The notes under the pieces: model-generated
What the model saw: only the letters and a program-made list of their open reading frames with translations
What the model was told of the DNA's origin: nothing
Databases searched by the model: none
Position numbers and translations under genes: made by a program
Shown: piece by piece, positions 1-57,621 of the stretch
Numbering within the stretch: the stretch's first letter is position 1
How the letters are laid out: each line of letters opens with the position of its first letter
DNA from: Clostridia bacterium
GTDB taxonomy: Bacteria; Bacillota; Clostridia; JAQVDB01
Reading direction: 5' to 3'
Assembly: GCA_028698525.1 (NCBI GenBank)
Contig: JAQVDB010000002.1
Location: 1-57,621 of the forward strand
DNA length: 57,621 nucleotides

Positions 1-118
1 ATTTGTAAAATTTCTTTTATTACATTCGTCCATCTATTTTAGCCGAATATTTATGGGCTATTCACTTTTCTTCTATATGCAAGTTCCTGTTAGAGATTTA
101 AACCTGAACCTTTGTTTA

Positions 119-226
119 GGGAGCATATAATGCCCGGAGGTGCGACTAATGTGCCGCACTATACCTAGTATTTATATATAATATAGTGCGGCACATTGCG
201 GAGCGCAGAGGGTATTATATGCTCCC
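119..226. repeat. Compound inverted repeat (108 nt) downstream of mfd. Outer 17-bp stem 119-135/210-226, two 12-nt internal loops, perfect inner 16-bp stem 148-163/182-197, 18-nt AT loop.
   Basis: Pairing checked base by base. The outer stem has one g132:t213 pair, which is G-U on the plus strand and C-A on the minus strand. The inner stem aatgtgccgcactata/tatagtgcggcacatt is perfect. Confidence 0.6.
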
Positions 227-254
227 GGTACAGCTATTTCTTATTAAGATAAAT

Positions 255-3200
255 TTAAACTGAATCTAAAGTAGTCATGAACTCCTCTAATGTTTCCACT
301 GGAGCATTACCCGCCTTCAATGTAAAGTAAGGGGGATTAGTAGCAGAAAAAGTCAGCTTTCTCCTGTATTCATTGGCAATCCTGGCAAACACTGATTTGT
401 CAAGCTTATCCATGGATTTAAACTTTAGTACAAAACCTTTCTTGTCTTGAGTTATAGACTGTATATCTAAATTCTGTGCTACAGCTTTTATATAGGATAT
501 CCTTATCAGATTTCTTGTAACTTCTGGTATCTCCCCAAATCTGTCTTTAATTTCTTTTTCTATCTCATACTTATCTTCCATACTTTCTATTGATGCTATC
601 TTTTTATATATCTCAAGTTTTTGTCTAGTGTCTTCTATATAATTGTCATCAATATATGCATCCACATCTAAATCAATATTTGTCTCTACTTGTTCTTCTA
701 TCTTTTCACCTTTCAACTGTTTCACAGTCTGATCCAACAATTTGCAATAAAGATCATAGCCCACACTCACTATATGACCGTGCTGCTCTGCACCCAAGAT
801 ATTGCCAGCTCCCCTTATTTCTAAATCTCTCATAGCTATTTTAAAACCTGAACCAAATTCCGTAAATTCCTTTATGGCATTAAGCCTTTTTTCGGCTATT
901 TCAGTAAGTATCTTGTCTTTTCTATAGGTGAAATAAGCATAGGCCAGTCTATTTGTACGCCCTACTCTACCTTTTAACTGATAAAGCTGAGATAACCCAA
1001 ACTTATCCGCATCATACAATATTATTGTATTTACATTTTGTAAATCTAAGCCATTCTCAATAATGCTGGTGCACACTAATAAATCATATTTGTTCTGTGA
1101 AAACTCCAACATCACCCTCTCTAATTCCCTTTCACCCATCTGGCCATGAGCTATAGCTATCTTAATATCGGGCAACAATTTAGATAGACTGGATGCCATA
1201 CGCTCAATTGACCTAACAACATTATAAACAAAAAATACCTGGCCGCCCCTATTGATTTCACGCATAACCGCATCTTTAACCAAGCTTTCATCATACTCAA
1301 CAACATAGGTCTGAACCGGATACCTGTCTTCAGGTGGGCTCTCGATTATACTCATATCCCTGATCCCGGTAAGTGACATATGCAGTGTTCTAGGGATGGG
1401 AGTAGCGGTTAAAGTAAGTACATCTATATTCTTTCTAATTTCTTTTATCTTTTCCTTGTGAGATACTCCAAATCTTTGTTCTTCATCGATTATCAACAAG
1501 CCCAAATCCTTATATCTGATATCCGACTGGAGCAACCTGTGAGTACCGATTACTACATCCACCAACCCTTTTTTAAGTTGTTTTACAATCTCTCTCTGCT
1601 CTGACTGAGTTTTAAACCTGCTCATCATCTCTATATTAAACGGAAACATAGAAAATCTTTCACAAAACGTATTAAAATGCTGTTGAGCGAGTACAGTAGT
1701 AGGAACAAGAACAGCCACCTGTTTTCCGTCCATAACAGCTTTAAATGCCGCCCTTAAAGCAACCTCTGTCTTACCATATCCAACATCGCCACACAACAAC
1801 CTATCCATAGGCTCATAGCTTTCCATATCTTGTTTAACCTCCTGGATAGCTTGAAGTTGGTCCTCAGTTTCTTCATACGGAAATAAATCCTCAAACTGCT
1901 TTTGCCACTCGGTATCTTTCTGGAATGCATATCCTTTGGCTGTACTCCTTTTAGCATACAGTTGAAGTAGCTGTTCCGCCATTTCCTGTATAGATTTTTT
2001 GACCTTGGACTTTGTCTTTGCCCATTCGCTGCTCCCTAATTTAGAAAGCCTGGGGGTCTTTCCCTCTTCACTCACATATTTTTGAATAAGATGCATCTGA
2101 TCTGTCGGTACATATAATTTATCTTGACCTGAATATTTTATATAAAGATAATCTTTAGTCCTCCCCTGTACCTTCAGCTGCTTCACACCAATATATTTGC
2201 CGATACCGTTAGTTTCGTGAACAACATAGTCTCCAATACTTAATTCTGTAAATATATTGAAGTTTTTTCTATCCTTTTGTTTTCTCGGAAATGTCCTTTT
2301 CTTTTGTATAGAAAAAACTTCTCTATCGCTTATAATCCCAACACCTGCAGCAGGAAATTGAAATCCTTTAGTTATACTTCCTGTACATACCACTATCTGT
2401 CCAGGCATGAAGCTTATGTCTTCAGCCTTTTCCATAAAAAAACTTTCTATTCCGTTTTTATTTAAACTATCACAAAGATTCTTTCCTCTTTTAACAGTAC
2501 CAGATAATATTAATGTCCTGTAACCCTCATCCTTCATCTGTTTCAACTCATCAATAAGTAAAGATAATTTGCCTTGAAAAGATGGTATGTGCCTCATTAC
2601 AAAACTGCCCACCTTTAAAGGCTTTATGTCCTTATACCTTTTAGGTAACGTGCTCAAGCTTATGACACCAAAATTTTGAAAATCAATCAATAGTTCATCA
2701 TAGTCACATATCAGTTCAGATTGTTCAGGTAGTATAGCACCCTTATTCAGCTGATCCTTTACGTCATTATAGAATTGTTCAGCATACAATCGTGATTTTT
2801 CTCTTATACGATCAGGTTCATCCAATATAAGATAATCTTTGCTGTTGTCAAAAAAATCCAATAAGGTAGTCTTTTGCTCAAAATAAAAGGGTAAAAAATT
2901 TTCAATATTCTCGAAATATATTCCTTTCCTCAGGTGCTCTATAGCTTGAGTTGTTCTATCATACAACAATTCTGCTATCTGGTTGTTGCCTGATTCTTCC
3001 AAACCTTTTAATCTCTTTTCAAGGGATTTCTCTATTTTGTCTGCAGATTTCTCCATCACTCCTTTTGGAATCAGGATTTCCTTGGCAGGACTTATATGTA
3101 TACTATTCAGCATATTTATAGATCTCTGGGAAAGAACATCAAATTCACGTATGGAATAGATCTCATCATCAAAAAATTCTATTCTAAAAGGATTTTCACT

Positions 3201-3764
3201 TATCAAAGAAAATACATCTATTATTCCACCTTTTACACTAAACTGTCCTTTGCCTTCCACTATATCCATTCTCTCATATCCTGCATTAATCAATGTTTCT
3301 ATCAATTTATCCCTGTCTACTTCCATTCCCTCTTCAAGCACAACCATGAATCGTCTATAATATTCCATTGGAGATAATCTGGGCAGAATAGATGTAATAG
3401 ATGCCACTACAGTTAAATCGTCATCTTCCATAATACGCTTTATCACACTCAATCTTTGAGCTATCATCTCATTGCTATGGGCTTGAATATTGTAAAAGGT
3501 AAGCTCTTTTTCAGGGAAGAGACAAACATCAGAATTTAAAAAAAATTGCATATCATTAAAAATCTTTTTGGCTTGTTCCTCACTATATGTTATTATCAAT
3601 GAGTTAACTTTCTTTTTTCTTATGATAGAAGATAAAATATAGTTCTTTTGTGAGTCTTCCAGCCCCGAAATAGATACAGGCATTCTCCCATCCTCAATAC
3701 CCTGTATTATTTCCATATATTCTTTGGACTGTGCCAGTGGATAATATAAAAAATCCTTGCCCAT
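255..3764 (-). CDS. mfd: Transcription-repair coupling factor Mfd
   Basis: 1169-aa ORF with superfamily-2 helicase motifs (GDVGYGKTEVA, DEEQRFG), a CarD-like domain and a TRCF C-terminus. The mfd-pth neighbourhood is conserved. Confidence 0.95.
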   Translation of the reverse strand: MGKDFLYYPLAQSKEYMEIIQGIEDGRMPVSISGLEDSQKNYILSSIIRKKKVNSLIITYSEEQAKKIFNDMQFFLNSDVCLFPEKELTFYNIQAHSNEMIAQRLSVIKRIMEDDDLTVVASITSILPRLSPMEYYRRFMVVLEEGMEVDRDKLIETLINAGYERMDIVEGKGQFSVKGGIIDVFSLISENPFRIEFFDDEIYSIREFDVLSQRSINMLNSIHISPAKEILIPKGVMEKSADKIEKSLEKRLKGLEESGNNQIAELLYDRTTQAIEHLRKGIYFENIENFLPFYFEQKTTLLDFFDNSKDYLILDEPDRIREKSRLYAEQFYNDVKDQLNKGAILPEQSELICDYDELLIDFQNFGVISLSTLPKRYKDIKPLKVGSFVMRHIPSFQGKLSLLIDELKQMKDEGYRTLILSGTVKRGKNLCDSLNKNGIESFFMEKAEDISFMPGQIVVCTGSITKGFQFPAAGVGIISDREVFSIQKKRTFPRKQKDRKNFNIFTELSIGDYVVHETNGIGKYIGVKQLKVQGRTKDYLYIKYSGQDKLYVPTDQMHLIQKYVSEEGKTPRLSKLGSSEWAKTKSKVKKSIQEMAEQLLQLYAKRSTAKGYAFQKDTEWQKQFEDLFPYEETEDQLQAIQEVKQDMESYEPMDRLLCGDVGYGKTEVALRAAFKAVMDGKQVAVLVPTTVLAQQHFNTFCERFSMFPFNIEMMSRFKTQSEQREIVKQLKKGLVDVVIGTHRLLQSDIRYKDLGLLIIDEEQRFGVSHKEKIKEIRKNIDVLTLTATPIPRTLHMSLTGIRDMSIIESPPEDRYPVQTYVVEYDESLVKDAVMREINRGGQVFFVYNVVRSIERMASSLSKLLPDIKIAIAHGQMGERELERVMLEFSQNKYDLLVCTSIIENGLDLQNVNTIILYDADKFGLSQLYQLKGRVGRTNRLAYAYFTYRKDKILTEIAEKRLNAIKEFTEFGSGFKIAMRDLEIRGAGNILGAEQHGHIVSVGYDLYCKLLDQTVKQLKGEKIEEQVETNIDLDVDAYIDDNYIEDTRQKLEIYKKIASIESMEDKYEIEKEIKDRFGEIPEVTRNLIRISYIKAVAQNLDIQSITQDKKGFVLKFKSMDKLDKSVFARIANEYRRKLTFSATNPPYFTLKAGNAPVETLEEFMTTLDSV

Positions 3765-3776
3765 AAATACACCCCG

Positions 3777-4184
3777 CTATAATATCTCTAATATAAAATA
3801 ATTCCATAACATATGAACCAGTATCCCAGCTATCAATGCATACCATACCATTGATGTCGCACTATATATAGATTGAGTAATACCTCCAAAGGCAGCATGA
3901 CTTGCTACACTCATCACCCCTGCAAACTTACCGGTGTTTTTGTCTGAATTACACCAATCATATATTCCTTCCACCACGCCGAACAAAAGATGCACATAAA
4001 AAATATGCCCATTCATGTAATGGATGGGCATGGTCTTTGCCATCTCCTCGATAATGGGCGCAATAAATATGATGCTCTTTTCCCCTATAAATTTAATCAT
4101 ATATTGGTTGACTAAATATGCCAGAGCCACTGCAAATGCAGTGGCTATAACCATCTTGAACATAAATATCCCCGCCATGACCAT
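3777..4184 (-). CDS. Small polytopic membrane protein with PrsW/CPBP-like motifs (EExxK, HxxxN); function unknown
   Basis: 135-aa hydrophobic ORF between mfd and pth. IIEEMAKT and HMLWNYF resemble glutamic-type intramembrane protease motifs, but the protein is much shorter than PrsW. Confidence 0.45.
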   Translation of the reverse strand: MVMAGIFMFKMVIATAFAVALAYLVNQYMIKFIGEKSIIFIAPIIEEMAKTMPIHYMNGHIFYVHLLFGVVEGIYDWCNSDKNTGKFAGVMSVASHAAFGGITQSIYSATSMVWYALIAGILVHMLWNYFILEIL

Positions 4185-4195
4185 TTGTTTGTGTC

Positions 4196-4774
4196 TTATC
4201 TATTATATCTATTCATTGCGGTATCTATTCCCTCGGTTAAAATAACCTCCACAGCATCACAAGCATCTATCAGCGATTCTCCTATACTTTCCAATTCATC
4301 TTTGTTAAATTTTGACAACACAAAATGGGCCAAATCAATATTATCATTAATCGGCCTTCCTATACCTATTCTGACCCTAGCAAAATCTTGGTTTTGCATA
4401 CAATAGATAATCGACCTCATACCATTGTGGGTCCCGGCGCTTCCTTTTGGCCTTATCCTTATCTTGCCCACTTCCAAATCTATGTCATCATAGATTACTA
4501 TCAAATTTCTACAATCTATATCATACCAATTACAGGCGTCATATAAGGATTGTCCGCTATTATTCATATATGTTTGTGGCTTTAACAATATCACTTTTTT
4601 GCCTTGAATAAAGCCTTCCCCTATAACACCTTTAAATTTTATTTTATTTATATTTATATTATACCTTCTAGCCAAAATATCAATCGCTTTAAAACCTATA
4701 TTATGCCTGGTATCTTGGTATTTCGTCCCGGGATTTCCCAGTCCTACAATAAGATACAATCCATACCACCTCAT
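4196..4774 (-). CDS. pth: Peptidyl-tRNA hydrolase
   Basis: LIVGLGNPG...TRHNIGF N-terminal signature and typical length. Its start overlaps the upstream HAD gene stop by 4 nt. Confidence 0.9.
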   Translation of the reverse strand: MRWYGLYLIVGLGNPGTKYQDTRHNIGFKAIDILARRYNININKIKFKGVIGEGFIQGKKVILLKPQTYMNNSGQSLYDACNWYDIDCRNLIVIYDDIDLEVGKIRIRPKGSAGTHNGMRSIIYCMQNQDFARVRIGIGRPINDNIDLAHFVLSKFNKDELESIGESLIDACDAVEVILTEGIDTAMNRYNR

Positions 4775-5496
4775 TTACCGTTTAAAACAGGCATCTTTGC
4801 AACAAAATCAAATAAATCCTCATAAGTTCCACTGAAATCTGTAGGAGATTTCTCCCCTGTTCTATTTATTTCGAAATCTTTGAGCAAAAATGTCTTAATT
4901 CCTAAAGATCCCGCTGCAATTATGTCCTCTTGCACATCATTTCCTATCATTATACATTCAGATGGAGTCTTGCCTATTTTATCAAGGAGCTCTTCAAAAT
5001 ATTCTATATGTGGTTTGCAATAATGCATATCTTCATAAGCAGTGATAAGGGCAAAATCATCAGGATCCAAGCCTGACCATCTTATTCTATCAACTATAGC
5101 TGAATAAGGAAACATTGGATTGGTAGCTATTACCATCTGATAACCCTTATGCTTTACATTTTCTACAATTTTAGGTATTAAAGGATTTGGTTCAATTCCA
5201 CAGGAAAGCGAATCAAATTCTCTATCATAAAACTCGTCAAATAAAGGCATCAGCTCATCTAAATTATATATTGAATGCTTTTGAAATCGCTGCATAAAAG
5301 CTTGGGCATTAGTCTTATCTTTTTGCTTATCTGCTACCATGTATTTTGTAGCATCCCAAACATATTGGATAAATTCGTCCTTTTCAAAGTAATCCTTAAA
5401 CTTCAAAGAAAGCTTATGAAAATATATTTTTGTAAAGCATTCCATATCTATGGGAAGCAACGTACCATCTAAATCAAATAATACCGTATCAATCAA
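4771..5496 (-). CDS. HAD-superfamily hydrolase
   Basis: DLDGTLL motif I at the N-terminus and a GNDVQEDI motif IV-like region. Confidence 0.8.
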   Translation of the reverse strand: MIDTVLFDLDGTLLPIDMECFTKIYFHKLSLKFKDYFEKDEFIQYVWDATKYMVADKQKDKTNAQAFMQRFQKHSIYNLDELMPLFDEFYDREFDSLSCGIEPNPLIPKIVENVKHKGYQMVIATNPMFPYSAIVDRIRWSGLDPDDFALITAYEDMHYCKPHIEYFEELLDKIGKTPSECIMIGNDVQEDIIAAGSLGIKTFLLKDFEINRTGEKSPTDFSGTYEDLFDFVAKMPVLNGK

Positions 5497-5519
5497 AACA
5501 ATATTCCTCCGGATTATTC

Positions 5520-6473
5520 CTATTCAAATAGAGTGCTGACAGAAAGATCCCCATAAATTCTATCTATAGCTTCGGCAAATACCTGAGCCACTGAAAGAAC
5601 CTGAATCTTGTCTATCTGTTTTTCTTTAGGCAGTGGAACGGTGTCAGTTATCACCAGTTTTTTAATAGCTGATTTTTTTATCCTTTCTAGTGCCGGTCCG
5701 GATAAAACTCCATGAGTACAACAAGCATAAACGTCCTTTGCACCTCTTTCTAAAAGTGCTTCAATACCATTTGTAAAAGTACCTGCAGTATCGATCAAAT
5801 CGTCTATCAATACCACGTCCTTACCCTTTACATCACCGATTATATTCATCACTTCAGAAACATTTGGTTTAGGTCTTCGTTTGTCAATTATAGCCAGAGC
5901 TGAATTTAATCTGTTGGCAAAATTCCTAGCTCTAGTCACTGCCCCTAAGTCAGGAGAGACAACAACAACTTTATCACCGCACAATCCGACTTCTAAAAAA
6001 TGTTTAGCCAGTATGGGAACACCCAACAGCGGATCCACAGGTATATTGAAAAAGCCCTGTATCTGTGGCGCATGAAAATCCATGGTCAACATTCTGTCTG
6101 CACCTGCACTTGTTATCAGGTCTGCAAGTAATTTTGCAGTAATCGGATCTCTTGCTTTAGCCTTTCTATCCTGTCTTGCATAACCATAATAGGGGATGAC
6201 CGCTGTTATCCTTCCAGCTGAAGCCCTTTTAAACGCATCCATCATGATCAATAATTCCATAAGATTATCATTGACAGGATGAGATAATGACTGAATAACA
6301 AAAACATCACAACCCCTGACCGTTTCATTGATACTTACAGATATCTCTCCATCACTAAAAGTAGAAACCTTGCTATTACCCAAGGGTACTCCCACATGTC
6401 TTGCTATTTCCCGTGCCAATTTCATGTTAGAATTACCTGAAAAAATCTTAACTTCTGTACCATGTGCTATCAT
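5520..6473 (-). CDS. prs: Ribose-phosphate pyrophosphokinase
   Basis: PRPP synthetase signatures ([18 protein letters not shown]-like, [12 protein letters not shown]). Confidence 0.95.
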
Positions 6474-6496
6474 TTAAGTCAACCTCCCAAAAATAA

Positions 6497-7870
6497 TTAC
6501 TTCTTATATTTGTTTTTTGCCCAGTTTGGCTTGATGGTCTGTCTGGCTCTAGCTATAGCCAATGAATATTCTGATACATCTTCCGTTATAGTGGAACCTG
6601 CTGCTATATACGAATTATCTCCTACCGTAACAGGAGCTACTAAGTTTACATTACATCCGATAAAGGCATTATCACCCACAGTCGTTCTATGTTTTTTCCT
6701 TCCATCATAGTTGACGAATACAACTCCGCATCCGATATTGCCGTTTTTACCTACATCGGCATCTCCAACATAAGTCAAATGTGATACTTTTGTATAGTCT
6801 TCAATTGAAGAATTTTTAATTTCAACAAAATCACCTATTCTCACATTTGTACCGATATTACTTCCAGGACGAACATATGCATAAGGACCTACAGTGGAAT
6901 TCTCTCCTATTTTGCTTTCCAATATAACAGAGCATTGCAGCTTAGCAAAAGGCTCTATAATACTATCCTCAATCCTGTTGTTGGGAAACAATATACAGCC
7001 TTCTCCTATAGAAGTTTGTCCTTCAATTACATTCCCAGGATATATTATAGCATCCTGCCCTATCTCACAATATTTGCCTATATAAGTATTATCAGGGTCT
7101 ATTATGGTAACACCGTTTAACATGTTTTGTTCCAATATCCTATATCTCATAAACCTTTCAGCTGATGCAAGCTGAACTCTATCATTTACACCTTCTACTT
7201 CATGGATTCTCCTAGTTTTACATGCCCCAACTTTCAAGCCGGCTTCGTTCATTATACCTATTACATCAGTTAAATAATACTCTCTTTGGGCATTATCATT
7301 ATTCAATTTATTCAAACATTTCAGCAAATCTGGGATTTTAAAGCAGTATATTCCTGTATTTATCTGTTTTATTAGTTTTTGCTTATAATCTGCATCCCTA
7401 TCTTCCACTATTGCCTTTACGTAATTGTTTTCATCACTGATTATTCTACCATAACCTGCAGGATTATCAAGTTCCGCTGTTAGGACTCCTGCATTATATC
7501 CTTTATTTACAGTAAATTCTATAAGATGAGATATTATATCAGAGGTTATAAGAGGGGTATCACCATATAAAACCACTACATAGCCCTGTTTATGTTCTAA
7601 GAAAGGTACAGCTTGCATCACAGCATGTCCAGTACCAAGCTGTTCTTTTTGGTATATATAATTATATCCATCTCCCAGTTGGTTTTTCACCATATCTGCC
7701 CCATGGCCTATCACTACAGCAAATTCTTCTACTTTTGACTCTCTGGCACTATCTATCACATGACTTATCATGGGCATGCCACACACTTTGTGTATAACTT
7801 TGGGTATCTTGGATTTCATCCTTTTCCCTTCTCCTGCTGCCAAAATCAAAGCATACAATTTATCATCCAA
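6497..7870 (-). CDS. glmU: Bifunctional UDP-GlcNAc pyrophosphorylase / GlcN-1-P acetyltransferase
   Basis: LAAGEGKRMKS nucleotidyltransferase N-terminus plus a C-terminal left-handed beta-helix hexapeptide repeat; 457 aa. Confidence 0.95.
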   Translation of the reverse strand: MDDKLYALILAAGEGKRMKSKIPKVIHKVCGMPMISHVIDSARESKVEEFAVVIGHGADMVKNQLGDGYNYIYQKEQLGTGHAVMQAVPFLEHKQGYVVVLYGDTPLITSDIISHLIEFTVNKGYNAGVLTAELDNPAGYGRIISDENNYVKAIVEDRDADYKQKLIKQINTGIYCFKIPDLLKCLNKLNNDNAQREYYLTDVIGIMNEAGLKVGACKTRRIHEVEGVNDRVQLASAERFMRYRILEQNMLNGVTIIDPDNTYIGKYCEIGQDAIIYPGNVIEGQTSIGEGCILFPNNRIEDSIIEPFAKLQCSVILESKIGENSTVGPYAYVRPGSNIGTNVRIGDFVEIKNSSIEDYTKVSHLTYVGDADVGKNGNIGCGVVFVNYDGRKKHRTTVGDNAFIGCNVNLVAPVTVGDNSYIAAGSTITEDVSEYSLAIARARQTIKPNWAKNKYKK

Positions 7871-7969
7871 AAAGTATCCCTCCTAATATTAATAGCTGAC
7901 ATAATTATTATACACGATATAAATAAAAAAGTACCGAGATTTTATAATTTGACTAAATATTAGATTAAA

Positions 7970-8001
7970 TATTAAAAGAGAGTTGATTTCAACTCTCTTT
8001 T
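7970..8001 (-). terminator. Hairpin with U-rich tail overlapping the spoVG stop codon
   Basis: 11-bp stem 7974-7984/7991-8001 (aaaagagagtt/aactctctttt) with a 6-nt loop. Confidence 0.5.
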
Positions 8002-8264
8002 AATATTTCGTCTTTTACTTGTTCATACTTATCGAATATTGCCTGTTGTATCATTTCCCTGGTTTCTGTGTTGATGGGATGCGCTATGTCCCTATACTCC
8101 CCATCTGGAGTCTTGCGGCTAGGCATTGCTATAAACATACCGTTCTGTCCCTCGATAATCTTAATGTCATGGACAACAAAATTATCATCAAAAGTCACCG
8201 ATACGACAGCTTTCATTTTACCCTCACTATTAATCCTCCTGATGCGAATATCTGTAATTTGCAT
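7989..8264 (-). CDS. spoVG: Septation/sporulation regulator SpoVG
   Basis: [11 protein letters not shown]...AHPIN signature; 91 aa. Confidence 0.95.
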
Positions 8265-8387
8265 TTAACTCACCACCTTCCAGTTACCAATGCTTGTCAA
8301 CTTTATAAATTCGCCATTAATTGCCTTAGTCCTTCTTTAATATCAATTTTTTCTTAAATTTTTTATTTTTTCTAAGTATTTAACCCC

Positions 8388-9215
8388 TCATAGGCCTTTT
8401 TCTATCCACTTTGAAGGATGAATATTAATATTCTGACTGTTCTCTTTTAAATCTTTTAAAACCATTAAAGATATATAATTGTCCACCAGCTTATGCTCCG
8501 GCTTTTCAATCTCTACTACCACGCCTATACCTACAACCTTTACATTAAATTCCTTCATAAGATTTACAATCCCATTTGCGGTGCCCCCAGCCTTCATAAA
8601 ATCATCGATGATGACAGCCGTAGTGTTCCCTTTGATTGCTCGTTTAGAAAGAGACATTGTCTGTATTCTGTTGGATGAACCTGATATATAATTGATGCTA
8701 ACCGCCGAGCCTTCAGTCACCTTATTTGTATTTCTAGCTATCACCAATGGAACATTCAAGTTTTTAGCAGTAACTAATGCGATGGGTATCCCCTTAGTCT
8801 CCACCGTAACTACATAGTCCACTTGTTTATCGATAAACGGCTGGGCAAGTATCCTTCCTATTTTAGATACTATTGCCGGGTTGTAGATTATATCATTTAA
8901 ATATAGATATCTACCTGCGATTATCCTATCCCCGGTTTTCACTCTTTTACAAAGCTCCTGAACAAACCCCAAGGATTGTTCCCTATTCATCCTAGGTTTA
9001 TAAATAACTCCACCTGCAGCGCCTGTTATAGTTTCTATATCCCCGAAATCGAACTTTTTTACTATCTCTCTAACTATTGCAATATCCTCACTTATTGTAG
9101 ATTTAGCAGCATTAAATTTATTGGAAAAATAATTTAATGTAAATATCTTGCTAGGATTATCGCTAAGTATCTTAATAAGCGCTCCGATCCTTTCATTTCT
9201 TTTTAATTTATCCAC
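8388..9215 (-). CDS. purR: Purine operon repressor PurR (PRT-fold)
   Basis: KLKRNERIGALIKIL N-terminal wHTH plus a phosphoribosyltransferase domain (VIIDDFMKAGGT). The likely start is GTG 9215, behind GGGAGGG; the ORF track extends to 9233. Confidence 0.9.
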   Translation of the reverse strand: MDKLKRNERIGALIKILSDNPSKIFTLNYFSNKFNAAKSTISEDIAIVREIVKKFDFGDIETITGAAGGVIYKPRMNREQSLGFVQELCKRVKTGDRIIAGRYLYLNDIIYNPAIVSKIGRILAQPFIDKQVDYVVTVETKGIPIALVTAKNLNVPLVIARNTNKVTEGSAVSINYISGSSNRIQTMSLSKRAIKGNTTAVIIDDFMKAGGTANGIVNLMKEFNVKVVGIGVVVEIEKPEHKLVDNYISLMVLKDLKENSQNINIHPSKWIEKGL

Positions 9216-9411
9216 ATAAAGCCCTCCCATCAATGGAAAATACGAATGTTTTTTTTGTTATCTATATTTTAATTCACTTTTTTGATAAATTCCAGAATTA
9301 TTGAAAAAAAATGCAGTATATTATGATATTTTTTATACAATCTATTATAATTATATATGTTATAATTTAAAAGCATATAATATTCTTTAGAGATTATAGT
9401 AATACTAATAA

Positions 9412-10827
9412 TTGCAAGGAGTGTGTTCTATTTTGAAAATATCAAATAATTTCGACATAAATGATTATGAGCATGTTCACTTTATAGGTATTGGTGGAAT
9501 AAGCATGAGTGGACTTGCAAAAATACTCATAAAAAATAACTTCAAAATTTCAGGTTCCGATATAAATCATTCACCTTTAACCGATGCCCTAGAAAAATTA
9601 GGTGCAACCATATACATAGGTCATCATGCTGATAATATAAAGGATGCCGATCTTGTGGTATATACGGCTGCAGTAAAACAGGATAATCCTGAGATAATAA
9701 AATCAAAACAATTAGGTATACCTCTGATTGACAGAGCCTGTTTTCTTGGACAGATAATGAAAAAATACAGCAAAAGCATAGCAGTGGCAGGTACACACGG
9801 TAAGACCACCACTACTTCACTGCTCTCTATCATATTGCAGCATGCAGCTCTTGACCCTACCGTTCTTGTGGGAGGGCAGGTAGATGCAATAGGGGGAAAT
9901 GTCAGAACAGGAAACAGTCAAATTTTTGTCACTGAGGCATGCGAGTATGTAGAAAGCTTTCTCAAGTTTTTCCCTTATATAGAAATACTGCTCAATATAG
10001 ATGCTGATCACTTGGACTATTTTAAAGATATAGACCATATAACCAGTTCATTTATGAAGTTCGCTACCCTCGTCCCTCCCTCCGGGTATGTGCTAGGTTT
10101 TGGGGATGATAAAAGGGTAAAAAGCATACTTGAAAAACTGGACTGTAATACAATTACCTTCGGTTTTTCAAATGACAATGACTGGTGGTGTAAAAACATA
10201 GAATGCAATGATCTGGGATTCTATTCCTTCGATGCCTACAATAAAAATAAGTTTTTCGGCAGCTTTAAGCTAGGCATACATGGAAAACATAATGTCTCCA
10301 ATGCACTAGCCTGTATCGCTGTTGCAGATCTATTTGATATAAAGCCTGAAATAATTAGAGAGGCCCTTGAAAATTTCAATGGCACCCATAGGCGCTTTGA
10401 AATAAAAGGCATCAAAAACGAAGTTACTGTAATAGATGACTATGCCCATCATCCTTCTGAGGTAAAAGCTACATTGAAAACCGCTGCAGAATATCCCCAT
10501 AATAAAATATGGTGCATATTCCAACCCCACACATATACTAGGACAAAAAAGCTGATAGATGAATTCGCCCATGCCTTTTATGATGCAGACAATATAATTA
10601 TAACCGACATATACGCTGCCAGAGAAAAAGATACAGGAGATATACATGCCAAAGACTTGGTTCAAAAGCTCAATGATTCAGGTAAAAAAGCAGTATACAT
10701 AAAAGACTTCAAGAAAATATCAAGCTATATCACAGAAAAAAGCAGCCAGGGAGATATCATAATCACTATGGGTGCAGGTGATATATATAAAGTAGGCGAT
10801 TACATATTAAAAAATCCAGGAGATTAA
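9412..10827 (+). CDS. murC: UDP-N-acetylmuramate--L-alanine ligase
   Basis: HFIGIGGISMSGLA and GTHGKTTTT Mur-ligase motifs. The true start is probably TTG 9433, downstream of AAGGAG at 9416-9421. Confidence 0.93.
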   Translation: MQGVCSILKISNNFDINDYEHVHFIGIGGISMSGLAKILIKNNFKISGSDINHSPLTDALEKLGATIYIGHHADNIKDADLVVYTAAVKQDNPEIIKSKQLGIPLIDRACFLGQIMKKYSKSIAVAGTHGKTTTTSLLSIILQHAALDPTVLVGGQVDAIGGNVRTGNSQIFVTEACEYVESFLKFFPYIEILLNIDADHLDYFKDIDHITSSFMKFATLVPPSGYVLGFGDDKRVKSILEKLDCNTITFGFSNDNDWWCKNIECNDLGFYSFDAYNKNKFFGSFKLGIHGKHNVSNALACIAVADLFDIKPEIIREALENFNGTHRRFEIKGIKNEVTVIDDYAHHPSEVKATLKTAAEYPHNKIWCIFQPHTYTRTKKLIDEFAHAFYDADNIIITDIYAAREKDTGDIHAKDLVQKLNDSGKKAVYIKDFKKISSYITEKSSQGDIIITMGAGDIYKVGDYILKNPGD

Positions 10828-10838
10828 ATCCTGGATTT

Positions 10839-11762
10839 TTATATTTTACAAGAAGTAGCCTCAAATATATATCTGCCTATCAAAAATACGCTAAAAACAC
10901 CTAATGAAATAATTATGCCTGCAAGTATCCTATATGTATTCCAAATATTATCTAAATCCACAGTAAATTTATTTATACAGGTTACAAGAAGTATGCCACC
11001 TATTATGCTGATAATGGCTAACACAATAGTATACTTGAATGTAAAGCCTTTGCTGGCCTGTCCACCCCTTATAGTCCACATATCATCCCCTATGCAGTCC
11101 TGGGCAAAAAAACCAGTAGATAATTGATCCACTATACTTTTATCTACATCAAATCTTTTATAGCCTGAAGATGTAACAAGCTCTTCTATCAAAGAAAAAA
11201 ATTCATATCCATCCACAGAAGCTTGTGTTACATAATCATCAAACCACCTAAGTCCATCCTTATTGCTATACCCGTTCTTGATTAAATCCTTTTTGAGCAT
11301 CTTGTTAAAATCCGCATCTTCACTGTTCACTGCGTTCACTGCCCCGCACAAAATCGAAACGTAAAACAATCTTTCGAGAAAATCTGTTCTCTCTTCCACA
11401 GACAAAGACTCTGTAATAGCAGCTATTATTTTCTGCCTCATAATATTTATGCAAAAATTGTCATCCCTCAACATCTGTACGTATTTAGGTTTCAAACCCC
11501 TTAATTTCCTCAATGACTGCTGTACATTGGCAAATGCAAACATATTGCCTACAATCAAAAGCCCGGTCAAAGCTGAAATACAAATAGATACAGCAATAAC
11601 CGATAAAGATAAAGAAAATTTGTCCGCTAAGGGCAATAAATAATACCACCACAACGCTAAAGCTATAACCAATAAAATAAAAACAAATACACAAAAGTTG
11701 ATTTTAACCCTGTTATTTTTTCGTATTATACCACTCCTTTTATCCAAAATACATCCCCCCAT
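10839..11762 (-). CDS. Hypothetical membrane protein (2 N-terminal and 2 C-terminal TM helices flanking a soluble domain of about 170 aa)
   Basis: 307-aa ORF with clear hydrophobic segments. I recognise no family signature. Confidence 0.5.
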   Translation of the reverse strand: MGGCILDKRSGIIRKNNRVKINFCVFVFILLVIALALWWYYLLPLADKFSLSLSVIAVSICISALTGLLIVGNMFAFANVQQSLRKLRGLKPKYVQMLRDDNFCINIMRQKIIAAITESLSVEERTDFLERLFYVSILCGAVNAVNSEDADFNKMLKKDLIKNGYSNKDGLRWFDDYVTQASVDGYEFFSLIEELVTSSGYKRFDVDKSIVDQLSTGFFAQDCIGDDMWTIRGGQASKGFTFKYTIVLAIISIIGGILLVTCINKFTVDLDNIWNTYRILAGIIISLGVFSVFLIGRYIFEATSCKI

Positions 11763-11770
11763 TTTATATT

Positions 11771-13438
11771 TTAAAACAAACCTATTATTGTTCCATCATC
11801 CAATATATCTATACTCTCAGCCGCAGGATGTTTAGGAAGTCCCGGCATTGTAAGCATGGTCCCGGCTAAAACAACTATAAATCCCGCACCGGCAGAAATC
11901 TTTATCTCTCTTACATTCATAGTCCAATCCTTTGGAGCACCTAACAAGCTGGGATCGTCTGATAGAGACATTTGGGTCTTGGCTATACACACCGGCAAAT
12001 TGCCGTAGCCCATTTTTCCCAAATTGTCCAATTCTCTTAAAGCCTTTCTGGAATAAGAAACACCTTGAGCCCCATAGATCTGTGTTGCAACCTTTTGTAT
12101 CTTATCTTGAATATCCAGATCTAAATCATATAACGGAACAAAATTATTTTCATCCTTTTCAATTGAGTCCATTATCTGCTCTGACAGTTCAATGCCCCCT
12201 AGCCCTCCTTTTGATACAACCTCCGATATAGCTACTCTGGCTCCAATACTTTCACAGAAATTTTTAATTGTTTCTATCTCGCAATCAGTATCCTGTGGAA
12301 ACTTATTTATTGCAACCACTACCGGCAAACGATATCTTTCTTTAATATTGAATACATGCTTCTCCAAGTTTGCAAGGCCCTTTTTAAGAGCATTCACATC
12401 CTCCAACTTTATATCCTTTAAAGAAACGCCTCCATGGTATTTAAGTGCTCTAATAGTTGCCACCAACACCACTGTGTCCGGAATCAGCTCTTTGTCTCTA
12501 CACACAATATCAAAAAATTTTTCGGCACCCAGATCTGATCCAAAACCGCCTTCAGTAACTACATAATCGGACAGCTGTAATGCCGTCTTGGTGGCAACTA
12601 CAGAATTGTTGCCATGGGCAATATTTGCAAATGGACCTCCATGTATAAAGACAGGCTGACCTTCTAATGTCTGTACCACATTAGGTTTTATAGCATCCTT
12701 CAACAATAATGCCATAGCACCCACTGCTTTTAAATCCCGGGCAAGCACCGGATCCCCTTCATATGTATAACCAACTATTATTTCTGATAATCTCTGCTTT
12801 AAATCCTTCATATCTTTAGCAAGACATAAAATCGCCATAATCTCCGATGCAACAGTTATATCAAAACCGGTTTCCCTAGGAATACCGTTAACCTTGCCCC
12901 CCAATCCCACTACTATGTTTCTAAGCTGCCTGTCGCTAATATCCATCACTCTTTTCCAAACCACTTTAACAGGGTCTAACCCCAGCCGGTTGCCCTTGAC
13001 GATATGGTTGTCCACCAATGCCGCCAATAGGTTATGAGCTGCCCCTATTGCATGGATATCCCCGGTAAAATGAAGATTTATATCTTCCATAGGAATAACC
13101 TGTGAATATCCACCTCCTGCCGCCCCCCCTTTTATGCCAAAAGTAGGCCCTAGGGAAGGCTCTCTTAAACACAGGGCAACATTTTTATCCAGTCTACCCA
13201 AAGCCTGGGTAATTCCTATGGCTGTACATGTTTTACCCTCTCCAGCCGGTGTAGGGGTAATGGCAGTCACATATATCAATTTTCCCCTTTTTGAACCCAA
13301 ATCTTCTTTATTTAAATTTATCTTGGCCTTATATTTCCCATATAACTCCAATGAATCCTCATCTATCTCCAACTTTTTGGCAATCTCGTTAATAGGTTTG
13401 ATTTCAGCTTTTTGCGCAATCTCAATGTCATTAAGCAA
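11771..13438 (-). CDS. fhs: Formate--tetrahydrofolate ligase
   Basis: 555 aa with [11 protein letters not shown] and [11 protein letters not shown] signatures. Confidence 0.95.
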
Positions 13439-13486
13439 TAGCTATACATCCTCTCTCTTTTTTAATTAAATTTTAACATATTATGA

Positions 13487-15196
13487 TCACTTTTTTAACA
13501 AGTTTTTGATGGTGCTTAAATTTTGAGCATTCAAAACATCTTGGGTGCTCAACCAACCTTTCCTAGCAGTATTTATCCCGAAAATCATTAAATCAAACCC
13601 ATCTAAACTATGGGCATCTGGTTCAATAGAAAACTTTACACCTTTTTCCTTGGCAAACTTACAATATCTCCAATCTAAGTCCAACCTTCTGGGATTTGCA
13701 TTTATCTCTATTGCCACTTTGTTTTCTGCTGCAGCATTTATGATCTGTATAATATCCACCTGATACTCATCTCTTGCCAGCAAAAGTCTGCCTGTAGGAT
13801 GACCTAGCATCGTGGTATGCCTGTTCTCTATCGCCTTAATAATCCTTGCCGTCATCCCTTCCTTGTCCATATTAAAATTACTATGCACCGATGCAATTAC
13901 ATAATCAAATTGCTCCAAAATACTATCATCATAATCAAGGTTTCCATCGGGAAGTATATCACATTCAATCCCCTTCAATATCTTTATATCAGGGAAGCGA
14001 TGAGAAATATCATCTATCTCACCATGTTGTCTCTTTATATCTTCTAAACTCAATCCTCGGGCATAATAAGCTGATTTGCTGTGATCAGATATACCGATAT
14101 ATTGATAGCCCAAATCTACCGCCCTCTGCACTATATCCTTTATACTGCTTACTCCATCGCTATAATTGCTATGTACATGAAAACACCCTTTGATATCTTT
14201 GAGTTTAATAAGTTGAGGAAGCTTTCCACTCTCTGCAGCTTCCAACTCCCCCATGTTTTCTCTCAGCTCAGGTTCTATATAATCCAGTCCCAACCTTTGG
14301 AAAAATTCATGTTCATCTGCACATTCTATCAATTCTTTCTCCTTGAACAGGCCATACTCGTTAATCTTGATATCCATCTTCCTGGCTCTATGCCGCATAG
14401 CCGTATTATGTTCCTTGCTGCCAGTAAAATGATGTAGTGCATAAGGATATTGTGAATCATCTACAGCACGTATATCCACATTTATTCCGCATTCTAAAAT
14501 CACAGAGGATTTTGTATCCCCCTTGGAAGTCACTCTCTCTACTTGAGGAAGGCCTGTAAAGTAATCCATAACTTTCTCATTGTCATCACAAGATACAAGT
14601 ACATCTATATCCTTTACTATCTCCTTCTTCCTTCTTATGCTCCCTGCAAGGCTGCTCCTTTTTATATGCCGGCATTTATCCAATTCTTTTAGAATAGCAT
14701 CTGCCCAATGATATGCATCGCTATATAAAAATTTATCTTTATACTTGCTTATATCCTCTATTCCTTTGAGTATATTAGCCTGAGTCTTAACCCCAAAACC
14801 GGGCAATTCCACCAGCCTGTTCTCCATTATGGCATATTCCAGCTGCCCTATATTATGAACTCCGAGCTGGCTGTACAAAACAGCGACCTTTTTGGGCCCC
14901 AGCCCGGGAATTTTAAACAATTCAAAAATATCTTCAGGAAAGGATGACTTTAATTGTTCATAATAATCTAACTCCCCGGTAGTTACTAGTTCAGTTATCT
15001 TTTGGTATAACGCTTTTCCTATACCTTTTACATTAGCCAACTCCCCTGTGCGCACCATTTCCTCTAAATCGCCTTCTAGCGTCTCGATTATCCTGGCTCC
15101 GTTATAATATGCTCTGGACTTAAACACATTTTCTCCTTTGAGCTCTAACAATATTCCTATATCGTTGAGTATCCTGGAAATCTCTCTTCTATTCAT
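13487..15196 (-). CDS. polX: DNA polymerase/3'-5' exonuclease PolX (Pol beta-like domain plus C-terminal PHP domain)
   Basis: HhH and pol-beta nucleotidyltransferase region followed by a PHP domain (HVHSNYSDG). The likely start is ATG 15196, behind AGGAGG; the ORF track extends to 15220. Confidence 0.9.
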   Translation of the reverse strand: MNRREISRILNDIGILLELKGENVFKSRAYYNGARIIETLEGDLEEMVRTGELANVKGIGKALYQKITELVTTGELDYYEQLKSSFPEDIFELFKIPGLGPKKVAVLYSQLGVHNIGQLEYAIMENRLVELPGFGVKTQANILKGIEDISKYKDKFLYSDAYHWADAILKELDKCRHIKRSSLAGSIRRKKEIVKDIDVLVSCDDNEKVMDYFTGLPQVERVTSKGDTKSSVILECGINVDIRAVDDSQYPYALHHFTGSKEHNTAMRHRARKMDIKINEYGLFKEKELIECADEHEFFQRLGLDYIEPELRENMGELEAAESGKLPQLIKLKDIKGCFHVHSNYSDGVSSIKDIVQRAVDLGYQYIGISDHSKSAYYARGLSLEDIKRQHGEIDDISHRFPDIKILKGIECDILPDGNLDYDDSILEQFDYVIASVHSNFNMDKEGMTARIIKAIENRHTTMLGHPTGRLLLARDEYQVDIIQIINAAAENKVAIEINANPRRLDLDWRYCKFAKEKGVKFSIEPDAHSLDGFDLMIFGINTARKGWLSTQDVLNAQNLSTIKNLLKK

Positions 15197-15376
15197 AATG
15201 AGCACCTCCTTTAATCTCATATCTATGGTTATATTTAATTATATATTTTGTTTTTACCGGCTGTCTATAAATCAATATATCCTTTAAACTAATATTTTAT
15301 ATATAGAAATATCGCATATCAGTAACAACTACTTTCATAATAACATATTATACAATTAAATTAATTTTTATTTACC

Positions 15377-15398
15377 AAAATTAGCCTAGGCTAATTTT
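15377..15398. promoter_or_regulatory. Perfect 22-bp palindrome AAAATTAGCCTAGGCTAATTTT immediately upstream of the feoA RBS; candidate DtxR/MntR-family operator
   Basis: The palindrome was read directly. It ends 1 nt before the AGGAGG at 15400-15405 and 14 nt before the feoA start. A DtxR-family repressor gene lies just downstream of feoB. Confidence 0.5.
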
Positions 15399-15412
15399 TA
15401 GGAGGTATAATT

Positions 15413-15661
15413 TTGAACGATAATTTAATTCCTCTCCACAAACTTCCTATGGGGAAAATTGGAATGGTAAAAAAATTGGATTGTTGGGGCTCTCAAAGGC
15501 GCCGGTTGCTTGATCTAGGCATAATCAAAGATTCAAAAATCATGCCAGTGCTAAAAAGCCCCTCAGGTAACCCTATAGCATATGAAATAAGAAGGACAGT
15601 AATAGCTTTAAGGAATGAGCAATCCAAAAATATCTTAGTTCAAGTGATAGAGGAGGAATAA
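15413..15661 (+). CDS. feoA: Ferrous iron transport protein A
   Basis: 82-aa SH3-like FeoA, TTG start behind AGGAGG, directly upstream of feoB. Confidence 0.85.
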   Translation: MNDNLIPLHKLPMGKIGMVKKLDCWGSQRRRLLDLGIIKDSKIMPVLKSPSGNPIAYEIRRTVIALRNEQSKNILVQVIEEE

Positions 15662-15664
15662 AAA

Positions 15665-16453
15665 ATGGAATTGACCTATAAATCAATGGGTATAGAATTG
15701 TTTAAAGAAAATTATATAATAGCTCTCGCAGGCAACCCTAATACAGGAAAGAGCACTGTATTCAACTACTTAACAGGTCTTAGACAACACACCGGAAATT
15801 GGCCGGGTAAAACAGTAGTAAACGCCTATGGAAATTTCAATTATAAAAACCAATCTTTTTTGATGGTAGATCTTCCCGGTACCTATTCACTTTTGGCCAA
15901 TTCTGCAGAAGAGGAAGTAGCTAGAAACTTCCTATGCTTTGACAACCCTGACGCAACAGTAGTAGTCGCCGATGCAACCTGTTTAGAGAGAAACTTGAAT
16001 TTGGTACTTCAAATAACCGAAATAACAAAAAATGTAATCCTTTGCTTGAACCTTATGGATGAAGCACGTAGAAAAAAGATAGATATAGATATTGAAAAAC
16101 TTTCAACAAAATTAGGTGTTCCTGTAGTGCCCACCGCTGCAAGACAGGGGGAGGGAATGGAAAAGTTAGTGGATATAATATATAAAGTTGTAACAGGAAA
16201 AATTAAACCTAATCCAATAGAAATAAGGTATGAAACCCAAATAGAAAATCTGATAAGAAATCTTGAACCAAAGATAGAGGCTTTTTCAAATGGGGTTGTG
16301 AATAGTCGTTGGGTGGCCCTACGCATAATTGATGGGGATAAAAAAATTCTTGAATCTATTTATCAATACACAAGACCCAATAAATCAGACCACAGCGAGG
16401 AGGTAAAAATTGCAGATGAAAAATCAAAGGTTCATTCCATTAAATTTGGATGA
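15665..16453 (+). CDS. feoB: FeoB N-terminal part (G-domain plus helical domain) as a separate ORF
   Basis: GNPNTGKST P-loop, DLPGTYSL and NLMD motifs. The ORF stops after about 262 aa, where full-length FeoB continues into the membrane domain. Confidence 0.85.
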   Translation: MELTYKSMGIELFKENYIIALAGNPNTGKSTVFNYLTGLRQHTGNWPGKTVVNAYGNFNYKNQSFLMVDLPGTYSLLANSAEEEVARNFLCFDNPDATVVVADATCLERNLNLVLQITEITKNVILCLNLMDEARRKKIDIDIEKLSTKLGVPVVPTAARQGEGMEKLVDIIYKVVTGKIKPNPIEIRYETQIENLIRNLEPKIEAFSNGVVNSRWVALRIIDGDKKILESIYQYTRPNKSDHSEEVKIADEKSKVHSIKFG

Positions 16454-17795
16454 TTACGATATAAAGCCCTATTATAGAGATAGCATAGTCTCAAATATAT
16501 ATAAAAATGCAGAAAATATATGTAATGATGTGATAGAATACAATTCAAAAGACTATAATAATTTGGATAGAAAGCTGGATAGAATACTGACTTCCAGAAT
16601 TGCAGGCCTACCCATTATGCTGTTGTTGCTGGGAATTATCTTTTGGATAACAATAACCGGGGCTAACTATCCTTCTCAATTGCTGTCCGCTGCATTGTTT
16701 TGGGTAGAAGAAAGGCTTACCAATCTTTTCGTATCAATAAATGCTCCCATGTGGTTGCACGGAATGCTGGTTTTAGGTTGCTACAGAACCCTTGCTTGGG
16801 TTGTATCAGTTATGCTTCCTCCAATGGCAATATTCTTCCCTATCTTTACACTTCTCGAAGACTTAGGATACTTGCCCAGGGTGGCATTTAACCTAGATCG
16901 ATATTTTAACAAGGCATGTGCACATGGCAAACAGGCCCTTACCATGTGCATGGGTTTCGGATGCAACGCTGCAGGTGTTATATCCTGTAGAATAATTGAA
17001 TCCCCTAGGGAAAAACTTATAGCCATGATTACAAATAATTTAGTACCCTGTAACGGTCGTTTCCCAACACTTATAACCCTTTCTTCAATATTCATGGGAG
17101 GAAGTCTTGCTTTTGGCCTGAAAACAGGTATAGCTTCTATGGTGGTAGTGTCCATGGTATTATTGGGTATAGCGATCACATTGCTTTTATCATGGCTGCT
17201 TTCAAAAACTATATTAAAGGGTATACCATCTTCCTTTACATTAGAGCTTCCTCCATATAGAAAACCTCAAGTATTGAAGGTGATAGTAAGATCAATATTT
17301 GATAGAACATTGTTTGTGCTAGGAAGAGCTGTAGTGGTGGCTGCCCCTGCCGGTATAGTCATATGGCTGTTTTCTAATATTCATATAAATAATTCTAGCA
17401 TATTGAATATCTGCGCAAATTTCCTACATCCTTTCGCTCATCTTATAGGGATGGATGGATATATAATAATGGCTTTTATACTGGGACTTCCTGCAAATGA
17501 GATCGTAATACCCATATTGATTATGAGCTATATGTCTACAGGAGCTATGTTAGAACTAGATAGTCTATATGCACTAAAACAACTGCTGATGGATAACGGC
17601 TGGACCTGGCTTACTGCTTTAAATGTAATGCTTTTTTCTCTGCTACATTGGCCTTGTGCTACTACATTGTGGACTATAAAAAAGGAATCCGATAGCAACA
17701 AATGGACTATTACAACTTTTATTCTCACCACATTAATAGCTATAATTGTGTGTTTTATAGTCACCCAATTATCCAGGTTGTTTGGAATAGCATAA
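16410..17795 (+). CDS. feoB: FeoB C-terminal membrane (permease) part as a separate ORF
   Basis: Polytopic gate-motif region typical of FeoB. It is in a different frame from the G-domain ORF, overlaps it by 44 nt, and has its own GAGGAGG before the 16410/16416 starts. Confidence 0.85.
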   Translation: MQMKNQRFIPLNLDDYDIKPYYRDSIVSNIYKNAENICNDVIEYNSKDYNNLDRKLDRILTSRIAGLPIMLLLLGIIFWITITGANYPSQLLSAALFWVEERLTNLFVSINAPMWLHGMLVLGCYRTLAWVVSVMLPPMAIFFPIFTLLEDLGYLPRVAFNLDRYFNKACAHGKQALTMCMGFGCNAAGVISCRIIESPREKLIAMITNNLVPCNGRFPTLITLSSIFMGGSLAFGLKTGIASMVVVSMVLLGIAITLLLSWLLSKTILKGIPSSFTLELPPYRKPQVLKVIVRSIFDRTLFVLGRAVVVAAPAGIVIWLFSNIHINNSSILNICANFLHPFAHLIGMDGYIIMAFILGLPANEIVIPILIMSYMSTGAMLELDSLYALKQLLMDNGWTWLTALNVMLFSLLHWPCATTLWTIKKESDSNKWTITTFILTTLIAIIVCFIVTQLSRLFGIA

Positions 17796-17812
17796 CACCG
17801 TAAATTTATTAT

Positions 17813-18232
17813 TTACGGTGTTATTTTCTCTTGTATATAACAACTATATCTATCATAAGCCTCTTTGTCATGCTCCATAAATTCTATAAATTCCTGCATA
17901 GCTTTAATGGTATGTCTGCTAAGATAATGCTCCATTGCTTCTGCTTCTTGTTCTATATCACATCTGGAAAATATCGTCTGTAAAAACTTTTTTATCAGCA
18001 TATTGCGGTCTACCAGATACTTGCCTCTCTTTTTGCCCATTTCAGTTAATTTTAAAGGTCGATACGGTTTGTATGATACCATGTTGAGTTTTTTCAATTT
18101 CTTCAATGCTTTAACCACAGAAGGTTGGGATACATTTAAACATTCAGCAATATCACACACCCTTATCTCAGATTTCTCCACCTCCAGCCTATACATCTCT
18201 TCCAAGTAATCTTCAAGGCTAGGGGTTAACAT
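17813..18232 (-). CDS. DtxR/MntR-family metal-dependent transcriptional repressor
   Basis: Colinear with B. subtilis MntR (TPSLEDYLE...DIAE...PSV...MEHYLS). The likely start is ATG 18232, behind AGGAGG. Confidence 0.85.
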   Translation of the reverse strand: MLTPSLEDYLEEMYRLEVEKSEIRVCDIAECLNVSQPSVVKALKKLKKLNMVSYKPYRPLKLTEMGKKRGKYLVDRNMLIKKFLQTIFSRCDIEQEAEAMEHYLSRHTIKAMQEFIEFMEHDKEAYDRYSCYIQEKITP

Positions 18233-18262
18233 AAAAAACACCTCCTGATAACCTAACTAAAA

Positions 18263-18307
18263 AGACCTTTATTCCAACAACACGATGTATTATTGAAATA
18301 AAGGTCT
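18263..18307 (-). terminator. Rho-independent terminator-like hairpin about 20 nt upstream of the DtxR-family gene RBS
   Basis: 11-bp stem 18263-18273/18297-18307 followed on the minus strand by UUUU. Confidence 0.6.
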
Positions 18308-18479
18308 CATTCCAGGATGATACCTGCACTGAAGCGGGCTACAATAAGCCAGCATGTCGCAAACAGTGTCAAAAACTATTTTAATAAATAGCTTTTTTGA
18401 ATTACTCCCCTTTATTTAGCATTAGGTTTTAATATATCATATGAATGTACATGAATTATGTTACAGATTATATGCAAGA

Positions 18480-18940
18480 AGCCCGAATATTACATTCGGA
18501 CTCCTCTCTATAAATAAAACGAGCACGTAATGATCTACCTTGCACTACCATGGATCGCTTATTACTCAGCCATAACCTTCCGGCTATGACCGAGCAGGTC
18601 ACCACCCATGATAATGGGTTGTCCGACCATGCAAAGTACCTGCACAGCCATATACAACCTCACGGCTGTATATGACCAACAATATCGGATAAGCATTTAA
18701 TTATCCAATAATCTTCGGCACTTTACATGATCTTTGCTCGACTCTATACGATAGGTTGGAATCTTATTGCAATCAAGCCTCAAAAGGTCATCGACTACAA
18801 TAAAACTTTTCCCCACCGTATAGAATCTTCCCTCCGACTGCATACAAGCCTTTCAACCTGTATGCAATCTTTGGCCGACCTATATATACCCCATTTAGAG
18901 TATATATAAGTCTGGGCTCAACCATTACGTACCCGACATT
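18480..18940 (-). ncRNA. Large structured RNA of unassigned class, copy 1 (paralog of 25036-25490)
   Basis: About 97% identical to copy 2 outside one swapped domain. It has the same closing helix (18520-18532/18923-18935) and a CATAAT -10 at 18942-18947. It lacks a credible ORF. Differences from copy 2 are structure-neutral on the minus strand. Confidence 0.7.
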
Positions 18941-19115
18941 TATTATGATATCCATTTTTGCATTTTATATTCTAACAATTTCATCCGTATTACCCATTAT
19001 ATTTTTACTTTACAGATAAAAATGGAATTATATAAATACATCTGATTAACAAATGCTAAACATAGCATGCATTTGAAAGAAATAACAGTGATGTCATCTT
19101 TATCCTATATTGGCA

Positions 19116-20873
19116 CTATTCAACAACTTTATAATCGGCTTGATCTAATATGTTTCTGCTGCTATAGTCAAACAATATGACTACCTTCTTATCCCTGATA
19201 TCTTCTATATTACATCCCTGGATATATGCCGCAACATAATTTTCAAACTGCTCAAAATGGACATGCCTTATTATATGTTTTGCAGATTTTCCAATAAAAT
19301 GTGGCAAAAATTTCTCCACATTTTCCCTTGATTTTAAAAATTCGAAACACCTATTTTTTATATCCACATGATTGCTATATGCTTTGATGAATTCAGGCAG
19401 TTTGCCGGTTTTATTTTGTCTCAGATAGTCAAACTTCAATATGTCACAGAACAGGGCAGCGTCCCGATGTATCCTTGTTATATAAAATTCAAGCAATATT
19501 TTATATAACATCTTTCTACTATGAGAAACCTTGGCATAACCCTTAGCAAAATAAAATTCCGAAAATTCCTCATAAAACTTAAAAGGAGAATCAAAGTAGT
19601 TGTCAATTATATATTTTACTGAACAATCAAAGGCATGACTGTTCCAATATTTTTCAACTAAATCCTCAATCATTTTAAGCTTTGCTATTTCTCTATATGA
19701 CATATAAACATTGCTCATCACTTCATATGGAGGAAAATCAGTATAAACATAGCTATGCTCCCGAGCCATCCTCCTCATATCAGTTCCTTTAAGCAGCTTT
19801 AAAAAGCCTAATTGGAGCCTGTCCGGCTTCAGCATGTATATATCATTAAAGGATTGTGAAAATGAATGATATGTTTCATAGGGCAATCCGGCTATCAAAT
19901 CCAGGTGCTGGTGTATATTTCTCATATCGTATACCTTTTTCACATTATCACTTAAAAGTTTAAAGTCCATCCTCCTGTTTATGCTCTCTAGCGTCTTTGG
20001 GTTGGTGCTCTGTACCCCTATTTCAAATTGAAAAAGGCCTGGGGGTGCTTTACTTATAACCTTTATCATCCTGTCATCTATCAAATCACCGTTGATTTCA
20101 AAATGAAAAGAGGTTTTATCGCTATTTTCTATCAAGAATGAAAATACTTGAAGAGCATAATCCATATTACAATTAAATGTCCTGTCTACAAATTTAACTT
20201 TGTCTACACCTGCTCGTATAAATGTCATCAAATCTTTCTTTACCCTGTCCAGACTAAAAAACCTCACTCCTTTTGAAGCTGAAGAAAGGCAATATGCACA
20301 TTTATACGGACATCCCCTTGAGCATTCATAATATATGAGTTTTGAATGATCTATCAATTTATCTATATCCTGATATGGAAAAGGTATGTCATCCAAATTC
20401 TGTATAGGCTCTCTATCCTGAGCCTCCAACACCCTATCTTTATCCCGAAAGCATATACCAGCTACATCAGAAACACTCTGATCTTTACTGATACAAGTTA
20501 TTAATTCCCGAAAGCTCTCTTCCCCCTCACCTTTTACAATAAAATCAATAAAATCATGCTCCCTTAACAGATCAGCACAATCATATGATACCTCCGGCCC
20601 TCCTAATATTATCTTTATAGAATCATCTACCATCTTGAGGTGTCTGCAAATCACCAACGTTTGCTGAATGTTCCATATATAACAAGAAAAACAAACAACT
20701 TCTACATCTTTAAAATATATATCTCCTATTATGTAATCCAATGTATCATTTATTGTATACTCCTGCAAAATAAAATTCACATTCTCAATACCAGCACAAT
20801 AATTGTTGAGATACCTTATAGCTAAGTTTGAATGTATATATTTAGAGTTTAAAGTGGTCAATAACACCTTCAT
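19116..20873 (-). CDS. B12-binding domain radical SAM protein (DUF4080-type C-terminus)
   Basis: N-terminal B12-binding-like domain, CSRGCPYKCAYC radical SAM cluster motif, long helical C-terminal extension; 585 aa. Confidence 0.85.
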   Translation of the reverse strand: MKVLLTTLNSKYIHSNLAIRYLNNYCAGIENVNFILQEYTINDTLDYIIGDIYFKDVEVVCFSCYIWNIQQTLVICRHLKMVDDSIKIILGGPEVSYDCADLLREHDFIDFIVKGEGEESFRELITCISKDQSVSDVAGICFRDKDRVLEAQDREPIQNLDDIPFPYQDIDKLIDHSKLIYYECSRGCPYKCAYCLSSASKGVRFFSLDRVKKDLMTFIRAGVDKVKFVDRTFNCNMDYALQVFSFLIENSDKTSFHFEINGDLIDDRMIKVISKAPPGLFQFEIGVQSTNPKTLESINRRMDFKLLSDNVKKVYDMRNIHQHLDLIAGLPYETYHSFSQSFNDIYMLKPDRLQLGFLKLLKGTDMRRMAREHSYVYTDFPPYEVMSNVYMSYREIAKLKMIEDLVEKYWNSHAFDCSVKYIIDNYFDSPFKFYEEFSEFYFAKGYAKVSHSRKMLYKILLEFYITRIHRDAALFCDILKFDYLRQNKTGKLPEFIKAYSNHVDIKNRCFEFLKSRENVEKFLPHFIGKSAKHIIRHVHFEQFENYVAAYIQGCNIEDIRDKKVVILFDYSSRNILDQADYKVVE

Positions 20874-20978
20874 AATTTATCTTCTCCTATTTTATTAATG
20901 CCTTTAAAAATACCCAAAGTTATTGTTATATCATACACTAATTATATATCAATATACTGTATGGGAGGAGTATAAAGA

Positions 20979-21548
20979 ATGATAAAATATATCGTTCAGT
21001 CCGGCGATAACTTGCAAAATATTGCATTAAAGTTCAATATATCCATGCAAGATATAGTTAGGCTAAATAAGATAAAAGACCCTGACATGATATGCCCAGG
21101 GGAAAAATTACTTATACCTGTATATTCAATACCATACTATCCATACCCTGTTCAGATAAAGCCCTGCCCTTATTGGTTGATTCCAGATTCTCTATTTATA
21201 TGTATATCAACAGATAAGACTTTCTACAGAATGGGAGAAAGGCTGAAGACAACACTTTTAAAAACAAATATGGGTAGACAAGATATAGCACTTACTTATA
21301 ATACCAGTCAGCAGTACGATTTTTTGATAAAACATATATCAGGTAAAACTTTGTGGAAATGGTCAGAAGATAAATGCTTCACACAGTCAATAGGAAAAAT
21401 AATCATAGAACCGGATAAGACTATACGATATTGTGAGGTTTTCAGCATTCCGAAAAGTATAGAGAAAGGAATATATACTGTAATAGGTTGGAACACTTCC
21501 CGAGAATCAAAAAAATTTAAACTCTGCTTACCTATAGTAATCATATAA
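20979..21548 (+). CDS. LysM domain protein with a BsuPI-like (intracellular proteinase inhibitor) C-terminal domain
   Basis: N-terminal LysM (YIVQSGDNLQNIALKFNIS...). The C-terminal YDFLIKH..GKTLWKWSEDKCFTQ segment resembles BsuPI. Confidence 0.65.
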   Translation: MIKYIVQSGDNLQNIALKFNISMQDIVRLNKIKDPDMICPGEKLLIPVYSIPYYPYPVQIKPCPYWLIPDSLFICISTDKTFYRMGERLKTTLLKTNMGRQDIALTYNTSQQYDFLIKHISGKTLWKWSEDKCFTQSIGKIIIEPDKTIRYCEVFSIPKSIEKGIYTVIGWNTSRESKKFKLCLPIVII

Positions 21549-21569
21549 ATACTGGCTATATGCCAGTAT

Positions 21570-22067
21570 TTATATGTCATTTATACCTTTATTGCCTCTC
21601 TGTAAAGCTATAGTTCCTGTTCTTACAGTTTCAATAATTCCATAACGAGCCAACAACTTCTCCATAGCTTTTACCTTATCCTTATCCCCGGTTATTTCGA
21701 TAACCAGAGCATTGGTATCTACATCTACTATTTTGGCTCTAAAAATATCAACAATTTGCATTACTTCCGATCTAGTTTCTTTTGTTGTAGCCACCTTCAT
21801 CAATACAAGTTCCCTGCATACAGATTTATGGGGTTCTAATTCAATCACCTTTATTACATCTACTAATTTGCTTATTTGCTTTTTTATCTGATCCACTTCT
21901 CTTTCATCACCATTGGCAACAATAGTCAATCGTGAAATCTTTGGATTCTCCGTCTCTTCACCTGTAAAGCTATCTATATTAAATCCCCGCCTTGTAAATA
22001 AGCCAGATACTCTGGTTACCACGCCATATTGATTATGTACCAATACTGATATTATATGCTTTGCCAT
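21570..22067 (-). CDS. ilvN: Acetolactate synthase small (regulatory, ACT) subunit
   Basis: HIISVLVHNQYGVVTRVSGLFTRRGFNIDS signature; 165 aa. Confidence 0.85.
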   Translation of the reverse strand: MAKHIISVLVHNQYGVVTRVSGLFTRRGFNIDSFTGEETENPKISRLTIVANGDEREVDQIKKQISKLVDVIKVIELEPHKSVCRELVLMKVATTKETRSEVMQIVDIFRAKIVDVDTNALVIEITGDKDKVKAMEKLLARYGIIETVRTGTIALQRGNKGINDI

Positions 22068-22103
22068 TTTATTGCTCCCTTCCTAGTTGGTATTGAAATT
22101 CAT

Positions 22104-22823
22104 TTAAAACCAAGGCTTGTTATTCGCCCTTCTTACATGGATATCATCGATAACCGCATTGCTGTGCCTATGATTCAATAAGAAAAGAACAATATCCGCA
22201 ATCTCGTCAGGGCTAATCAATCCGGATACATCCAAATCAGGTCTCATCTTGATAACCATATCTGTTGCAACTCCCCCAGGACATATTGTATGAACCCTTA
22301 TTCCCAGGTCCTGAACCTCCTGTGCTAAAACGTTGCTCATACCCATCAATGCATGTTTTGAAGCTGTATAGGCAGCTTGATTTACATACCCCTTGACCCC
22401 TACAACAGAAGAAATATTTATAATTGTAGCGTCTTTTGAGCATTGTAAATAGGGAACAGCCTGTTTGCACAGCAAAAACGGTGCTCTTGCATTTAATTCC
22501 ATATGCATATCCCATTCTTGGACAGTTGTCTCACACAGGGGTTTAGGTATAGCAATGCCCGCATTATTAATAAGATAATCCAATCTCCCAAAATCCTCTA
22601 TACATCTTGCAATTATCTGGGAAGGAATATCAGCATCTGCAAGATCTGCAGCTTTTATTACAGCTCTTATGCCTTGCTGCTCTACGTGAGATTTTACTGT
22701 TTCAAGGTCTTGGGCCGAACGGCTGACAAGCATTAGGTTGACCCCTTTTTCAGCCAATCTCATGGCTAAAACCCTTCCTATCCCCCGGCTGGCTCCAGTT
22801 ACTAAAGCAACATTTCCTTTCAT
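22104..22823 (-). CDS. SDR-family oxidoreductase
   Basis: TGASRGIG cofactor motif and YTASKHA catalytic motif. The likely start is ATG 22823, behind GGAGGGGG. Confidence 0.85.
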   Translation of the reverse strand: MKGNVALVTGASRGIGRVLAMRLAEKGVNLMLVSRSAQDLETVKSHVEQQGIRAVIKAADLADADIPSQIIARCIEDFGRLDYLINNAGIAIPKPLCETTVQEWDMHMELNARAPFLLCKQAVPYLQCSKDATIINISSVVGVKGYVNQAAYTASKHALMGMSNVLAQEVQDLGIRVHTICPGGVATDMVIKMRPDLDVSGLISPDEIADIVLFLLNHRHSNAVIDDIHVRRANNKPWF

Positions 22824-22963
22824 ACTATCCCCCTCCAAATCTATCCTTTTACTATAAACTTAATTTGATTTTCTATTTAATCTTTTATTTGTAAAACTAA
22901 TAGTATTATACCATAGGTCTCTAGTAAACTATAAGATAGCAATTCCATCCCAGCTTTGCCCAA

Positions 22964-23007
22964 AATAAAAAAATCCGGATACTCTTTTCAAAGTGTGCCG
23001 GATTTTT
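22964..23007 (-). terminator. Hairpin plus U-run after the ThyX-like gene
   Basis: Stem aaatccgg/ccggattt (22971-22978/22998-23005), followed on the minus strand by UUUUAUUUU. Confidence 0.5.
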
Positions 23008-23015
23008 AAAGCATG

Positions 23016-23588
23016 TTAAACTAATACCATATCCTTCATACAGGGAAGACCTTCAATCCAATCACAAACTTTCTTCCATTCTTTCAGTTTATGATTTCTC
23101 CTCTGATAATACATTGTCTTAAGCTGTAAATAATTAGTCACAATACCTGCTGTAAGTTGTAGACCCATAGGAGTGTTAGAAACTATCTGCTGAAATAATT
23201 CATCAGAAGGATTTTCTTTATATTCTTCCACTAACTTCTGGAGCAATTGTATCGCTTCCGGCAGCACATATTCATTACACTGATTACTTATATCCATATG
23301 TACTATCCTATGCATTTTAGACTGGCTAGAAACTATATCAGCAAAATGATATCTCTGAAACTGCAACCACCAATATTGTGGAGCAGTAAAATCTGCCTGT
23401 ACTATAATACCCTTGAGAAAACAATCATGCCCGCTGCCTACCTTGGCACAGCCTAACTTTTTTGCCCTTTTAAGGTCTTTGTCACTATATCCTTGTTTTC
23501 TTAAACCTTCATCCCCTATACTCATAGGATATCCACTCACTATTATACTCTTCTCAAGGCCATATACCCTCGTATCCTTAATCTCCAT
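23016..23588 (-). CDS. ThyX-fold protein lacking the canonical ThyX RHR/SxRY motif (function unknown)
   Basis: By-eye alignment to ThyX. SGHDCFLKGIIVQADFTAPQYWWLQFQRYHFADIVSSQSKMH matches [34 protein letters not shown]. C-terminal N..L....RRNHKLKEW matches NARSL..L..R....AQWEI. Confidence 0.5.
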   Translation of the reverse strand: MEIKDTRVYGLEKSIIVSGYPMSIGDEGLRKQGYSDKDLKRAKKLGCAKVGSGHDCFLKGIIVQADFTAPQYWWLQFQRYHFADIVSSQSKMHRIVHMDISNQCNEYVLPEAIQLLQKLVEEYKENPSDELFQQIVSNTPMGLQLTAGIVTNYLQLKTMYYQRRNHKLKEWKKVCDWIEGLPCMKDMVLV

Positions 23589-23657
23589 TCAAACCACTTC
23601 CCCTAACTATTAACTATTATAACTAGATAAATATGTAAAATGATAATAAATCTATAA

Positions 23658-24944
23658 TTAAATATTTTCCACCTTTAATATGCACGCAACCTTTTGTACA
23701 ATATCATTTTCTAGTATCTCATTTAGCGCTTTATCTAATATACTTCGCTCTACTCCATATGTTATAAATATAAGCGGTACTAGATCTTCACCTTTAGCCC
23801 TTTGGGACACCGATTCCAAGCTTATTCCGTATTTTCCAAAGGTAGATGCTATCTTGCCCAGCTGTCCAGGCTTGTCCTCCACCATCACTCGTAAATAATA
23901 CTTGCTCTTGCCTTCCCCTATTGTGTTCAATCCGTTTTTATCAACTAAGTTTAAATTCCCAGATCTATAGCTAGTTCCCATCCTTTTAGATATGTCCAAA
24001 ATATCTCCCATAACGGCACTGCCTGTCGGCATAGAACCGGCACCCTTCCCAAGAAGCATCAGATCTCCTACTGCATTTCCATGTATGAAGAGAGCGTTAT
24101 ATTCATCATTTACAGAGGCCAGCGGATGTTTTTCAGGAACCAAGGCCGGATGTACATAATAAATAAAGTCATCTCCTTTTCTTCGTGCAGTAGCCAGAAG
24201 CTTGACTTTATATCCTATCTGACCAGCATACTCAATATCCTTCTGGGTGACTTTTGTTATTCCCTCTCTAGGTATTTCATCCGGAGAAAGTGTAAGTCCA
24301 AATACTATATATATCAATATAGAAAGCTTAAAAGCCGCGTCTTCACCTTCAATATCCGAAGTAGGATCAGCCTCTGCATAACCTTTTTGCTGTGCAAGCT
24401 TTAAGGCCTCATCAAAATCCATGCCATTATCGCCCATCTGAGTTAATATATAATTGGTAGTACCATTTATAATCCCCATTATACTATCTATCTTGTTTGC
24501 AGAAAGACTCCTAGTGATGTTATTTATTACGGGTATTCCCCCGGCTACGCTTGCCTCATACCTCAAATTTACACCCTGCTGCTTTGCTAATTGTCTCAGT
24601 TCCTCCCCTTTAGTAGCGATAACAGCCTTGTTGGCAGTCACCACATTCTTGCCTTTCAATAGGGCACTTTTTATATATTGATATGCCCCATCTATTCCAC
24701 CCACAAGCTCTACCACTATATCTATTTCCTCGTCGTTTATTATATCCTCAAATTTTTGGGTAAACACCTGGCCTGGTACATCCACACCTCTGTCCTTGTT
24801 TATATCCCTGACTAATATTTTTTTGATATGTATAGGCTTGTCTATATATCTTTCTATCTTATCTCTGTTCATCTGGATTATATTCCAGACTCCTTTTCCT
24901 ACATTGCCAAACCCGAGCAATGCTATATTTATACCATCCATCAA
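23658..24944 (-). CDS. hom: Homoserine dehydrogenase (with C-terminal ACT domain)
   Basis: LLGFGNVGKGV NAD-binding N-terminus, catalytic domain and ACT tail; 428 aa. Confidence 0.93.
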   Translation of the reverse strand: MMDGINIALLGFGNVGKGVWNIIQMNRDKIERYIDKPIHIKKILVRDINKDRGVDVPGQVFTQKFEDIINDEEIDIVVELVGGIDGAYQYIKSALLKGKNVVTANKAVIATKGEELRQLAKQQGVNLRYEASVAGGIPVINNITRSLSANKIDSIMGIINGTTNYILTQMGDNGMDFDEALKLAQQKGYAEADPTSDIEGEDAAFKLSILIYIVFGLTLSPDEIPREGITKVTQKDIEYAGQIGYKVKLLATARRKGDDFIYYVHPALVPEKHPLASVNDEYNALFIHGNAVGDLMLLGKGAGSMPTGSAVMGDILDISKRMGTSYRSGNLNLVDKNGLNTIGEGKSKYYLRVMVEDKPGQLGKIASTFGKYGISLESVSQRAKGEDLVPLIFITYGVERSILDKALNEILENDIVQKVACILKVENI

Positions 24945-25035
24945 ATTACTTTCGCTCCTTTTTTATATCAATTCTATTCATATATTATATACTAAAGACG
25001 GATAGTATTAAAGAAAAATGAGGTAAAATATCATA

Positions 25036-25490
25036 CAACAAAAGACCCAGAAAACTTCTGGGTCTTTATAAATAAAACGAGCACGTAATGATCTATCTTG
25101 CACTACCATGGATCGCTTATTACCCAGCCATAACCTTCCGGCTATGACCGAGCAGGTCACCACCCATGATAATGGGCTGTCCGACCATGCAAAGTACCTG
25201 CACAACCATATGCAACCAATGCGTTAAGCTGAGGCTGCATATGATCGAACATTACCAGACAAAATCTTCGGCACTTTGCATGATCTTTGCTCGACTCTAT
25301 ACGATAGGTTGGAATCTTATTGCAATCAAGCCTCAAAAGGTCATCGACTACAATAAAACTTTTCCCCACCGTATAGAATCTTCCCTCCGACTGCATACAA
25401 GCCTTTCAACCTGTATGCAATCTTTGGCCGACCTATATATACCCTATTTAGAGTATATACAAGTCTGGGCTCAACCATTACGTACCCGAC
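25036..25490 (-). ncRNA. Large structured RNA of unassigned class, copy 2 (adjacent to tRNA-Ala)
   Basis: TATAAT -10 at 25495-25500. Closing helix 25078-25090/25476-25488. At least 8 helices, including GAAA- and GGAA-capped hairpins. Strong intrinsic terminator (stem 25043-25050/25058-25065 plus U-run). Many G-U pairs exist only on the minus strand. Confidence 0.75.
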
Positions 25491-25594
25491 ATTTATTATA
25501 GTACCCTTTTTTATTGCATCTATTCCGGAATTTTTAAAGAATTATTATCAGATGATCTATACACATTATTGATGAGTTTTTAAAGATAGCAAAC

Positions 25595-25628
25595 AAAAAG
25601 AAGAAGCTTATCTTTGCTTCTTCTTTTT
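25595..25628 (-). terminator. Intrinsic terminator after tRNA-Ala
   Basis: 13-bp stem 25595-25607/25616-25628 (aaaaagaagaagc/gcttcttcttttt) with an 8-nt loop. Confidence 0.7.
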
Positions 25629-25637
25629 GTAATAAAA

Positions 25638-25713
25638 TGGTGGAGATGATGGGACTCGAACCCACGACTCCCTGAATGCCATTCAGGTACTCTCCCAACT
25701 GAGCTACATCCCC
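25638..25713 (-). tRNA. tRNA-Ala (anticodon GGC), CCA encoded
   Basis: The reverse complement reads GGGGATGTAGCTCAGTTGGGAGAGTACCTGAATGGCATTCAGGGAGTCGTGGGTTCGAGTCCCATCATCTCCACCA. It has a G3:U70 identity pair, anticodon loop AUGGCAU and a GTTCGAGTC T-loop. Confidence 0.95.
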
Positions 25714-25848
25714 AAAATAATTTATCAATTGTCCAATATTCAAATATCCTCTCAATGATATATTTTACATCAAACGACGCAAATTGTAAACAACAAAAAT
25801 TTACTCTATCTTTATAACTTAACTTCTTTGTATATAAAATTCATATAT

Positions 25849-26286
25849 TTATTTTACGATAAGTCTGACTCCTATAAACAGCAAAGCTACTCCTACCGCC
25901 TTAACAACAGTTAAAGGCTGCTTATCAACCCCAAATAAACCAAAATGATCTATAGCAATGCCGGTAATGACTTGTGTAATGACAATTATAGAAAGAGTTG
26001 CACCTGCTCCCAATACCGGCATAACTTTTATTGTAAAGAAAACTATTATAACACCCAAAATACCTCCGACTACAAGGTATGGAGGCGCCTTAAATACATT
26101 CCCTATCGTTTTTATATTATTTGAAAATAAATTAATACCTAAAAGTATGATCGTTCCTACTAAAAAACTAAAAAGAGCGGCAATTTTAGAATTAGTATAC
26201 TTGCCTAGCTCTGCGTTTATGGAACCCTGCAATGCCACCGAGACCCCCACTATTACAGCTAATAATATAGAATACGCCTTTTCCAT
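25849..26286 (-). CDS. DMT-superfamily small membrane transporter (DUF606/YdcZ-like)
   Basis: About 145-aa, 5-TM, glycine-rich hydrophobic protein. The likely start is ATG 26286, behind GAGAGG. Confidence 0.65.
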   Translation of the reverse strand: MEKAYSILLAVIVGVSVALQGSINAELGKYTNSKIAALFSFLVGTIILLGINLFSNNIKTIGNVFKAPPYLVVGGILGVIIVFFTIKVMPVLGAGATLSIIVITQVITGIAIDHFGLFGVDKQPLTVVKAVGVALLFIGVRLIVK

Positions 26287-26304
26287 TACAAACCTCTCAT
26301 TCAA

Positions 26305-26529
26305 TCATATGTTTAAATAGCTTTCCAATTCTTTTTTCTTTTCCTGTTTCTGACTCATGCCTTCTTCAATAGCCTCTCCAATCACTTGCTTAACTCTTTC
26401 TACATGATGCATGATGGACTTTACATCCTGGAGACAATCCCGACCAGATGACTTTTTGTATACATAAGTAGCTAAAAAACCCAAAGACAGTCCTATTATA
26501 ACTCCTTTACTAATTTTAGGCTTTTTCAT
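26305..26529 (-). CDS. Small membrane-anchored helical protein (YtxH-like)
   Basis: 74 aa with an N-terminal GxxxG-type TM segment and a charged helical tail, inside the sigB-downstream stress cluster. Confidence 0.4.
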   Translation of the reverse strand: MKKPKISKGVIIGLSLGFLATYVYKKSSGRDCLQDVKSIMHHVERVKQVIGEAIEEGMSQKQEKKKELESYLNI

Positions 26530-26932
26530 TGGCCTTGTCCCTCCTGTTTACAAAAAATTTATTAAAAAAACCTACTGCTCCTCTTATGCCTTCAATAGAA
26601 CTTGTAAATTCTATGATAGGTGGAACAACTGCTTTCTGTATTGTCTTTACCGATGTATTTGCAGTATCAGTAATTGATTTTATATTGGCTATCACATCGT
26701 CTAGCTCGTCTACTTTATCATTGATATTAGTAGTCAATTCCTTTAGGCTGTTCACCGTTTCAGGAAGCTCTTCTATAGTAGTAGAAATCTCCTGCTCACG
26801 GTTTGATATCATATCTGTTATCTGTTTTATTGAGTTATTTGCATTCTTTAATGTATTGCAAACATAAATACAGGCGATAAATATGCCTATTCCCATAAGT
26901 AATATACCAACTTCCCAAAGAGCTACTTCCAT
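26516..26932 (-). CDS. DUF948-like general stress protein (N-terminal TM plus coiled coil)
   Basis: 138 aa with one N-terminal TM followed by a long heptad-like helical region, directly downstream of sigB. Confidence 0.6.
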   Translation of the reverse strand: MEVALWEVGILLMGIGIFIACIYVCNTLKNANNSIKQITDMISNREQEISTTIEELPETVNSLKELTTNINDKVDELDDVIANIKSITDTANTSVKTIQKAVVPPIIEFTSSIEGIRGAVGFFNKFFVNRRDKANEKA

Positions 26933-26950
26933 AAATTCTTCCTCCCTGAT

Positions 26951-27733
26951 TTAAGAGTTAACAACTTGCTTATAGTATCCCTGGAGCTTCTTTATTATCC
27001 TTCTCTCCATCCTAGATACATACATTTGAGAAACCCCCAGCTCACTAGCAACCTTGTTTTGCGTTTTTTCCTCAAAAAACCTGGCATTTATAATCTTTTT
27101 CTCCAGCGGATTTAACCTTGAAAGACAATCATCTAAGAAATATTTATTTTCTATGTCCACCAATCCTTTTTCCTCTCTCCCAATCAATTCAAGCAAGCTT
27201 AAATCATTATCATCGCCTAAATTATCGTAAGTAGCTTCAATAGACTGAGGTGCATAGACTTGTCCAGATTCCATAGCTTCCAATATCTCTTCTTCATCTA
27301 CACCTAAATATTCAGCTATATCACTGACCTTAGGAGTTCTTTTTAATTTTTGTGTTAATTTTTCCTTTGACTTATTTATTTTATAATTTAACTCCTGTAT
27401 CCGCCTGGGTACTCTTATAACCCAACCTTTATCGCGAAAATATCTCTTTACTTCTCCAATAACAGTCGGGGTAGCAAAACTGGAAAATTCATATCCTCTG
27501 TCGACGTCATATCTTTCTACCGCCTTTATAACCGCTAAACTTGCCACCTGATATATATCATCATACTCTATTCCTCTATTAGCATACTTTTTAGCAATTA
27601 TTTCAGCAATATAAAGGTATCTGTGAACCAATTCATCCCTAATCTCTTTGTCTTTTGTAGCTTTGTACTCAGCAAATAATGCTTTATCCCCTTCATAAGC
27701 GGAGGAATTTTCTAAACCGTTTTTTTCAGGCAT
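26951..27733 (-). CDS. sigB: Alternative sigma factor, SigB type
   Basis: Sigma-70 regions 2-4 (RVPRRIQELNYKI, SQMYVSRMERR). It follows RsbV/RsbW homologs and resembles B. subtilis SigB more than SigF. Confidence 0.8.
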   Translation of the reverse strand: MPEKNGLENSSAYEGDKALFAEYKATKDKEIRDELVHRYLYIAEIIAKKYANRGIEYDDIYQVASLAVIKAVERYDVDRGYEFSSFATPTVIGEVKRYFRDKGWVIRVPRRIQELNYKINKSKEKLTQKLKRTPKVSDIAEYLGVDEEEILEAMESGQVYAPQSIEATYDNLGDDNDLSLLELIGREEKGLVDIENKYFLDDCLSRLNPLEKKIINARFFEEKTQNKVASELGVSQMYVSRMERRIIKKLQGYYKQVVNS

Positions 27734-27735
27734 AC

Positions 27736-28191
27736 CTACTCCTCCTCCGTAACAGATTTTCTCATTGTAAGCACAGTACCTCTGCCCTCATTAGACTTTA
27801 ACTCCACTTCATCCATGAGAGATTTTATTATAAATACTCCAAGCCCCCCTTCTTTAGGGTTGGATAGATCAGGCTTTTTTAATTTATCGACCTGCATTCC
27901 TTTCCCTTTATCCTTAACAGTTATTTCTATATTCCCCGGTTCAACTTTGAAATCAATAACAAAACTGTTTTCACATTCTGTACAGCCATGAAGTATTGCA
28001 TTAGTACAAGCCTCTGCTATTGCTACCTTAATATCTTCTATGTCTTCTATATTAAATCCAACCCTATTAGCGATAGCGGACGCAGTCAACCTTGCAACAC
28101 TCACATATTCAGGTTTGTTAGGAAGTATAAGTTGGATTTTATCATATATGCAATCTTCGCTGGATGCGGCAATTTGGGAAAAACTATTCAT
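27736..28191 (-). CDS. rsbW: Anti-sigma-B factor / serine kinase RsbW
   Basis: PNKPEYVSVARLTASAIANRVGF...IAEACTNAILHG closely parallels RsbW. The likely start is ATG 28191, behind GAGGAG. Confidence 0.85.
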   Translation of the reverse strand: MNSFSQIAASSEDCIYDKIQLILPNKPEYVSVARLTASAIANRVGFNIEDIEDIKVAIAEACTNAILHGCTECENSFVIDFKVEPGNIEITVKDKGKGMQVDKLKKPDLSNPKEGGLGVFIIKSLMDEVELKSNEGRGTVLTMRKSVTEEE

Positions 28192-28198
28192 AATAAAT

Positions 28199-28516
28199 TC
28201 ACTCCTCGACAATAAAAATCTTGTTTAAACCCGTTATCTCTAGCAGCCTTTTCACATTATCTCTAGGGCCTTTTAATACTATATTTCCATTATACTCTTT
28301 AACCCTTCTCAAAACCCCTATAAATACTCCCAAGCCTGTGCTATCAATATATACAAGATCATGCATATCCACTACCAAATCTGTCTTTTCTTTTTCTATC
28401 GGATCCAAAAGTTTCTCTTTTAACTTTGGCGCCGTATAAACATCTACTTCACCTTCGACCTTTACATACCAATTACCTTGTGCTTCATTTTTGGTACACT
28501 CCACATTAAAAGCCAT
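28199..28516 (-). CDS. rsbV: Anti-anti-sigma factor RsbV (STAS domain)
   Basis: STAS fold with the phosphorylatable-Ser motif YIDSTGLGV. The likely start is ATG 28516, behind GGAGG. Confidence 0.85.
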   Translation of the reverse strand: MAFNVECTKNEAQGNWYVKVEGEVDVYTAPKLKEKLLDPIEKEKTDLVVDMHDLVYIDSTGLGVFIGVLRRVKEYNGNIVLKGPRDNVKRLLEITGLNKIFIVEE

Positions 28517-28546
28517 AACCATAACCTCCAATACCGGATATATTAT

Positions 28547-28822
28547 CTACTCTTCCATCTCTTCAGAAACCATTTCAGTCGTTTTTTCTCCCGAATCTTT
28601 ATACTCATTATATTTTTGCTCTACTAATTCTTCTGTCTGGTTTAAATCTATCCCTATCTCTTTTCCTTTTTCCAAAATAGCATCTTTTATTTCATTGCCT
28701 CTTTTTTTGAGTATATCTCTATTCTTTTCTCCCGTATTAGGTGTTAAAAGCAATGCTGTTATACCTCCTAAAATTGCACCAAAAACTACGCCAGTAAAGA
28801 ATCCTCCTTTGTTTTCTGACAT
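28547..28822 (-). CDS. YtxH-domain protein
   Basis: GGFFTGVVFGAILGGITALLLTPNTGEKNR is the characteristic YtxH N-terminus. Confidence 0.75.
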   Translation of the reverse strand: MSENKGGFFTGVVFGAILGGITALLLTPNTGEKNRDILKKRGNEIKDAILEKGKEIGIDLNQTEELVEQKYNEYKDSGEKTTEMVSEEMEE

Positions 28823-28919
28823 AAAACTTCCTCCCTTACTCTTTTATAACACATTTATATACTAGATACCCCAAAAAAATGTCTCTAATCACTTATCTTT
28901 TTATAGAATACATATATTA

Positions 28920-30368
28920 TCAATATGCTTTTGCAAAATACATCATCTTTTCAGCCTTTTCCCCACAACATACACATGTATCGCTTATATGTTCCTGATC
29001 AAAAGGCATACATCTACTGGTAGCACCAGTCTGATCTTTTATGCTATCTTCACATTCCCTGCTCCCGCACCACATAGCCTTTGCAAAGCCCTTTTTATTG
29101 TCTACTATATCCTTCAATTGTTGGATGTTTTCAGCGTTAAATGTACGGTCCTCCATGAATTTCTTTGCCTTGTTATACATTCCATCATGGACCTGTTCTA
29201 GTAGTTGATCTATTGTTTGGGATACATTGTCCATTGATACAAACAACTTTTCACCTGTATCCCTTCTCACCAATACAACCTGATTTTTCTTTATATCTCT
29301 TGGGCCTATCTCCAGCCTTACCGGAACGCCTTTTAATTCCCACTCATTGAATTTCCAGCCGGGGGTATAGGTATCCCTATCATCCAGCTCTACTCTTATA
29401 CCTGACTTTTTCAATATAGTAAATAGCTCATTCGCTTTATCCAACACTCCTTCCTTATGCATGGCTACAGGTACTATTACCACTTGAACTGGTGCAACTC
29501 TTGGAGGCAACACCAGCCCTCTTTCATCCCCATGAACCATTATTATACCACCTATCAGTCTGGTGGATACACCCCATGAGGTTTGATATACGTACTTGAG
29601 CTGTCCATCCTTATCAAGGTATTGTATATCAAAAACTTTTGCAAAATGCTGTCCTAAATTGTGAGAAGTACCTGCTTGCAATGCCTTACCATCGCTCATC
29701 ATGGCTTCCATGGTATATGTGGTAAGAGCACCGGCGAATTTTTCCTTTTCTGTCTTTTGCCCTTTTATAACAGGCATAGCTAAGTCATTTTCTGCAAAAT
29801 CGGTATAAACATTCAACATGCGCAAAGTCTCTTGTTGAGCCTCCTGTTCAGTTGCATGTGCAGTATGCCCTTCCTGCCATAAAAATTCTGATGTTCTTAA
29901 AAAAGGTCTCGTACTCTTTTCCCATCTCACTACATTACACCATTGGTTCAAAAGTACAGGCAAATCCCTATACGACTTTATCCATTTTGAATACATACTA
30001 CATATGATAGTTTCAGAAGTAGGTCTTACCACCAACCTCTCGTTGAGTTTTTCATTTCCTCCGTGAGTTACCCATGCAACCTCAGGTGCAAAACCCTCTA
30101 CATGATCCTGCTCTTTTTTTAATAAACTTTCGGGTATAAACAATGGAAAATATGCATTCTTATGTCCTGTTTCCTTAAACCTCTCATCCAATAGTTTCTG
30201 TATATTTTCCCATATAGCATATCCATACGGTTTTATTACCATACAGCCCTTTACTGGGGAATAATCCACCAGTTCAGCCTTTAATATAACATCAGTGTAC
30301 CATTGTGAAAAATCCTCTTCCCTTGAGGTAATATGTTCAACAAACTCCTGTTGCTCTTTTTTTGCCAT
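28920..30368 (-). CDS. proS: Proline--tRNA ligase (archaeal/eukaryote-like type, no INS editing domain)
   Basis: 482 aa with class II aaRS motifs and a C-terminal Zn-binding region (CVCCGEKA). Confidence 0.95.
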
Positions 30369-30394
30369 TTAAATTTATCCTCCTAATTTTTATA

Positions 30395-30645
30395 ATATAA
30401 AAAACCTTCGCCCCCCAAAAGGACGAAGGTCATTCTCCGTGGTACCACCCTAATTGGAAAACATAAAAATATTTTCCCACTTTAAAAATATAACGGTAAT
30501 GCTCCGTATATCCCTACTAAAAATTCAGGATATATACTCGGGGACGGGTTGGAAAAAAGGCGGTTCAGGAACCTTTCAGCCACGGGTTCCACTCTCTTGG
30601 AACACTTCTTTCTACTGTTTCCCTTCATAGATACATGCTTTTTTA
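30395..30645 (-). promoter_or_regulatory. T-box leader controlling proS (tentative CCU proline specifier)
   Basis: On the minus strand: an AGAGAG box; the T-box sequence AATTAGGGTGGTACCACGG (about 30438-30456); and terminator ACCTTCG...CGAAGGTTTTTT (about 30400-30430), competing with the antiterminator. The GGTTCCTGAACC loop offers a CCU codon. Confidence 0.85.
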
Positions 30646-30931
30646 TTTAATATTATATAAACTATTCTAACTTGTCAACCATTAAAGACATTAAGGATAC
30701 TGTCCGGACAATGCAAACAATTTTTGTGTTTATTTTTATTGCATAATAAAGGGAGAAACTCCTAGAGGGAACACGATGAAGTCACTTAGACTCTTTTAAT
30801 ATTAATATAATCCCATATCCCCATAAAATACACTCTTTAAGCCTGGTGCAAAACCGAGGCATATATGCTACAATAATACCGAATTAATAAAAGCACCATA
30901 GTTAATTAATGTTGAAGAAATACTAGGAAGG

Positions 30932-32350
30932 GTGTTTCAAATGGAAGTAGCGATTGTCGGAGCAGGTAAGCTAGGCTACAAAATTGCCGAATCCCTTGTG
31001 AATGGAGACATAGATGTTACCATAATCGATACAAATCCAAACGTGATAGAGGATGTCAAGGACCATCTGGATGTATTGACGGTGAAAGCAAACGGTCTAG
31101 AGATCGAAGTGTTGAAAGAATTAGACATCAAATCTTATGATATAGTCATCGCCGTTACAAATAGCGATGAAACCAACATCATCATCTGTTCTCTGGCAAA
31201 AAAATTAGGATGCGGCAAAACAGTGGCTAGAATTAGAAGTCCTGAATACACTAAGCAAATCAGTTTCATTAAATCGGAGATGGAGATCGACTATGTTGTC
31301 AACCCGGAACTAGCCACTGCAAACGAAATCGTTCGATATTTATTGCAGAGCTATACATTTTATTCAGGGAACTTTGCAAAAGGCAGAGTATCGGTGGTAG
31401 ACTTTAAAATATCCAATTTACCTAAATTCATAGGAAAAAGAATAATGGATATAGAAAATATAGACGGCTTGCTGATTACAGCAATACTCAGGGATAATAA
31501 AATATTCATTCCCAACGGGTCCAGTCAACTGAAAGAAGAAGACATAATTTATATCATAGGGGAAAAGGATAATATCGACCGATTGAAGGAAGAAAACAGC
31601 AACATTCCTGATTTTAGAAATCATATAAAGAAAGTCATGCTATTGGGTGGAAGCAAAATAGGATACTATTTAGCTAAAAAATTGACTCGTCTAGGTATAT
31701 CAGTCAAGCTCATAGAACAGAACAGACAAAAATGTGAATATCTTTCGGAAGAATTGAACGACACCCTTGTCATATGCGGAGATGGAACAGACACAAATCT
31801 GTTGGAGGAGGAAGACTTGGCTTCAACAGACGCATTCATCGGCATAACAGGTTATGACGAAGCCAACCTGCTCATGGCGTTGATGGCCAAACAATCCGGT
31901 GTTAAAAAGGCAATTGCCAAAGTGAGCAGGAAAAGTTATACTCAAATAATAGAAAAACTGGATATTGATGCAGCGGTGAATCCTCTAGATATCACTGCCA
32001 GCGACATATTGAAATTCATCCGCGGCGGCAAGGTGGTATCAGTATCCCTTCTTCTAGGCGGTGAAGCAGAGGTTACAGAAATCATTGCGTCAGAGAGTTT
32101 ATCAATTATAGGAAAGCCTCTATCAAAACTGGGCCTTCCAAAAGGCATCATCATCGGCTCCATCATCCATGACGGGCAAGTCATCATCCCTAACGGAAAT
32201 TCAGTGATAATGCCCGGAGATAGATTTGTAGTCTTTTGTCTTACCTCGGAGGTACCGGTATTAAAGCATTTTTTTACGCCTAAAAAAGGGGGACCATTCA
32301 GTGAACTACGGAATTATACTAAAAATACAAGGAAATTTATTGATATTTGA
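30932..32350 (+). CDS. trkA: Trk potassium uptake system, NAD-binding subunit TrkA (double RCK)
   Basis: Two IVGAGKLG-type Rossmann/RCK repeats. The probable start is ATG 30941 (MEVAIVGAGKLG). Confidence 0.9.
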   Translation: MFQMEVAIVGAGKLGYKIAESLVNGDIDVTIIDTNPNVIEDVKDHLDVLTVKANGLEIEVLKELDIKSYDIVIAVTNSDETNIIICSLAKKLGCGKTVARIRSPEYTKQISFIKSEMEIDYVVNPELATANEIVRYLLQSYTFYSGNFAKGRVSVVDFKISNLPKFIGKRIMDIENIDGLLITAILRDNKIFIPNGSSQLKEEDIIYIIGEKDNIDRLKEENSNIPDFRNHIKKVMLLGGSKIGYYLAKKLTRLGISVKLIEQNRQKCEYLSEELNDTLVICGDGTDTNLLEEEDLASTDAFIGITGYDEANLLMALMAKQSGVKKAIAKVSRKSYTQIIEKLDIDAAVNPLDITASDILKFIRGGKVVSVSLLLGGEAEVTEIIASESLSIIGKPLSKLGLPKGIIIGSIIHDGQVIIPNGNSVIMPGDRFVVFCLTSEVPVLKHFFTPKKGGPFSELRNYTKNTRKFIDI

Positions 32351-33749
32351 AGCCATAGGGATGGTTCCCGGGCTTTTATTATCATTATATTACGGACAGC
32401 AGGATAAAACAGCTTTTATTATCAGCATTTTGGTAACAGGAATATGCGGATACGTTTTATCCAGAACAGCTGTATCCGACAATAAGTTTAAAGCAAAAGA
32501 AGCAATAACAATCGTTTCCCTGGGATGGATATCAGCATCCTTTTTCGGGTGTCTGCCTTTTATATTTTCCGGAAGCATCCCCTCATTCATAGATGCATTT
32601 TTCGAAACAGTCTCCGGCTTTACAACCACAGGAGCCACCATCATAGATGATGTGGAAATACTGCCCAAGGGTTTGTTGTTTTGGAGATCTTTCACCCACT
32701 GGATAGGGGGAATGGGAATACTGGTCTTTACGTTGGCTGTTGTTCCTGCCATGGGTGTGGGAAGTTTTCAGATATTTAAAGCGGAAAGTCCAGGGCCTAT
32801 TGCCAACAAGATAGTTCCTCGAATTAAAGACACAGCCAAAATACTGTATACCACATACATGGGCATCACCCTTTTGGAAATAATTTTATTAAAACTAGGC
32901 GGAATGTCCCTCTATCAGGCTGCCGTCCATACATTCGGCACTGTAGGAACAGGAGGATTTTCCACCAAAAACGCCAGCATAAGAGGATTTGACAGCGCTT
33001 ATATACACGTTGTCATCTCAATATTCATGTTGCTGTCCGGAGTAAACTTTTCTTTGTATTTCGCATTATACAAAAAAAAGTGGCGTGATATATTGGACAA
33101 CGAAGAACTGAAATTCTACTTAGGCATCGTGTTAATCTCGGTTATACTCATCGCTGTAGATATCAATACCAACATATATCACGATGTAGCAAAATCCATA
33201 AAAGACGCTTTGTTTCAAGTAAGCTCTGTAATAACCACTACCGGTTATTCCACTGTAGATTATGATAAATGGTCCGCCTTCAGCAAAGGGATTCTGTTCA
33301 TCCTTATGTTCGTAGGCGGCTGTGCCGGCTCTACTAGCGGAGGAATAAAGAGCATTAGAGTGTTAGTTTTATTAAAATTGGTGAAAAAGGAAATATCCAG
33401 AGTGTTTCATCCCAGAGCCGTCATCCCGGTAAAGATCGGGCCTCGCTCCATATCATCCAATACTCTGTCTAGCATAGCCAGTTTCTTTGTACTTTATATA
33501 ATTGTTTTCCTGATAGGAACCTTGATAATTTCCTTAGAAGGAATTGGATTGATAGATGCCTCCAGTGCAGTAGCCGCTACCCTTGGAAATATTGGTCCCG
33601 GTTTTGGCTTTGCAGGTCCTGCACGTACGTACAGCCAATTCAGCCCATATAGCAAACTGTTGCTGTCATTCTTTATGCTGTTGGGAAGACTAGAATTGTT
33701 CACCTTAATCGTATTTTTTACACCCAAGTTTTGGAGAGAAGAAGTATAA
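32301..33749 (+). CDS. trkH: Trk potassium uptake system, membrane subunit TrkH
   Basis: 482-aa polytopic protein with repeated TTTG/GTGG selectivity-filter-like motifs. It overlaps the trkA 3' end. Confidence 0.9.
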   Translation: MNYGIILKIQGNLLIFEAIGMVPGLLLSLYYGQQDKTAFIISILVTGICGYVLSRTAVSDNKFKAKEAITIVSLGWISASFFGCLPFIFSGSIPSFIDAFFETVSGFTTTGATIIDDVEILPKGLLFWRSFTHWIGGMGILVFTLAVVPAMGVGSFQIFKAESPGPIANKIVPRIKDTAKILYTTYMGITLLEIILLKLGGMSLYQAAVHTFGTVGTGGFSTKNASIRGFDSAYIHVVISIFMLLSGVNFSLYFALYKKKWRDILDNEELKFYLGIVLISVILIAVDINTNIYHDVAKSIKDALFQVSSVITTTGYSTVDYDKWSAFSKGILFILMFVGGCAGSTSGGIKSIRVLVLLKLVKKEISRVFHPRAVIPVKIGPRSISSNTLSSIASFFVLYIIVFLIGTLIISLEGIGLIDASSAVAATLGNIGPGFGFAGPARTYSQFSPYSKLLLSFFMLLGRLELFTLIVFFTPKFWREEV

Positions 33750-33824
33750 CAGCCGTCCCCTTGTTGTAAATTTACTATAATAAAAGAATAGATCAAAAAA
33801 ATACTGTATAAGTAATGGTTCCAT

Positions 33825-34322
33825 TTATATATTCTTAATAAATGGAACCAGGTAACTTGCCACCAATCCCACAAAAAAGCCTGTAATAGTACCTGATATT
33901 AAAAGTACAGGCAGATAAGAAAAAACACCCAAATTATTTATGATTAGTGAAGCCACAACAAGCTGACCTATGTTATGGAATATCGCCCCAATTATACTTA
34001 TTACAGTCAAACTAAAAAACTTGTTATACTTTTTATACATAATCCCCATAACTACAGCACTCAATAATCCTCCAACAACGCTATAAAAAAAAGTAGTAGG
34101 CATACCTCCCAGCATAGACGCCAGAAAAGTCCGGACTAATACAACTGCTACTGCCTCTCTCAATCCGTATAAAACCAAAACCATCAGTGTTATGATATTA
34201 GAAAGTCCTAGCTTAATACCGGGTATCCCATAAGGCACAGGTATATATGCTTCCACTAAATGAAGGACTAATGCTTGGGATATAAGTATAGAAAGTAATA
34301 TAATCTTTTTTGTATTCGCCAT
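33825..34322 (-). CDS. Gx transporter family membrane protein (heptaprenyl diphosphate synthase component I-like)
   Basis: 165-aa, 5-TM protein with the LHLVEAYIPVP..PGIKLGLSNI signature. It is clustered with NusG-II and ApbE. Confidence 0.75.
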   Translation of the reverse strand: MANTKKIILLSILISQALVLHLVEAYIPVPYGIPGIKLGLSNIITLMVLVLYGLREAVAVVLVRTFLASMLGGMPTTFFYSVVGGLLSAVVMGIMYKKYNKFFSLTVISIIGAIFHNIGQLVVASLIINNLGVFSYLPVLLISGTITGFFVGLVASYLVPFIKNI

Positions 34323-34337
34323 TAATACTGCCCCTTT

Positions 34338-34715
34338 TCAATAGCTAATCCCATCAATATCCTCTGACTCACCTATAATTTTGATGACAACCTTGTTGGG
34401 CAAGCATACTACAGTCTCACCTGGACTATCTATCCATCCTGTATTCACACAAACTTCATCTGGACAATTGGCCTCTTTTACCCTTGCCCTTCCAGTTTCT
34501 ATTTCTATAATATTTATTTTCCCATCATCCTGCTGAATTTTTATTGTTTTTTTTAGATCTTGCTGTCTCAAATCTAATTTATCATAAAGTTTTCCATCTA
34601 CCGTTATTTCTACAAAATCCGGACTTTTCTCCTTGTTAAGCAAATTGGTAATCAAAAAAGCACTTATGATAGCAACAGCGATCAATATTAAAGCTATTAT
34701 ATCCCCTTTTTTCAT
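34338..34715 (-). CDS. NusG domain II-containing (DUF1312) membrane-anchored protein
   Basis: N-terminal TM plus a beta-rich domain with CPDEVCVNTGWI...VCLPNKV. Confidence 0.75.
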   Translation of the reverse strand: MKKGDIIALILIAVAIISAFLITNLLNKEKSPDFVEITVDGKLYDKLDLRQQDLKKTIKIQQDDGKINIIEIETGRARVKEANCPDEVCVNTGWIDSPGETVVCLPNKVVIKIIGESEDIDGISY

Positions 34716-35749
34716 TTTAATTTAAAATCCTCACTTGTTATTTTTACTTTGCCTTTTAAACCACTTGAAACCAGTACCTCCATATTATCATTGATTATTA
34801 TCGCTTCAGTATTATCCATGTTCTCTATCAGTTCCAACCCTTTTTGAGGACCTAACAAAAATATAGAAGTAGATAGCGCATCAGCATCTATTGATCTATC
34901 TGCCACCACTGTAGCACTTATACACCCAGTCCACGCAGGATACCCAGTATCAGGGTCTAAAATATGATGATATCTTTTTCCACCTGATTTAAAAAACCTT
35001 TCATAATCACCAGAAGTTACAACAGACTTATCCTCCACCTCTACAACTGCCGCCACGTTACCTCTGGGTTTTCTAGGATGCTGTATACCTATCTTCCAAG
35101 GCGATCCGTCAGACTTGGAACCTATGACAAAAATATTTCCTCCTAAACTTATAAAAGCGCTTTTTATTCCTTGATCCTTTAAGATTTTTGCTGCCTCATC
35201 AGCTGCATAGCCCTTTGCTATGCCTCCTAAGTCTATGCCCATATCTCTTTTTTTTAAAAAAATGACACATCCATCTTCATCTATTTCAATATCCTGATAC
35301 CCTATATAACCTAATATTTCTTTTACCTTTTGTTCATCAGGAATATCATTATCTTTTTGATGTCCTATGTCCCATAGCTCAACTAAAGGCTGAATAGACA
35401 CATCAAATTTCCCATCCGACAATTGAGAATAATGTACTGCCTTTTGCATAACATACAATGTCTGCCTATCTACCTTTACCGGGGATATACCCGACATTTT
35501 ATTTATCTTTGAAACATCGCTATCCTGTATGTTTACACCCATCAGCCTGTCAATCTCATTAATCTTTTCAAATACTTTTTGAACAGCTTTTTCTGCATTC
35601 ACTCCATAAACTTCAATATCTACCGCTGTACCCATAGCAAAATCTTGTCTCTTTATTTGTTTTTGGTTTGTACATGCACTAATGGTAATCATTATTAGAA
35701 TCATAACTGCTGCTAAAATAAACATTATGCTGCTTCGTGATGATCTCAT
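34712..35749 (-). CDS. apbE: FAD:protein FMN transferase (ApbE), lipoprotein
   Basis: Lipobox ITISAC, FAMGT motif, GGIAKGYA motif; 345 aa. Confidence 0.9.
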   Translation of the reverse strand: MRSSRSSIMFILAAVMILIMITISACTNQKQIKRQDFAMGTAVDIEVYGVNAEKAVQKVFEKINEIDRLMGVNIQDSDVSKINKMSGISPVKVDRQTLYVMQKAVHYSQLSDGKFDVSIQPLVELWDIGHQKDNDIPDEQKVKEILGYIGYQDIEIDEDGCVIFLKKRDMGIDLGGIAKGYAADEAAKILKDQGIKSAFISLGGNIFVIGSKSDGSPWKIGIQHPRKPRGNVAAVVEVEDKSVVTSGDYERFFKSGGKRYHHILDPDTGYPAWTGCISATVVADRSIDADALSTSIFLLGPQKGLELIENMDNTEAIIINDNMEVLVSSGLKGKVKITSEDFKLK

Positions 35750-35817
35750 ACCATTCCTCCGTTTCCGTTATCTATACATACTATTTCAGTAAAAAAAGAG
35801 GGAATAAACATCACATG

Positions 35818-36411
35818 CTACCCCTCGTTTTTATTATTTACATATCTATTCGCTATTAATTTTTTATATATCTGATCTTTCGCTCTTTTATGCCTGCTCT
35901 TAACAGTTCCACGTTTTATATTGAGCACCTTGGATATTTCATTTTCAGTCAATCGGTTATAATATTTTAATATTATGACATCTCTATATTTGGGCTCCAA
36001 GCTATTTATTATATCTATTACAATCTTTTTGGTTTCTTCCCTTATAATAAAATCTTCGGGCAAATAATAATCCTCATTTTTGGAAATGAATTCTAGCGTG
36101 TTTTCTTCCACAGCAACATATTTTTTGTGTTTTTTTATCCATGACATGGATTCATTCTTTGCAATTGTAAATATCCAATTTTTGAATTTGCTTTCATCCT
36201 TGAGCGAATCTAAATTTTTAAAAGCTTTTATCAATGTATTTTGAAGGACGTCTTCAGCAGCATATTCATTCCTTAAAATCAAAAAAATATACCTATAAAG
36301 ATTATTATAAAAAGGATTGACCATCTGCTCAAAACTATCAAATTTAGATTTGATATTCCCACTGTATAACATGATTGCCCAAACCTTTCGATATACTTCA
36401 TTATATTGCAT
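35818..36411 (-). CDS. ECF-type RNA polymerase sigma-70 family factor
   Basis: Region 2 (EDVLQNTLIKAF..NWIFTIAKN) and region 4 (TENEISKVLNIKRGTVKSR). Confidence 0.8.
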   Translation of the reverse strand: MQYNEVYRKVWAIMLYSGNIKSKFDSFEQMVNPFYNNLYRYIFLILRNEYAAEDVLQNTLIKAFKNLDSLKDESKFKNWIFTIAKNESMSWIKKHKKYVAVEENTLEFISKNEDYYLPEDFIIREETKKIVIDIINSLEPKYRDVIILKYYNRLTENEISKVLNIKRGTVKSRHKRAKDQIYKKLIANRYVNNKNEG

Positions 36412-36431
36412 AACAACAAAACAAAGTATTA

Positions 36432-36881
36432 CTATATGTTATCTTTCCTAGATAAATTTTTAAAACATTTTCTACAGTACCCATACATCTCAAATACATG
36501 ATCTGTAATTATAAACGTCTCTGAATCAGACAATGTTGAAATAAATTCTGCTGGACAAAAATCGACGGTAGCTGTTCTTCCGCATTTCTTACATATCACA
36601 TGATGATGGTGCTCACTGCAGCACTCCAGCTTATACTTAACAGCTTTTCTGCTAGCAACCACCTTTTTTATAATACCTGCTTGCTCCAATACTTCTATAT
36701 TTCTATATACAGTTGAATAAGTAGTATCCTTGTAATGTGATTTTACCTTGCTATATATATCATTGAGCGAAAATAAATAATCCGGTTCTTCGCATAGAAT
36801 CTCTATCAAATTCTCCCTCTGACTTGTAAGTCGATATCCGCTTTTCCTTAACTTGGATTTCACATCACAGCTATCATACAT
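36432..36881 (-). CDS. Fur-family metalloregulator (Fur/Zur/PerR type)
   Basis: wHTH N-terminus, HHHHVICKKCG and YGYCRKC Cys pairs. Confidence 0.85.
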   Translation of the reverse strand: MYDSCDVKSKLRKSGYRLTSQRENLIEILCEEPDYLFSLNDIYSKVKSHYKDTTYSTVYRNIEVLEQAGIIKKVVASRKAVKYKLECCSEHHHHVICKKCGRTATVDFCPAEFISTLSDSETFIITDHVFEMYGYCRKCFKNLSRKDNI

Positions 36882-37043
36882 CTTGAAAGACCACCTGCTA
36901 AATTTTTTGATAGTAAATTTTACTGTTCTTTTTTATTATAACTCATAAAACCTTATTTTTCTACAACATGCAATAACGTGTAATTCTTTAATGGATATTT
37001 CCTATGCCTTTTTACATCCTTTGGTTTACACATTTTTCTTGTA

Positions 37044-37074
37044 TAAAAAACGCCTAAAACATCAGTTTTAAGCG
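37044..37074 (-). terminator. Intrinsic terminator after the distal SNF transporter gene
   Basis: 10-bp stem 37051-37060/37065-37074, with one G-U only on the minus strand, followed by UUUUUU. Confidence 0.65.
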
Positions 37075-37089
37075 CTTTTTAAAATAAGT

Positions 37090-38442
37090 TTAATTTCCTA
37101 ATATCATTTTAAGTACTCCGGTAGCATTTAAGAATACTATAAATATAGCTATAGGAGCGATGAATTTGATTATTATACCCCATATCGGTGCAAGCTTAAA
37201 ATCCAGCTTCCCATTGTTGCTGATCTCCTTCACAGCATTTTTGATACCCCAATTCCAACCACAGAATATGGCTATCAATAATCCCCCTGCAGGAAGGAGT
37301 ATATTGGATGCTAAAAAGTCTACAGCATCCAAAAAGCTTTTGCCAAATATTGTTATATCAACTGCTCCTTGGGATAGCGAAGACGGTACACCCAACGCAA
37401 ATACCGCAATTGCCAAAATAATTGTAGCTTTATTTCTTGGCCAATTCCATTCATCTATAACATATGATGAACACACCTCTAACAGAGACATGGAAGATGT
37501 AAGTCCTGCCAAAAATACAAGGGCAAAGAATACAAAGCCAAAGAAAGATCCTAAGGGCATCTGTGCAAACACTGAAGGAAGAGTTATAAACATGAGAGCA
37601 GGTCCTTCCCCTGGATCTAGCCCAAATGCGAATACTGCAGGCATGATTGCAAGTCCTGCCAAAAACGCAGCCAGCGTATCCAATAGAGGAATTACCACTG
37701 CACTTTTAGGAAGATTTTCCTCGCGATTCAGATAACTCCCATAGGTGACCATTATACCCATACCTAAGCTCAAAGAGAAAAATACCTGTCCCATCGCAGC
37801 TAATATAGTACTTCCCGTTACCTGACTCCAATCAGGTTTTAAGTAAAACTCTAGACCTTTGCTGGCGCCTTCCAATGTCACCGATCTTACCACAACAATC
37901 AATAGTAAAATAAATAATGCTGGCATCATTACTTTCGAAGCCTTTTCTATACCATTGCCTATCCCTGCATATACTATCGCAGCAGTTATCAACATGAATA
38001 TACCATGGTAAACTATAGGCTCCCAGGGATTGGATATAAGAGATGTGAAAACCTCAGCAGTATCCCCTGTGAATGCACCTGTCAATGATTTTATCATGTA
38101 GGATATTGTCCAACCGCCTATTACACTATAAAAAGATAAAATAACGAATGCTGCAATTATGCCCATTGCACCTACAAATCCCCATCTTTTGTCTAACTTT
38201 CTGAATGCACCCAATGCATTTCTTTGAGTGTGTCTGCCTATCGAAAGCTCTGCTAAAGTTAAACTAAAACCTATAACTACAAGTATGATGAGATAAATAA
38301 AAAGAAAAGCAGCTCCTCCGTTTTTACCAGTCAAATATGGGAATCTCCATAGGTTTCCTAATCCTATGGCCGACCCTGCAGCAGCCAGTAAAAAGCCAAT
38401 CCTCGAACCCCATTGCTCCCTTTGAGGATTTAAATTATCCAT
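37090..38442 (-). CDS. Sodium-dependent transporter, neurotransmitter:sodium symporter (SNF) family, paralog 1
   Basis: GSAIGLGNLWRFPY signature; 12-TM; 450 aa. Confidence 0.9.
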   Translation of the reverse strand: MDNLNPQREQWGSRIGFLLAAAGSAIGLGNLWRFPYLTGKNGGAAFLFIYLIILVVIGFSLTLAELSIGRHTQRNALGAFRKLDKRWGFVGAMGIIAAFVILSFYSVIGGWTISYMIKSLTGAFTGDTAEVFTSLISNPWEPIVYHGIFMLITAAIVYAGIGNGIEKASKVMMPALFILLLIVVVRSVTLEGASKGLEFYLKPDWSQVTGSTILAAMGQVFFSLSLGMGIMVTYGSYLNREENLPKSAVVIPLLDTLAAFLAGLAIMPAVFAFGLDPGEGPALMFITLPSVFAQMPLGSFFGFVFFALVFLAGLTSSMSLLEVCSSYVIDEWNWPRNKATIILAIAVFALGVPSSLSQGAVDITIFGKSFLDAVDFLASNILLPAGGLLIAIFCGWNWGIKNAVKEISNNGKLDFKLAPIWGIIIKFIAPIAIFIVFLNATGVLKMILGN

Positions 38443-38716
38443 TATATGAGTCCTCCTTTAAATTTGAAATTAGATAACAAATCCTTATTATAGATCTTTT
38501 ATATACGTTTAAGGTGTATATATGTCCCTGGGTCTAGCTTGGCTTAACTTGTGTTCTTAGTCTAGGCCGGCAATATATACACCTATTGTATATGTAATAG
38601 AATTCGTTATCCTATATATAATGTATCCATTATAAAGCTTTTTTCGATATTTGGGAATAGGCTTTGATATAAAAGACAGTCAAAACTTATATTTTAACCA
38701 TTTTTAAAAAATAAGT

Positions 38717-40075
38717 TTAACTTCCTAATATCATTTTAAGTACTCCAGTAGCATTTAAGAATACTATAAATATAGCTATAGGAGCGATAAATTTGATTAT
38801 TATACCCCATATCGGTGCAAATTTAAAGCTCAGCCTTCCCCGATTTGTGATCTCATCCACCGCATTCTTGATACCCCATGACCAACCGCAAAATATAGCT
38901 ATCAACATGCCGCCTGCAGGAAGGAGTATATTTGAAGCCAGAAAATCCATTGCATCTAAAAAACTTAACCCAAAAATATTTATGCTGACAGCTCCTTGTG
39001 ATAGGGAAGACGGCACTCCAAGTAGAAAAATTACTATAGCAAGCACAACGGTAGCTTTTTTTCTGGGCCATTCCCATTCGTCTATAACATATGATGAACA
39101 TACCTCTAGCAACGATATAGCTGAAGTGATAGCCGCTAACAGCACAAGAACGAAAAATATAAAAGCAAAGAAAGACCCTAGAGGCATCTGTGCAAATATT
39201 GAAGGAAGAGTTATAAACATAAGGGCAGGTCCTTCCCCTGGATCCACTCCAAATGCAAATACTGCAGGCAGTATTGCAAGACCTGCTAAAAATGCCATCA
39301 ATGTATCAAGTATTGGAATTATAGCTGCACTTTTGGGAAGATTCTCTTCTCGATTCAAATAACTTCCATAGGTAATCATGCAACCCATACCCAGACTCAA
39401 AGAAAAAAACACCTGTCCCATCGCAGCTAATATAGTGCTTCCCGTCACTTGACTCCAATCAGGTTTCAAGTAGAACTCAAGACCTTTGCTGGCACCTTCC
39501 AATGTCACTGACCTTACTACAACAATCAATAATAATACGAATAATGCCGGCATCATTATTTTGGAAGCCTTTTCAATACCATTGCCTATCCCTGCATATA
39601 CTATCGCAGCAGTCATCGCCATAAATATACCGTGATAAACTATAGGTTCCCAGGGATTGGATATAAGAGATGTAAAAACCTCAGCAGTATCCCCTGTAAA
39701 AGCACCTGTCAAAGATCTGATTATGTATGCTATTGTCCACCCACCTATTATGCTATAAAAAGATAGAATAACAAATCCTGCAATTATACCAATTACACCT
39801 ACAAATGTCCATCTTTTATCCAGTTTTTTGAATGCACCCAATGTATTCCTTTGAGTATGTCTGCCTATCGCAAGCTCTGCCAATATTAAACTGAAACCTA
39901 TAACTACAAGCATAATGAGATAAATAAAAAGAAAGGCAGCTCCTCCATTTTTGCCTGTTATATAGGGGAATCTCCATAAATTCCCAAGGCCTATAGCCGA
40001 CCCTGAAGCTGCTAAAATAAAACCTATCCTTGACCCCCATTGCTCCCTTTGAGGATTCAAGTTTTCCATACACAA
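38717..40075 (-). CDS. Sodium-dependent transporter, SNF family, paralog 2 (tandem duplicate)
   Basis: Same signature and highly similar to paralog 1 along its full length. The probable start is ATG 40069 (MENLNPQ). Confidence 0.9.
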   Translation of the reverse strand: MCMENLNPQREQWGSRIGFILAASGSAIGLGNLWRFPYITGKNGGAAFLFIYLIMLVVIGFSLILAELAIGRHTQRNTLGAFKKLDKRWTFVGVIGIIAGFVILSFYSIIGGWTIAYIIRSLTGAFTGDTAEVFTSLISNPWEPIVYHGIFMAMTAAIVYAGIGNGIEKASKIMMPALFVLLLIVVVRSVTLEGASKGLEFYLKPDWSQVTGSTILAAMGQVFFSLSLGMGCMITYGSYLNREENLPKSAAIIPILDTLMAFLAGLAILPAVFAFGVDPGEGPALMFITLPSIFAQMPLGSFFAFIFFVLVLLAAITSAISLLEVCSSYVIDEWEWPRKKATVVLAIVIFLLGVPSSLSQGAVSINIFGLSFLDAMDFLASNILLPAGGMLIAIFCGWSWGIKNAVDEITNRGRLSFKFAPIWGIIIKFIAPIAIFIVFLNATGVLKMILGS

Positions 40076-40147
40076 AACCTCCTTTTCTTATAAAATATTG
40101 TATTAATTGTAAAGCATTTTTCCGAATTTCTGAACTAAAATTGTATA

Positions 40148-40834
40148 TTATAAGACTTCAAACTTATATCCTACTCCCCATACAGTATGTATACAGCCTC
40201 TTCCATTGGCTTCATTTTCTATTTTTTGTCTCAGCTTCTTTATATGAGTATCTACAGTGCGTTCGTCTCCATAAAAGTCAAAGCCCCATATCTCGTCTAA
40301 AAGCTGCTGACGCGTGAATACTTTCCTCTCATTGCTAGCTAAAAACCACAGTAAATCGAACTCTTTAGGAGCCAAGCTTATTTCCTTTCCATCCCTTTTT
40401 ACAATTCGTGATTTTTTATCTATCTTCAGCCCCGGAAATTCTAAGCATCCTTTATCATCAAATCCCTTCACCCTTCTTAATATAGCCTTAACATGAGCTA
40501 TTACCTCATCCGGATCAAAGGGCTTAGTAATATAATAATCCGCCCCTATATCTAGTCCCTTTATCTTATCATACTTCTCTCCTTTTGCCGTAAGCATTAT
40601 TATGGGTATCTCCTTGGATATAAGCCTTATCTCCCGGCATACATCCCAGCCGTTCATACCGGGCAACATTATATCCAGTATCACAAGGTCAGGCATATCG
40701 TTTCTCACATTGATTACTGCGTCTGTGCCATTATTTGATATCGTTACATTATAACCTTGTTTTTTTAAATATATCTCCAGAATCCTGCATAAATTTTTAT
40801 CGTCATCTACAACCAAAATATTGACACTTGACAT
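40148..40834 (-). CDS. OmpR/PhoB-family response regulator
   Basis: REC domain (ILVVDDD...DLVILDIMLPG) plus a winged-helix trans_reg_C domain. The likely start is ATG 40834, behind GAGGTG. Confidence 0.9.
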   Translation of the reverse strand: MSSVNILVVDDDKNLCRILEIYLKKQGYNVTISNNGTDAVINVRNDMPDLVILDIMLPGMNGWDVCREIRLISKEIPIIMLTAKGEKYDKIKGLDIGADYYITKPFDPDEVIAHVKAILRRVKGFDDKGCLEFPGLKIDKKSRIVKRDGKEISLAPKEFDLLWFLASNERKVFTRQQLLDEIWGFDFYGDERTVDTHIKKLRQKIENEANGRGCIHTVWGVGYKFEVL

Positions 40835-40873
40835 ACTGCACACCTCTCGAATATATATTCAATATTTATTATA

Positions 40874-42199
40874 TTATAAACTAGCGCAATCTTCCCCTCC
40901 ATATTTCATATTTCTCCCGTATAACAATACCAAACTCTGGCAGACAGCAGAGATAAGAAACAGGATTTGCATATTATCTATTTGAAAAAATCCCAAATTG
41001 ATACTCGTATTCGAAAAGTATTCCATTATACTACCCCCTATTACAGGCCCTAAGAAACCTGCAATTCCAGAAGCGGATGCATTAAATCCTATAAATATCG
41101 TTCTTCCCTTTTCAGGAGAAAGCCTGAACACCAGGTTAAAGGATGATAAATTTATTCCTGCCCATCCCACCCCTGCAAGTATATGTACTATAGGAAGAAG
41201 AAACAAAGTAGATCTTGTAGTGAATACCCATAGATAGAAAGCACAGGCCAAAACAATACATGCCTTTTTAAGACAGTCCTCCCAGCACGTCTTGTCTCCT
41301 TGAACGCCCCATATCCGGACAAAAAATACCAACGTGATCAGCTGTACAGTCATAAGCACTGTAATATTTGTATATGAAAGTTTCAAATATTTTATCATAT
41401 AAACATTTAAATATGAGTGGGCCATCCATGCTGAAAAACACCACATCATCCAGAACACCACAAAGCTCATATATTTCTTATTCTTAAACGGCTCTGCAAA
41501 CAATTCATTGATCTTTATAGGATTTAAATTTTTCCTTTCCACCGGTGGCTCATAAATCTTATATAAAAACCAAATATTCAACAATGATGCCAAAAATACC
41601 ACTGCATACACTAGAATAAAACCTGAATATCCACCTCCGAAAACATCTAGCACCCTTCCCATCAAAAGAGATATAATCATAGATGCAGTCTGGAATAAAG
41701 ATTCTCTTTTTGAAAGATATCTTCCTCTTACATTATAAGGTATTAAACTCACTAGCCAATTATTTAATGCTGGTGCAAGTACTGAAAGGTTTAAAAATGA
41801 AATAAATACAAAAATCATTAAAACATATTTTTGAAGGTGGTCTGGAAAGACAAGGGGAATAAATATTACAGAACATGCAAATGCTCTGTACAATATCAAC
41901 AATATCATAACAGTCTTCTTTCTACTTTCCAGTCTTTCATACAGCATAGCAGAAAAAACTTGGAATAAATTGGCAAGCAGGGGAAAAGTCAATATTATAC
42001 CAGCCAGATAATCAGAAGCTCCTAGTAAAAGAGCATACCCCGACAAGAATGCCCCACCTGTTAACACAGTGGCCGATATGCTGGATATTCCCTCAAGAAT
42101 AAATAAATCTAAATCCCTTTTGTATTTATAGCCTTCAAGTTGAGGTATGCCGAACAATAGTTTATTTAGTAAATATCTTATCCTCAAATCCGACCCCAC
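40874..42199 (-). CDS. MFS transporter
   Basis: 12-TM hydrophobic protein. The start is uncertain: GTG 42199 lacks an RBS, while TTG 42187 follows GGTGGGG. Confidence 0.75.
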   Translation of the reverse strand: MGSDLRIRYLLNKLLFGIPQLEGYKYKRDLDLFILEGISSISATVLTGGAFLSGYALLLGASDYLAGIILTFPLLANLFQVFSAMLYERLESRKKTVMILLILYRAFACSVIFIPLVFPDHLQKYVLMIFVFISFLNLSVLAPALNNWLVSLIPYNVRGRYLSKRESLFQTASMIISLLMGRVLDVFGGGYSGFILVYAVVFLASLLNIWFLYKIYEPPVERKNLNPIKINELFAEPFKNKKYMSFVVFWMMWCFSAWMAHSYLNVYMIKYLKLSYTNITVLMTVQLITLVFFVRIWGVQGDKTCWEDCLKKACIVLACAFYLWVFTTRSTLFLLPIVHILAGVGWAGINLSSFNLVFRLSPEKGRTIFIGFNASASGIAGFLGPVIGGSIMEYFSNTSINLGFFQIDNMQILFLISAVCQSLVLLYGRNMKYGGEDCASL

Positions 42200-42403
42200 C
42201 TAAATAAAAAATATAAATATTTTATTGTTAAAGGTTCCTATCTACAAAAATCGCTGCCCCAAAATTAATATTTTTGTCGGCAGCTACATTTCCATTTGAA
42301 ACAGATTATAACACATAAAAGTATATCAATAAATACCAATGTTGCAATTTTTGTGTTTTTGTATATAATAAACCTAATTTAATCTTAAATGGAGGGCTGT
42401 AAT

Positions 42404-44188
42404 ATGATAGAAGATTATCTCAAAAATAATGTATTACTCACAGATGGTGCAATGGGGACATATTATTCCAAGTTAAGTGGAAAAGATGCAATGTATACAG
42501 AAATAGCCAATATCACTCAGCCCGAATTGATAAAAAAAATACATATGGAATATATAAATGCAGGTGCAAAATTTATAAAAACAAACACCTTCAGTGCAAA
42601 TACCCTTTCGCTAGACCTACCTTGGGAAAAAGTGGAACAAATCATAAAAAAAGCATGTCAAATAGCCTATGAATGTACCGAGGGTAAAAATATATTTATA
42701 GGAGCAGATATAGGACCAATACCTGATTTGCTGGACCAAGAATCCCAGGCTGATAAGGATATAACAATGGAGCAGTATCAACTCATAATAGATACATTTT
42801 TAGAACAAGGTATGGATATATTCATTTTCGAGACCTTTAGCAGCACTGATTATATAAAGGAACTATCCAGATATATAAAAGATAAGAAACCTACCTCTTT
42901 CATTATATCTCAATTTGCACTCATGGCTGATGGATTTACTACTAAAGGTATAAGTGCGTCTAGATTAATCCAAGAAATACGTTCTACAGATACTATAGAT
43001 GCATATGGTTTCAACTGTGGAACAGGGCCCTCTCATGTATTCAATATTTTAAAGACCTTTGATTTTAAAGAGGACATAGTTTCTATAATGCCTAACTCAG
43101 GATATCCTGAAGTCAAAAATCAAAAAACAGTGTATATACAAAACGCTGAATACTTTGCAGACATAATGATGGATATAGAAAGCTTAGGTGTAAAAATACT
43201 GGGAGGCTGCTGCGGAACTACTCCGCTCCATATAAGAAGTATGTATAAAAAGATTAATTATCCCTCCTATAAAAAAAGCAAAAAACAAGTATCGGGCAAG
43301 AAAAAAGTGCCTATAAAATATTACAAAAAACAAATAGGGGGTAAACTTAAACATAAAGACTTTCCTATCGCGGTAGAATTAGATCCTCCATCAAATACAG
43401 GCGTGGATAAAATAATCCAGGGTGCATATATATTGAAACAAAACGGGGTTGATGTGATAACGATTTCAGATTCTCCCCTTGCAAGAACCAGGATGAATTC
43501 CGTCATGCTGGCAGCTATGATACAAAGAGAAGTAGGCATAGAAACAGTACCCCACATATGTTGCAGGGACAGAAACATAATTGCCATAAAATCCGATATA
43601 CTGGCAGCCCACGCTCAAGGAATACGCAATATATTAGCAGTTACCGGAGACCCTGTTCCAGGGGGTAAAAAAAGCGAAATAAAGGGTGTGTTTAATCTGA
43701 ATTCCATAAGTCTGATGAAAATGATCTCCGAAATGAATAAAGAACATTTTAAACACGACCCATATATCATTGGAGGAGCATTAAACCTAGCCGCTGCTAA
43801 TATGGAGATGCAAATTTCCAGAACACATAAAAAAATCCAAGCCGGCTCAACCTTCTTTCTCACTCAGCCTATATTCAAGCCGGAAGTTACAAAAAATATA
43901 AAAAACATAAATCGTTCCAAGGATATCAAAATATTAGGCGGGATAATGCCGCTGGTAAGTTATAGAAATGCTATGTTTTTAAATAACGAAGTACACGGTA
44001 TACAGATCCCGGAAAAATATATAAATATGTTCTCACCTGATATGGATAGAAGTCAGGCACAGGATATAGGTATAGAAATAGCGTGCAATATTGCACAAGA
44101 GATAAAATCATATATGGATGGATTCTATATTGTCACACCTTTTAATAGAGTAGAGATGATCGTACAAATACTAAAAAGGGTAATCTGA
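42404..44188 (+). CDS. Bifunctional homocysteine S-methyltransferase / methylenetetrahydrofolate reductase (YitJ-like)
   Basis: N-terminal Hcy-binding domain (LTDGAMGT...GGCCGTTP) fused to an MTHFR barrel. The likely start is ATG 42404, behind GGAGGG. Confidence 0.85.
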   Translation: MIEDYLKNNVLLTDGAMGTYYSKLSGKDAMYTEIANITQPELIKKIHMEYINAGAKFIKTNTFSANTLSLDLPWEKVEQIIKKACQIAYECTEGKNIFIGADIGPIPDLLDQESQADKDITMEQYQLIIDTFLEQGMDIFIFETFSSTDYIKELSRYIKDKKPTSFIISQFALMADGFTTKGISASRLIQEIRSTDTIDAYGFNCGTGPSHVFNILKTFDFKEDIVSIMPNSGYPEVKNQKTVYIQNAEYFADIMMDIESLGVKILGGCCGTTPLHIRSMYKKINYPSYKKSKKQVSGKKKVPIKYYKKQIGGKLKHKDFPIAVELDPPSNTGVDKIIQGAYILKQNGVDVITISDSPLARTRMNSVMLAAMIQREVGIETVPHICCRDRNIIAIKSDILAAHAQGIRNILAVTGDPVPGGKKSEIKGVFNLNSISLMKMISEMNKEHFKHDPYIIGGALNLAAANMEMQISRTHKKIQAGSTFFLTQPIFKPEVTKNIKNINRSKDIKILGGIMPLVSYRNAMFLNNEVHGIQIPEKYINMFSPDMDRSQAQDIGIEIACNIAQEIKSYMDGFYIVTPFNRVEMIVQILKRVI

Positions 44189-44208
44189 AAATAAAAGGAG
44201 GAAAATCG

Positions 44209-46593
44209 GTGAATGAAAAAATAATAGTTCTGGACGGAGCAACAGGAACCCATCTGCAAGCCCTGGGAATGCCTACAGGCATATGCCCTGAAAAGTGGGT
44301 GCTGGACAATCCTGATATTCTTATAGATCTTCAAAAATCGTATATGGAATCGGGTTCCGATATAGTCTATACATGTACATTCGGGGCTAACAGGATAAAA
44401 CTCAAACAATTCGGTTTAGACCGTCAGGTAATAGCACTAAACAAAGAATTGGCTACTATCTCCCGTAAAGCTGTAGGAAAAAACGCATTGGTTGCAGGTG
44501 ATATCTCATCTACCGGAAAATATGTGCAGCCTTTTGGACAGCTGGATTTTGAACAAGCTGTAGATATCTTTAAAGAACAAGTTTCTGGTCTCCTGCAGGG
44601 GGGAGTAGATTTATTTATAATTGAAACTATGATAGATATACAGGAAGCAAGGGCAGCCCTGATAGCGGTAAAAGAAACCTGTCAACTTCCTGTATGGGTG
44701 ACCATGACTTTTGATGAAAATGGTAAAACCTTGACCGGTACCGACTGCACTGCTGCTTTGATAACACTTCAGAGTTTAGGTGCAGATGCATTTGGATGCA
44801 ATTGTTCTACCGGTCCTGAACCGATGGTAGATCTTATCAAAAAGATAAAACCTTACTCAAAAGTACCTTTGATAGCAAAGCCTAATGCAGGTATGCCTAA
44901 ACTGATAAACGGTAATACAGAATTTGATATGGACAAGGTTGAATTCGGAAAATATTCTAAACAACTTGTACGGGCAGGTGCAAATATCATAGGGGGGTGC
45001 TGTGGATCCACCCCGGATTTTATCAGGGAAATAAAACAATATATAAAAGATATAGAACCTTCACCTGTTCAAAATTTAGATACTTCTGTCTTGTCCTCCT
45101 ATAGCAAAGCTGTTTCAATAAGCTTAACCAGCCCTGTGAAGATTATAGGTGAAAGGATAAATCCTACAGGGAAAAAAACAATGCAACAGGAGCTAGTACA
45201 AGGGAAGTTATCTAAAATAAAAGAGTTTGCCATACAACAAAGGGCCATGGGCGCAAACATACTGGATGTTAATGTGGGAATGCCGGGGATAGATGAAAAA
45301 GAGACTATGAAAAGGGCGATAAGTCTTCTATCCACTACAGTAGATACTCCTCTTTGCATAGACTCTTCAGATCCTAGCGTAATCAAGGCCGCACTCAGGA
45401 TTTATCCAGGCAGAGCGCTTATTAACTCTATCTCTCTTGAAAATAAAAAAATCAAACAATTGCTGCCTATAGCCGCTAAATATGGAGCAATGTTTATACT
45501 GCTCCCTGTAAGCGATGAAGGTATACCTAATACATTAAAACAAAGATGTCAAGTGATACAAAAAATATATGACCATGCAAAAAAATATGGTTTCTCAAAG
45601 AAAGACATAATAATAGACGGTCTTGTTATGTCAGTATCCTCTGACGCCAATGCAGCCCGTATTACATTGGATACAATAGACTGGTCAGCTCATCAATTCG
45701 GCTGTAACACTGTCATAGGGCTTTCCAATGTATCCTTCGGACTACCTGAAAGGAAATGGCTGAACAGCGCATTTTTGGCCATGGCTATAGAAAGAGGCCT
45801 TTCCACTGCAATAGCAAATCCTAATAATGATCTGATAATGAATATAAAGATTGCATCTGATGTCCTTGCATCAAATGACCCTGTAGGCAGAAGGTACATA
45901 CAACGATTTGTTGGCAGTAAAACAGACTCAAAAACAAAACAACCAGAATCCAACAAGATAGAACAAAAGATATATAATGCAGTAATAGACGGTGATAGGG
46001 AAAATATAGATGAATTGATACATCAAGCAATAAAAGCTAATATACCTGCAGGAAAATTGCTTCAGCAATACCTGATCCCGGCAATTGACAAAGTAGGGGA
46101 TTTATTTGAAGAAAAAGAATACTATCTGCCCCAGCTTATACTGAGTGCACAAACGATGAAACAAGCCTACTCACAGCTGGAAAAACACCTAGTGGCAGAG
46201 CAAAACACCGGTCAAATAAATAAACACAAGGTACTGATTGCAACAGTTAAAGGAGATGTGCATGATATAGGTAAAAACATAGTGGCCCTCATGCTAAAAA
46301 GTCACGGATTTGAGGTAATAGACTTGGGAAAAGATGTGCCTTCAGAGAAGATAATAGAGCAAGCAAAGAAAAAGGATGTGGACATCATAGGTTTGTCCGC
46401 CCTGATGACCACAACCATGCATGAAATGGAAAACGTAATCAAGCTTGCAAAAAAAGAAAGGCTTAAATGCAAATTCATGATAGGTGGCGCAGCAGTCAAC
46501 CAAAGCTTTGCACAACAAATCCAAGCTGATGGCTATGCTGAAGACGCCAACAATGCAGTAAAACTGGCAAAAAAGTTGCTGTCTAATTCTTGA
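44209..46593 (+). CDS. metH: Cobalamin-dependent methionine synthase (short form without the AdoMet reactivation domain)
   Basis: Hcy domain (GGCCGSTP), pterin-binding domain, B12 cap and a B12-binding DxHxxG motif (GDVHDIGKN). 794 aa; GTG start behind AGGAGG. Confidence 0.9.
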
Positions 46594-47941
46594 GGCTGTG
46601 TATCGGGGCAGGTATCCTGCCCCCTCTTTTTATGAATTTTTCGCTGCTAAATCTGCTGACCTTCATCACAGGCGCTCTCCCGAGCAAACCACCAAATTCC
46701 ACTTGGTCGCCTACATCCTTACCCGATACCGGTATTATCCTCACTGCAGTGGTCTTTGAATTTATCATTCCGATTGCAGCCTCATCAGCTATTATTGCAG
46801 AAATCGTTTCTGCACTGGTATCCCCCGGCACCGCAATCATATCCAAACCAACAGAGCACACACATGTCATAGCTTCCAACTTTTCAATATTCAATGATCC
46901 TCTTTTTACAGCATCTATCATCCCGGCATCTTCACTTACAGGTATAAATGCACCGCTCAATCCTCCAACATAAGAAGATGCCATGATACCACCCTTTTTA
47001 ACGGCATCATTTAGAAGTGCAAGGGCAGCCGTCGAACCCGGTGCACCACAACTTTCCAGGCCCATCTCCTCTAGAATATGTGCTACACTATCCCCAACAG
47101 CCGGTGTAGGTGCCAAAGACAGATCGACAATACCAAACTGAACACCCAACCTTCTGGATGCCTCTCTGGCTACCAGTTGCCCCATCCTGGTTATCTTGAA
47201 GGCAGTTTTCTTGATAGTATCTGCAACTACTCCAAAATCTTCTCCTTGCACCTTTTCAAGGGAACGCTTAACCACCCCAGGGCCGCTAACCCCTACATTT
47301 ATTACACATTCAGGCTCTCCTATCCCGTGAAAGGCTCCTGCCATAAAAGGATTGTCTTCCGGAACATTTGCAAACACTACTAGTTTAGCGCACCCTAATC
47401 CATCCCTATCGGCAGTCAGCTCAGCCGTCTTCTTTATTATCCTGCCCATCTGTGCAACTGCATCCATATTTATCCCTACCTTGGTAGATGCAACATTTAC
47501 CGATGAACATACTCTTTCTGTATCTTCTAAGGCATAAGGTATTGAGTCTATCAATATCCTATCCCCCCTGGTATAACCTTTATGAACCAAAGCAGAAAAA
47601 CCGCCTATAAAGTTGACCCCCACTTGTTTAGCAGCCCTATCCAACACCCGTGCATATTCAATATAATCCTCTTCATCAGAAGACTCAGCAACGATAGATA
47701 TGGGGGTTACCGATATTCTCTTATTTATTATAGGTATCCCATACTCGCTTTGGATATCCTCTCCTACTTTCACAAGATTTTCCGCCAATCTGGTAATCTT
47801 ATCATACACTTTGGCTCTGGATTGCTTACCGCTACTACAACAACAATCCCTTAAAGAAATACCCATGGTGATAGTTCTTATATCCAGATTCTCATGTTCT
47901 ATCATCTCTATTGTTTCGATTATTTCTCTGTTATTTATCAT
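46583..47941 (-). CDS. PFL-like DUF711 / UPF0210 family protein
   Basis: 452 aa. The N-terminal [22 protein letters not shown] sequence is characteristic, and the gene is paired with an upstream ACT protein. Confidence 0.85.
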
Positions 47942-47955
47942 GATAAATTCCTCCC

Positions 47956-48225
47956 TTATAGCCTGTGCATGGATTTGAATATGTCCTGATGTTGAACCTT
48001 TATGGAAAGATTCATCTGCTTTCCCACTTGATCCATCTTTTTCTGTAAATCGCTTATATCGATTGAACTGTCCTTTAAATCTACCAGCATTATCATGGTG
48101 AAATAATCCTGTAATATGGTCTGGCTTATGTCCATTATATTAACATTATTCTCTGCGAGAACACTGCTTACATTAGAAATAATACCTACTTTATCTTTTC
48201 CTACTACCGTAATAATCCCTTTCAC
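47956..48225 (-). CDS. ACT-domain protein, UPF0237 family
   Basis: [19 protein letters not shown] signature. The likely start is GTG 48225, behind AGGAG; the ORF track extends to 48261. Confidence 0.8.
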
Positions 48226-48291
48226 ATGCACCACTCCTGAAAAAATATTATATATAATCATAGCATAAAATCAAAAGCATACACAAGTATA

Positions 48292-48338
48292 GAAAGCCAG
48301 GCCTGATCTTCTCCACCGAGATATCAAGCCTGGCTTTC
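48292..48338 (-). terminator. Long hairpin between the URO-D-family gene and the ACT/DUF711 pair
   Basis: 11-bp stem 48292-48302/48328-48338 (gaaagccaggc/gcctggctttc) with further inner pairing. The U-tract is weak. Confidence 0.45.
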
Positions 48339-48422
48339 CATCGTTTTAGCATATTATTTTATGTGCAAATTAAGTCTAAAAAGTTTTATTTTACTGATAA
48401 TACATCTAAACATCAATGTCTA

Positions 48423-49457
48423 TCAATATCTGCCATACTCTTTTGCAGTTTCTACAATTAGCATTGCCTTATCAAAATCCAAAGGGGAAGGATACTCACA
48501 TCCAGTAGATAATATGAATCCACCGTCTTCTTTAAAGGTATCTATTTCTTTTTTACATTCTGCCACTATATCCTCTTTCGATGCCATGGATAACCAGGTA
48601 GGGTCTATATGTCCTATCAATGTAAGATTATCTCCATATTTATCCTTCATATCCTTATATGAATCGCATTCTGCCGCTACGTGCAAGAAAGAAAATGCTA
48701 TGGGCTTTAATCTGTCAATTTGTATGTCGAAATAAGGCCCTTGTCCACAATTATGAATCATCACCATACAACCTTGTTCATGTATATGATTTGCAATATC
48801 CTCCATATACACTCCCTCAAATTCATCCCACATAGCTTCACTCATGATGCTTTTAGAAGCATATAGGGTATCAAACATAATAGCATGAACTCCCGTCTCT
48901 ATTATTGCCGAGCACAGTTCTTTAATAGTTTCTGATATTTCTCTTAAAGCTAAATGTATATATTCTGGTTCATCATGCATATCCATAAATATATTGTCCA
49001 ATCCCCTTAACATACTCAATATCCCTAAAGGACCAAACACAAAAGCTACTATTGGCTTTTGACGCCCACATTCATCTACTAATTTTTTGCATAACTCAAT
49101 ATGTTGACTCATTCTAGGAGTCTTTCTTGGGTCTAACCTTTTAATGTCTTTATAACCTTCTATAGTATTTATAACCCTATTGTTGCTTGGGCATGCTGCC
49201 TTATCTTCAAAATATAATAACTCCTGTCCCCAATCAGCAGCTTCTACAGAAAGATCTACCAAAGTGGTTATAACATCTAATCCTAGCTTTTCTGTCGTCT
49301 TTATAATGGATTCTGCACAAAGATCTACATCTTTAGTCCATTCTTCATAACTGATATCCAATGCCTTTCTGGAAACACTATTTATTATCGGATATACCGG
49401 TACTCTATCCGCTTCTTTATGTTGAAGTATTAGGTTTACCCTTTCCAATGAATTCAT
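48423..49457 (-). CDS. Uroporphyrinogen decarboxylase-family protein (MtaA/CmuA-like methylcobamide methyltransferase type)
   Basis: 344 aa with URO-D fold sequence features (RVPVYPI..., HNCG). It sits downstream of cobT behind a B12 riboswitch. Confidence 0.75.
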   Translation of the reverse strand: MNSLERVNLILQHKEADRVPVYPIINSVSRKALDISYEEWTKDVDLCAESIIKTTEKLGLDVITTLVDLSVEAADWGQELLYFEDKAACPSNNRVINTIEGYKDIKRLDPRKTPRMSQHIELCKKLVDECGRQKPIVAFVFGPLGILSMLRGLDNIFMDMHDEPEYIHLALREISETIKELCSAIIETGVHAIMFDTLYASKSIMSEAMWDEFEGVYMEDIANHIHEQGCMVMIHNCGQGPYFDIQIDRLKPIAFSFLHVAAECDSYKDMKDKYGDNLTLIGHIDPTWLSMASKEDIVAECKKEIDTFKEDGGFILSTGCEYPSPLDFDKAMLIVETAKEYGRY

Positions 49458-49577
49458 AATATAATCACCCTATTCTTTGATATATGAGATGGTAAGCTTT
49501 CATTTGTTATCATTATAACAACGCCTATATCAATTTCTAAGAGTGAAATATGCTAAAATCAGTAATATCTTGCTATA

Positions 49578-50636
49578 TTATAAAGCTCCTGATACACCTG
49601 CATCTTGGAAAGTAGCCATTTCCTTGAGTATCTTAGTTGCACCCTCGACTATATGAAATGCCAATGCACCTCCCGTACCCTCTCCTAGCCTCATATCCAT
49701 ATGCAGTATAGGCTTTAATCCTATCAATTTGAGCATTTCTATGTGCCCCGGCTCTTGAGAAACATGGGAGGCTATCATATAATCTACCGATTTTGGTTGT
49801 ATTTTACTGGCTATCAACGCCCCTGCAGTAGATATAAATCCATCGATAACGATAGGAACTTTATTATATGCAGCTCCTAATATCAACCCAGCAATGCCTG
49901 CTATCTCCAGCCCTCCCACCTTTGAAAGTACATCAATAGCATCTTTGGGATCAGGTTTGTTCAACTCAATAGCTTTCTCAATAGTATCCATCTTTAATTT
50001 CAATCTGTTATCATCCAATCCAGTACCCCTTCCTACCAACTCTCGGATAGGAAGATCTGAATAAACCTTCAGTATTGCACTGCTAGGAGTGGTGTTCCCT
50101 ATACCCATCTCACCTGTTCCAAAAAGCTGTACTCCTTTTTTTACCTGTTGGCTAACAACTTCTATCCCTACTTGGACAGCCGCTATCGCTTCATCCCTGG
50201 ACATGGCAGGACCTTCGGCCATATTATCAGTACCGTATTTCACCTTCCTGTTGATAAACCTGGCATCATCACTTTTTATATCGGATGCTACCCCTACATC
50301 AACGCAGATTATATCTCCCCCCGAATGTTTAGTCAGCACATTGATGGCAGCGCCATCGCTCAAAAAATTAAATATCATCTGAGGAGTCACTTCTGATGGG
50401 AAGGCGCTCACTCCCTCTTTGACAACACCATGATCACCTGCCATTATGGCCACAAGTTTTTTATCAACCCTTGGAAATACATCTCCTGTTATTCCGCCTA
50501 GCTGTATTGCAATCTTTTCAAGCATCCCAAGACTTCCCGGCGGTTTTGCAAGACTATCCAGCCTTTGAGACACCTGGTTCATAGCCTCCCGGTTTAAAGG
50601 ACTTATGTTTTTTACCGCTTTCTCAAATAAATTCAT
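49578..50636 (-). CDS. cobT: Nicotinate-nucleotide--dimethylbenzimidazole phosphoribosyltransferase
   Basis: KPPGSLGMLE, AGDHGV and GEMGIGNTT signatures; 352 aa. Confidence 0.92.
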   Translation of the reverse strand: MNLFEKAVKNISPLNREAMNQVSQRLDSLAKPPGSLGMLEKIAIQLGGITGDVFPRVDKKLVAIMAGDHGVVKEGVSAFPSEVTPQMIFNFLSDGAAINVLTKHSGGDIICVDVGVASDIKSDDARFINRKVKYGTDNMAEGPAMSRDEAIAAVQVGIEVVSQQVKKGVQLFGTGEMGIGNTTPSSAILKVYSDLPIRELVGRGTGLDDNRLKLKMDTIEKAIELNKPDPKDAIDVLSKVGGLEIAGIAGLILGAAYNKVPIVIDGFISTAGALIASKIQPKSVDYMIASHVSQEPGHIEMLKLIGLKPILHMDMRLGEGTGGALAFHIVEGATKILKEMATFQDAGVSGAL

Positions 50637-50661
50637 GATAATCCCTCCATTTATTTATAAA

Positions 50662-50885
50662 TAAAAAAGTTCTCAAATGCACGCAAAAAGCATTTGAGAA
50701 CTTTACCATCATCCTCATAAAACTCACAAAACAGGCAGGTCTCCTGGCTCTGATTCATAGGTACTGCTCAACCTTCCCGGCAACGGCCAGTGGTTTTGAT
50801 AACTTAAGCAGCAGCTCATCATTACAGTGGCGGGTCCGCTCGGGATTTTCACCCGGTTCCCTATTCTCCCTGTGTATGGGCACCT
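50662..50885 (-). promoter_or_regulatory. Cobalamin riboswitch with terminator expression platform, upstream of cobT
   Basis: On the minus strand: AGGGAACCGGGTGAAAATCCCGAGCGGACCCGCCACTGTAA; GCCACTGG..GGGAAGG; B12 box AGCCAGGAGACCTGCC. The terminator stem is 50668-50680/50690-50702 plus a U-run. Confidence 0.9.
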
Positions 50886-50925
50886 ATTTTGATATATGTA
50901 CTTTTCATTTAATTATATCACATGT

Positions 50926-51786
50926 TCACGCCTTACCATCGCATCCGCATAACCTTATTTTCTCCATCACCACATGCTTTACTGCCTCCCGGGCAGCACC
51001 TAGATATACCTTAGGAGCGAATAATTCCAAATCATCATTCAGTTTATCTCTAATGGCTTGGGTAAAAGGTATCCTCAGTTCAGTTGCAATATTCACCTTG
51101 TTTATTCCACCTTTTATAGCCTTTTTAACATCCTCATCCGGAACACCCGAAGCGCCATGCAACACTAGTGGTATATTCAACAGCTCCCTTATCTCTTTCA
51201 ATCTTTCAAAATCCAGTTTAGGCTGTCCCTTATATATGCCATGGGCAGTACCTATAGCAATGGCTAAATAGTCTACCCCTGTCTTTTCTACAAACTCTTT
51301 AGCCTGATCTGGTTCAGTATAAATAGCATCTTTTTGATCGACTTCTATATTATCCTCTTTTCCTCCCACTTTCCCCAGCTCTGCCTCTACAGGTATACCG
51401 TTTATATGAGCTAAGTCCGCAACTTTTTTGGTTATCTCTATATTTTGTTCAAAAGTAAGTTTAGACCCATCTATCATTAGAGAAGTATAGCCTTCCCTTA
51501 TCGCTTTAACGGCCAAATCATAGCTATCTCCATGATCCAAATGTAAAGCTACAGGTATCGCACTGTTTATAGCAGCAGTAAAAACATTTGCATAAAAAAA
51601 CTTAAGACCTGTATGTGCAATGCTGGAAGGTGTAGTTTGTACTATCACCGGCGAATTGAGCTGCTCCGCACCTTCTACCACAGCCTGAACGGTCTCCATA
51701 TTCTCTACATTAAATGCCGCAACAGCGTATCCACCTTGCATAGCGTCATATAAAATCTGTTTGCTTGAAACTAAAGGCATTTTCAT
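50926..51786 (-). CDS. fba: Class II fructose/tagatose-bisphosphate aldolase
   Basis: AFNVENMETVQAV..., LHLDHG and VLHGASG motifs; 286 aa. Confidence 0.88.
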   Translation of the reverse strand: MKMPLVSSKQILYDAMQGGYAVAAFNVENMETVQAVVEGAEQLNSPVIVQTTPSSIAHTGLKFFYANVFTAAINSAIPVALHLDHGDSYDLAVKAIREGYTSLMIDGSKLTFEQNIEITKKVADLAHINGIPVEAELGKVGGKEDNIEVDQKDAIYTEPDQAKEFVEKTGVDYLAIAIGTAHGIYKGQPKLDFERLKEIRELLNIPLVLHGASGVPDEDVKKAIKGGINKVNIATELRIPFTQAIRDKLNDDLELFAPKVYLGAAREAVKHVVMEKIRLCGCDGKA

Positions 51787-51824
51787 TACTCCTTTTCAAC
51801 ATAATGGTCACAATCACCATTTTA

Positions 51825-52280
51825 TCAAAGTTTTGCCGTTTTGGGTAATATTTTTTTGAAATACTCTAAAAACTTTTTTTCCTGCTCCATAACTTCAAAC
51901 AGCAATTGGCTTATATATAGGTTTAAGTCATCATTCCCGGATACTGTTTTATGATAATCCTTGCACAACTTTTGCTGCAAAACTATGTCCATCTTCAATA
52001 AGTTTTGATAAATCACATCTTTTTGATTATATCTTGCAACCATCCTAACCAACCTGTTCATGTTTTCACATTGTATATCCGGCTGTACTCCCAATTCATT
52101 TATATACTGACTTAACCATTCTATGTGTTCCTCATGTTTTTTAGAAAATTCCAGTAAAGTACAAGAAAATTCTCTATCTATCAGCTTCATTTTATTATAC
52201 TGAGCTCGATAAAACACAAGGACATTGTTCTCAAACTTATAAAGCCATATCAAATCACATAGAATATTCCGTTCCTCCAT
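51825..52280 (-). CDS. Hypothetical helical protein
   Basis: 151-aa ORF in an operon-like position between the ribokinase and aldolase genes. I recognise no family. Confidence 0.4.
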   Translation of the reverse strand: MEERNILCDLIWLYKFENNVLVFYRAQYNKMKLIDREFSCTLLEFSKKHEEHIEWLSQYINELGVQPDIQCENMNRLVRMVARYNQKDVIYQNLLKMDIVLQQKLCKDYHKTVSGNDDLNLYISQLLFEVMEQEKKFLEYFKKILPKTAKL

Positions 52281-52413
52281 GCTTTTCTATCCTCTTTCTA
52301 TTTTTGGTAGCAATTGCCACATAAAACCTGATATGCTCCCAGCAGACTCTCTTATTTCTATGTAGTTCCATATTTCCCCAAATAGTGATTTTTTATTCAA
52401 TATGAGGTGTGAA

Positions 52414-53337
52414 TTATAATTCACGCCTCATATATTTTTCCACATTATGCAAACAAGGTATTGAACTTTGTGCCCCTTTTCGGGTAACCGCAAGCCCTGA
52501 TGCTACTACTGCAAACTTGAGGGAATCCTCCATACTCTTCCCTGTGGCTAATCTGCTCACTAAAGCTCCTGTAAAAGTATCGCCGGCTGCTGTAGTGTCT
52601 ACTGCCTCTACATGTAATGCCGGGATATGAATTTCCGATTGGCCATTAAAATAAAATATACCATTTTCGCCCATGCTTATCACCACATGATCAACACCCC
52701 TTTGTATGAATATATCGGCAGCTTTTTTGGCATCTTGTAAACTATTCACATCTATTCCGGTTAGTATGCTACACTCTGTTTCGTTAGGCTTTATAAGATC
52801 CACGTTTTGCATCAATTCATCTTTAAGCTGCACCGCAGGAGCAGGATCAAGCACTACAAACTTTCCGTGTTTTTTTGCAATCTTACATACATACTCTATG
52901 ACAGGCATGGGTATCTCCAACTGCATTAGAATATAATCACTTTCACGTATTACATACTCTATATGGGATATATATTCAATATCCATACTTGCATTGGCCC
53001 CAGCATCTAATATGATAGAATTATCCCCATCTTTATCTACTATTATCACAGCCACTCCTGTAGTTTTATCTTGTACTTGTCTTATATGATCTGTATATAC
53101 ATTGTTGTCTTTAAGATTTTTTAACAATGCTTTTCCATTGGTATCAGCACCAACACAGCCTGCCATGGAAACAAAGCCACCCAACCTGGCGGCAGCAACT
53201 GCCTGATTTGCACCTTTGCCTCCTGGGCTCATTATAAAGCTCCTTCCGCTCAAGGTCTCTCCGGTGCGGGGTATCCTATCTGTGTATATGCTCATATCCA
53301 TGTTAAGACTTCCCACAACAAGTATACGTTCTTTCAA
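52414..53337 (-). CDS. rbsK: Ribokinase / PfkB-family sugar kinase
   Basis: VVGSLNMD..., GGKGANQAVAAARLG and DTTAAGDTFTGA motifs. Confidence 0.85.
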   Translation of the reverse strand: MKERILVVGSLNMDMSIYTDRIPRTGETLSGRSFIMSPGGKGANQAVAAARLGGFVSMAGCVGADTNGKALLKNLKDNNVYTDHIRQVQDKTTGVAVIIVDKDGDNSIILDAGANASMDIEYISHIEYVIRESDYILMQLEIPMPVIEYVCKIAKKHGKFVVLDPAPAVQLKDELMQNVDLIKPNETECSILTGIDVNSLQDAKKAADIFIQRGVDHVVISMGENGIFYFNGQSEIHIPALHVEAVDTTAAGDTFTGALVSRLATGKSMEDSLKFAVVASGLAVTRKGAQSSIPCLHNVEKYMRREL

Positions 53338-53454
53338 ACCTTCACCTCCTTATTGCCGTAATATCATGCACAGACCGACTAGCAGTAAATCTATCCATGA
53401 ACTTTAATTTACTTATATTGTATATGCCATTTATGTATACTGCAATATCTAATG

Positions 53455-53490
53455 ATAAAAAAAGGGACTAGCCAATAACTCTAGTCCCTT
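53455..53490 (-). terminator. Intrinsic terminator after the DUF815 gene
   Basis: 9-bp stem 53463-53471/53481-53489 (agggactag/ctagtccct) followed on the minus strand by a U7 run. Confidence 0.7.
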
Positions 53491-53508
53491 GCTGGCTTTT
53501 CAGCCTAT

Positions 53509-54798
53509 CTATTGCCCCATCTCTGCTTTTAAATAATCGATAAACTGCCGCGCTGTCCTTCCCGACCTGCCGTTTTGGCTCATCTCCCACTGAACAGCCA
53601 TTTGATTTAGCTTTTGCCTATCCATATTTATCCCATTGGAACGAGCAAGTCCAAATACTATATCCAAATATTCCCTCTGGTTTGGAGCTGTATATATTAC
53701 AGTTATTCCGAACCTATCTGCCAAGGATAACTTTTCCTGGAGAGTATCCTGCATCCTCACCTCTCCGTTGTCTTGGGCCTTTCTATCTGAAAACATCTCT
53801 TTTATCAGATGACGCCTGTTGGAAGTAGCATATATGACCACATTTTTAGGTAAAGGCTGTATCCTCCCCTCCAACAAAGCCTTTAATTCCCTATACTCTC
53901 CTTCATCCTCGTTAAATGAAAGGTCATCTATAAACAATATGAATTTTACCGGGTTGTTTTCTAAAATCCTTACAATATCAATAAGGTGGATAAAATCATC
54001 TTTTGAAATCTCCACCAACCTCAAACCTTCTAAACAATATTGATTGACTAGCGCCTTTACAGTAGATGATTTACCAGTCCCCCTATCTCCGTAAAGCAAA
54101 ACATTGTTGGCCTTGAAGCCTTTCAATAATTTTATAGTATTATCAACCACTTTATCTATCTGGTACTGGTACCCTATAAGATCATCCAACATTATATCAT
54201 CAACATTGTCTATACCCTCTAATGCTCCCCTTCTCCATCTGAATGCTTTATACTTGTTAAAAATGCCGGTGCCGGAATCTGAATAAAACCGCCATAACTT
54301 TCCAAGCAGTCCATCCCAGCCCCGAATCCTATCAAACTCCTGTTTTATCTTTTTTCTATTATTATTCCATGTAATGTTGCCCTTTGTAATATCATGCCAT
54401 TTAGGCAATCCATGATAACCTATACATCCCATCAGTTGATCAAAATCAACTCTGTATAGCTGCTCTAGGTGCTTTAGATCGCTCTTCACCGCTTCTTTTA
54501 TAGAATCGCCTAGCTCTGATAGATGATACTGTGCAGCATTTTGACTGAAGACATTATCATCCTGAAGTATAAAATCCAATATATAATTTCCCCAGGCATC
54601 ATTTATACCTTCATATTCCAGCCTTTCACCGTAATCTAACAGCAATGAGCATAATTTATAATACTGGTCTATAGCTGTATTATAGTCTTTGTTATCCAAT
54701 GAAAGCATCAAATGATAGAATTTTTTAAATATATCCTGTTGCCTTATCTTATAGAAAACTATCAATCTATCCCATGTCCGGTTATGCAATATTACCAC
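53509..54798 (-). CDS. DUF815-type AAA ATPase
   Basis: Walker A LLYGDRGTGKSSTVKAL and Walker B FILFIDDLSF in the C-terminal half; 429 aa. Confidence 0.75.
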   Translation of the reverse strand: MVILHNRTWDRLIVFYKIRQQDIFKKFYHLMLSLDNKDYNTAIDQYYKLCSLLLDYGERLEYEGINDAWGNYILDFILQDDNVFSQNAAQYHLSELGDSIKEAVKSDLKHLEQLYRVDFDQLMGCIGYHGLPKWHDITKGNITWNNNRKKIKQEFDRIRGWDGLLGKLWRFYSDSGTGIFNKYKAFRWRRGALEGIDNVDDIMLDDLIGYQYQIDKVVDNTIKLLKGFKANNVLLYGDRGTGKSSTVKALVNQYCLEGLRLVEISKDDFIHLIDIVRILENNPVKFILFIDDLSFNEDEGEYRELKALLEGRIQPLPKNVVIYATSNRRHLIKEMFSDRKAQDNGEVRMQDTLQEKLSLADRFGITVIYTAPNQREYLDIVFGLARSNGINMDRQKLNQMAVQWEMSQNGRSGRTARQFIDYLKAEMGQ

Positions 54799-54806
54799 AC
54801 CTCATA

Positions 54807-56132
54807 TCAAGATTTTATTATAATATTGGGGGCAACCATATACCCTTCCATATTCGCTATTATATTATTTTTGCTCAATCTTGTATATAGACCGCTGAAC
54901 TTTCTATTATACATATAAAGACCCAAAATATAATTGTAAGGCTGGATTTCTAAATTCCCTTCATCGTCAAACACTACAAAATCCCCCTGCCCAGGCTGAT
55001 AAAATTCCTGTAATATATATTCTCCCTTGTATTTAGCATCATATATTATATTCTTCCATTCATACTCACTATAATCTCTGCCTAAATAGACACCTTTCCC
55101 TGCATATCTGTCCTGATGCTTTAAAACTAATTCATCCTTGTTTTCCATCATATAGGCGATCTGATCTGCACTCCCGTCAAACACCCGGGTATAGGGTATA
55201 TATTTGTTAATAAAATCCCTCTCCTGCCGGTTTAAAAATGATGTTTTTTTATCATCCTTCAATATAGCAAACAGCTTTTTGTTATGCATTATTTGAGATC
55301 TCATAGGACCAACAACACATACAGCTCCATCCTTATATGCATCCAAAAAATCCTTGACCTGTTCTGACCTCTCCACAAGCTCCCAGGTCAAGGCACGTCT
55401 GTACACTAAGTCAATTCTGAAATCTTTATAATAAAGCTTGCCGTTTTTATATTCTAAAACTCTGGGGTCTGCTATCACTGTTGGAAAACCTTTTTTTTCA
55501 AACCTTTTCTTAAACTCCTCAAATTCTTCCACAGTGGCTACTCCATCCCAATCAACTATAGCTACATTAGGATTGTCGCTGCCTCCGTATTCCCTATATA
55601 AACCTATTATCTCCTCAATCCATGAATAGAAAAGTTCATGATAATATAGACGATGTCGTTTTTGCAAGTTTTTAATTATATCTGATTGAAAAAATATCCT
55701 TTCAAGGGTATTGGTCTCATTCATTGCAGAAGTACCATCTCCGTTAAACTCACAGAATTTAAAATCATCATGGTATTTATAAAATACATCAAACCTGGCC
55801 ATAGGTGCATTGGTAGAATACCCGGGATCCACCAATATCAATTGTTCCATCAGATCAGAAAAACCAAAATGTTCTCTAAACTGTTTATTCCGCAAATATT
55901 CTTGTATCACTTTGTCAATTATATTCATCAGCATTTCACTAGCTGTTTTAAGCCTTTCAATGTCAGTACTATCAAAAAACATAGGCTGATACAAGAAATC
56001 TATTGTCCGTCCTTTGTACTTTGCTGTAGAATTCTCCACTTTGCGCTTTATTTCTAAATAATCACTATGATATATGGATTTTCTATGAACAACTTCATTT
56101 ATATATTCGTCAATCACATGTTGTGAACTCAT
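54807..56132 (-). CDS. ATP-grasp protein resembling eukaryotic-type (circularly permuted) glutathione synthetase
   Basis: It overlaps the glutamate-cysteine ligase gene by 23 nt, suggesting translational coupling. CEFNGDGTSAMNE resembles the E-x-N-t-x-S substrate-loop motif of eukaryotic GS. This assignment is from memory only. Confidence 0.5.
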   Translation of the reverse strand: MSSQHVIDEYINEVVHRKSIYHSDYLEIKRKVENSTAKYKGRTIDFLYQPMFFDSTDIERLKTASEMLMNIIDKVIQEYLRNKQFREHFGFSDLMEQLILVDPGYSTNAPMARFDVFYKYHDDFKFCEFNGDGTSAMNETNTLERIFFQSDIIKNLQKRHRLYYHELFYSWIEEIIGLYREYGGSDNPNVAIVDWDGVATVEEFEEFKKRFEKKGFPTVIADPRVLEYKNGKLYYKDFRIDLVYRRALTWELVERSEQVKDFLDAYKDGAVCVVGPMRSQIMHNKKLFAILKDDKKTSFLNRQERDFINKYIPYTRVFDGSADQIAYMMENKDELVLKHQDRYAGKGVYLGRDYSEYEWKNIIYDAKYKGEYILQEFYQPGQGDFVVFDDEGNLEIQPYNYILGLYMYNRKFSGLYTRLSKNNIIANMEGYMVAPNIIIKS

Positions 56133-57444
56133 AGTCTGCCACCTTTTCCTTTTTTACAAGATCATTCAATATACAATGTTGTAATGCTTCTTTCTTACCG
56201 TTGCCTAACCTGTCTCTTATTATATCTGCAGGGGTCATACCTTGCTGCAAAATACTTTCAAGGGATTTTAGATATAGCTTCTCTTTGTTATTCAACCCTT
56301 GGTAAGAGATTTGCACAATATCCTGCATTATATCCTTTATGCTGTCCGATCCCAGCTTTGTAAATATACCATCATTTATTATATTGATTTTCCCGTCAAA
56401 TATCTGCTGTCCATCGAATTTGTCCATATATTCATAGAATTTTTTATAGCTTTGAACATCATAAAAAAGTCCCTTTATCAATGCAATAAATGAAAAACTA
56501 AGTGGATATGGTACAGAATCTGCCATCCTTATTTCCACATATTGTTTCGCTCTCACATCAGGAAAAAACATTGTCAAAACATGTTCTATTTCCTCATCGG
56601 TAAAGGTATCAGGGTCAAATATATCTTTAAACGGTGTTTTACCGGTAAATTCCATTTTACCTTTTCTGTGTATAAAAATAGGAGGATTGTTCAGTATGTA
56701 CTCTGCATACTTTTCAAACCCGAAGTCCTCATCAAAAGTATAAGGCATTATTCCACACCTATCCCTATCACAGCTGGACCATATCATGGCCCGTGCTGCT
56801 TTTTTTTCAAACAATCTGCCTTCAAAGAAAGGACTGTTATCAAAAACCGCAGATACTATAGGTGAAAGCTTATTTGCCACCTTAAACTTCCTCATAAAAT
56901 CACGCTCATCGGAATAATCTATGCTCACTTGAAGAGCTGCACTGCCCTTCATCATATTATGGGCATAACAACCTTTATCTTTAAGGTATTCGGACATATA
57001 TTTATATCTTTCTTTTGGATTCCAAGGTATATCCTTTATACTGCTTTCAGGCTGATAACCCAGCGCCAGCAGTATTTTTCCTTCTTGATGGAGAATAGGT
57101 ATTATATCATTTAAAAAATCGAAATATCTTTTTTCTATCTCATAAATAGTTTTACAAGGCTTGACGCTAAGTTCCACCTGGCCCCCTGGTTCCAATGTCA
57201 CTGTATCCCCATCTTTGATAAGTCCTACGAGATAACTATCTTCATACATCCCTTCCCAGCCTGCATCCATCATCCTACTCAATATATATTCAATGCCCTT
57301 GTCTCCATAATATGACACAAACTTAAGATCATCCTCATTTACTACAAAATGCTCAAATTCAGCCCCTAATGCATATGCCCCAACATCTTTGCACTGCCTT
57401 TCAAGATAATCTGCCAACCTGTTAACCTGCCTTTTATAGCTCAC
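56110..57444 (-). CDS. gshA: Glutamate--cysteine ligase (plant/proteobacterial GCS-like family)
   Basis: GAEFEHFVV and TLEPGGQVELS motifs typical of this GCL family. 444 aa; GTG start behind AGGTGGA. Confidence 0.75.
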   Translation of the reverse strand: MSYKRQVNRLADYLERQCKDVGAYALGAEFEHFVVNEDDLKFVSYYGDKGIEYILSRMMDAGWEGMYEDSYLVGLIKDGDTVTLEPGGQVELSVKPCKTIYEIEKRYFDFLNDIIPILHQEGKILLALGYQPESSIKDIPWNPKERYKYMSEYLKDKGCYAHNMMKGSAALQVSIDYSDERDFMRKFKVANKLSPIVSAVFDNSPFFEGRLFEKKAARAMIWSSCDRDRCGIMPYTFDEDFGFEKYAEYILNNPPIFIHRKGKMEFTGKTPFKDIFDPDTFTDEEIEHVLTMFFPDVRAKQYVEIRMADSVPYPLSFSFIALIKGLFYDVQSYKKFYEYMDKFDGQQIFDGKINIINDGIFTKLGSDSIKDIMQDIVQISYQGLNNKEKLYLKSLESILQQGMTPADIIRDRLGNGKKEALQHCILNDLVKKEKVADYEFTTCD

Positions 57445-57621
57445 TATCTTTCCACCTACTTAATAAGTTATTTGCGTGAGTAAAGAATATCGTGTACACC
57501 TCACAGTTCTCTATATACCCATTTTATGTTATAAAAAACTTGAACCATATTATATATATAATATGGCATCATCTTCTTTTTTATATGATTTGTGTTAGTG
57601 AAAATGAGTTGCCCTTTCCTG

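Follow-up and report, generated by a model that had tools for sequence, protein, structure and literature searches.

The window analysed here, 57,621 nucleotides of contig JAQVDB010000002.1 from a Clostridia bacterium, carries the same long element twice in the same orientation, at 18510-18947 (copy 1) and at 25068-25500 (copy 2). An initial annotation, made from the sequence alone, had proposed that both copies are under selection for the pairing of a minus-strand RNA, and not for coding or for the DNA itself. This raises the question whether the locus encodes a structured RNA, and if so, to which class the RNA belongs and when it would be made.

Two paralogous copies and their differences

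The repeat and its offsets, as first annotated, were reproduced by a minus-strand alignment with column-by-column mapping. The offset between the copies is 6558 nt at the low-coordinate side (18566 corresponds to 25124) and 6553 nt at the high side (18907 corresponds to 25460). An independent public assembly (Logan SRR22315504) contains a 6238-bp contig that maps to positions 18917-25154 of the window; its two ends thus fall within the two copies, as is expected of an assembler at a repeat.

Outside one swapped domain, six point differences had been counted between the copies, and our list was identical (25460, 25445, 25278, 25177, 25124 and 25096, in copy-2 coordinates). Four of them had been read as wobble changes within helices. 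This proved right for three of the six differences: 25460 in helix P2 is an A-U pair in copy 1 and a G-U pair in copy 2, 25278 in helix P5 is U-G and C-G, respectively, and 25124 in helix P6b is A-U and G-U, with G in 19/19 relatives. The fourth, 25177, is a base of the junction J5/6 that is unpaired in the family consensus. Position 25445, taken before for a hairpin-loop base, mapped to the loop of P2 or else to its closing position. Position 25096 is located in the junction J6/1, where copy 2 has an A and 19/19 other aligned relatives have a G. The view that the differences are neutral to structure thus has to be given up for this shared G and for a GNRA loop of P5b that copy 2 has lost. By themselves, the six differences are weak statistics, because about half of random helix transitions are neutral on a given strand, and it is the covariation across the family that decides.

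The swapped domain is exactly the hairpin P5a plus the tip of P5b, which form the variable periphery of the family. In copy 2 the divergent P5a/P5b arm spans 25203-25267 on the minus strand; comparison with copy 1 showed that P5a is short there and that the P5b stem is kept by compensatory changes. Two full double changes were found in this stem, from G-C to A-U (18676/18647) and from A-U to G-C (18669/18654), together with one wobble change. These double changes are stronger evidence for selection on pairing than the six point differences.

The tip of P5b is different. In copy 2 a 15-nt loop (25218-25232) replaces the GNRA loop; the G and the A of this loop are kept by all of the other 20 aligned sequences. 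When this unique loop was considered as a guide or antisense element, no complementary site was found within the window. Since copy 2 has lost the GNRA loop and departs from the consensus with its A at 25096, it may be a diverged or decaying paralogue, with copy 1 as the canonical one.

The differences had been called neutral to structure on the minus strand only, and the folding energies of both strands confirm that the strands are not equivalent. The minimum free energy (MFE) of the minus strand was -229.5 kcal/mol for copy 1 (z -16.8 versus shuffles) and -229.4 kcal/mol for copy 2 (z -17.9), while the plus strand of copy 2 reached -129.5 kcal/mol (z -7.6). The helices of 13-17 bp hold 3-5 G-U pairs each, and the gap of 100 kcal/mol arises because these become C-A mismatches on the plus strand.

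A conserved RNA family in endospore-forming lineages

Relatives were collected by pattern scans, with an exact 24-nt pattern (one genome per species) and then with patterns anchored on junction motifs, and an nhmmer profile was applied afterwards. The exact scan gave four relatives of 71-78% identity. Long profile matches were found in at least 154 loci, and the family members are about 390-420 nt long. The two window copies scored 418-427 bits against the profile (427 for copy 1), with all helices formed.

The alignment of 21 distinct homologues (A5) showed strong support for the predicted structure. Standard pairs occupied 98.0% of the cells in the 154 predicted pairs, and 72 of these pairs had double changes. 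When the partners were slid out of register, only 35-41% of the cells were paired, and none of 500 column shuffles reached any of the observed measures. The pattern was maintained in 69 wider members, in which 96.7% of the cells were paired (36-41% in slid controls) and double changes occurred in 98 of 150 pairs. G-U pairs made up 21.8% of the pair cells, and 11 pairs were G-U in every sequence. No conserved ORF was detected in the family alignment; the longest ORFs have 30-100 codons and their starts are scattered across the alignment columns, so a protein-coding gene was rejected. These results show that selection acts on the pairing of the minus-strand RNA, as had been proposed, and that the element is a conserved, strand-specific, non-coding and highly structured RNA family with two paralogues in the window.

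In the folded RNA, P1, a helix of 16-17 bp, closes a six-helix junction (P1-P6). The coordinates in this paragraph refer to the minus strand of copy 1. The 5' strand of P1 (18920-18935, 16 nt) pairs with 18520-18535, and this helix was 99.1% paired, with double changes in 8 pairs. P2 (18877-18912) and P3 (18836-18869), each supported by fold and covariation, are single hairpins of 15-16 bp, whereas P4, P5 and P6 are long two-segment arms. P4 (18740-18827, helices 5 and 6 of the alignment) contains the conserved internal loop GGGGAAAAG / UUCCAACC. P5 (18625-18732, helices 7 and 9) carries P5a (18683-18710), which is the variable hairpin, as well as P5b (18646-18677), which ends in the conserved GNRA tetraloop GUGA (18660-18663). 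P6 (18543-18616, helices 11 and 12) consists of P6a, a 4x4 internal loop and P6b with a GGAA loop. In the family, conserved internal loops are present in the arms P4-P6, and both P5b and P6b are capped by a GNRA tetraloop. A length of 79 nt was measured for the P6 module in 59/68 members; the P5 module ranges from 68 to 118 nt because the P5a hairpin is variable and absent in some members. A 7-bp extension of P1 (AUAAAUG/UAUUUAU) that appeared in the MFE fold was dropped, being upstream of the predicted start and not conserved.

The bases around the junction are also conserved. Except for P6, the junction-proximal ends of the helices read 5' GAU/GAC ... GUC 3' (the closing strand of P1 ends in GGUU), which form a G-C pair, an A-U pair and a U-G wobble. 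The helices are joined by conserved purine-rich linkers (GAGCCCA, GGCCAAA, GGAGGGAA, GAGCNAA, GAACGA and CAAGGUA). Both window copies fit the family definition, with P1-P6 and the junction motifs GUUGAGC, CCRAAG, GGNGGGNAGAU, GUCGAGCNAAGA, GUCGAAC and AAGGUAGA; the invariance of these motifs is partly due to ascertainment, as the member scans demanded them. No covariation of a pseudoknot or kissing-loop kind was detected among the unpaired alignment columns.

Among the matches listed, the hosts are almost all Firmicutes of endospore-forming lineages. They include Clostridia and related hosts (Caldicoprobacter, many species of Desulfosporosinus, Dehalobacter, Desulforamulus, Peptococcaceae, Caloramator, Thermobrachium, Thermohalobacter, Tepidibacter, Clostridium species, Natronincola, Wukongibacter, Marinisporobacter, Mahella, Thermoanaerobacterium, Symbiobacteriaceae and Limnochordales), Negativicutes (Pelosinus, Propionispora, Lucifera and Sporomusaceae) and a few Bacilli (Tepidibacillus, Vulcanibacillus and Bacillus sp. 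EB600). A single profile match comes from a genome that bears the label Calditrichales (L191). The patterns also occurred in Proteobacteria, Acidobacteria and similar groups, but the profile confirmed none of these occurrences, and they were discarded as chance. No viral, phage or plasmid copy was found by BLAST of phages and plasmids and by two scans of viral contigs.

The copy number is 1-3 per genome among the matches listed. Tandem arrays were observed, with three copies at locus L138 and two each at L163, L171 and L182. Caloramator sp. mosi_1 has two copies 5 kb apart that differ mainly in P5a. Other sets of paralogues are either near-identical throughout (L138 and Thermohalobacter) or divergent everywhere (Desulfosporosinus).

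Promoter, 3' end and genomic neighbours

In B. subtilis the consensus of forespore promoters read by SigG and SigF is GHATR and CATXHTA at a spacing of 17-18 nt, and the gerA operon of this bacterium is SigG-dependent. When the upstream sequences of the family were aligned on P1, the motif G[ACT]AT[AGT]-N17/18-[CT]ANN[ACT]TA was found, ending 3-7 nt before P1; it agrees with this consensus. It is present in 97/139 members of the enlarged set (71/94 in the earlier set), whereas shuffled sequences gave 0.9 on average and 6 at most, and about 30% of the members do not have it in this strict form. The commonest -35 elements are GTATA, GAATA or GCATA, the commonest -10 element is CATAATA, and members from Negativicutes show the form GTATG-N17-CATACTA. 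The gerA operon that adjoins the RNA in C. oshimai has a promoter of the same type (GAATA-N17-TATTCTA). Mapped SigF/SigG promoters of C. difficile are also alike, for example that of spoIIR (GAATA-N14-GG-A-CATAATT; Table S6, PMC3789822).

Both window copies matched the motif in register on the minus strand. Copy 1 has GAATA at 18968-18972 and, 17 nt downstream, the -10 element TATCATA at 18944-18950; in copy 2 (25497-25525) GAATA (25521-25525) and TACTATA (25497-25503) are also separated by 17 nt. The -10 box CATAAT annotated earlier at 18942-18947 does exist as a sequence, but it is 3 nt out of register with the -10 element that it overlaps. A scan with the SigA consensus gave no SigA-type promoter directly upstream of either copy; an acceptable -35 element is missing at both, and a SigA promoter was rejected. 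From the promoter register, the start sites are predicted at G18937 and G25490. We infer that the promoter is of the SigF/SigG forespore type (GNATA-N17/18-CATAATA-like), in which case transcription would take place in the forespore and would start about 2 nt before P1.

The predicted transcript of copy 1 covers 18510-18937 (about 425 nt) and runs from G18937 to a U-run at about 18510-18519; that of copy 2 covers 25068-25490 and runs from G25490 to a U-run at about 25068-25077, both on the minus strand. In copy 1, U residues (18509-18519) come directly after the 3' strand of P1, so that the two look like a terminator, and the sequence at this place is GUGCUCGUUUUAUUUAU in both copies. A U-run (at least 6 U in 8 nt) just after P1 was found in 40/81 members. 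P1 thus probably doubles as a terminator stem: transcription would stop at the U-run after its 3' strand, so that one helix may both close the molecule and end its transcription. In copy 2, the RNA is directly followed by a further strong and canonical intrinsic terminator (25041-25067 on the minus strand). Copy 1 had been credited with a weaker 3' hairpin at 18483-18499 and with possible read-through. A hairpin was indeed found there by folding (18480-18500 on the minus strand), but it has no proper U-run and is not common to copy 2 or to relatives. A terminator is also present on the minus strand at 18263-18307, so read-through to it is possible, but it is not required, given the U-run directly after P1.

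The genes around the RNA are diverse. In the window, hom is downstream of copy 2, mntR is downstream of copy 1, and a B12-radical-SAM gene is also a neighbour. A tRNA-Ala gene precedes copy 2. The neighbours in the Caldicoprobacter group are spoIIP, a cupin gene, a DUF1015 gene and gerA, and elsewhere a nitroreductase with a sulfatase, DegV, EamA, RmuC, pullulanase and nadABC-pdxST genes were found. In the Caldicoprobacter group, the RNA is divergently adjoined by a gene for a protein of about 206 aa with the motif GSETGDDF...AYGRALAALGYG, which is Rad52-like by eye only. The window contains no homologue of this protein, nor of DUF1015, SpoIIP or GerA. The Rad52-like protein was rejected as a partner, since it has no homologue in the window and the neighbours of distant members are unrelated. 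No neighbouring gene is conserved across the family, and some of the downstream genes are convergent. As the neighbours are unrelated, the gene stands alone and most likely acts in trans.

Possible role, alternatives and known RNAs

Taking these results together, we consider it probable that both elements are paralogues within a widespread family of endospore formers, and that they encode a stand-alone, trans-acting, spore-associated structured RNA. A compact and very stable RNA could be made in the developing spore and act in trans, although the certainty of this step is low. With equally low certainty, it would most probably be an abundant RNA that scaffolds or partners a protein or an assembly needed in dormancy or germination. 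Such a role, or else an action through its own structure, is weakly suggested by arms of constant geometry, by G-U pairs that are invariant at the helix bases, by GNRA loops together with internal loops that resemble their receptors, and by multi-copy genes in the style of the ssp genes. A bolder version of this proposal is that of a new class of large ornate RNAs, which the forespore would make specifically and the dormant spore would store. They would work through their three-dimensional structure, as a ribozyme or a self-assembling RNA or RNA-protein particle, and the dormancy, resistance or germination of spores in Clostridia, Negativicutes and some Bacilli would depend on them. We regard it as tentative and rather doubtful. 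The narrower idea that the same spore RNA is a ribozyme, or a ROOL/GOLLD-like self-assembling complex of several RNA copies that needs no protein partner, seems unlikely from what the sequences offer. The large size, the constant arm lengths, the conserved junction bases, the 11 invariant G-U pairs, the two conserved GNRA loops and the absence of a conserved protein neighbour are all consistent with it, but the RNA has no known catalytic core motif, and no covarying loop-loop or pseudoknot pairing was detected.

Other explanations would give the element a different identity. A SigB-like general-stress sigma factor might read the promoter, so that the RNA would belong to stress or stationary phase and not to sporulation. 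The window gives some grounds for this, as a sigma operon of the SigB/F/G family with RsbV/RsbW-like genes is located at 26951-28531, 1.5 kb upstream of copy 2, and is itself preceded by a SigB-like promoter (TGATT-N14-GGGGTAT, at about 28880); moreover, GGGTA or GGTTA adjoins the -10 element on its upstream side in the promoters of the window and of Caldicoprobacter, resembling a SigB-type box. However, SigB promoters have GTTT or GWTT at -35, whereas the -35 element of the family is GNATA, with A at the third position. Most members show CATAATA or CATACTA at a spacing of 17-18 nt with no GGGTA, and their hosts are almost all from spore-forming lineages, which makes SigB control quite improbable. 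It is also improbable, and to a somewhat greater degree, that the transcript is a precursor cut at a repeated motif at the helix bases (A/GAU...GUC/G, with the cuts at the slashes) into several hairpin RNAs. The same motif of 3-4 bp with its flanking bases does recur at the base of five helices, but the molecule as a whole is closed by P1, which covaries, the arms are built in different ways, the hairpin bodies do not repeat one another, and no associated nuclease gene was found among the neighbours.

Two further readings concern the copies as such, and we give very little credence to either. One is a selfish repeat, a MITE- or SINE-like mobile element whose fold serves its own spread. The 2-3 copies in some genomes, the tandem arrays, the copy pairs that flank operons of 5-6.5 kb in the window and in Caloramator (L115), and the breaks of the independent assembly at the copies could be understood in this way. 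Against it, there are only 1-3 copies per genome, and no transposase, target duplication or terminal repeat at the DNA level was seen. P1 needs 4 G-U pairs and is therefore not an inverted repeat in the DNA, the pairing exists on one RNA strand only, a sigma-factor promoter in register belongs to every single copy, and the viral, phage and plasmid collections contain no copies. The other is a cis-acting leader, that is, a riboswitch or attenuator that would control hom (copy 2) and mntR (copy 1) through P1 and the U-run. Both copies are indeed upstream of genes on the same strand, and P1 with its U-run is terminator-like. Such a role is hard to reconcile with downstream genes that are unrelated across the family and partly convergent, with the further full terminator between copy 2 and hom, with a length of about 420 nt, which is far larger than that of known leaders, and with the existence of tandem arrays. 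A stand-alone spore RNA that acts in trans is thus the reading that we prefer.

We rate the family as a new RNA class, though orphan large structured non-coding RNAs have precedents. None of the 4227 models of Rfam 15 matched either copy at the gathering threshold, and no match was accepted at E values up to 10. These models cover OLE, ROOL, GOLLD, raiA, HEARO, 6S, RNase P, tmRNA, SRP, group I/II introns and ylbH/CsfG, among others. Ten homologous loci, as well as locus L065, also gave no Rfam match. The best-scoring model was LOOT, which was rejected with 19.4 bits versus a threshold of 46.4 (E 0.2) and was absent in L065. A keyword search of the literature, which cannot prove absence, found no published description of this RNA.

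Few large, highly structured RNAs of bacteria show conservation across many genera, and RNase P, tmRNA, 6S, OLE, ROOL, GOLLD and raiA each opened a line of biology or structural work. The family described here is present in well over 100 representative species, and it offers about 150 covarying base pairs and a testable hypothesis on timing, namely the forespore sigma promoter. Little is known about the RNA side of sporulation, and CsfG is the only conserved forespore sRNA that we found described. If it is tied to sporulation, a multi-copy RNA of about 420 nt would add a new part to one of the bacterial developmental programmes that have been studied best. Tests are possible in cultured hosts, such as Caldicoprobacter oshimai DSM 21659, Desulfosporosinus species, Thermobrachium celere and Caloramator.

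Among the known RNAs, OLE RNA (RF01071) is similar in being large, ornate, highly conserved and stand-alone, with an unclear function and with anaerobic or extremophilic Gram-positive hosts. It differs in its length of about 600 nt, in its link to oapA/B/C and in not being multi-copy, and there is no match in sequence or structure; the RNA described here is built around a six-helix junction, has a predicted forespore-type promoter and lacks a conserved neighbour. ROOL and GOLLD, whose function is unknown as well, are likewise large and ornate with long, regular arms, and they sometimes adjoin tRNA genes, as copy 2 does. However, they are larger (about 580 and 800 nt, respectively) and often located on prophages, whereas our family is absent from viral contigs and has no Rfam match to them.

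The closest parallel in timing is the sRNA CsfG (formerly the ylbH leader), which shares with our family the control by forespore sigma factors, as far as this can be inferred here, and the restriction to endospore-forming Firmicutes. CsfG depends on SigF/SigG, is 136 nt long with CU-rich loops, is located between ylbG and ylbH, and binds Hfq (PMC3574147). It is unlike the RNA of this study in sequence, size and fold. The raiA motif RNA (ModT) is another structured and abundant non-coding RNA of Firmicutes, and its published knock-outs are reported to affect sporulation; its length of about 200 nt and its fold are different, and no Rfam match links it to our family. In genomic style, the RNA genes are analogous to the ssp genes of B. 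subtilis, which are scattered multi-copy single-gene units with their own SigG-type promoter and terminator. The likeness is limited to this style, since ssp genes encode proteins whereas the RNA contains no ORF.

Copy arrangement across genomes

The copy number and spacing of the structured RNA gene differ among genomes. At L138, a homologous locus from another genome, three copies lie head-to-tail within 434-1859, each with its own promoter, and tandem arrays of two copies were found at L163, L171 and L182. In the Caloramator locus L115, the copies (255-686 and 5404-5838) stand on either side of a biosynthetic operon. The same was observed in the window, and the intervening operon spans 5-6.5 kb in these two cases. 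It consists of nadABC-pdxST in Caloramator and of hom with its neighbours in the window.

Subtype, host range and a protein neighbour

In the Negativicutes members (L060, L103, L065 and L148), the P4 arm of the six-helix junction differs in sequence and has no GGGGAAAAG / UUCCAACC internal loop. These members may represent a structural subtype of the family. Among the matches listed, L191 (Calditrichales bacterium MX18-03) is the sole member whose genome carries a non-Firmicutes label, which could be due to a mislabelled genome, a contaminated genome or horizontal transfer.

In the Caldicoprobacter group, a conserved protein of ~206 aa is encoded divergently to the adjoining RNA gene (L003 3552-4262, L007 4456-5076, L004 6406-7047 and further loci). 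It had no Pfam match, and it was absent when looked for in the window. This protein contains the motif GSETGDDF...AYGRALAALGYG, which was judged by eye to be Rad52-like.

Genes near the window copies

Downstream of copy 1, upstream of an mntR-like gene (17813-18241, minus strand), lies a strong terminator-like hairpin (18263-18307, within 18245-18310, minus strand). On this strand, ~20 nt separate the end of the hairpin from the gene's ribosome-binding site and start, so that mntR may be under attenuator or leader control. Such an element may reside in 18310-18480, a region for which Rfam gave no match.

On the plus strand, FeoB is encoded by two overlapping ORFs (15665-17795), one for the N-terminal GTPase part (15665-16453) and one for the membrane part (16410-17795). 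The division is either natural or the result of a frameshift. Upstream of the feo genes, positions 15314-15342 match a SigF/G-like motif (GCATA-N17-CATAATA).

A minus-strand operon within 26951-28900 encodes RsbV-like, RsbW-like and SigB/F/G-family sigma proteins, and is preceded by a small gene that we take to be YtxH-like. Upstream of the operon, a SigB-type promoter (TGATT-N14-GGGGTAT) was found at ~28880. The sigma factor encoded in the operon scored higher as SigB than as SigF, with both scores under the equivalog cut-offs.

Other RNA elements in the window

Three further RNA elements lie on the minus strand. A T-box leader (30416-30637, 126.8 bits) is located upstream of the proline-tRNA ligase gene (28920-30368, minus strand), and a cobalamin riboswitch occupies 50717-50902 (113 bits). 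The third, a tRNA-Ala(GGC) gene (25638-25713), precedes the copy 2 promoter by ~110 nt. ROOL and GOLLD RNAs likewise have tRNA genes as frequent neighbours.

What the first reader, a model, noticed from the sequence alone, without database searches (positions are those of the whole stretch)
25036..25500. Structured RNA of about 450 nt next to tRNA-Ala, class not recognised
The 25036-25500 interval has no credible ORF but folds extensively on the minus strand.
- Promoter: a TATAAT -10 box lies at 25495-25500.
- Closing helix: 13 bp join the 5' and 3' ends (25476-25488 with 25078-25090).
- Hairpins: a 13-bp hairpin (25453-25465/25430-25442); a 12-bp hairpin capped by a GAAA tetraloop (25392-25419); a 15-bp hairpin capped by GGAA (25121-25135/25140-25154); and a 5-6-bp hairpin (25162-25177).
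- Long-range helices: an 11-bp helix (25370-25380/25293-25303) and a 13-bp helix (25186-25198/25270-25282) that encloses a variable hairpin.
- Terminator: a strong intrinsic terminator (stem 25043-25050/25058-25065 plus a U-run).
- Strand: more than ten positions in these helices are G-U on the minus strand and would be A-C mismatches on the plus strand, so the RNA is minus-strand.
- Recurring motif: the pentamer AAGAU occurs five times, mostly at helix junctions.
- Classes excluded by eye: it lacks the signatures I know for RNase P (GAGGAAAGUCC), tmRNA, SRP, 6S, T-box, group II domain V, and the riboswitch classes I checked.
- Resemblance: its size, end-closing helix, multiple GNRA loops and tRNA adjacency recall the large ornate bacterial RNAs (OLE, ROOL, GOLLD, raiA, HEARO), but I cannot match it to any of them from memory.
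Basis: partly seen in the sequence, partly recalled or inferred. Interest (0 to 1): 0.85.

Follow-up and report, generated by a model that had tools for sequence, protein, structure and literature searches.

The report
New five-armed RNA of spore-forming bacteria
The flagged interval encodes a real, very stably folded RNA of about 410 nt. It belongs to a large RNA family not found in Rfam 15 or the searchable literature, seen only in Bacillota (all named hosts endospore formers), present twice in this window, and probably switched on inside the developing spore.

Summary
Window 25079-25490 (minus strand), with promoter-like boxes and a terminator, is a free-standing gene for a structured RNA.

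Pattern scans and an nhmmer profile recovered 137 hits in genomes, metagenomes and two prophages. Of these, 112 are full length and 96 are distinct, 353-424 nt long. On those 96 sequences, 135 base pairs are 96.3% paired, against 35-41% when partners are slid, and 99 pairs show compensatory changes.

The fold is a closing stem plus five long arms around one purine-rich junction. Each arm starts GAU...GUC. At least 16 G.U wobble pairs are kept as G.U.

No Rfam 15 family matches, even at E<=10. No paper found describes it. tRNA adjacency and flanking genes are not conserved.

Upstream regions carry sporulation forespore-type (sigmaF/sigmaG) promoter motifs: 76 of 90 are classed as forespore type. 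All named hosts are Bacillota.

Most likely it is a trans-acting scaffold or self-assembling RNA made in the forespore. The function is inferred, not shown.

The parts
25079..25490 (-). Copy A of the RNA, from the 5' strand of closing stem P1 to its 3' strand (412 nt)
   Evidence: nhmmer with the family profile, E=1.5e-95, full length. Structure.
25494..25525 (-). Copy A promoter-like region: GAATA (25525-25521), then TACTATAATA (25503-25494), which contains TATAAT (25500-25495). Predicted transcription start is about 25488.
   Evidence: Sequence. Family-wide promoter alignment. Forespore PWM score 5.7 bits, against -0.4 for sigmaE and -0.2 for sigmaK.
25473..25487 (-). P1 5' strand; pairs with 25079-25093 (15 bp, joins the two ends)
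   Evidence: helix 1, 11 of 15 pairs with two-sided changes, 99.1% paired.
25427..25470 (-). Arm P2 (GCC/GGC pairs, a 2-nt bulge, then a 17-bp hairpin)
   Evidence: helix 2, 10 pairs with two-sided changes.
25389..25422 (-). Arm P3, a 15-bp hairpin capped by GAAA. Its length is the same in all 17 genome and phage members; the loop varies in metagenome subgroups.
   Evidence: helix 3.
25293..25380 (-). Arm P4: P4a (16 bp), a conserved GAAA/CCAA internal loop, P4b (14 bp), and a variable tip
   Evidence: helices 4 and 5.
25183..25285 (-). Arm P5: P5a (15 bp), a variable insert (25269-25246), and P5b (25245-25205). Here the P5b loop is enlarged; in most members it is a GNRA loop. This arm is where copies A and B differ.
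   Evidence: helices 6 and 7.
25103..25172 (-). Arm P6: P6a (14 bp), an internal loop, and P6b (15 bp) capped by GGAA
   Evidence: helices 8 and 9.
25041..25067 (-). Intrinsic terminator of copy A (12-bp stem, then a U-run)
   Evidence: Terminator-like hairpins follow 64 of 94 family members.
18521..18937 (-). Copy B of the RNA (417 nt), identical to copy A apart from a few substitutions outside the P5 insert region (18716-18641)
   Evidence: Fold -229.5 kcal/mol, z = -18.9. nhmmer E=1.2e-100. Helix coordinates.
18941..18972 (-). Copy B promoter-like region: GAATA (18972-18968), a 17-nt spacer, then TATCATAATA (18950-18941)
   Evidence: Forespore PWM score 12.7 bits, against 3.5 for sigmaE and 3.0 for sigmaK.
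18480..18502 (-). Hairpin after copy B (10-bp stem). It is terminator-like, but the U-run is poor.

Best explanation
The interval is a free-standing gene for a trans-acting structured RNA of about 410 nt, or about 450 nt with its terminator. It is one of two paralogous copies in the window. It belongs to a family found here only in Bacillota and two of their prophages; every named host genus is a Bacillota (Sporomusa and Propionispora are endospore formers from my own knowledge).

**Shown**
- The RNA folds into a 15-bp closing stem plus five long arms around a single purine-rich junction.
- Arm lengths, GNRA-type tips (P3, P5b, P6b), two internal loops and many G.U wobble pairs are conserved, while helix sequences change freely. 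Selection therefore acts on three-dimensional shape.

**Inferred from sequence**
- Transcription is driven by the forespore RNA polymerase sigma factors (sigmaF/sigmaG) during sporulation.
- It ends at an intrinsic terminator.

**Inferred by analogy**
- The RNA acts as an architectural molecule in the forespore or spore. It would be either a protein scaffold or a self-associating particle built through tetraloop and internal-loop contacts.
- It is unlikely to be a base-pairing sRNA or a cis-regulator.
For: **Reality and structure**
- Fold z-scores are -16 and -18.9.
- 96 distinct homologues give 135 pairs, 96.3% paired against 35-41% when slid. 99 pairs have two-sided changes, and 0 of 500 shuffles reach any measure. 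A 17-sequence set gives the same picture.
- A mutual-information scan shows no pseudoknot signal.

**Stand-alone gene**
- Terminators follow 64 of 94 members.
- 148 flanking proteins fall into 136 Pfam families with no recurrent partner.
- No tRNA linkage.
- Absent upstream of hom in the nearest relatives.

**Forespore promoter**
- A sigmaG-like motif occurs in 62 of 90 upstream regions. The shuffled mean is 2.4, and 3.3% of real intergenic control windows have it.
- The strict sigmaG consensus occurs in 22 of 90 (control 0.8%). The sigmaF consensus occurs in 23 of 90 (control 0.6%). A sigmaA-like motif occurs in 2 of 90.
- The boxes sit at a fixed distance, with the -10 ending mostly 5-8 nt before the RNA.
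- PWMs trained on experimentally mapped C. difficile promoters (PMC3789822, Tables S6 and S7) class 76 of 90 as forespore, 8 as sigmaE and 6 as sigmaK.

**Hosts**
- A scan of 185,579 species genomes found true members only in Bacillota: Sporomusa, Propionispora, Lucifera, Thermohalobacter, and Clostridiaceae and Bacillota MAGs.
- The window itself encodes spoIIAB and a sigF-like sigma factor, judged by eye from the translations.

**Shape selection**
- At least 16 G.U pairs are kept as G.U in 88% or more of members.
- A G.U / S-S / U.G triplet recurs in four arms.
- AAGAU and GUCGR each occur six times, marking helix bases.
Against: - There are no expression data, so the promoter assignment rests on sequence alone.
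- The PWMs come from C. difficile, and their leave-one-out accuracy is only 65-86%.
- Mother-cell sigmaE and sigmaK share a similar -10, and 14 of 90 members class that way.
- Copy A of the window scores only 5.7 bits and also has a perfect sigmaA-type TATAAT.
- Upstream regions of homologous genes are not independent samples.
- Whether every host sporulates was not tested.
- The scaffold or assembly function is an analogy with ROOL, GOLLD and OLE. Nothing computed here shows oligomerisation or a protein partner.
Confidence: 0.55

Rival explanations
1. It is a phage or mobile-element accessory RNA, like ROOL and GOLLD. Its real role would be in prophage biology, such as virion production or packaging, and the chromosomal copies would be remnants.
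For: - One copy lies between terL and portal in a Sporomusa ovata prophage. Another lies directly upstream of the terminase genes of a lambda-like viral contig.
- The family is multi-copy in some genomes, and assemblies break at it.
- ROOL and GOLLD occur in prophages and also outside them (PMC5737381).
Against: - Only three viral contigs carry it, across five pattern scans of IMG/VR, and no GenBank phage does.
- Among 148 immediate neighbours no phage family recurs.
- The window copies sit among housekeeping genes (hom, a radical SAM gene, a DtxR-like regulator).
- The phage copies keep the same sporulation-type promoter.
Confidence: 0.15
2. It is a regulatory decoy or sponge. The five repeated helix-base motifs (AA-GAU...GUC-GG) or the GNRA tips would bind several copies of one protein, as in CsrB, or sequester a sporulation RNA polymerase holoenzyme, as 6S RNA does.
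For: - The motifs are repeated: AAGAU six times and GUCGR six times.
- The module is conserved at the base of every arm.
- It is a stand-alone, possibly abundant transcript with a strong promoter and terminator.
Against: - The repeated motifs lie at the core junction, where they more probably build the junction itself.
- There is no match to 6S or to any sponge family in Rfam.
- No protein gene is linked.
- Conserved arm lengths and conserved G.U pairs far from the repeats are not needed for a simple sponge.
Confidence: 0.12
3. It is a ribozyme: a large catalytic RNA whose conserved junction is the active site.
For: - Its size and the near-invariant junction nucleotides resemble what is argued for other large bacterial RNAs.
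- Those nucleotides are GUCGGCCAAAGAUU, AGUCGG.G.G.AGA and GUCGAGC.AAGA.
Against: - There are no pseudoknots or long-range tertiary covariation.
- There is no substrate-like element.
- There is no match to any ribozyme model.
- The invariant nucleotides mostly extend helices.
Confidence: 0.06
4. It is not an RNA gene. It would be a repeated DNA element such as a MITE, or a cis-acting leader of the downstream hom gene.
For: - Two nearly identical copies lie 6.5 kb apart with pairing ends.
- It lies upstream of hom on the same strand.
Against: - 22% of pairs are G.U, which would be A-C mismatches in the complement. The plus strand folds 100 kcal/mol worse.
- Compensatory changes preserve RNA pairing.
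- A terminator and a separate promoter-like site precede hom.
- Downstream genes and their orientations differ in every locus.
- hom in relatives has no such leader.
Confidence: 0.02

Closest known systems
ROOL and GOLLD RNAs (large ornate bacterial RNAs that form RNA-only cages; PMC5737381, PMC12286853)
   Same: - Large, highly structured, free-standing RNAs of Bacillota with closing stems and GNRA loops.
- Found occasionally in prophages and also outside them.
- No linked protein gene and function unknown.
- Conserved helix lengths are compatible with assembly.
   Different: - No covariance-model match, even at E<=10.
[quoted passage not shown] This RNA is 353-424 nt with one junction and no pseudoknot signal.
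- tRNA adjacency is absent.
- A sporulation-type promoter has not, to my knowledge, been reported for ROOL or GOLLD.
Bvs196/S547 and CsfG (forespore-specific sigmaF/sigmaG-dependent RNAs of Bacillus; PMC9147052)
   Same: - Free-standing non-coding RNAs with a forespore-type promoter and an intrinsic terminator.
- The validated Bvs196 region carries GGACATTATAAT. Many family members carry a similar box, such as GGACAAATTAATA or GGACATATTAATA.
   Different: - No sequence or motif similarity. nhmmer finds no hit at E<=100 in the hinT-ecsA region of two Bacillus genomes, and the GUCGR and AAGAU motifs are absent.
- Bvs196 is 294 nt and far less stable, at -82 kcal/mol by the paper's figure.
- It is proposed to act by base pairing with mRNAs.
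- The host range differs: Bacillus, against Negativicutes and Clostridia.
OLE and raiA motif RNAs (large RNAs of anaerobic or extremophilic Bacillota; raiA loss affects sporulation, PMC10861870)
   Same: Large conserved structured RNAs of Bacillota whose biochemical function is unknown. raiA has a link to sporulation phenotypes.
   Different: - No Rfam match.
- OLE is linked to the oap genes and to membranes, and raiA sits next to comFC and raiA. This family has no conserved neighbour.
phi29 pRNA (packaging RNA that forms a pentameric or hexameric ring on the portal)
   Same: Both phage-borne copies lie in the DNA-packaging module. The RNA has five similar arms.
   Different: - No match to Rfam Phage_pRNA.
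- It is a single chain of about 380 nt, not an oligomer of about 120-170 nt.
- More than 95% of members are chromosomal with no phage genes beside them.

Membership tests
New family defined here (five-arm RNA of Bacillota, named hosts endospore formers) | Full-length match to the family profile | tested here: met
   nhmmer hits for window copies A and B at E=1.5e-95 and 1.2e-100, covering profile positions 3-381 of 381.
New family defined here (five-arm RNA of Bacillota, named hosts endospore formers) | The P1 plus P2-P6 architecture supported by covariation | tested here: met
   135 pairs, 96.3% paired, 99 with two-sided changes. Window helices are mapped.
Any Rfam 15 family (includes ROOL, GOLLD, OLE, raiA, HEARO, RNase P, tmRNA, SRP, 6S, T-box, group II intron, Phage_pRNA) | Score at or above the family gathering threshold of its covariance model | tested here: not met
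   The only window hits are a T-box, a cobalamin riboswitch and a tRNA, all elsewhere. At E<=10 only chance hits overlap the RNA, the best being rimP over the terminator at 28.1 bits against a cut-off of 47. The same holds for a phage-type member.
ROOL | [quoted passage not shown] | tested here: not met
   353-424 nt, one multistem junction, and no non-nested covarying Watson-Crick pairs.
ROOL/GOLLD | Frequent location next to tRNAs and in prophages | tested here: not met
   0 tRNAs in 18 loci. Phage genes are adjacent in two lineages only.
Bvs196/S547 forespore sRNA | Sequence homology to the hinT-ecsA intergenic RNA of the B. subtilis group | tested here: not met
   nhmmer with --max and E<=100 finds no hit in L158 or L159, and the junction motifs are absent.
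CsfG forespore sRNA | Sequence homology to B. subtilis CsfG | not testable with these tools
   The CsfG paper (PMC3218505) is not held and no CsfG sequence was available. From my own knowledge CsfG is a small RNA found across Bacilli and Clostridia, unlike this family in size and range.
Forespore (sigmaF/sigmaG) regulon member | Promoter matching the forespore consensus at the correct distance from the transcript start | tested here: met
   76 of 90 members class as forespore type with PWMs from mapped C. difficile promoters. Copy B scores 12.7 bits and copy A 5.7 bits.
Forespore (sigmaF/sigmaG) regulon member | Transcription dependent on sigF or sigG and confined to the forespore | not testable with these tools
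   This needs RNA-seq or reporter fusions in sporulating cells and in sigF and sigG mutants.
Cis-regulatory leader or riboswitch | A conserved downstream gene class on the same strand with no intervening terminator | tested here: not met
   Downstream genes and orientations vary. A terminator and a separate promoter-like site precede hom.

The most novel reading that the evidence does not exclude
The RNA is a spore-specific architectural RNA. It would be made in the forespore by sigmaF/sigmaG polymerase. It would then self-associate through its three GNRA-tipped arms and its conserved internal loops and G.U motifs into a defined RNA-only or RNA-protein particle. That particle would be stored in the dormant spore, as a developmental-stage-specific counterpart of the ROOL and GOLLD cages, and prophages would have captured the gene to exploit sporulation.
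Probability: 0.15. Interest if true: 0.95.

Novelty: categorically new. Interest (0 to 1): 0.82.

Why it matters
Bacterial non-coding RNAs above 350 nt with conserved, intricate folds are very few. To my knowledge there are about a dozen classes. Almost every one that has been understood turned out to be a ribozyme, a core ribonucleoprotein or, recently, a self-assembling RNA cage.

This family is well populated: at least 96 distinct sequences. Its secondary structure is unusually clean and almost fully supported by covariation. It is absent from Rfam 15 and from the searchable literature.

It also comes with a concrete, testable biological handle that the other orphan large RNAs lack. The promoter signature places it in the forespore programme of Bacillota that include known endospore formers, both Negativicutes and Clostridia.

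That makes two open questions directly approachable: what large orphan RNAs do, and what RNA contributes to spore development or dormancy. Cultured hosts are available, including Sporomusa ovata DSM 2662, S. malonica DSM 5090, Lucifera butyrica and Thermohalobacter berrensis. The size of about 400 nt suits cryo-EM.

Tried and rejected
**Known RNA family.** Rejected. Rfam at gathering and at E<=10 gave nothing, on a window copy and on a phage-type copy.

**Synteny with hom as a route to homologues.** Failed. The three nearest hom loci have intergenic regions of only 235-280 nt and no RNA.

**BLAST searches.** Searches of GenBank phages and of plasmids gave no match.

**tRNA linkage.** Rejected.

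**Conserved protein partner.** Rejected. Neighbours fall into 136 families among 148 proteins.

**Guide-like role for the region that differs between copies A and B.** Rejected. In the family alignment it is an expansion site with inserts of very different length and sequence, and typical members have nothing there.

**Pseudoknots or kissing loops.** The mutual-information scan found only an extra nested P5 pair (columns 238-349). The remaining signals are non-Watson-Crick and look like subgroup structure.

**Coding potential.** No conserved frame.

**Homology with the 294-nt forespore RNA Bvs196/S547.** Rejected.

**False positives of the pattern scans, discarded after reading**
- L007 and L040, which are coding sequence.
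- Six Nocardia loci that share a 5'-UTR-like element.
- Seven other chance hits.

**Promoter-type caveat.** The -10 alone cannot separate forespore from mother-cell sigma factors. For that reason PWMs for sigmaE and sigmaK were trained as competitors.

**Not done.** I did not build a covariance model. The full RNA exceeds the practical size limit, and nhmmer already recovered full-length hits.

Full report
**1. What is in the sequence**

- Read on the minus strand, 25500-25036 contains a TATAAT box (25500-25495), about 410 nt with no credible ORF, and a 12-bp GC-rich hairpin followed by a T-run at 25067-25041.
- The minus strand folds to -229.4 kcal/mol. Dinucleotide shuffles give -127.7 +/- 6.3, so z = -16. 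The plus strand reaches only -129.5 kcal/mol.
- tRNA-Ala(GGC) lies upstream at 25638-25713 and has its own terminator-like hairpin.
- Downstream, homoserine dehydrogenase (24944-23658) has its own promoter-like site.

**2. A second copy in the window**

- A motif search for the recurring junction sequence found an identical hit at 18825-18838.
- Reading that region showed a second copy at 18521-18937 on the minus strand. It differs from copy A by only a few substitutions, apart from one internal segment and the terminator.
- Copy B folds equally well: -229.5 kcal/mol, z = -18.9.
- Two of the substitutions between the copies fall in the P2 stem. One converts G.U to A-U and the other U-A to U.G, so pairing is kept.
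- A public contig of the same organism breaks inside copy A, as expected for a repeat.

**3. Homologues**

- Synteny was no help. The closest hom genes are 65-68% identical (Crassaminicella, Marinisporobacter, an unnamed Clostridiaceae strain) and have short upstream regions with no RNA.
- Degenerate patterns built on the junction motifs found three viral contigs.
- One scan of 185,579 species genomes gave 30 loci. Seventeen are true members:
  - Sporomusa ovata, S. malonica, Propionispora, Lucifera butyrica
  - Sporomusaceae and Negativicutes MAGs
  - Thermohalobacter berrensis
  - Clostridiaceae, Clostridia and Bacillota MAGs
- One metagenome scan gave 117 loci.
- An nhmmer profile of 17 aligned members then found 137 hits in everything fetched. 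Of these, 112 are full length and 96 are distinct, at 353-424 nt.
- Several contigs carry two copies, and one MAG has three, each at a contig end.

**4. Structure**

- RNAalifold on 17 sequences predicts 138 pairs, 77 of them with compensatory changes.
- Counting on that alignment gives 98.0% of cells paired, against 34-42% when partners are slid. No shuffle out of 500 reaches any measure.
- On 96 distinct sequences, 135 pairs are 96.3% paired, against 35-41% when slid. Ninety-nine pairs have two-sided changes. Every one of the nine helices has 10-13 covarying pairs.
- The fold is a 15-bp closing stem (P1) and five arms:
  - P2 is about 20 bp.
  - P3 is 15 bp plus a loop that is GAAA in most members.
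  - P4a and P4b are separated by a GAAA/CCAA internal loop.
  - P5a and P5b have a variable insert between them, and P5b has a GNRA-type loop.
  - P6a and P6b are separated by an internal loop, and P6b has a GNRA loop.
- All arms radiate from one purine-rich junction.
- Each arm begins with G-C, A-U and U.G pairs (GAU...GUC). These are flanked by AA on the 5' side and GG or GA on the 3' side. This explains the six AAGAU and six GUCGR in copy A, each expected fewer than once.
- At least sixteen G.U pairs are kept as G.U in 88% or more of members, although neighbouring pairs covary freely.
- A triplet of G.U, a G-C or C-G pair, then U.G recurs in P3, P4b, P5b and P6b.
- 30 of 138 pairs in copy A are G.U.
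- A mutual-information scan found no pseudoknot. Its top signal was one more nested pair of P5.
- The segment that differs between copies A and B is an expansion site in P5. It is empty in most members and holds unrelated hairpins in others.

**5. Context**

- No tRNA lies within 18 homologous loci.
- The nearest ORFs on each side of the members, 148 proteins in all, hit 136 different Pfam families. The commonest, peptide deformylase with 6 hits, reflects synteny within one clade.
- Two lineages are phage-borne:
  - In a Sporomusa ovata prophage the RNA lies between terL and a fragmented portal gene, in the order terS, terL, RNA, portal, ClpP protease.
  - In a lambda-like viral contig it lies just upstream of the gpA-type terminase, portal and capsid genes.
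- No cultured phage in GenBank and no plasmid carries it.
- The RNA is therefore a free-standing gene that prophages have occasionally picked up.

**6. Promoter**

- Aligned on the RNA start, the upstream regions share two boxes. One is G(T/C/A)ATA. The other, 17-18 nt downstream, is a heptamer such as CATAATA, CATACTA or GATAATA, often preceded by G. The heptamer ends mostly 5-8 nt before the first base of P1.
- From my own knowledge of the Bacillus subtilis consensus sequences, sigmaG is GHATR-N17-18-CATXHTA and sigmaF is GCATR-N15-GGHRARHTX. Measured against these:

| Motif | Family upstream regions (of 90) | Shuffled mean | Real intergenic windows, same loci |
|---|---|---|---|
| sigmaG, loose | 62 | 2.4 | 3.3% |
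| sigmaG, strict | 22 | 0.17 | 0.8% |
| sigmaF | 23 | 0.035 | 0.6% |
| sigmaA-like | 2 | 0.96 | not measured |

- The -10 of the mother-cell factors is similar. I therefore trained three competing weight matrices on the experimentally mapped C. difficile promoters of Saujet et al. (PMC3789822, Tables S6 and S7).
- Their leave-one-out accuracy is 37 of 43 for forespore, 35 of 47 for sigmaE and 15 of 23 for sigmaK.
- Of the 90 family promoters, 76 class as forespore, 8 as sigmaE and 6 as sigmaK. Median scores are 6.05, 0.3 and -1.9 bits.
- Window copy B scores 12.7 bits and copy A scores 5.7 bits.
- The validated forespore RNA Bvs196 carries a very similar box, GGACATTATAAT.
- The window encodes spoIIAB and a sigF-like sigma factor 1.5 kb from copy A, judged by eye from the translations. 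The named hosts are genera of Bacillota; Sporomusa and Propionispora are endospore formers from my own knowledge, and the others were not checked.
- Forespore-specific transcription is thus a well-supported inference, but it remains an inference.

**7. Comparison with what is known**

- No Rfam 15 model matches.
- ROOL is longer, has six junctions and three pseudoknots, and is tRNA-associated. GOLLD, OLE, raiA, HEARO, 6S and pRNA are all in Rfam and do not match.
- Bvs196/S547 is not homologous. CsfG could not be tested.
- Seven full-text searches found no description. Neither did targeted reading of the three main Breaker and Weinberg discovery papers.
- Within the limits of the open-access library and Rfam 15, the family is new.

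**8. Mechanism**

- Shown: it is a real, strand-specific RNA family under strong selection on shape. It is a stand-alone gene with no cis partner.
- Inferred from sequence: expression is driven by sigmaF or sigmaG in the forespore, and transcription ends at an intrinsic terminator.
- Inferred by analogy: it has an architectural role as a protein scaffold or self-assembling particle.
- The analogy rests on several features. What is conserved is arm length, GNRA tips, internal loops placed about 15 bp from the core, and wobble-pair motifs, rather than single-stranded sequence. Other large orphan RNAs with these properties form homo-oligomers (PMC12286853).
- The rivals are a phage accessory RNA, a protein sponge, a ribozyme, and a DNA repeat or leader. 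They are weighed in their own sections.

**9. Verdict**

- It extends to a second copy in the window, a family of about a hundred members, and a probable link to sporulation.
- Function remains unknown.
- The decisive experiments are straightforward, and cultured hosts exist.

Noticed in passing
window 18521-18937 (-), with promoter-like boxes at 18941-18972 and a hairpin at 18480-18502: A second copy of the same RNA lies 6.5 kb from the flagged one, on the same strand. It sits between a radical-SAM/DUF4080 gene and a DtxR/MntR-like regulator. It differs from copy A only in the P5 insert and the terminator.
   Followed up: yes
window 30416-30637 (-): T-box leader, 126.8 bits against a gathering score of 93.
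   Followed up: no
window 50717-50902 (-): Cobalamin riboswitch aptamer, 113 bits against a gathering score of 31.5.
   Followed up: no
window 26951-28212 (-): A SpoIIAB-like anti-sigma factor (27736-28212) and a sigF-like sigma factor (26951-27733) lie 1.5 kb upstream of copy A on the same strand, identified by eye from the translations and not scanned against Pfam. They suggest the host is an endospore former. The proximity to the RNA is probably a coincidence.
   Followed up: partly
L001 1-76 (Logan contig SRR22315504_173589): A public assembly of the same organism ends inside copy A of the RNA. This is the expected result of an assembly break at a two-copy repeat.
   Followed up: partly
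L101 4489-4899 and 4979-5389; L114 3213-3596 and 6444-6827; L106 203-580 and 11239-11620; L018, L027 and L035 (one MAG): Several genomes carry two or three copies. Some are in tandem about 80 nt apart and diverged (L101). Others are near-identical (L114), which suggests gene conversion or recent duplication.
   Followed up: partly
L008 907-2120 (Sporomusa ovata prophage): The portal gene next to the phage-borne RNA copy is split into three ORFs, so this prophage may be decaying.
   Followed up: no
L012, L016, L030, L031, L034, L036 (Nocardia genomes): The genome pattern scan also hit a conserved Nocardia element, GTCGGTCAAAGCT...GGAAAGGACA...ATG. It looks like a conserved 5' UTR with a Shine-Dalgarno sequence and a start codon, and is unrelated to this RNA.
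   Followed up: no
alignment A5, columns 366 and 475 (junction strands J5/6 and J6/1; copy A about 25180 and 25097): Two unpaired junction positions change together: A with A in 57 sequences and G with G in 39. This could be a non-Watson-Crick tertiary contact or simply subgroup phylogeny.
   Followed up: no
L158 1105-1500 (Bacillus hinT-ecsA intergenic region, S547/Bvs196): The known forespore RNA region contains a motif, AAATGAGGTG(T/C)TT, repeated three times, and the box GGACATTATAAT. It served as an outgroup and as an informal positive control for the promoter type.
   Followed up: partly

Follow-up and report, generated by a model that had tools for sequence, protein, structure and literature searches.

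The window, that is the whole stretch of 57,621 nucleotides that was analysed, contains two copies of an ORF-free element arranged as direct repeats on the minus strand. Copy 1 occupies 18521-18936, and the structured RNA core of copy 2, running from the 5' strand to the 3' strand of its closing helix P1, occupies 25079-25489. The two copies are separated by 6.5 kb and are the only ones in the 2.18-Mb assembly. The neighbours in the window are housekeeping genes (radical SAM, DtxR, Hom, YdcZ and tRNA-Ala); the tRNA-Ala(GGC) gene lies at 25638-25713 on the minus strand, just upstream of copy 2, and does not belong to the RNA. Near the RNA we found no effector gene such as a recombinase or nuclease, and a comparison of 19 loci gave no neighbour gene common to them. 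About 1.5 kb upstream of copy 2 there is an operon for an anti-anti-sigma factor, an anti-sigma factor and a sigma factor (26951-28531, minus strand). It passes the SigB/F/G subfamily model only, while its scores of 220 bits for the SigB and 194 bits for the SigF NCBIfam equivalog fall short of their cut-offs, but as the genome belongs to spoIVA-positive Clostridia the operon could be spoIIAA-spoIIAB-sigF.

The RNA is a free-standing non-coding RNA of about 410 nt that folds into a star of six arms, in which the closing helix P1 joins the 5' and 3' ends and encloses five long arms, P2 to P6. Both whole-RNA folds were far more stable than those of shuffled sequences (z = -16.9 for copy 2 and -18.9 for copy 1), with a fold energy of -229 kcal/mol for 463 nt. 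Four sequences alone showed double changes at 33 of 147 pairs. When the alignment was extended to 117 sequences, standard pairs filled 97% of the cells over 138 consensus pairs and double changes occurred at 101 of the 138, while sliding the partner strand by one to three columns over the whole RNA left only 37-42% of cells paired. Each copy in the window matched the full family profile with 135 of the 138 consensus pairs (nhmmer E values of 6.3e-117 for copy 1 and 1.6e-111 for copy 2). The bases of the arms share short motifs on the minus strand of both copies: AAGAU precedes P3, P4 and P5, GUCGR follows P2 to P5, and CCAGA precedes P2. Examples of these arm-base motifs are GGUCGGCCAAAGAU, CAGUCGGAGGGAAGAU and GAGUCGAGCAAAGAU, with GCCGAAGAU within P5. 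The RNA resembles a ring made up of recurring hairpin modules, and from their sequence the arm-base repeats could reflect either tandem duplication or repeated binding sites.

We searched for relatives of the element in three ways. Of 400 genomes from the same class, 20 had homologues by BLAST. A pattern scan over species-representative genomes gave at least 120 loci, and an nhmmer profile search found at least 128 full-length homologues in Bacillota, at least 117 of them distinct. Two Paludibacteraceae loci from the pattern scan (L037 and L070) had no nhmmer match and were set aside as chance pattern matches. Carriers included Desulfosporosinus, Desulfitobacterium and Dehalobacter, the spore-forming Negativicutes Pelosinus, Sporomusa and Propionispora, Bacillaceae (Bacillus, Ectobacillus and Tepidibacillus), and many Clostridia, among them Thermohalobacter, Caldicoprobacter and Wukongibacter. 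Several genomes had multiple copies, either in tandem or dispersed. The tandem arrays held two to three gene copies head to tail with a spacing of about 490 nt (L085:446-1845, L093:4122-5025, L108:2794-3695, L127:4406-5313 and L020:545-1779), and Thermohalobacter berrensis had three dispersed copies (L038, L039 and L044). A covariance-model scan of Rfam 15 (cmscan) gave no match to the RNA at gathering thresholds; with E values allowed up to 10 there was again none on the RNA, the best being LOOT at E 2.5. A full-text search of the literature found no description of this six-arm RNA family. The RNA is thus a large Bacillota family that is absent from Rfam.

We compared the family with the known large RNAs OLE (RF01071), ROOL (RF03087), GOLLD (RF02032) and raiA (RF03072). 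It resembles them in its length of several hundred nucleotides, its own promoter and terminator and its occurrence in Bacillota, and also in its covariation-supported helices, GNRA tetraloops, conserved junction nucleotides and peripheral helices of variable length. However, none of the four was matched by cmscan even at E values up to 10. The family also differs from such ornate RNAs in its single multi-way junction with repeated AAGAU...GUCGR arm bases, in having no partner gene such as oapA, and in carrying a sigma-G/F-like promoter in about half of its members. ROOL, GOLLD and OLE are reported to homo-oligomerise through loop contacts (PMC12286853). By analogy, oligomerisation through loop contacts is a possible role for the tetraloops of P5b, the inner hairpin of arm P5, and of P6.

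Each copy has a -10 box of its own. That of copy 2 is TATAAT at 25495-25500 on the minus strand, with a GAATA -35-like element upstream, and a motif is seen upstream of the RNA across the family. The pattern GHATR-N17/18-CAnnnTA stood at a fixed distance from P1 in 54 of 109 upstream regions, against 0.8 in shuffled sequences; we take it to resemble the Bacillus sigma-G/sigma-F consensus. The terminators differ between the copies, and the hairpin and U-run of copy 2 (25035-25070, minus strand), identified by sequence comparison and folding, are not shared with copy 1. In the class sample, spoIVA was present in all 20 RNA-positive genomes, compared with 76% of genomes overall, and most spoIVA-positive genomes of the sample had no BLAST match to the RNA. 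These observations are consistent with the hypothesis that the family is linked to spore formers. A gene for a spore germination permease of the GerAB type immediately precedes the RNA gene in Ectobacillus funiculus (L047:2902-5079). A small sporulation RNA, CsfG, was considered as a possible identity. CsfG is reported to be a 136-nt sRNA on the reverse strand of the ylbH motif, conserved in endospore formers and with CU-rich loops (PMC3574147). The present RNA appears to share with it a forespore-type promoter and a restriction to endospore formers, but CsfG was rejected, as nothing like a 136-nt RNA with CU-rich loops is present here and no ylbH-family Rfam match was obtained.

Contigs of copy 2 were present in RNA (metatranscriptome) libraries of three studies. 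These contigs spanned only 25081-25481, with the loop discussed below included; a contig from a DNA run, by contrast, extended into both flanks of copy 2. The contigs carry information on neither strand nor level and may include DNA carried over into RNA libraries, so that they lend weak support to transcription of copy 2. In one metatranscriptome run a contig stopped at 25081, directly against an Illumina adapter. This position is within P1, 3 nt from its end, and precedes the terminator hairpin, a hint that the P1 helix and not the terminator marks the mature 3' end.

The two copies differ most in arm P5. The original prediction had singled out 25199-25269 in copy 2 and 18641-18716 in copy 1 as a swapped, variable hairpin domain held between the strands of a 13-bp long-range helix. 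These two segments are the interiors of P5, and the 13-bp helix proved in both copies to be its outer stem, formed on the minus strand by 25273-25285 (5' strand) with 25183-25195 (3' strand) in copy 2 and by 18720-18732 with 18625-18637 in copy 1. Fold and alignment agree on this stem, which is paired in 97% of cells over 117 sequences. The interior has two parts. In copy 2, P5a is an internal junction of 24 nt (25249-25272) that starts with GCCGAAGAUU, and P5b consists, from the alignment, of a 5' strand (25233-25248), a loop of 15 nt (25218-25232) and a 3' strand (25202-25217), all on the minus strand. In copy 1, P5a has 40 nt (18680-18719) and P5b is a 16-bp hairpin (18644-18679) closed by a GUGA tetraloop, features supported by sequence and fold and, for P5b, by family statistics.

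The smaller observations made on this arm held up as well. The plus-strand hairpin arms read catatGca (25207-25214) and tgCatatg (25236-25243) in copy 2, and catatAca (18649-18656) and tgTatatg (18667-18674) in copy 1. The predicted double compensatory change between them is present in the minus-strand RNA as G25238-C25212 in copy 2 and A18669-U18654 in copy 1. A second such pair, absent from the earlier account, is A25245-U25205 in copy 2 and G18676-C18647 in copy 1. The loop of copy 1 is indeed GUGA (plus-strand tcac, 18660-18663), and that of copy 2 is the 15-nt UCAGCUUAACGCAUU (25232-25218), which stands in place of the family tetraloop. The extra hairpin of copy 1, ggataa (18687-18692) with ttatcc (18701-18706), is real and reaches up to about 10 bp in the fold, where these six pairs form its core.

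Across the family, P5a was the most length-variable part of the RNA, ranging from 6 to 93 nt (sd 19; 117 homologues). It was nearly absent in several members and polymorphic between strains, and in sequencing-run contigs of the present locus the only strain differences were in P5a, at 25250 and after 25260. As to whether the domain is hypervariable between fixed flanks, P5a varies widely in length but is not hypervariable in rate: among pairs of sequences with 95-99.5% scaffold identity, P5a identity was 0.92, compared with 0.88-0.91 for the P2, P3 and P4 loops, and so its rate of change is no faster than that of other loops. Judged from the alignment, P5a is an expansion stub that the RNA tolerates and whose length and sequence are hardly constrained.

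P5b showed the opposite pattern. Its stems were 16+16 nt in all 117 homologues, its loop was 4 nt long in 115 of them, and the loop was GNRA in at least 103 (GAAA in 39, GAGA in 38, GGGA in 12, GUGA in 12 and GCAA in 2). Standard pairs filled 96% of P5b cells, with double changes at 12 of the 16 pairs, and slid-partner controls left 35-40% paired. Three G.U/U.G wobbles were nearly invariant (114, 114 and 107 of 117), as was the C-G closing pair (116 of 117). By these counts P5b is a strongly constrained structural hairpin, one of the most constrained in the RNA. The pair flagged in the original prediction toggles throughout the family (AU in 43, GC in 39 and GU in 17), and its compensatory change is therefore routine evidence for a helix and not a special event; on the alignment, the G-C/A-U difference between the two copies is ordinary helix-preserving covariation. 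Copy 1 has both the 16-bp P5b stem and the GNRA loop. Copy 2 keeps the 16-bp stem, and its 15-nt loop was the sole case among the 117 homologues listed.

The conservation pattern of P5b suggests what its loop does. Most likely P5b engages through its tetraloop in an intramolecular or intermolecular tertiary contact, which would help to hold the fold. We looked for a GNRA receptor with a mutual-information scan of the 103 GNRA-bearing sequences, and no column rose above the phylogenetic background. Against such a contact stands copy 2 itself: although its GNRA loop is gone, this copy seems fully maintained and occurs in RNA libraries, which would be unexpected if the loop were essential.

Arm P5 had been proposed to be either an ordinary peripheral expansion segment or a specificity-determining module of a programmable RNA. 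Structured RNAs can carry peripheral expansion segments, such as rRNA expansion segments, the peripheral helices of RNase P and the extensions of group I introns. P5a is like these, being optional, 6-93 nt long and strain-polymorphic between fixed flanks, and its rate of change equals that of other loops. P5b is unlike them in its invariant length and conserved tetraloop. The first proposal thus stood for P5a and failed for P5b, which is highly constrained.

The second proposal would make P5a and the P5b loop the guide or target-recognition loops of an RNA-guided system across the whole family. The IS110 bridge RNA, the omega RNAs of IscB and TnpB (including HEARO, RF02033) and crRNAs resemble the present case in that a constant scaffold carries a replaced internal segment, and here the interior of P5 does differ between two otherwise constant scaffolds, but in this genome only. 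Six other multi-copy genomes, with two or three copies each, had the same or nearly the same P5a and loop in all their paralogues. P5a is missing in several members, and in most the P5b loop is a 4-nt GNRA loop. In contrast to the guide RNAs, the family has no adjacent effector, be it recombinase or nuclease, no conserved neighbour and no match to the HEARO model of Rfam. We also ran blastn with the whole RNA against plasmid and phage collections and obtained no match. Loops of 15 nt are too short to be informative on their own in gigabase collections, in which several hits would arise by chance. The unaccelerated change of P5a, the identity of P5 between paralogues and the lack of an effector, plasmid or phage match together leave a family-wide guide function unsupported. 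We regard this reading as largely refuted and give it very little credence.

In the present genome, P5 was compared with the rest of the RNA. Outside the variable loops the two copies were identical at 345 of 355 positions (97%), and the loops of P2, P3, P4 and P6 were the same or nearly so, that of P2 differing at one of six positions. Inside P5, identity fell to 15 of 38 positions in P5a, 27 of 32 in the P5b stems and 0 of 15 in the loop. This divergence of the P5 interior equals the average of orthologues with 80-88% scaffold identity and is as large as that of orthologues about 83% identical, whereas the scaffold here is 97% identical. The gene thus combines, as a mosaic, a scaffold that is young with a P5 interior that is old. 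We infer that the scaffold was most likely homogenised by gene conversion or by a recombinational patch whose tract would end at the P5 stem. The two P5 interiors would then be old alleles, of which copy 1 holds the canonical one, and copy 2 would have lost its GNRA loop and gained a single-stranded loop of 15 nt.

A further explanation is that copy 2 is a decaying paralogue which, being redundant, would tolerate the replaced loop as a lesion devoid of function. In line with this, copy 2 alone in the family sample has lost a GNRA loop that at least 88% of members conserve, and a canonical second copy lies 6.5 kb away. However, copy 2 is as intact as copy 1: each has four deviations at 111 conserved columns, three of them common to both, and the same three of the 138 consensus pairs are missing in both. 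The P5b helix of copy 2 is kept by compensatory changes, its promoter and terminator are intact, and sequence specific to copy 2 occurs in RNA libraries of three studies. Decay is therefore quite unlikely, and to judge from their sequences both copies look functional.

The reading that we favour, at a probability of roughly six in ten, is that the P5 interior comprises an ordinary stub (P5a) and a constrained hairpin (P5b) of an uncatalogued RNA, that the mosaic pair of genes in this genome keeps two old alleles of it, and that it is not a general guide module.

The original prediction had also called for a search for sequences complementary to the variable loops, and in the genome itself this search did return a match. 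The loop of copy 2 has a perfect 14-nt complement at G000:C97:6296-6309, in the leader of a kinase gene and on its sense strand, and this was the sole match within one mismatch outside the RNA gene in the 2.18-Mb genome. Over 4.37 million positions on both strands, chance would give a 15-nt loop about 0.2 matches with up to one mismatch, and about 0.03 if 14 contiguous nucleotides are required; two to three loops were tested in this way. The loop of P5a in copy 1 had no complement within one mismatch in the genome. Counted from the ATG, the site covers -29 to -16 and borders on AAGGAGG from the 5' side, and the gene downstream encodes a 513-codon kinase of the FGGY family that is xylulokinase-like but falls under the equivalog cut-off.

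We then ranked the predicted duplexes of the loop with 1,830 candidate initiation regions. That with the kinase leader came first at -23.0 kcal/mol, followed by one at -19.7 kcal/mol, and in a k-mer test 19 of 20000 loop shuffles reached 14 contiguous complements in initiation regions; the test had been narrowed to initiation regions once the match was already known. Duplex prediction with the whole P5 interior against the same kind of regions was uninformative, as it ignores the intramolecular hairpin. The kinase leader itself folds (z = -3.7), with its Shine-Dalgarno region paired to an upstream U-tract and the complementary site at the hairpin apex, a position that makes a loop-loop contact geometrically plausible. 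This hairpin, which sequesters the Shine-Dalgarno sequence (L144:1462-1530, G000:C97:6261-6329), lies downstream of a divergent-looking gene for a TetR-family regulator, and the modelled fold may itself act as a cis-regulatory element.

These results raise the possibility of a lineage-specific antisense function, in which the loop of copy 2 would be the seed of a kissing duplex with the Shine-Dalgarno-sequestering hairpin of the FGGY-kinase mRNA, pairing would change translation or stability of that mRNA, and copy 1 would keep the ancestral role. Apart from the RNA gene itself, the genome has just one match to the loop with up to one mismatch, a perfect 14-nt complement beside a ribosome-binding site and on the mRNA-sense strand; it gives the best duplex of all the initiation regions, and it caps the sequestering hairpin. 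The loop, unique among the homologues listed, is carried by a hairpin that two compensatory changes have preserved; it was unchanged in four sequencing runs and is included in the RNA-library contigs. There is also a precedent in Bvs196 (S547), a 294-nt forespore-specific sRNA of Bacillus that is driven by sigma-F/G and has conserved stems and variable loops reported to pair with mRNAs (PMC9147052).

Bvs196 may serve as a functional analogue for the antisense reading of the copy 2 loop. Compared by description, it differs from the present family in that its fold is far less stable (-82 kcal/mol for 294 nt, where the RNA studied here reaches -229 kcal/mol for 463 nt) and in its fixed hinT-ecsA context, whereas the Bacillaceae members of the six-arm family lie elsewhere.

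Several points weigh against the antisense function. The restriction to initiation regions was post hoc, the chance expectation of about 0.2 or 0.03 matches applies to each of the two to three loops tested, and the P5a loop of copy 1 lacks a comparable match. Outside the species, the nearest Hom homologue shares 68% identity, a distance at which leaders are not comparable and relatives are too far removed for covariation between loop and site. A short templated insertion from the kinase locus would moreover yield the same match with no function attached. On this balance we consider the antisense reading possible but rather improbable, and the match between the copy 2 loop and the kinase leader, seen in sequence, is a lead and not a result. 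A broader form of the idea, in which an ornate scaffold RNA would double as a trans-acting riboregulator, with its P5 alleles kept distinct by selection while gene conversion homogenised the rest, is likewise tentative and seems to us doubtful. Still, the localised divergence of P5 taken together with the 14-nt complement hints at something beyond neutral peripheral variation.

For the favoured reading, in which P5 is a stub beside a constrained hairpin, arm P5 offers a natural dissection of an uncharacterised large RNA, in which P5a is free to vary while the length, the G.U wobbles and the GNRA loop of P5b are fixed. This contrast can guide structural and genetic studies of the family, both in choosing places to cut the RNA and in looking for its likely contacts. 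With its two copies, this genome in addition offers a ready-made experiment, as the same scaffold carries a canonical P5b loop in one copy and an altered loop in the other. Should the 14-nt complement in the kinase leader have no function, the pair is an ordinary case of peripheral variation and helix covariation. Should it have one, the pair would show that a structural RNA can gain base-pairing regulation by the replacement of a single loop.
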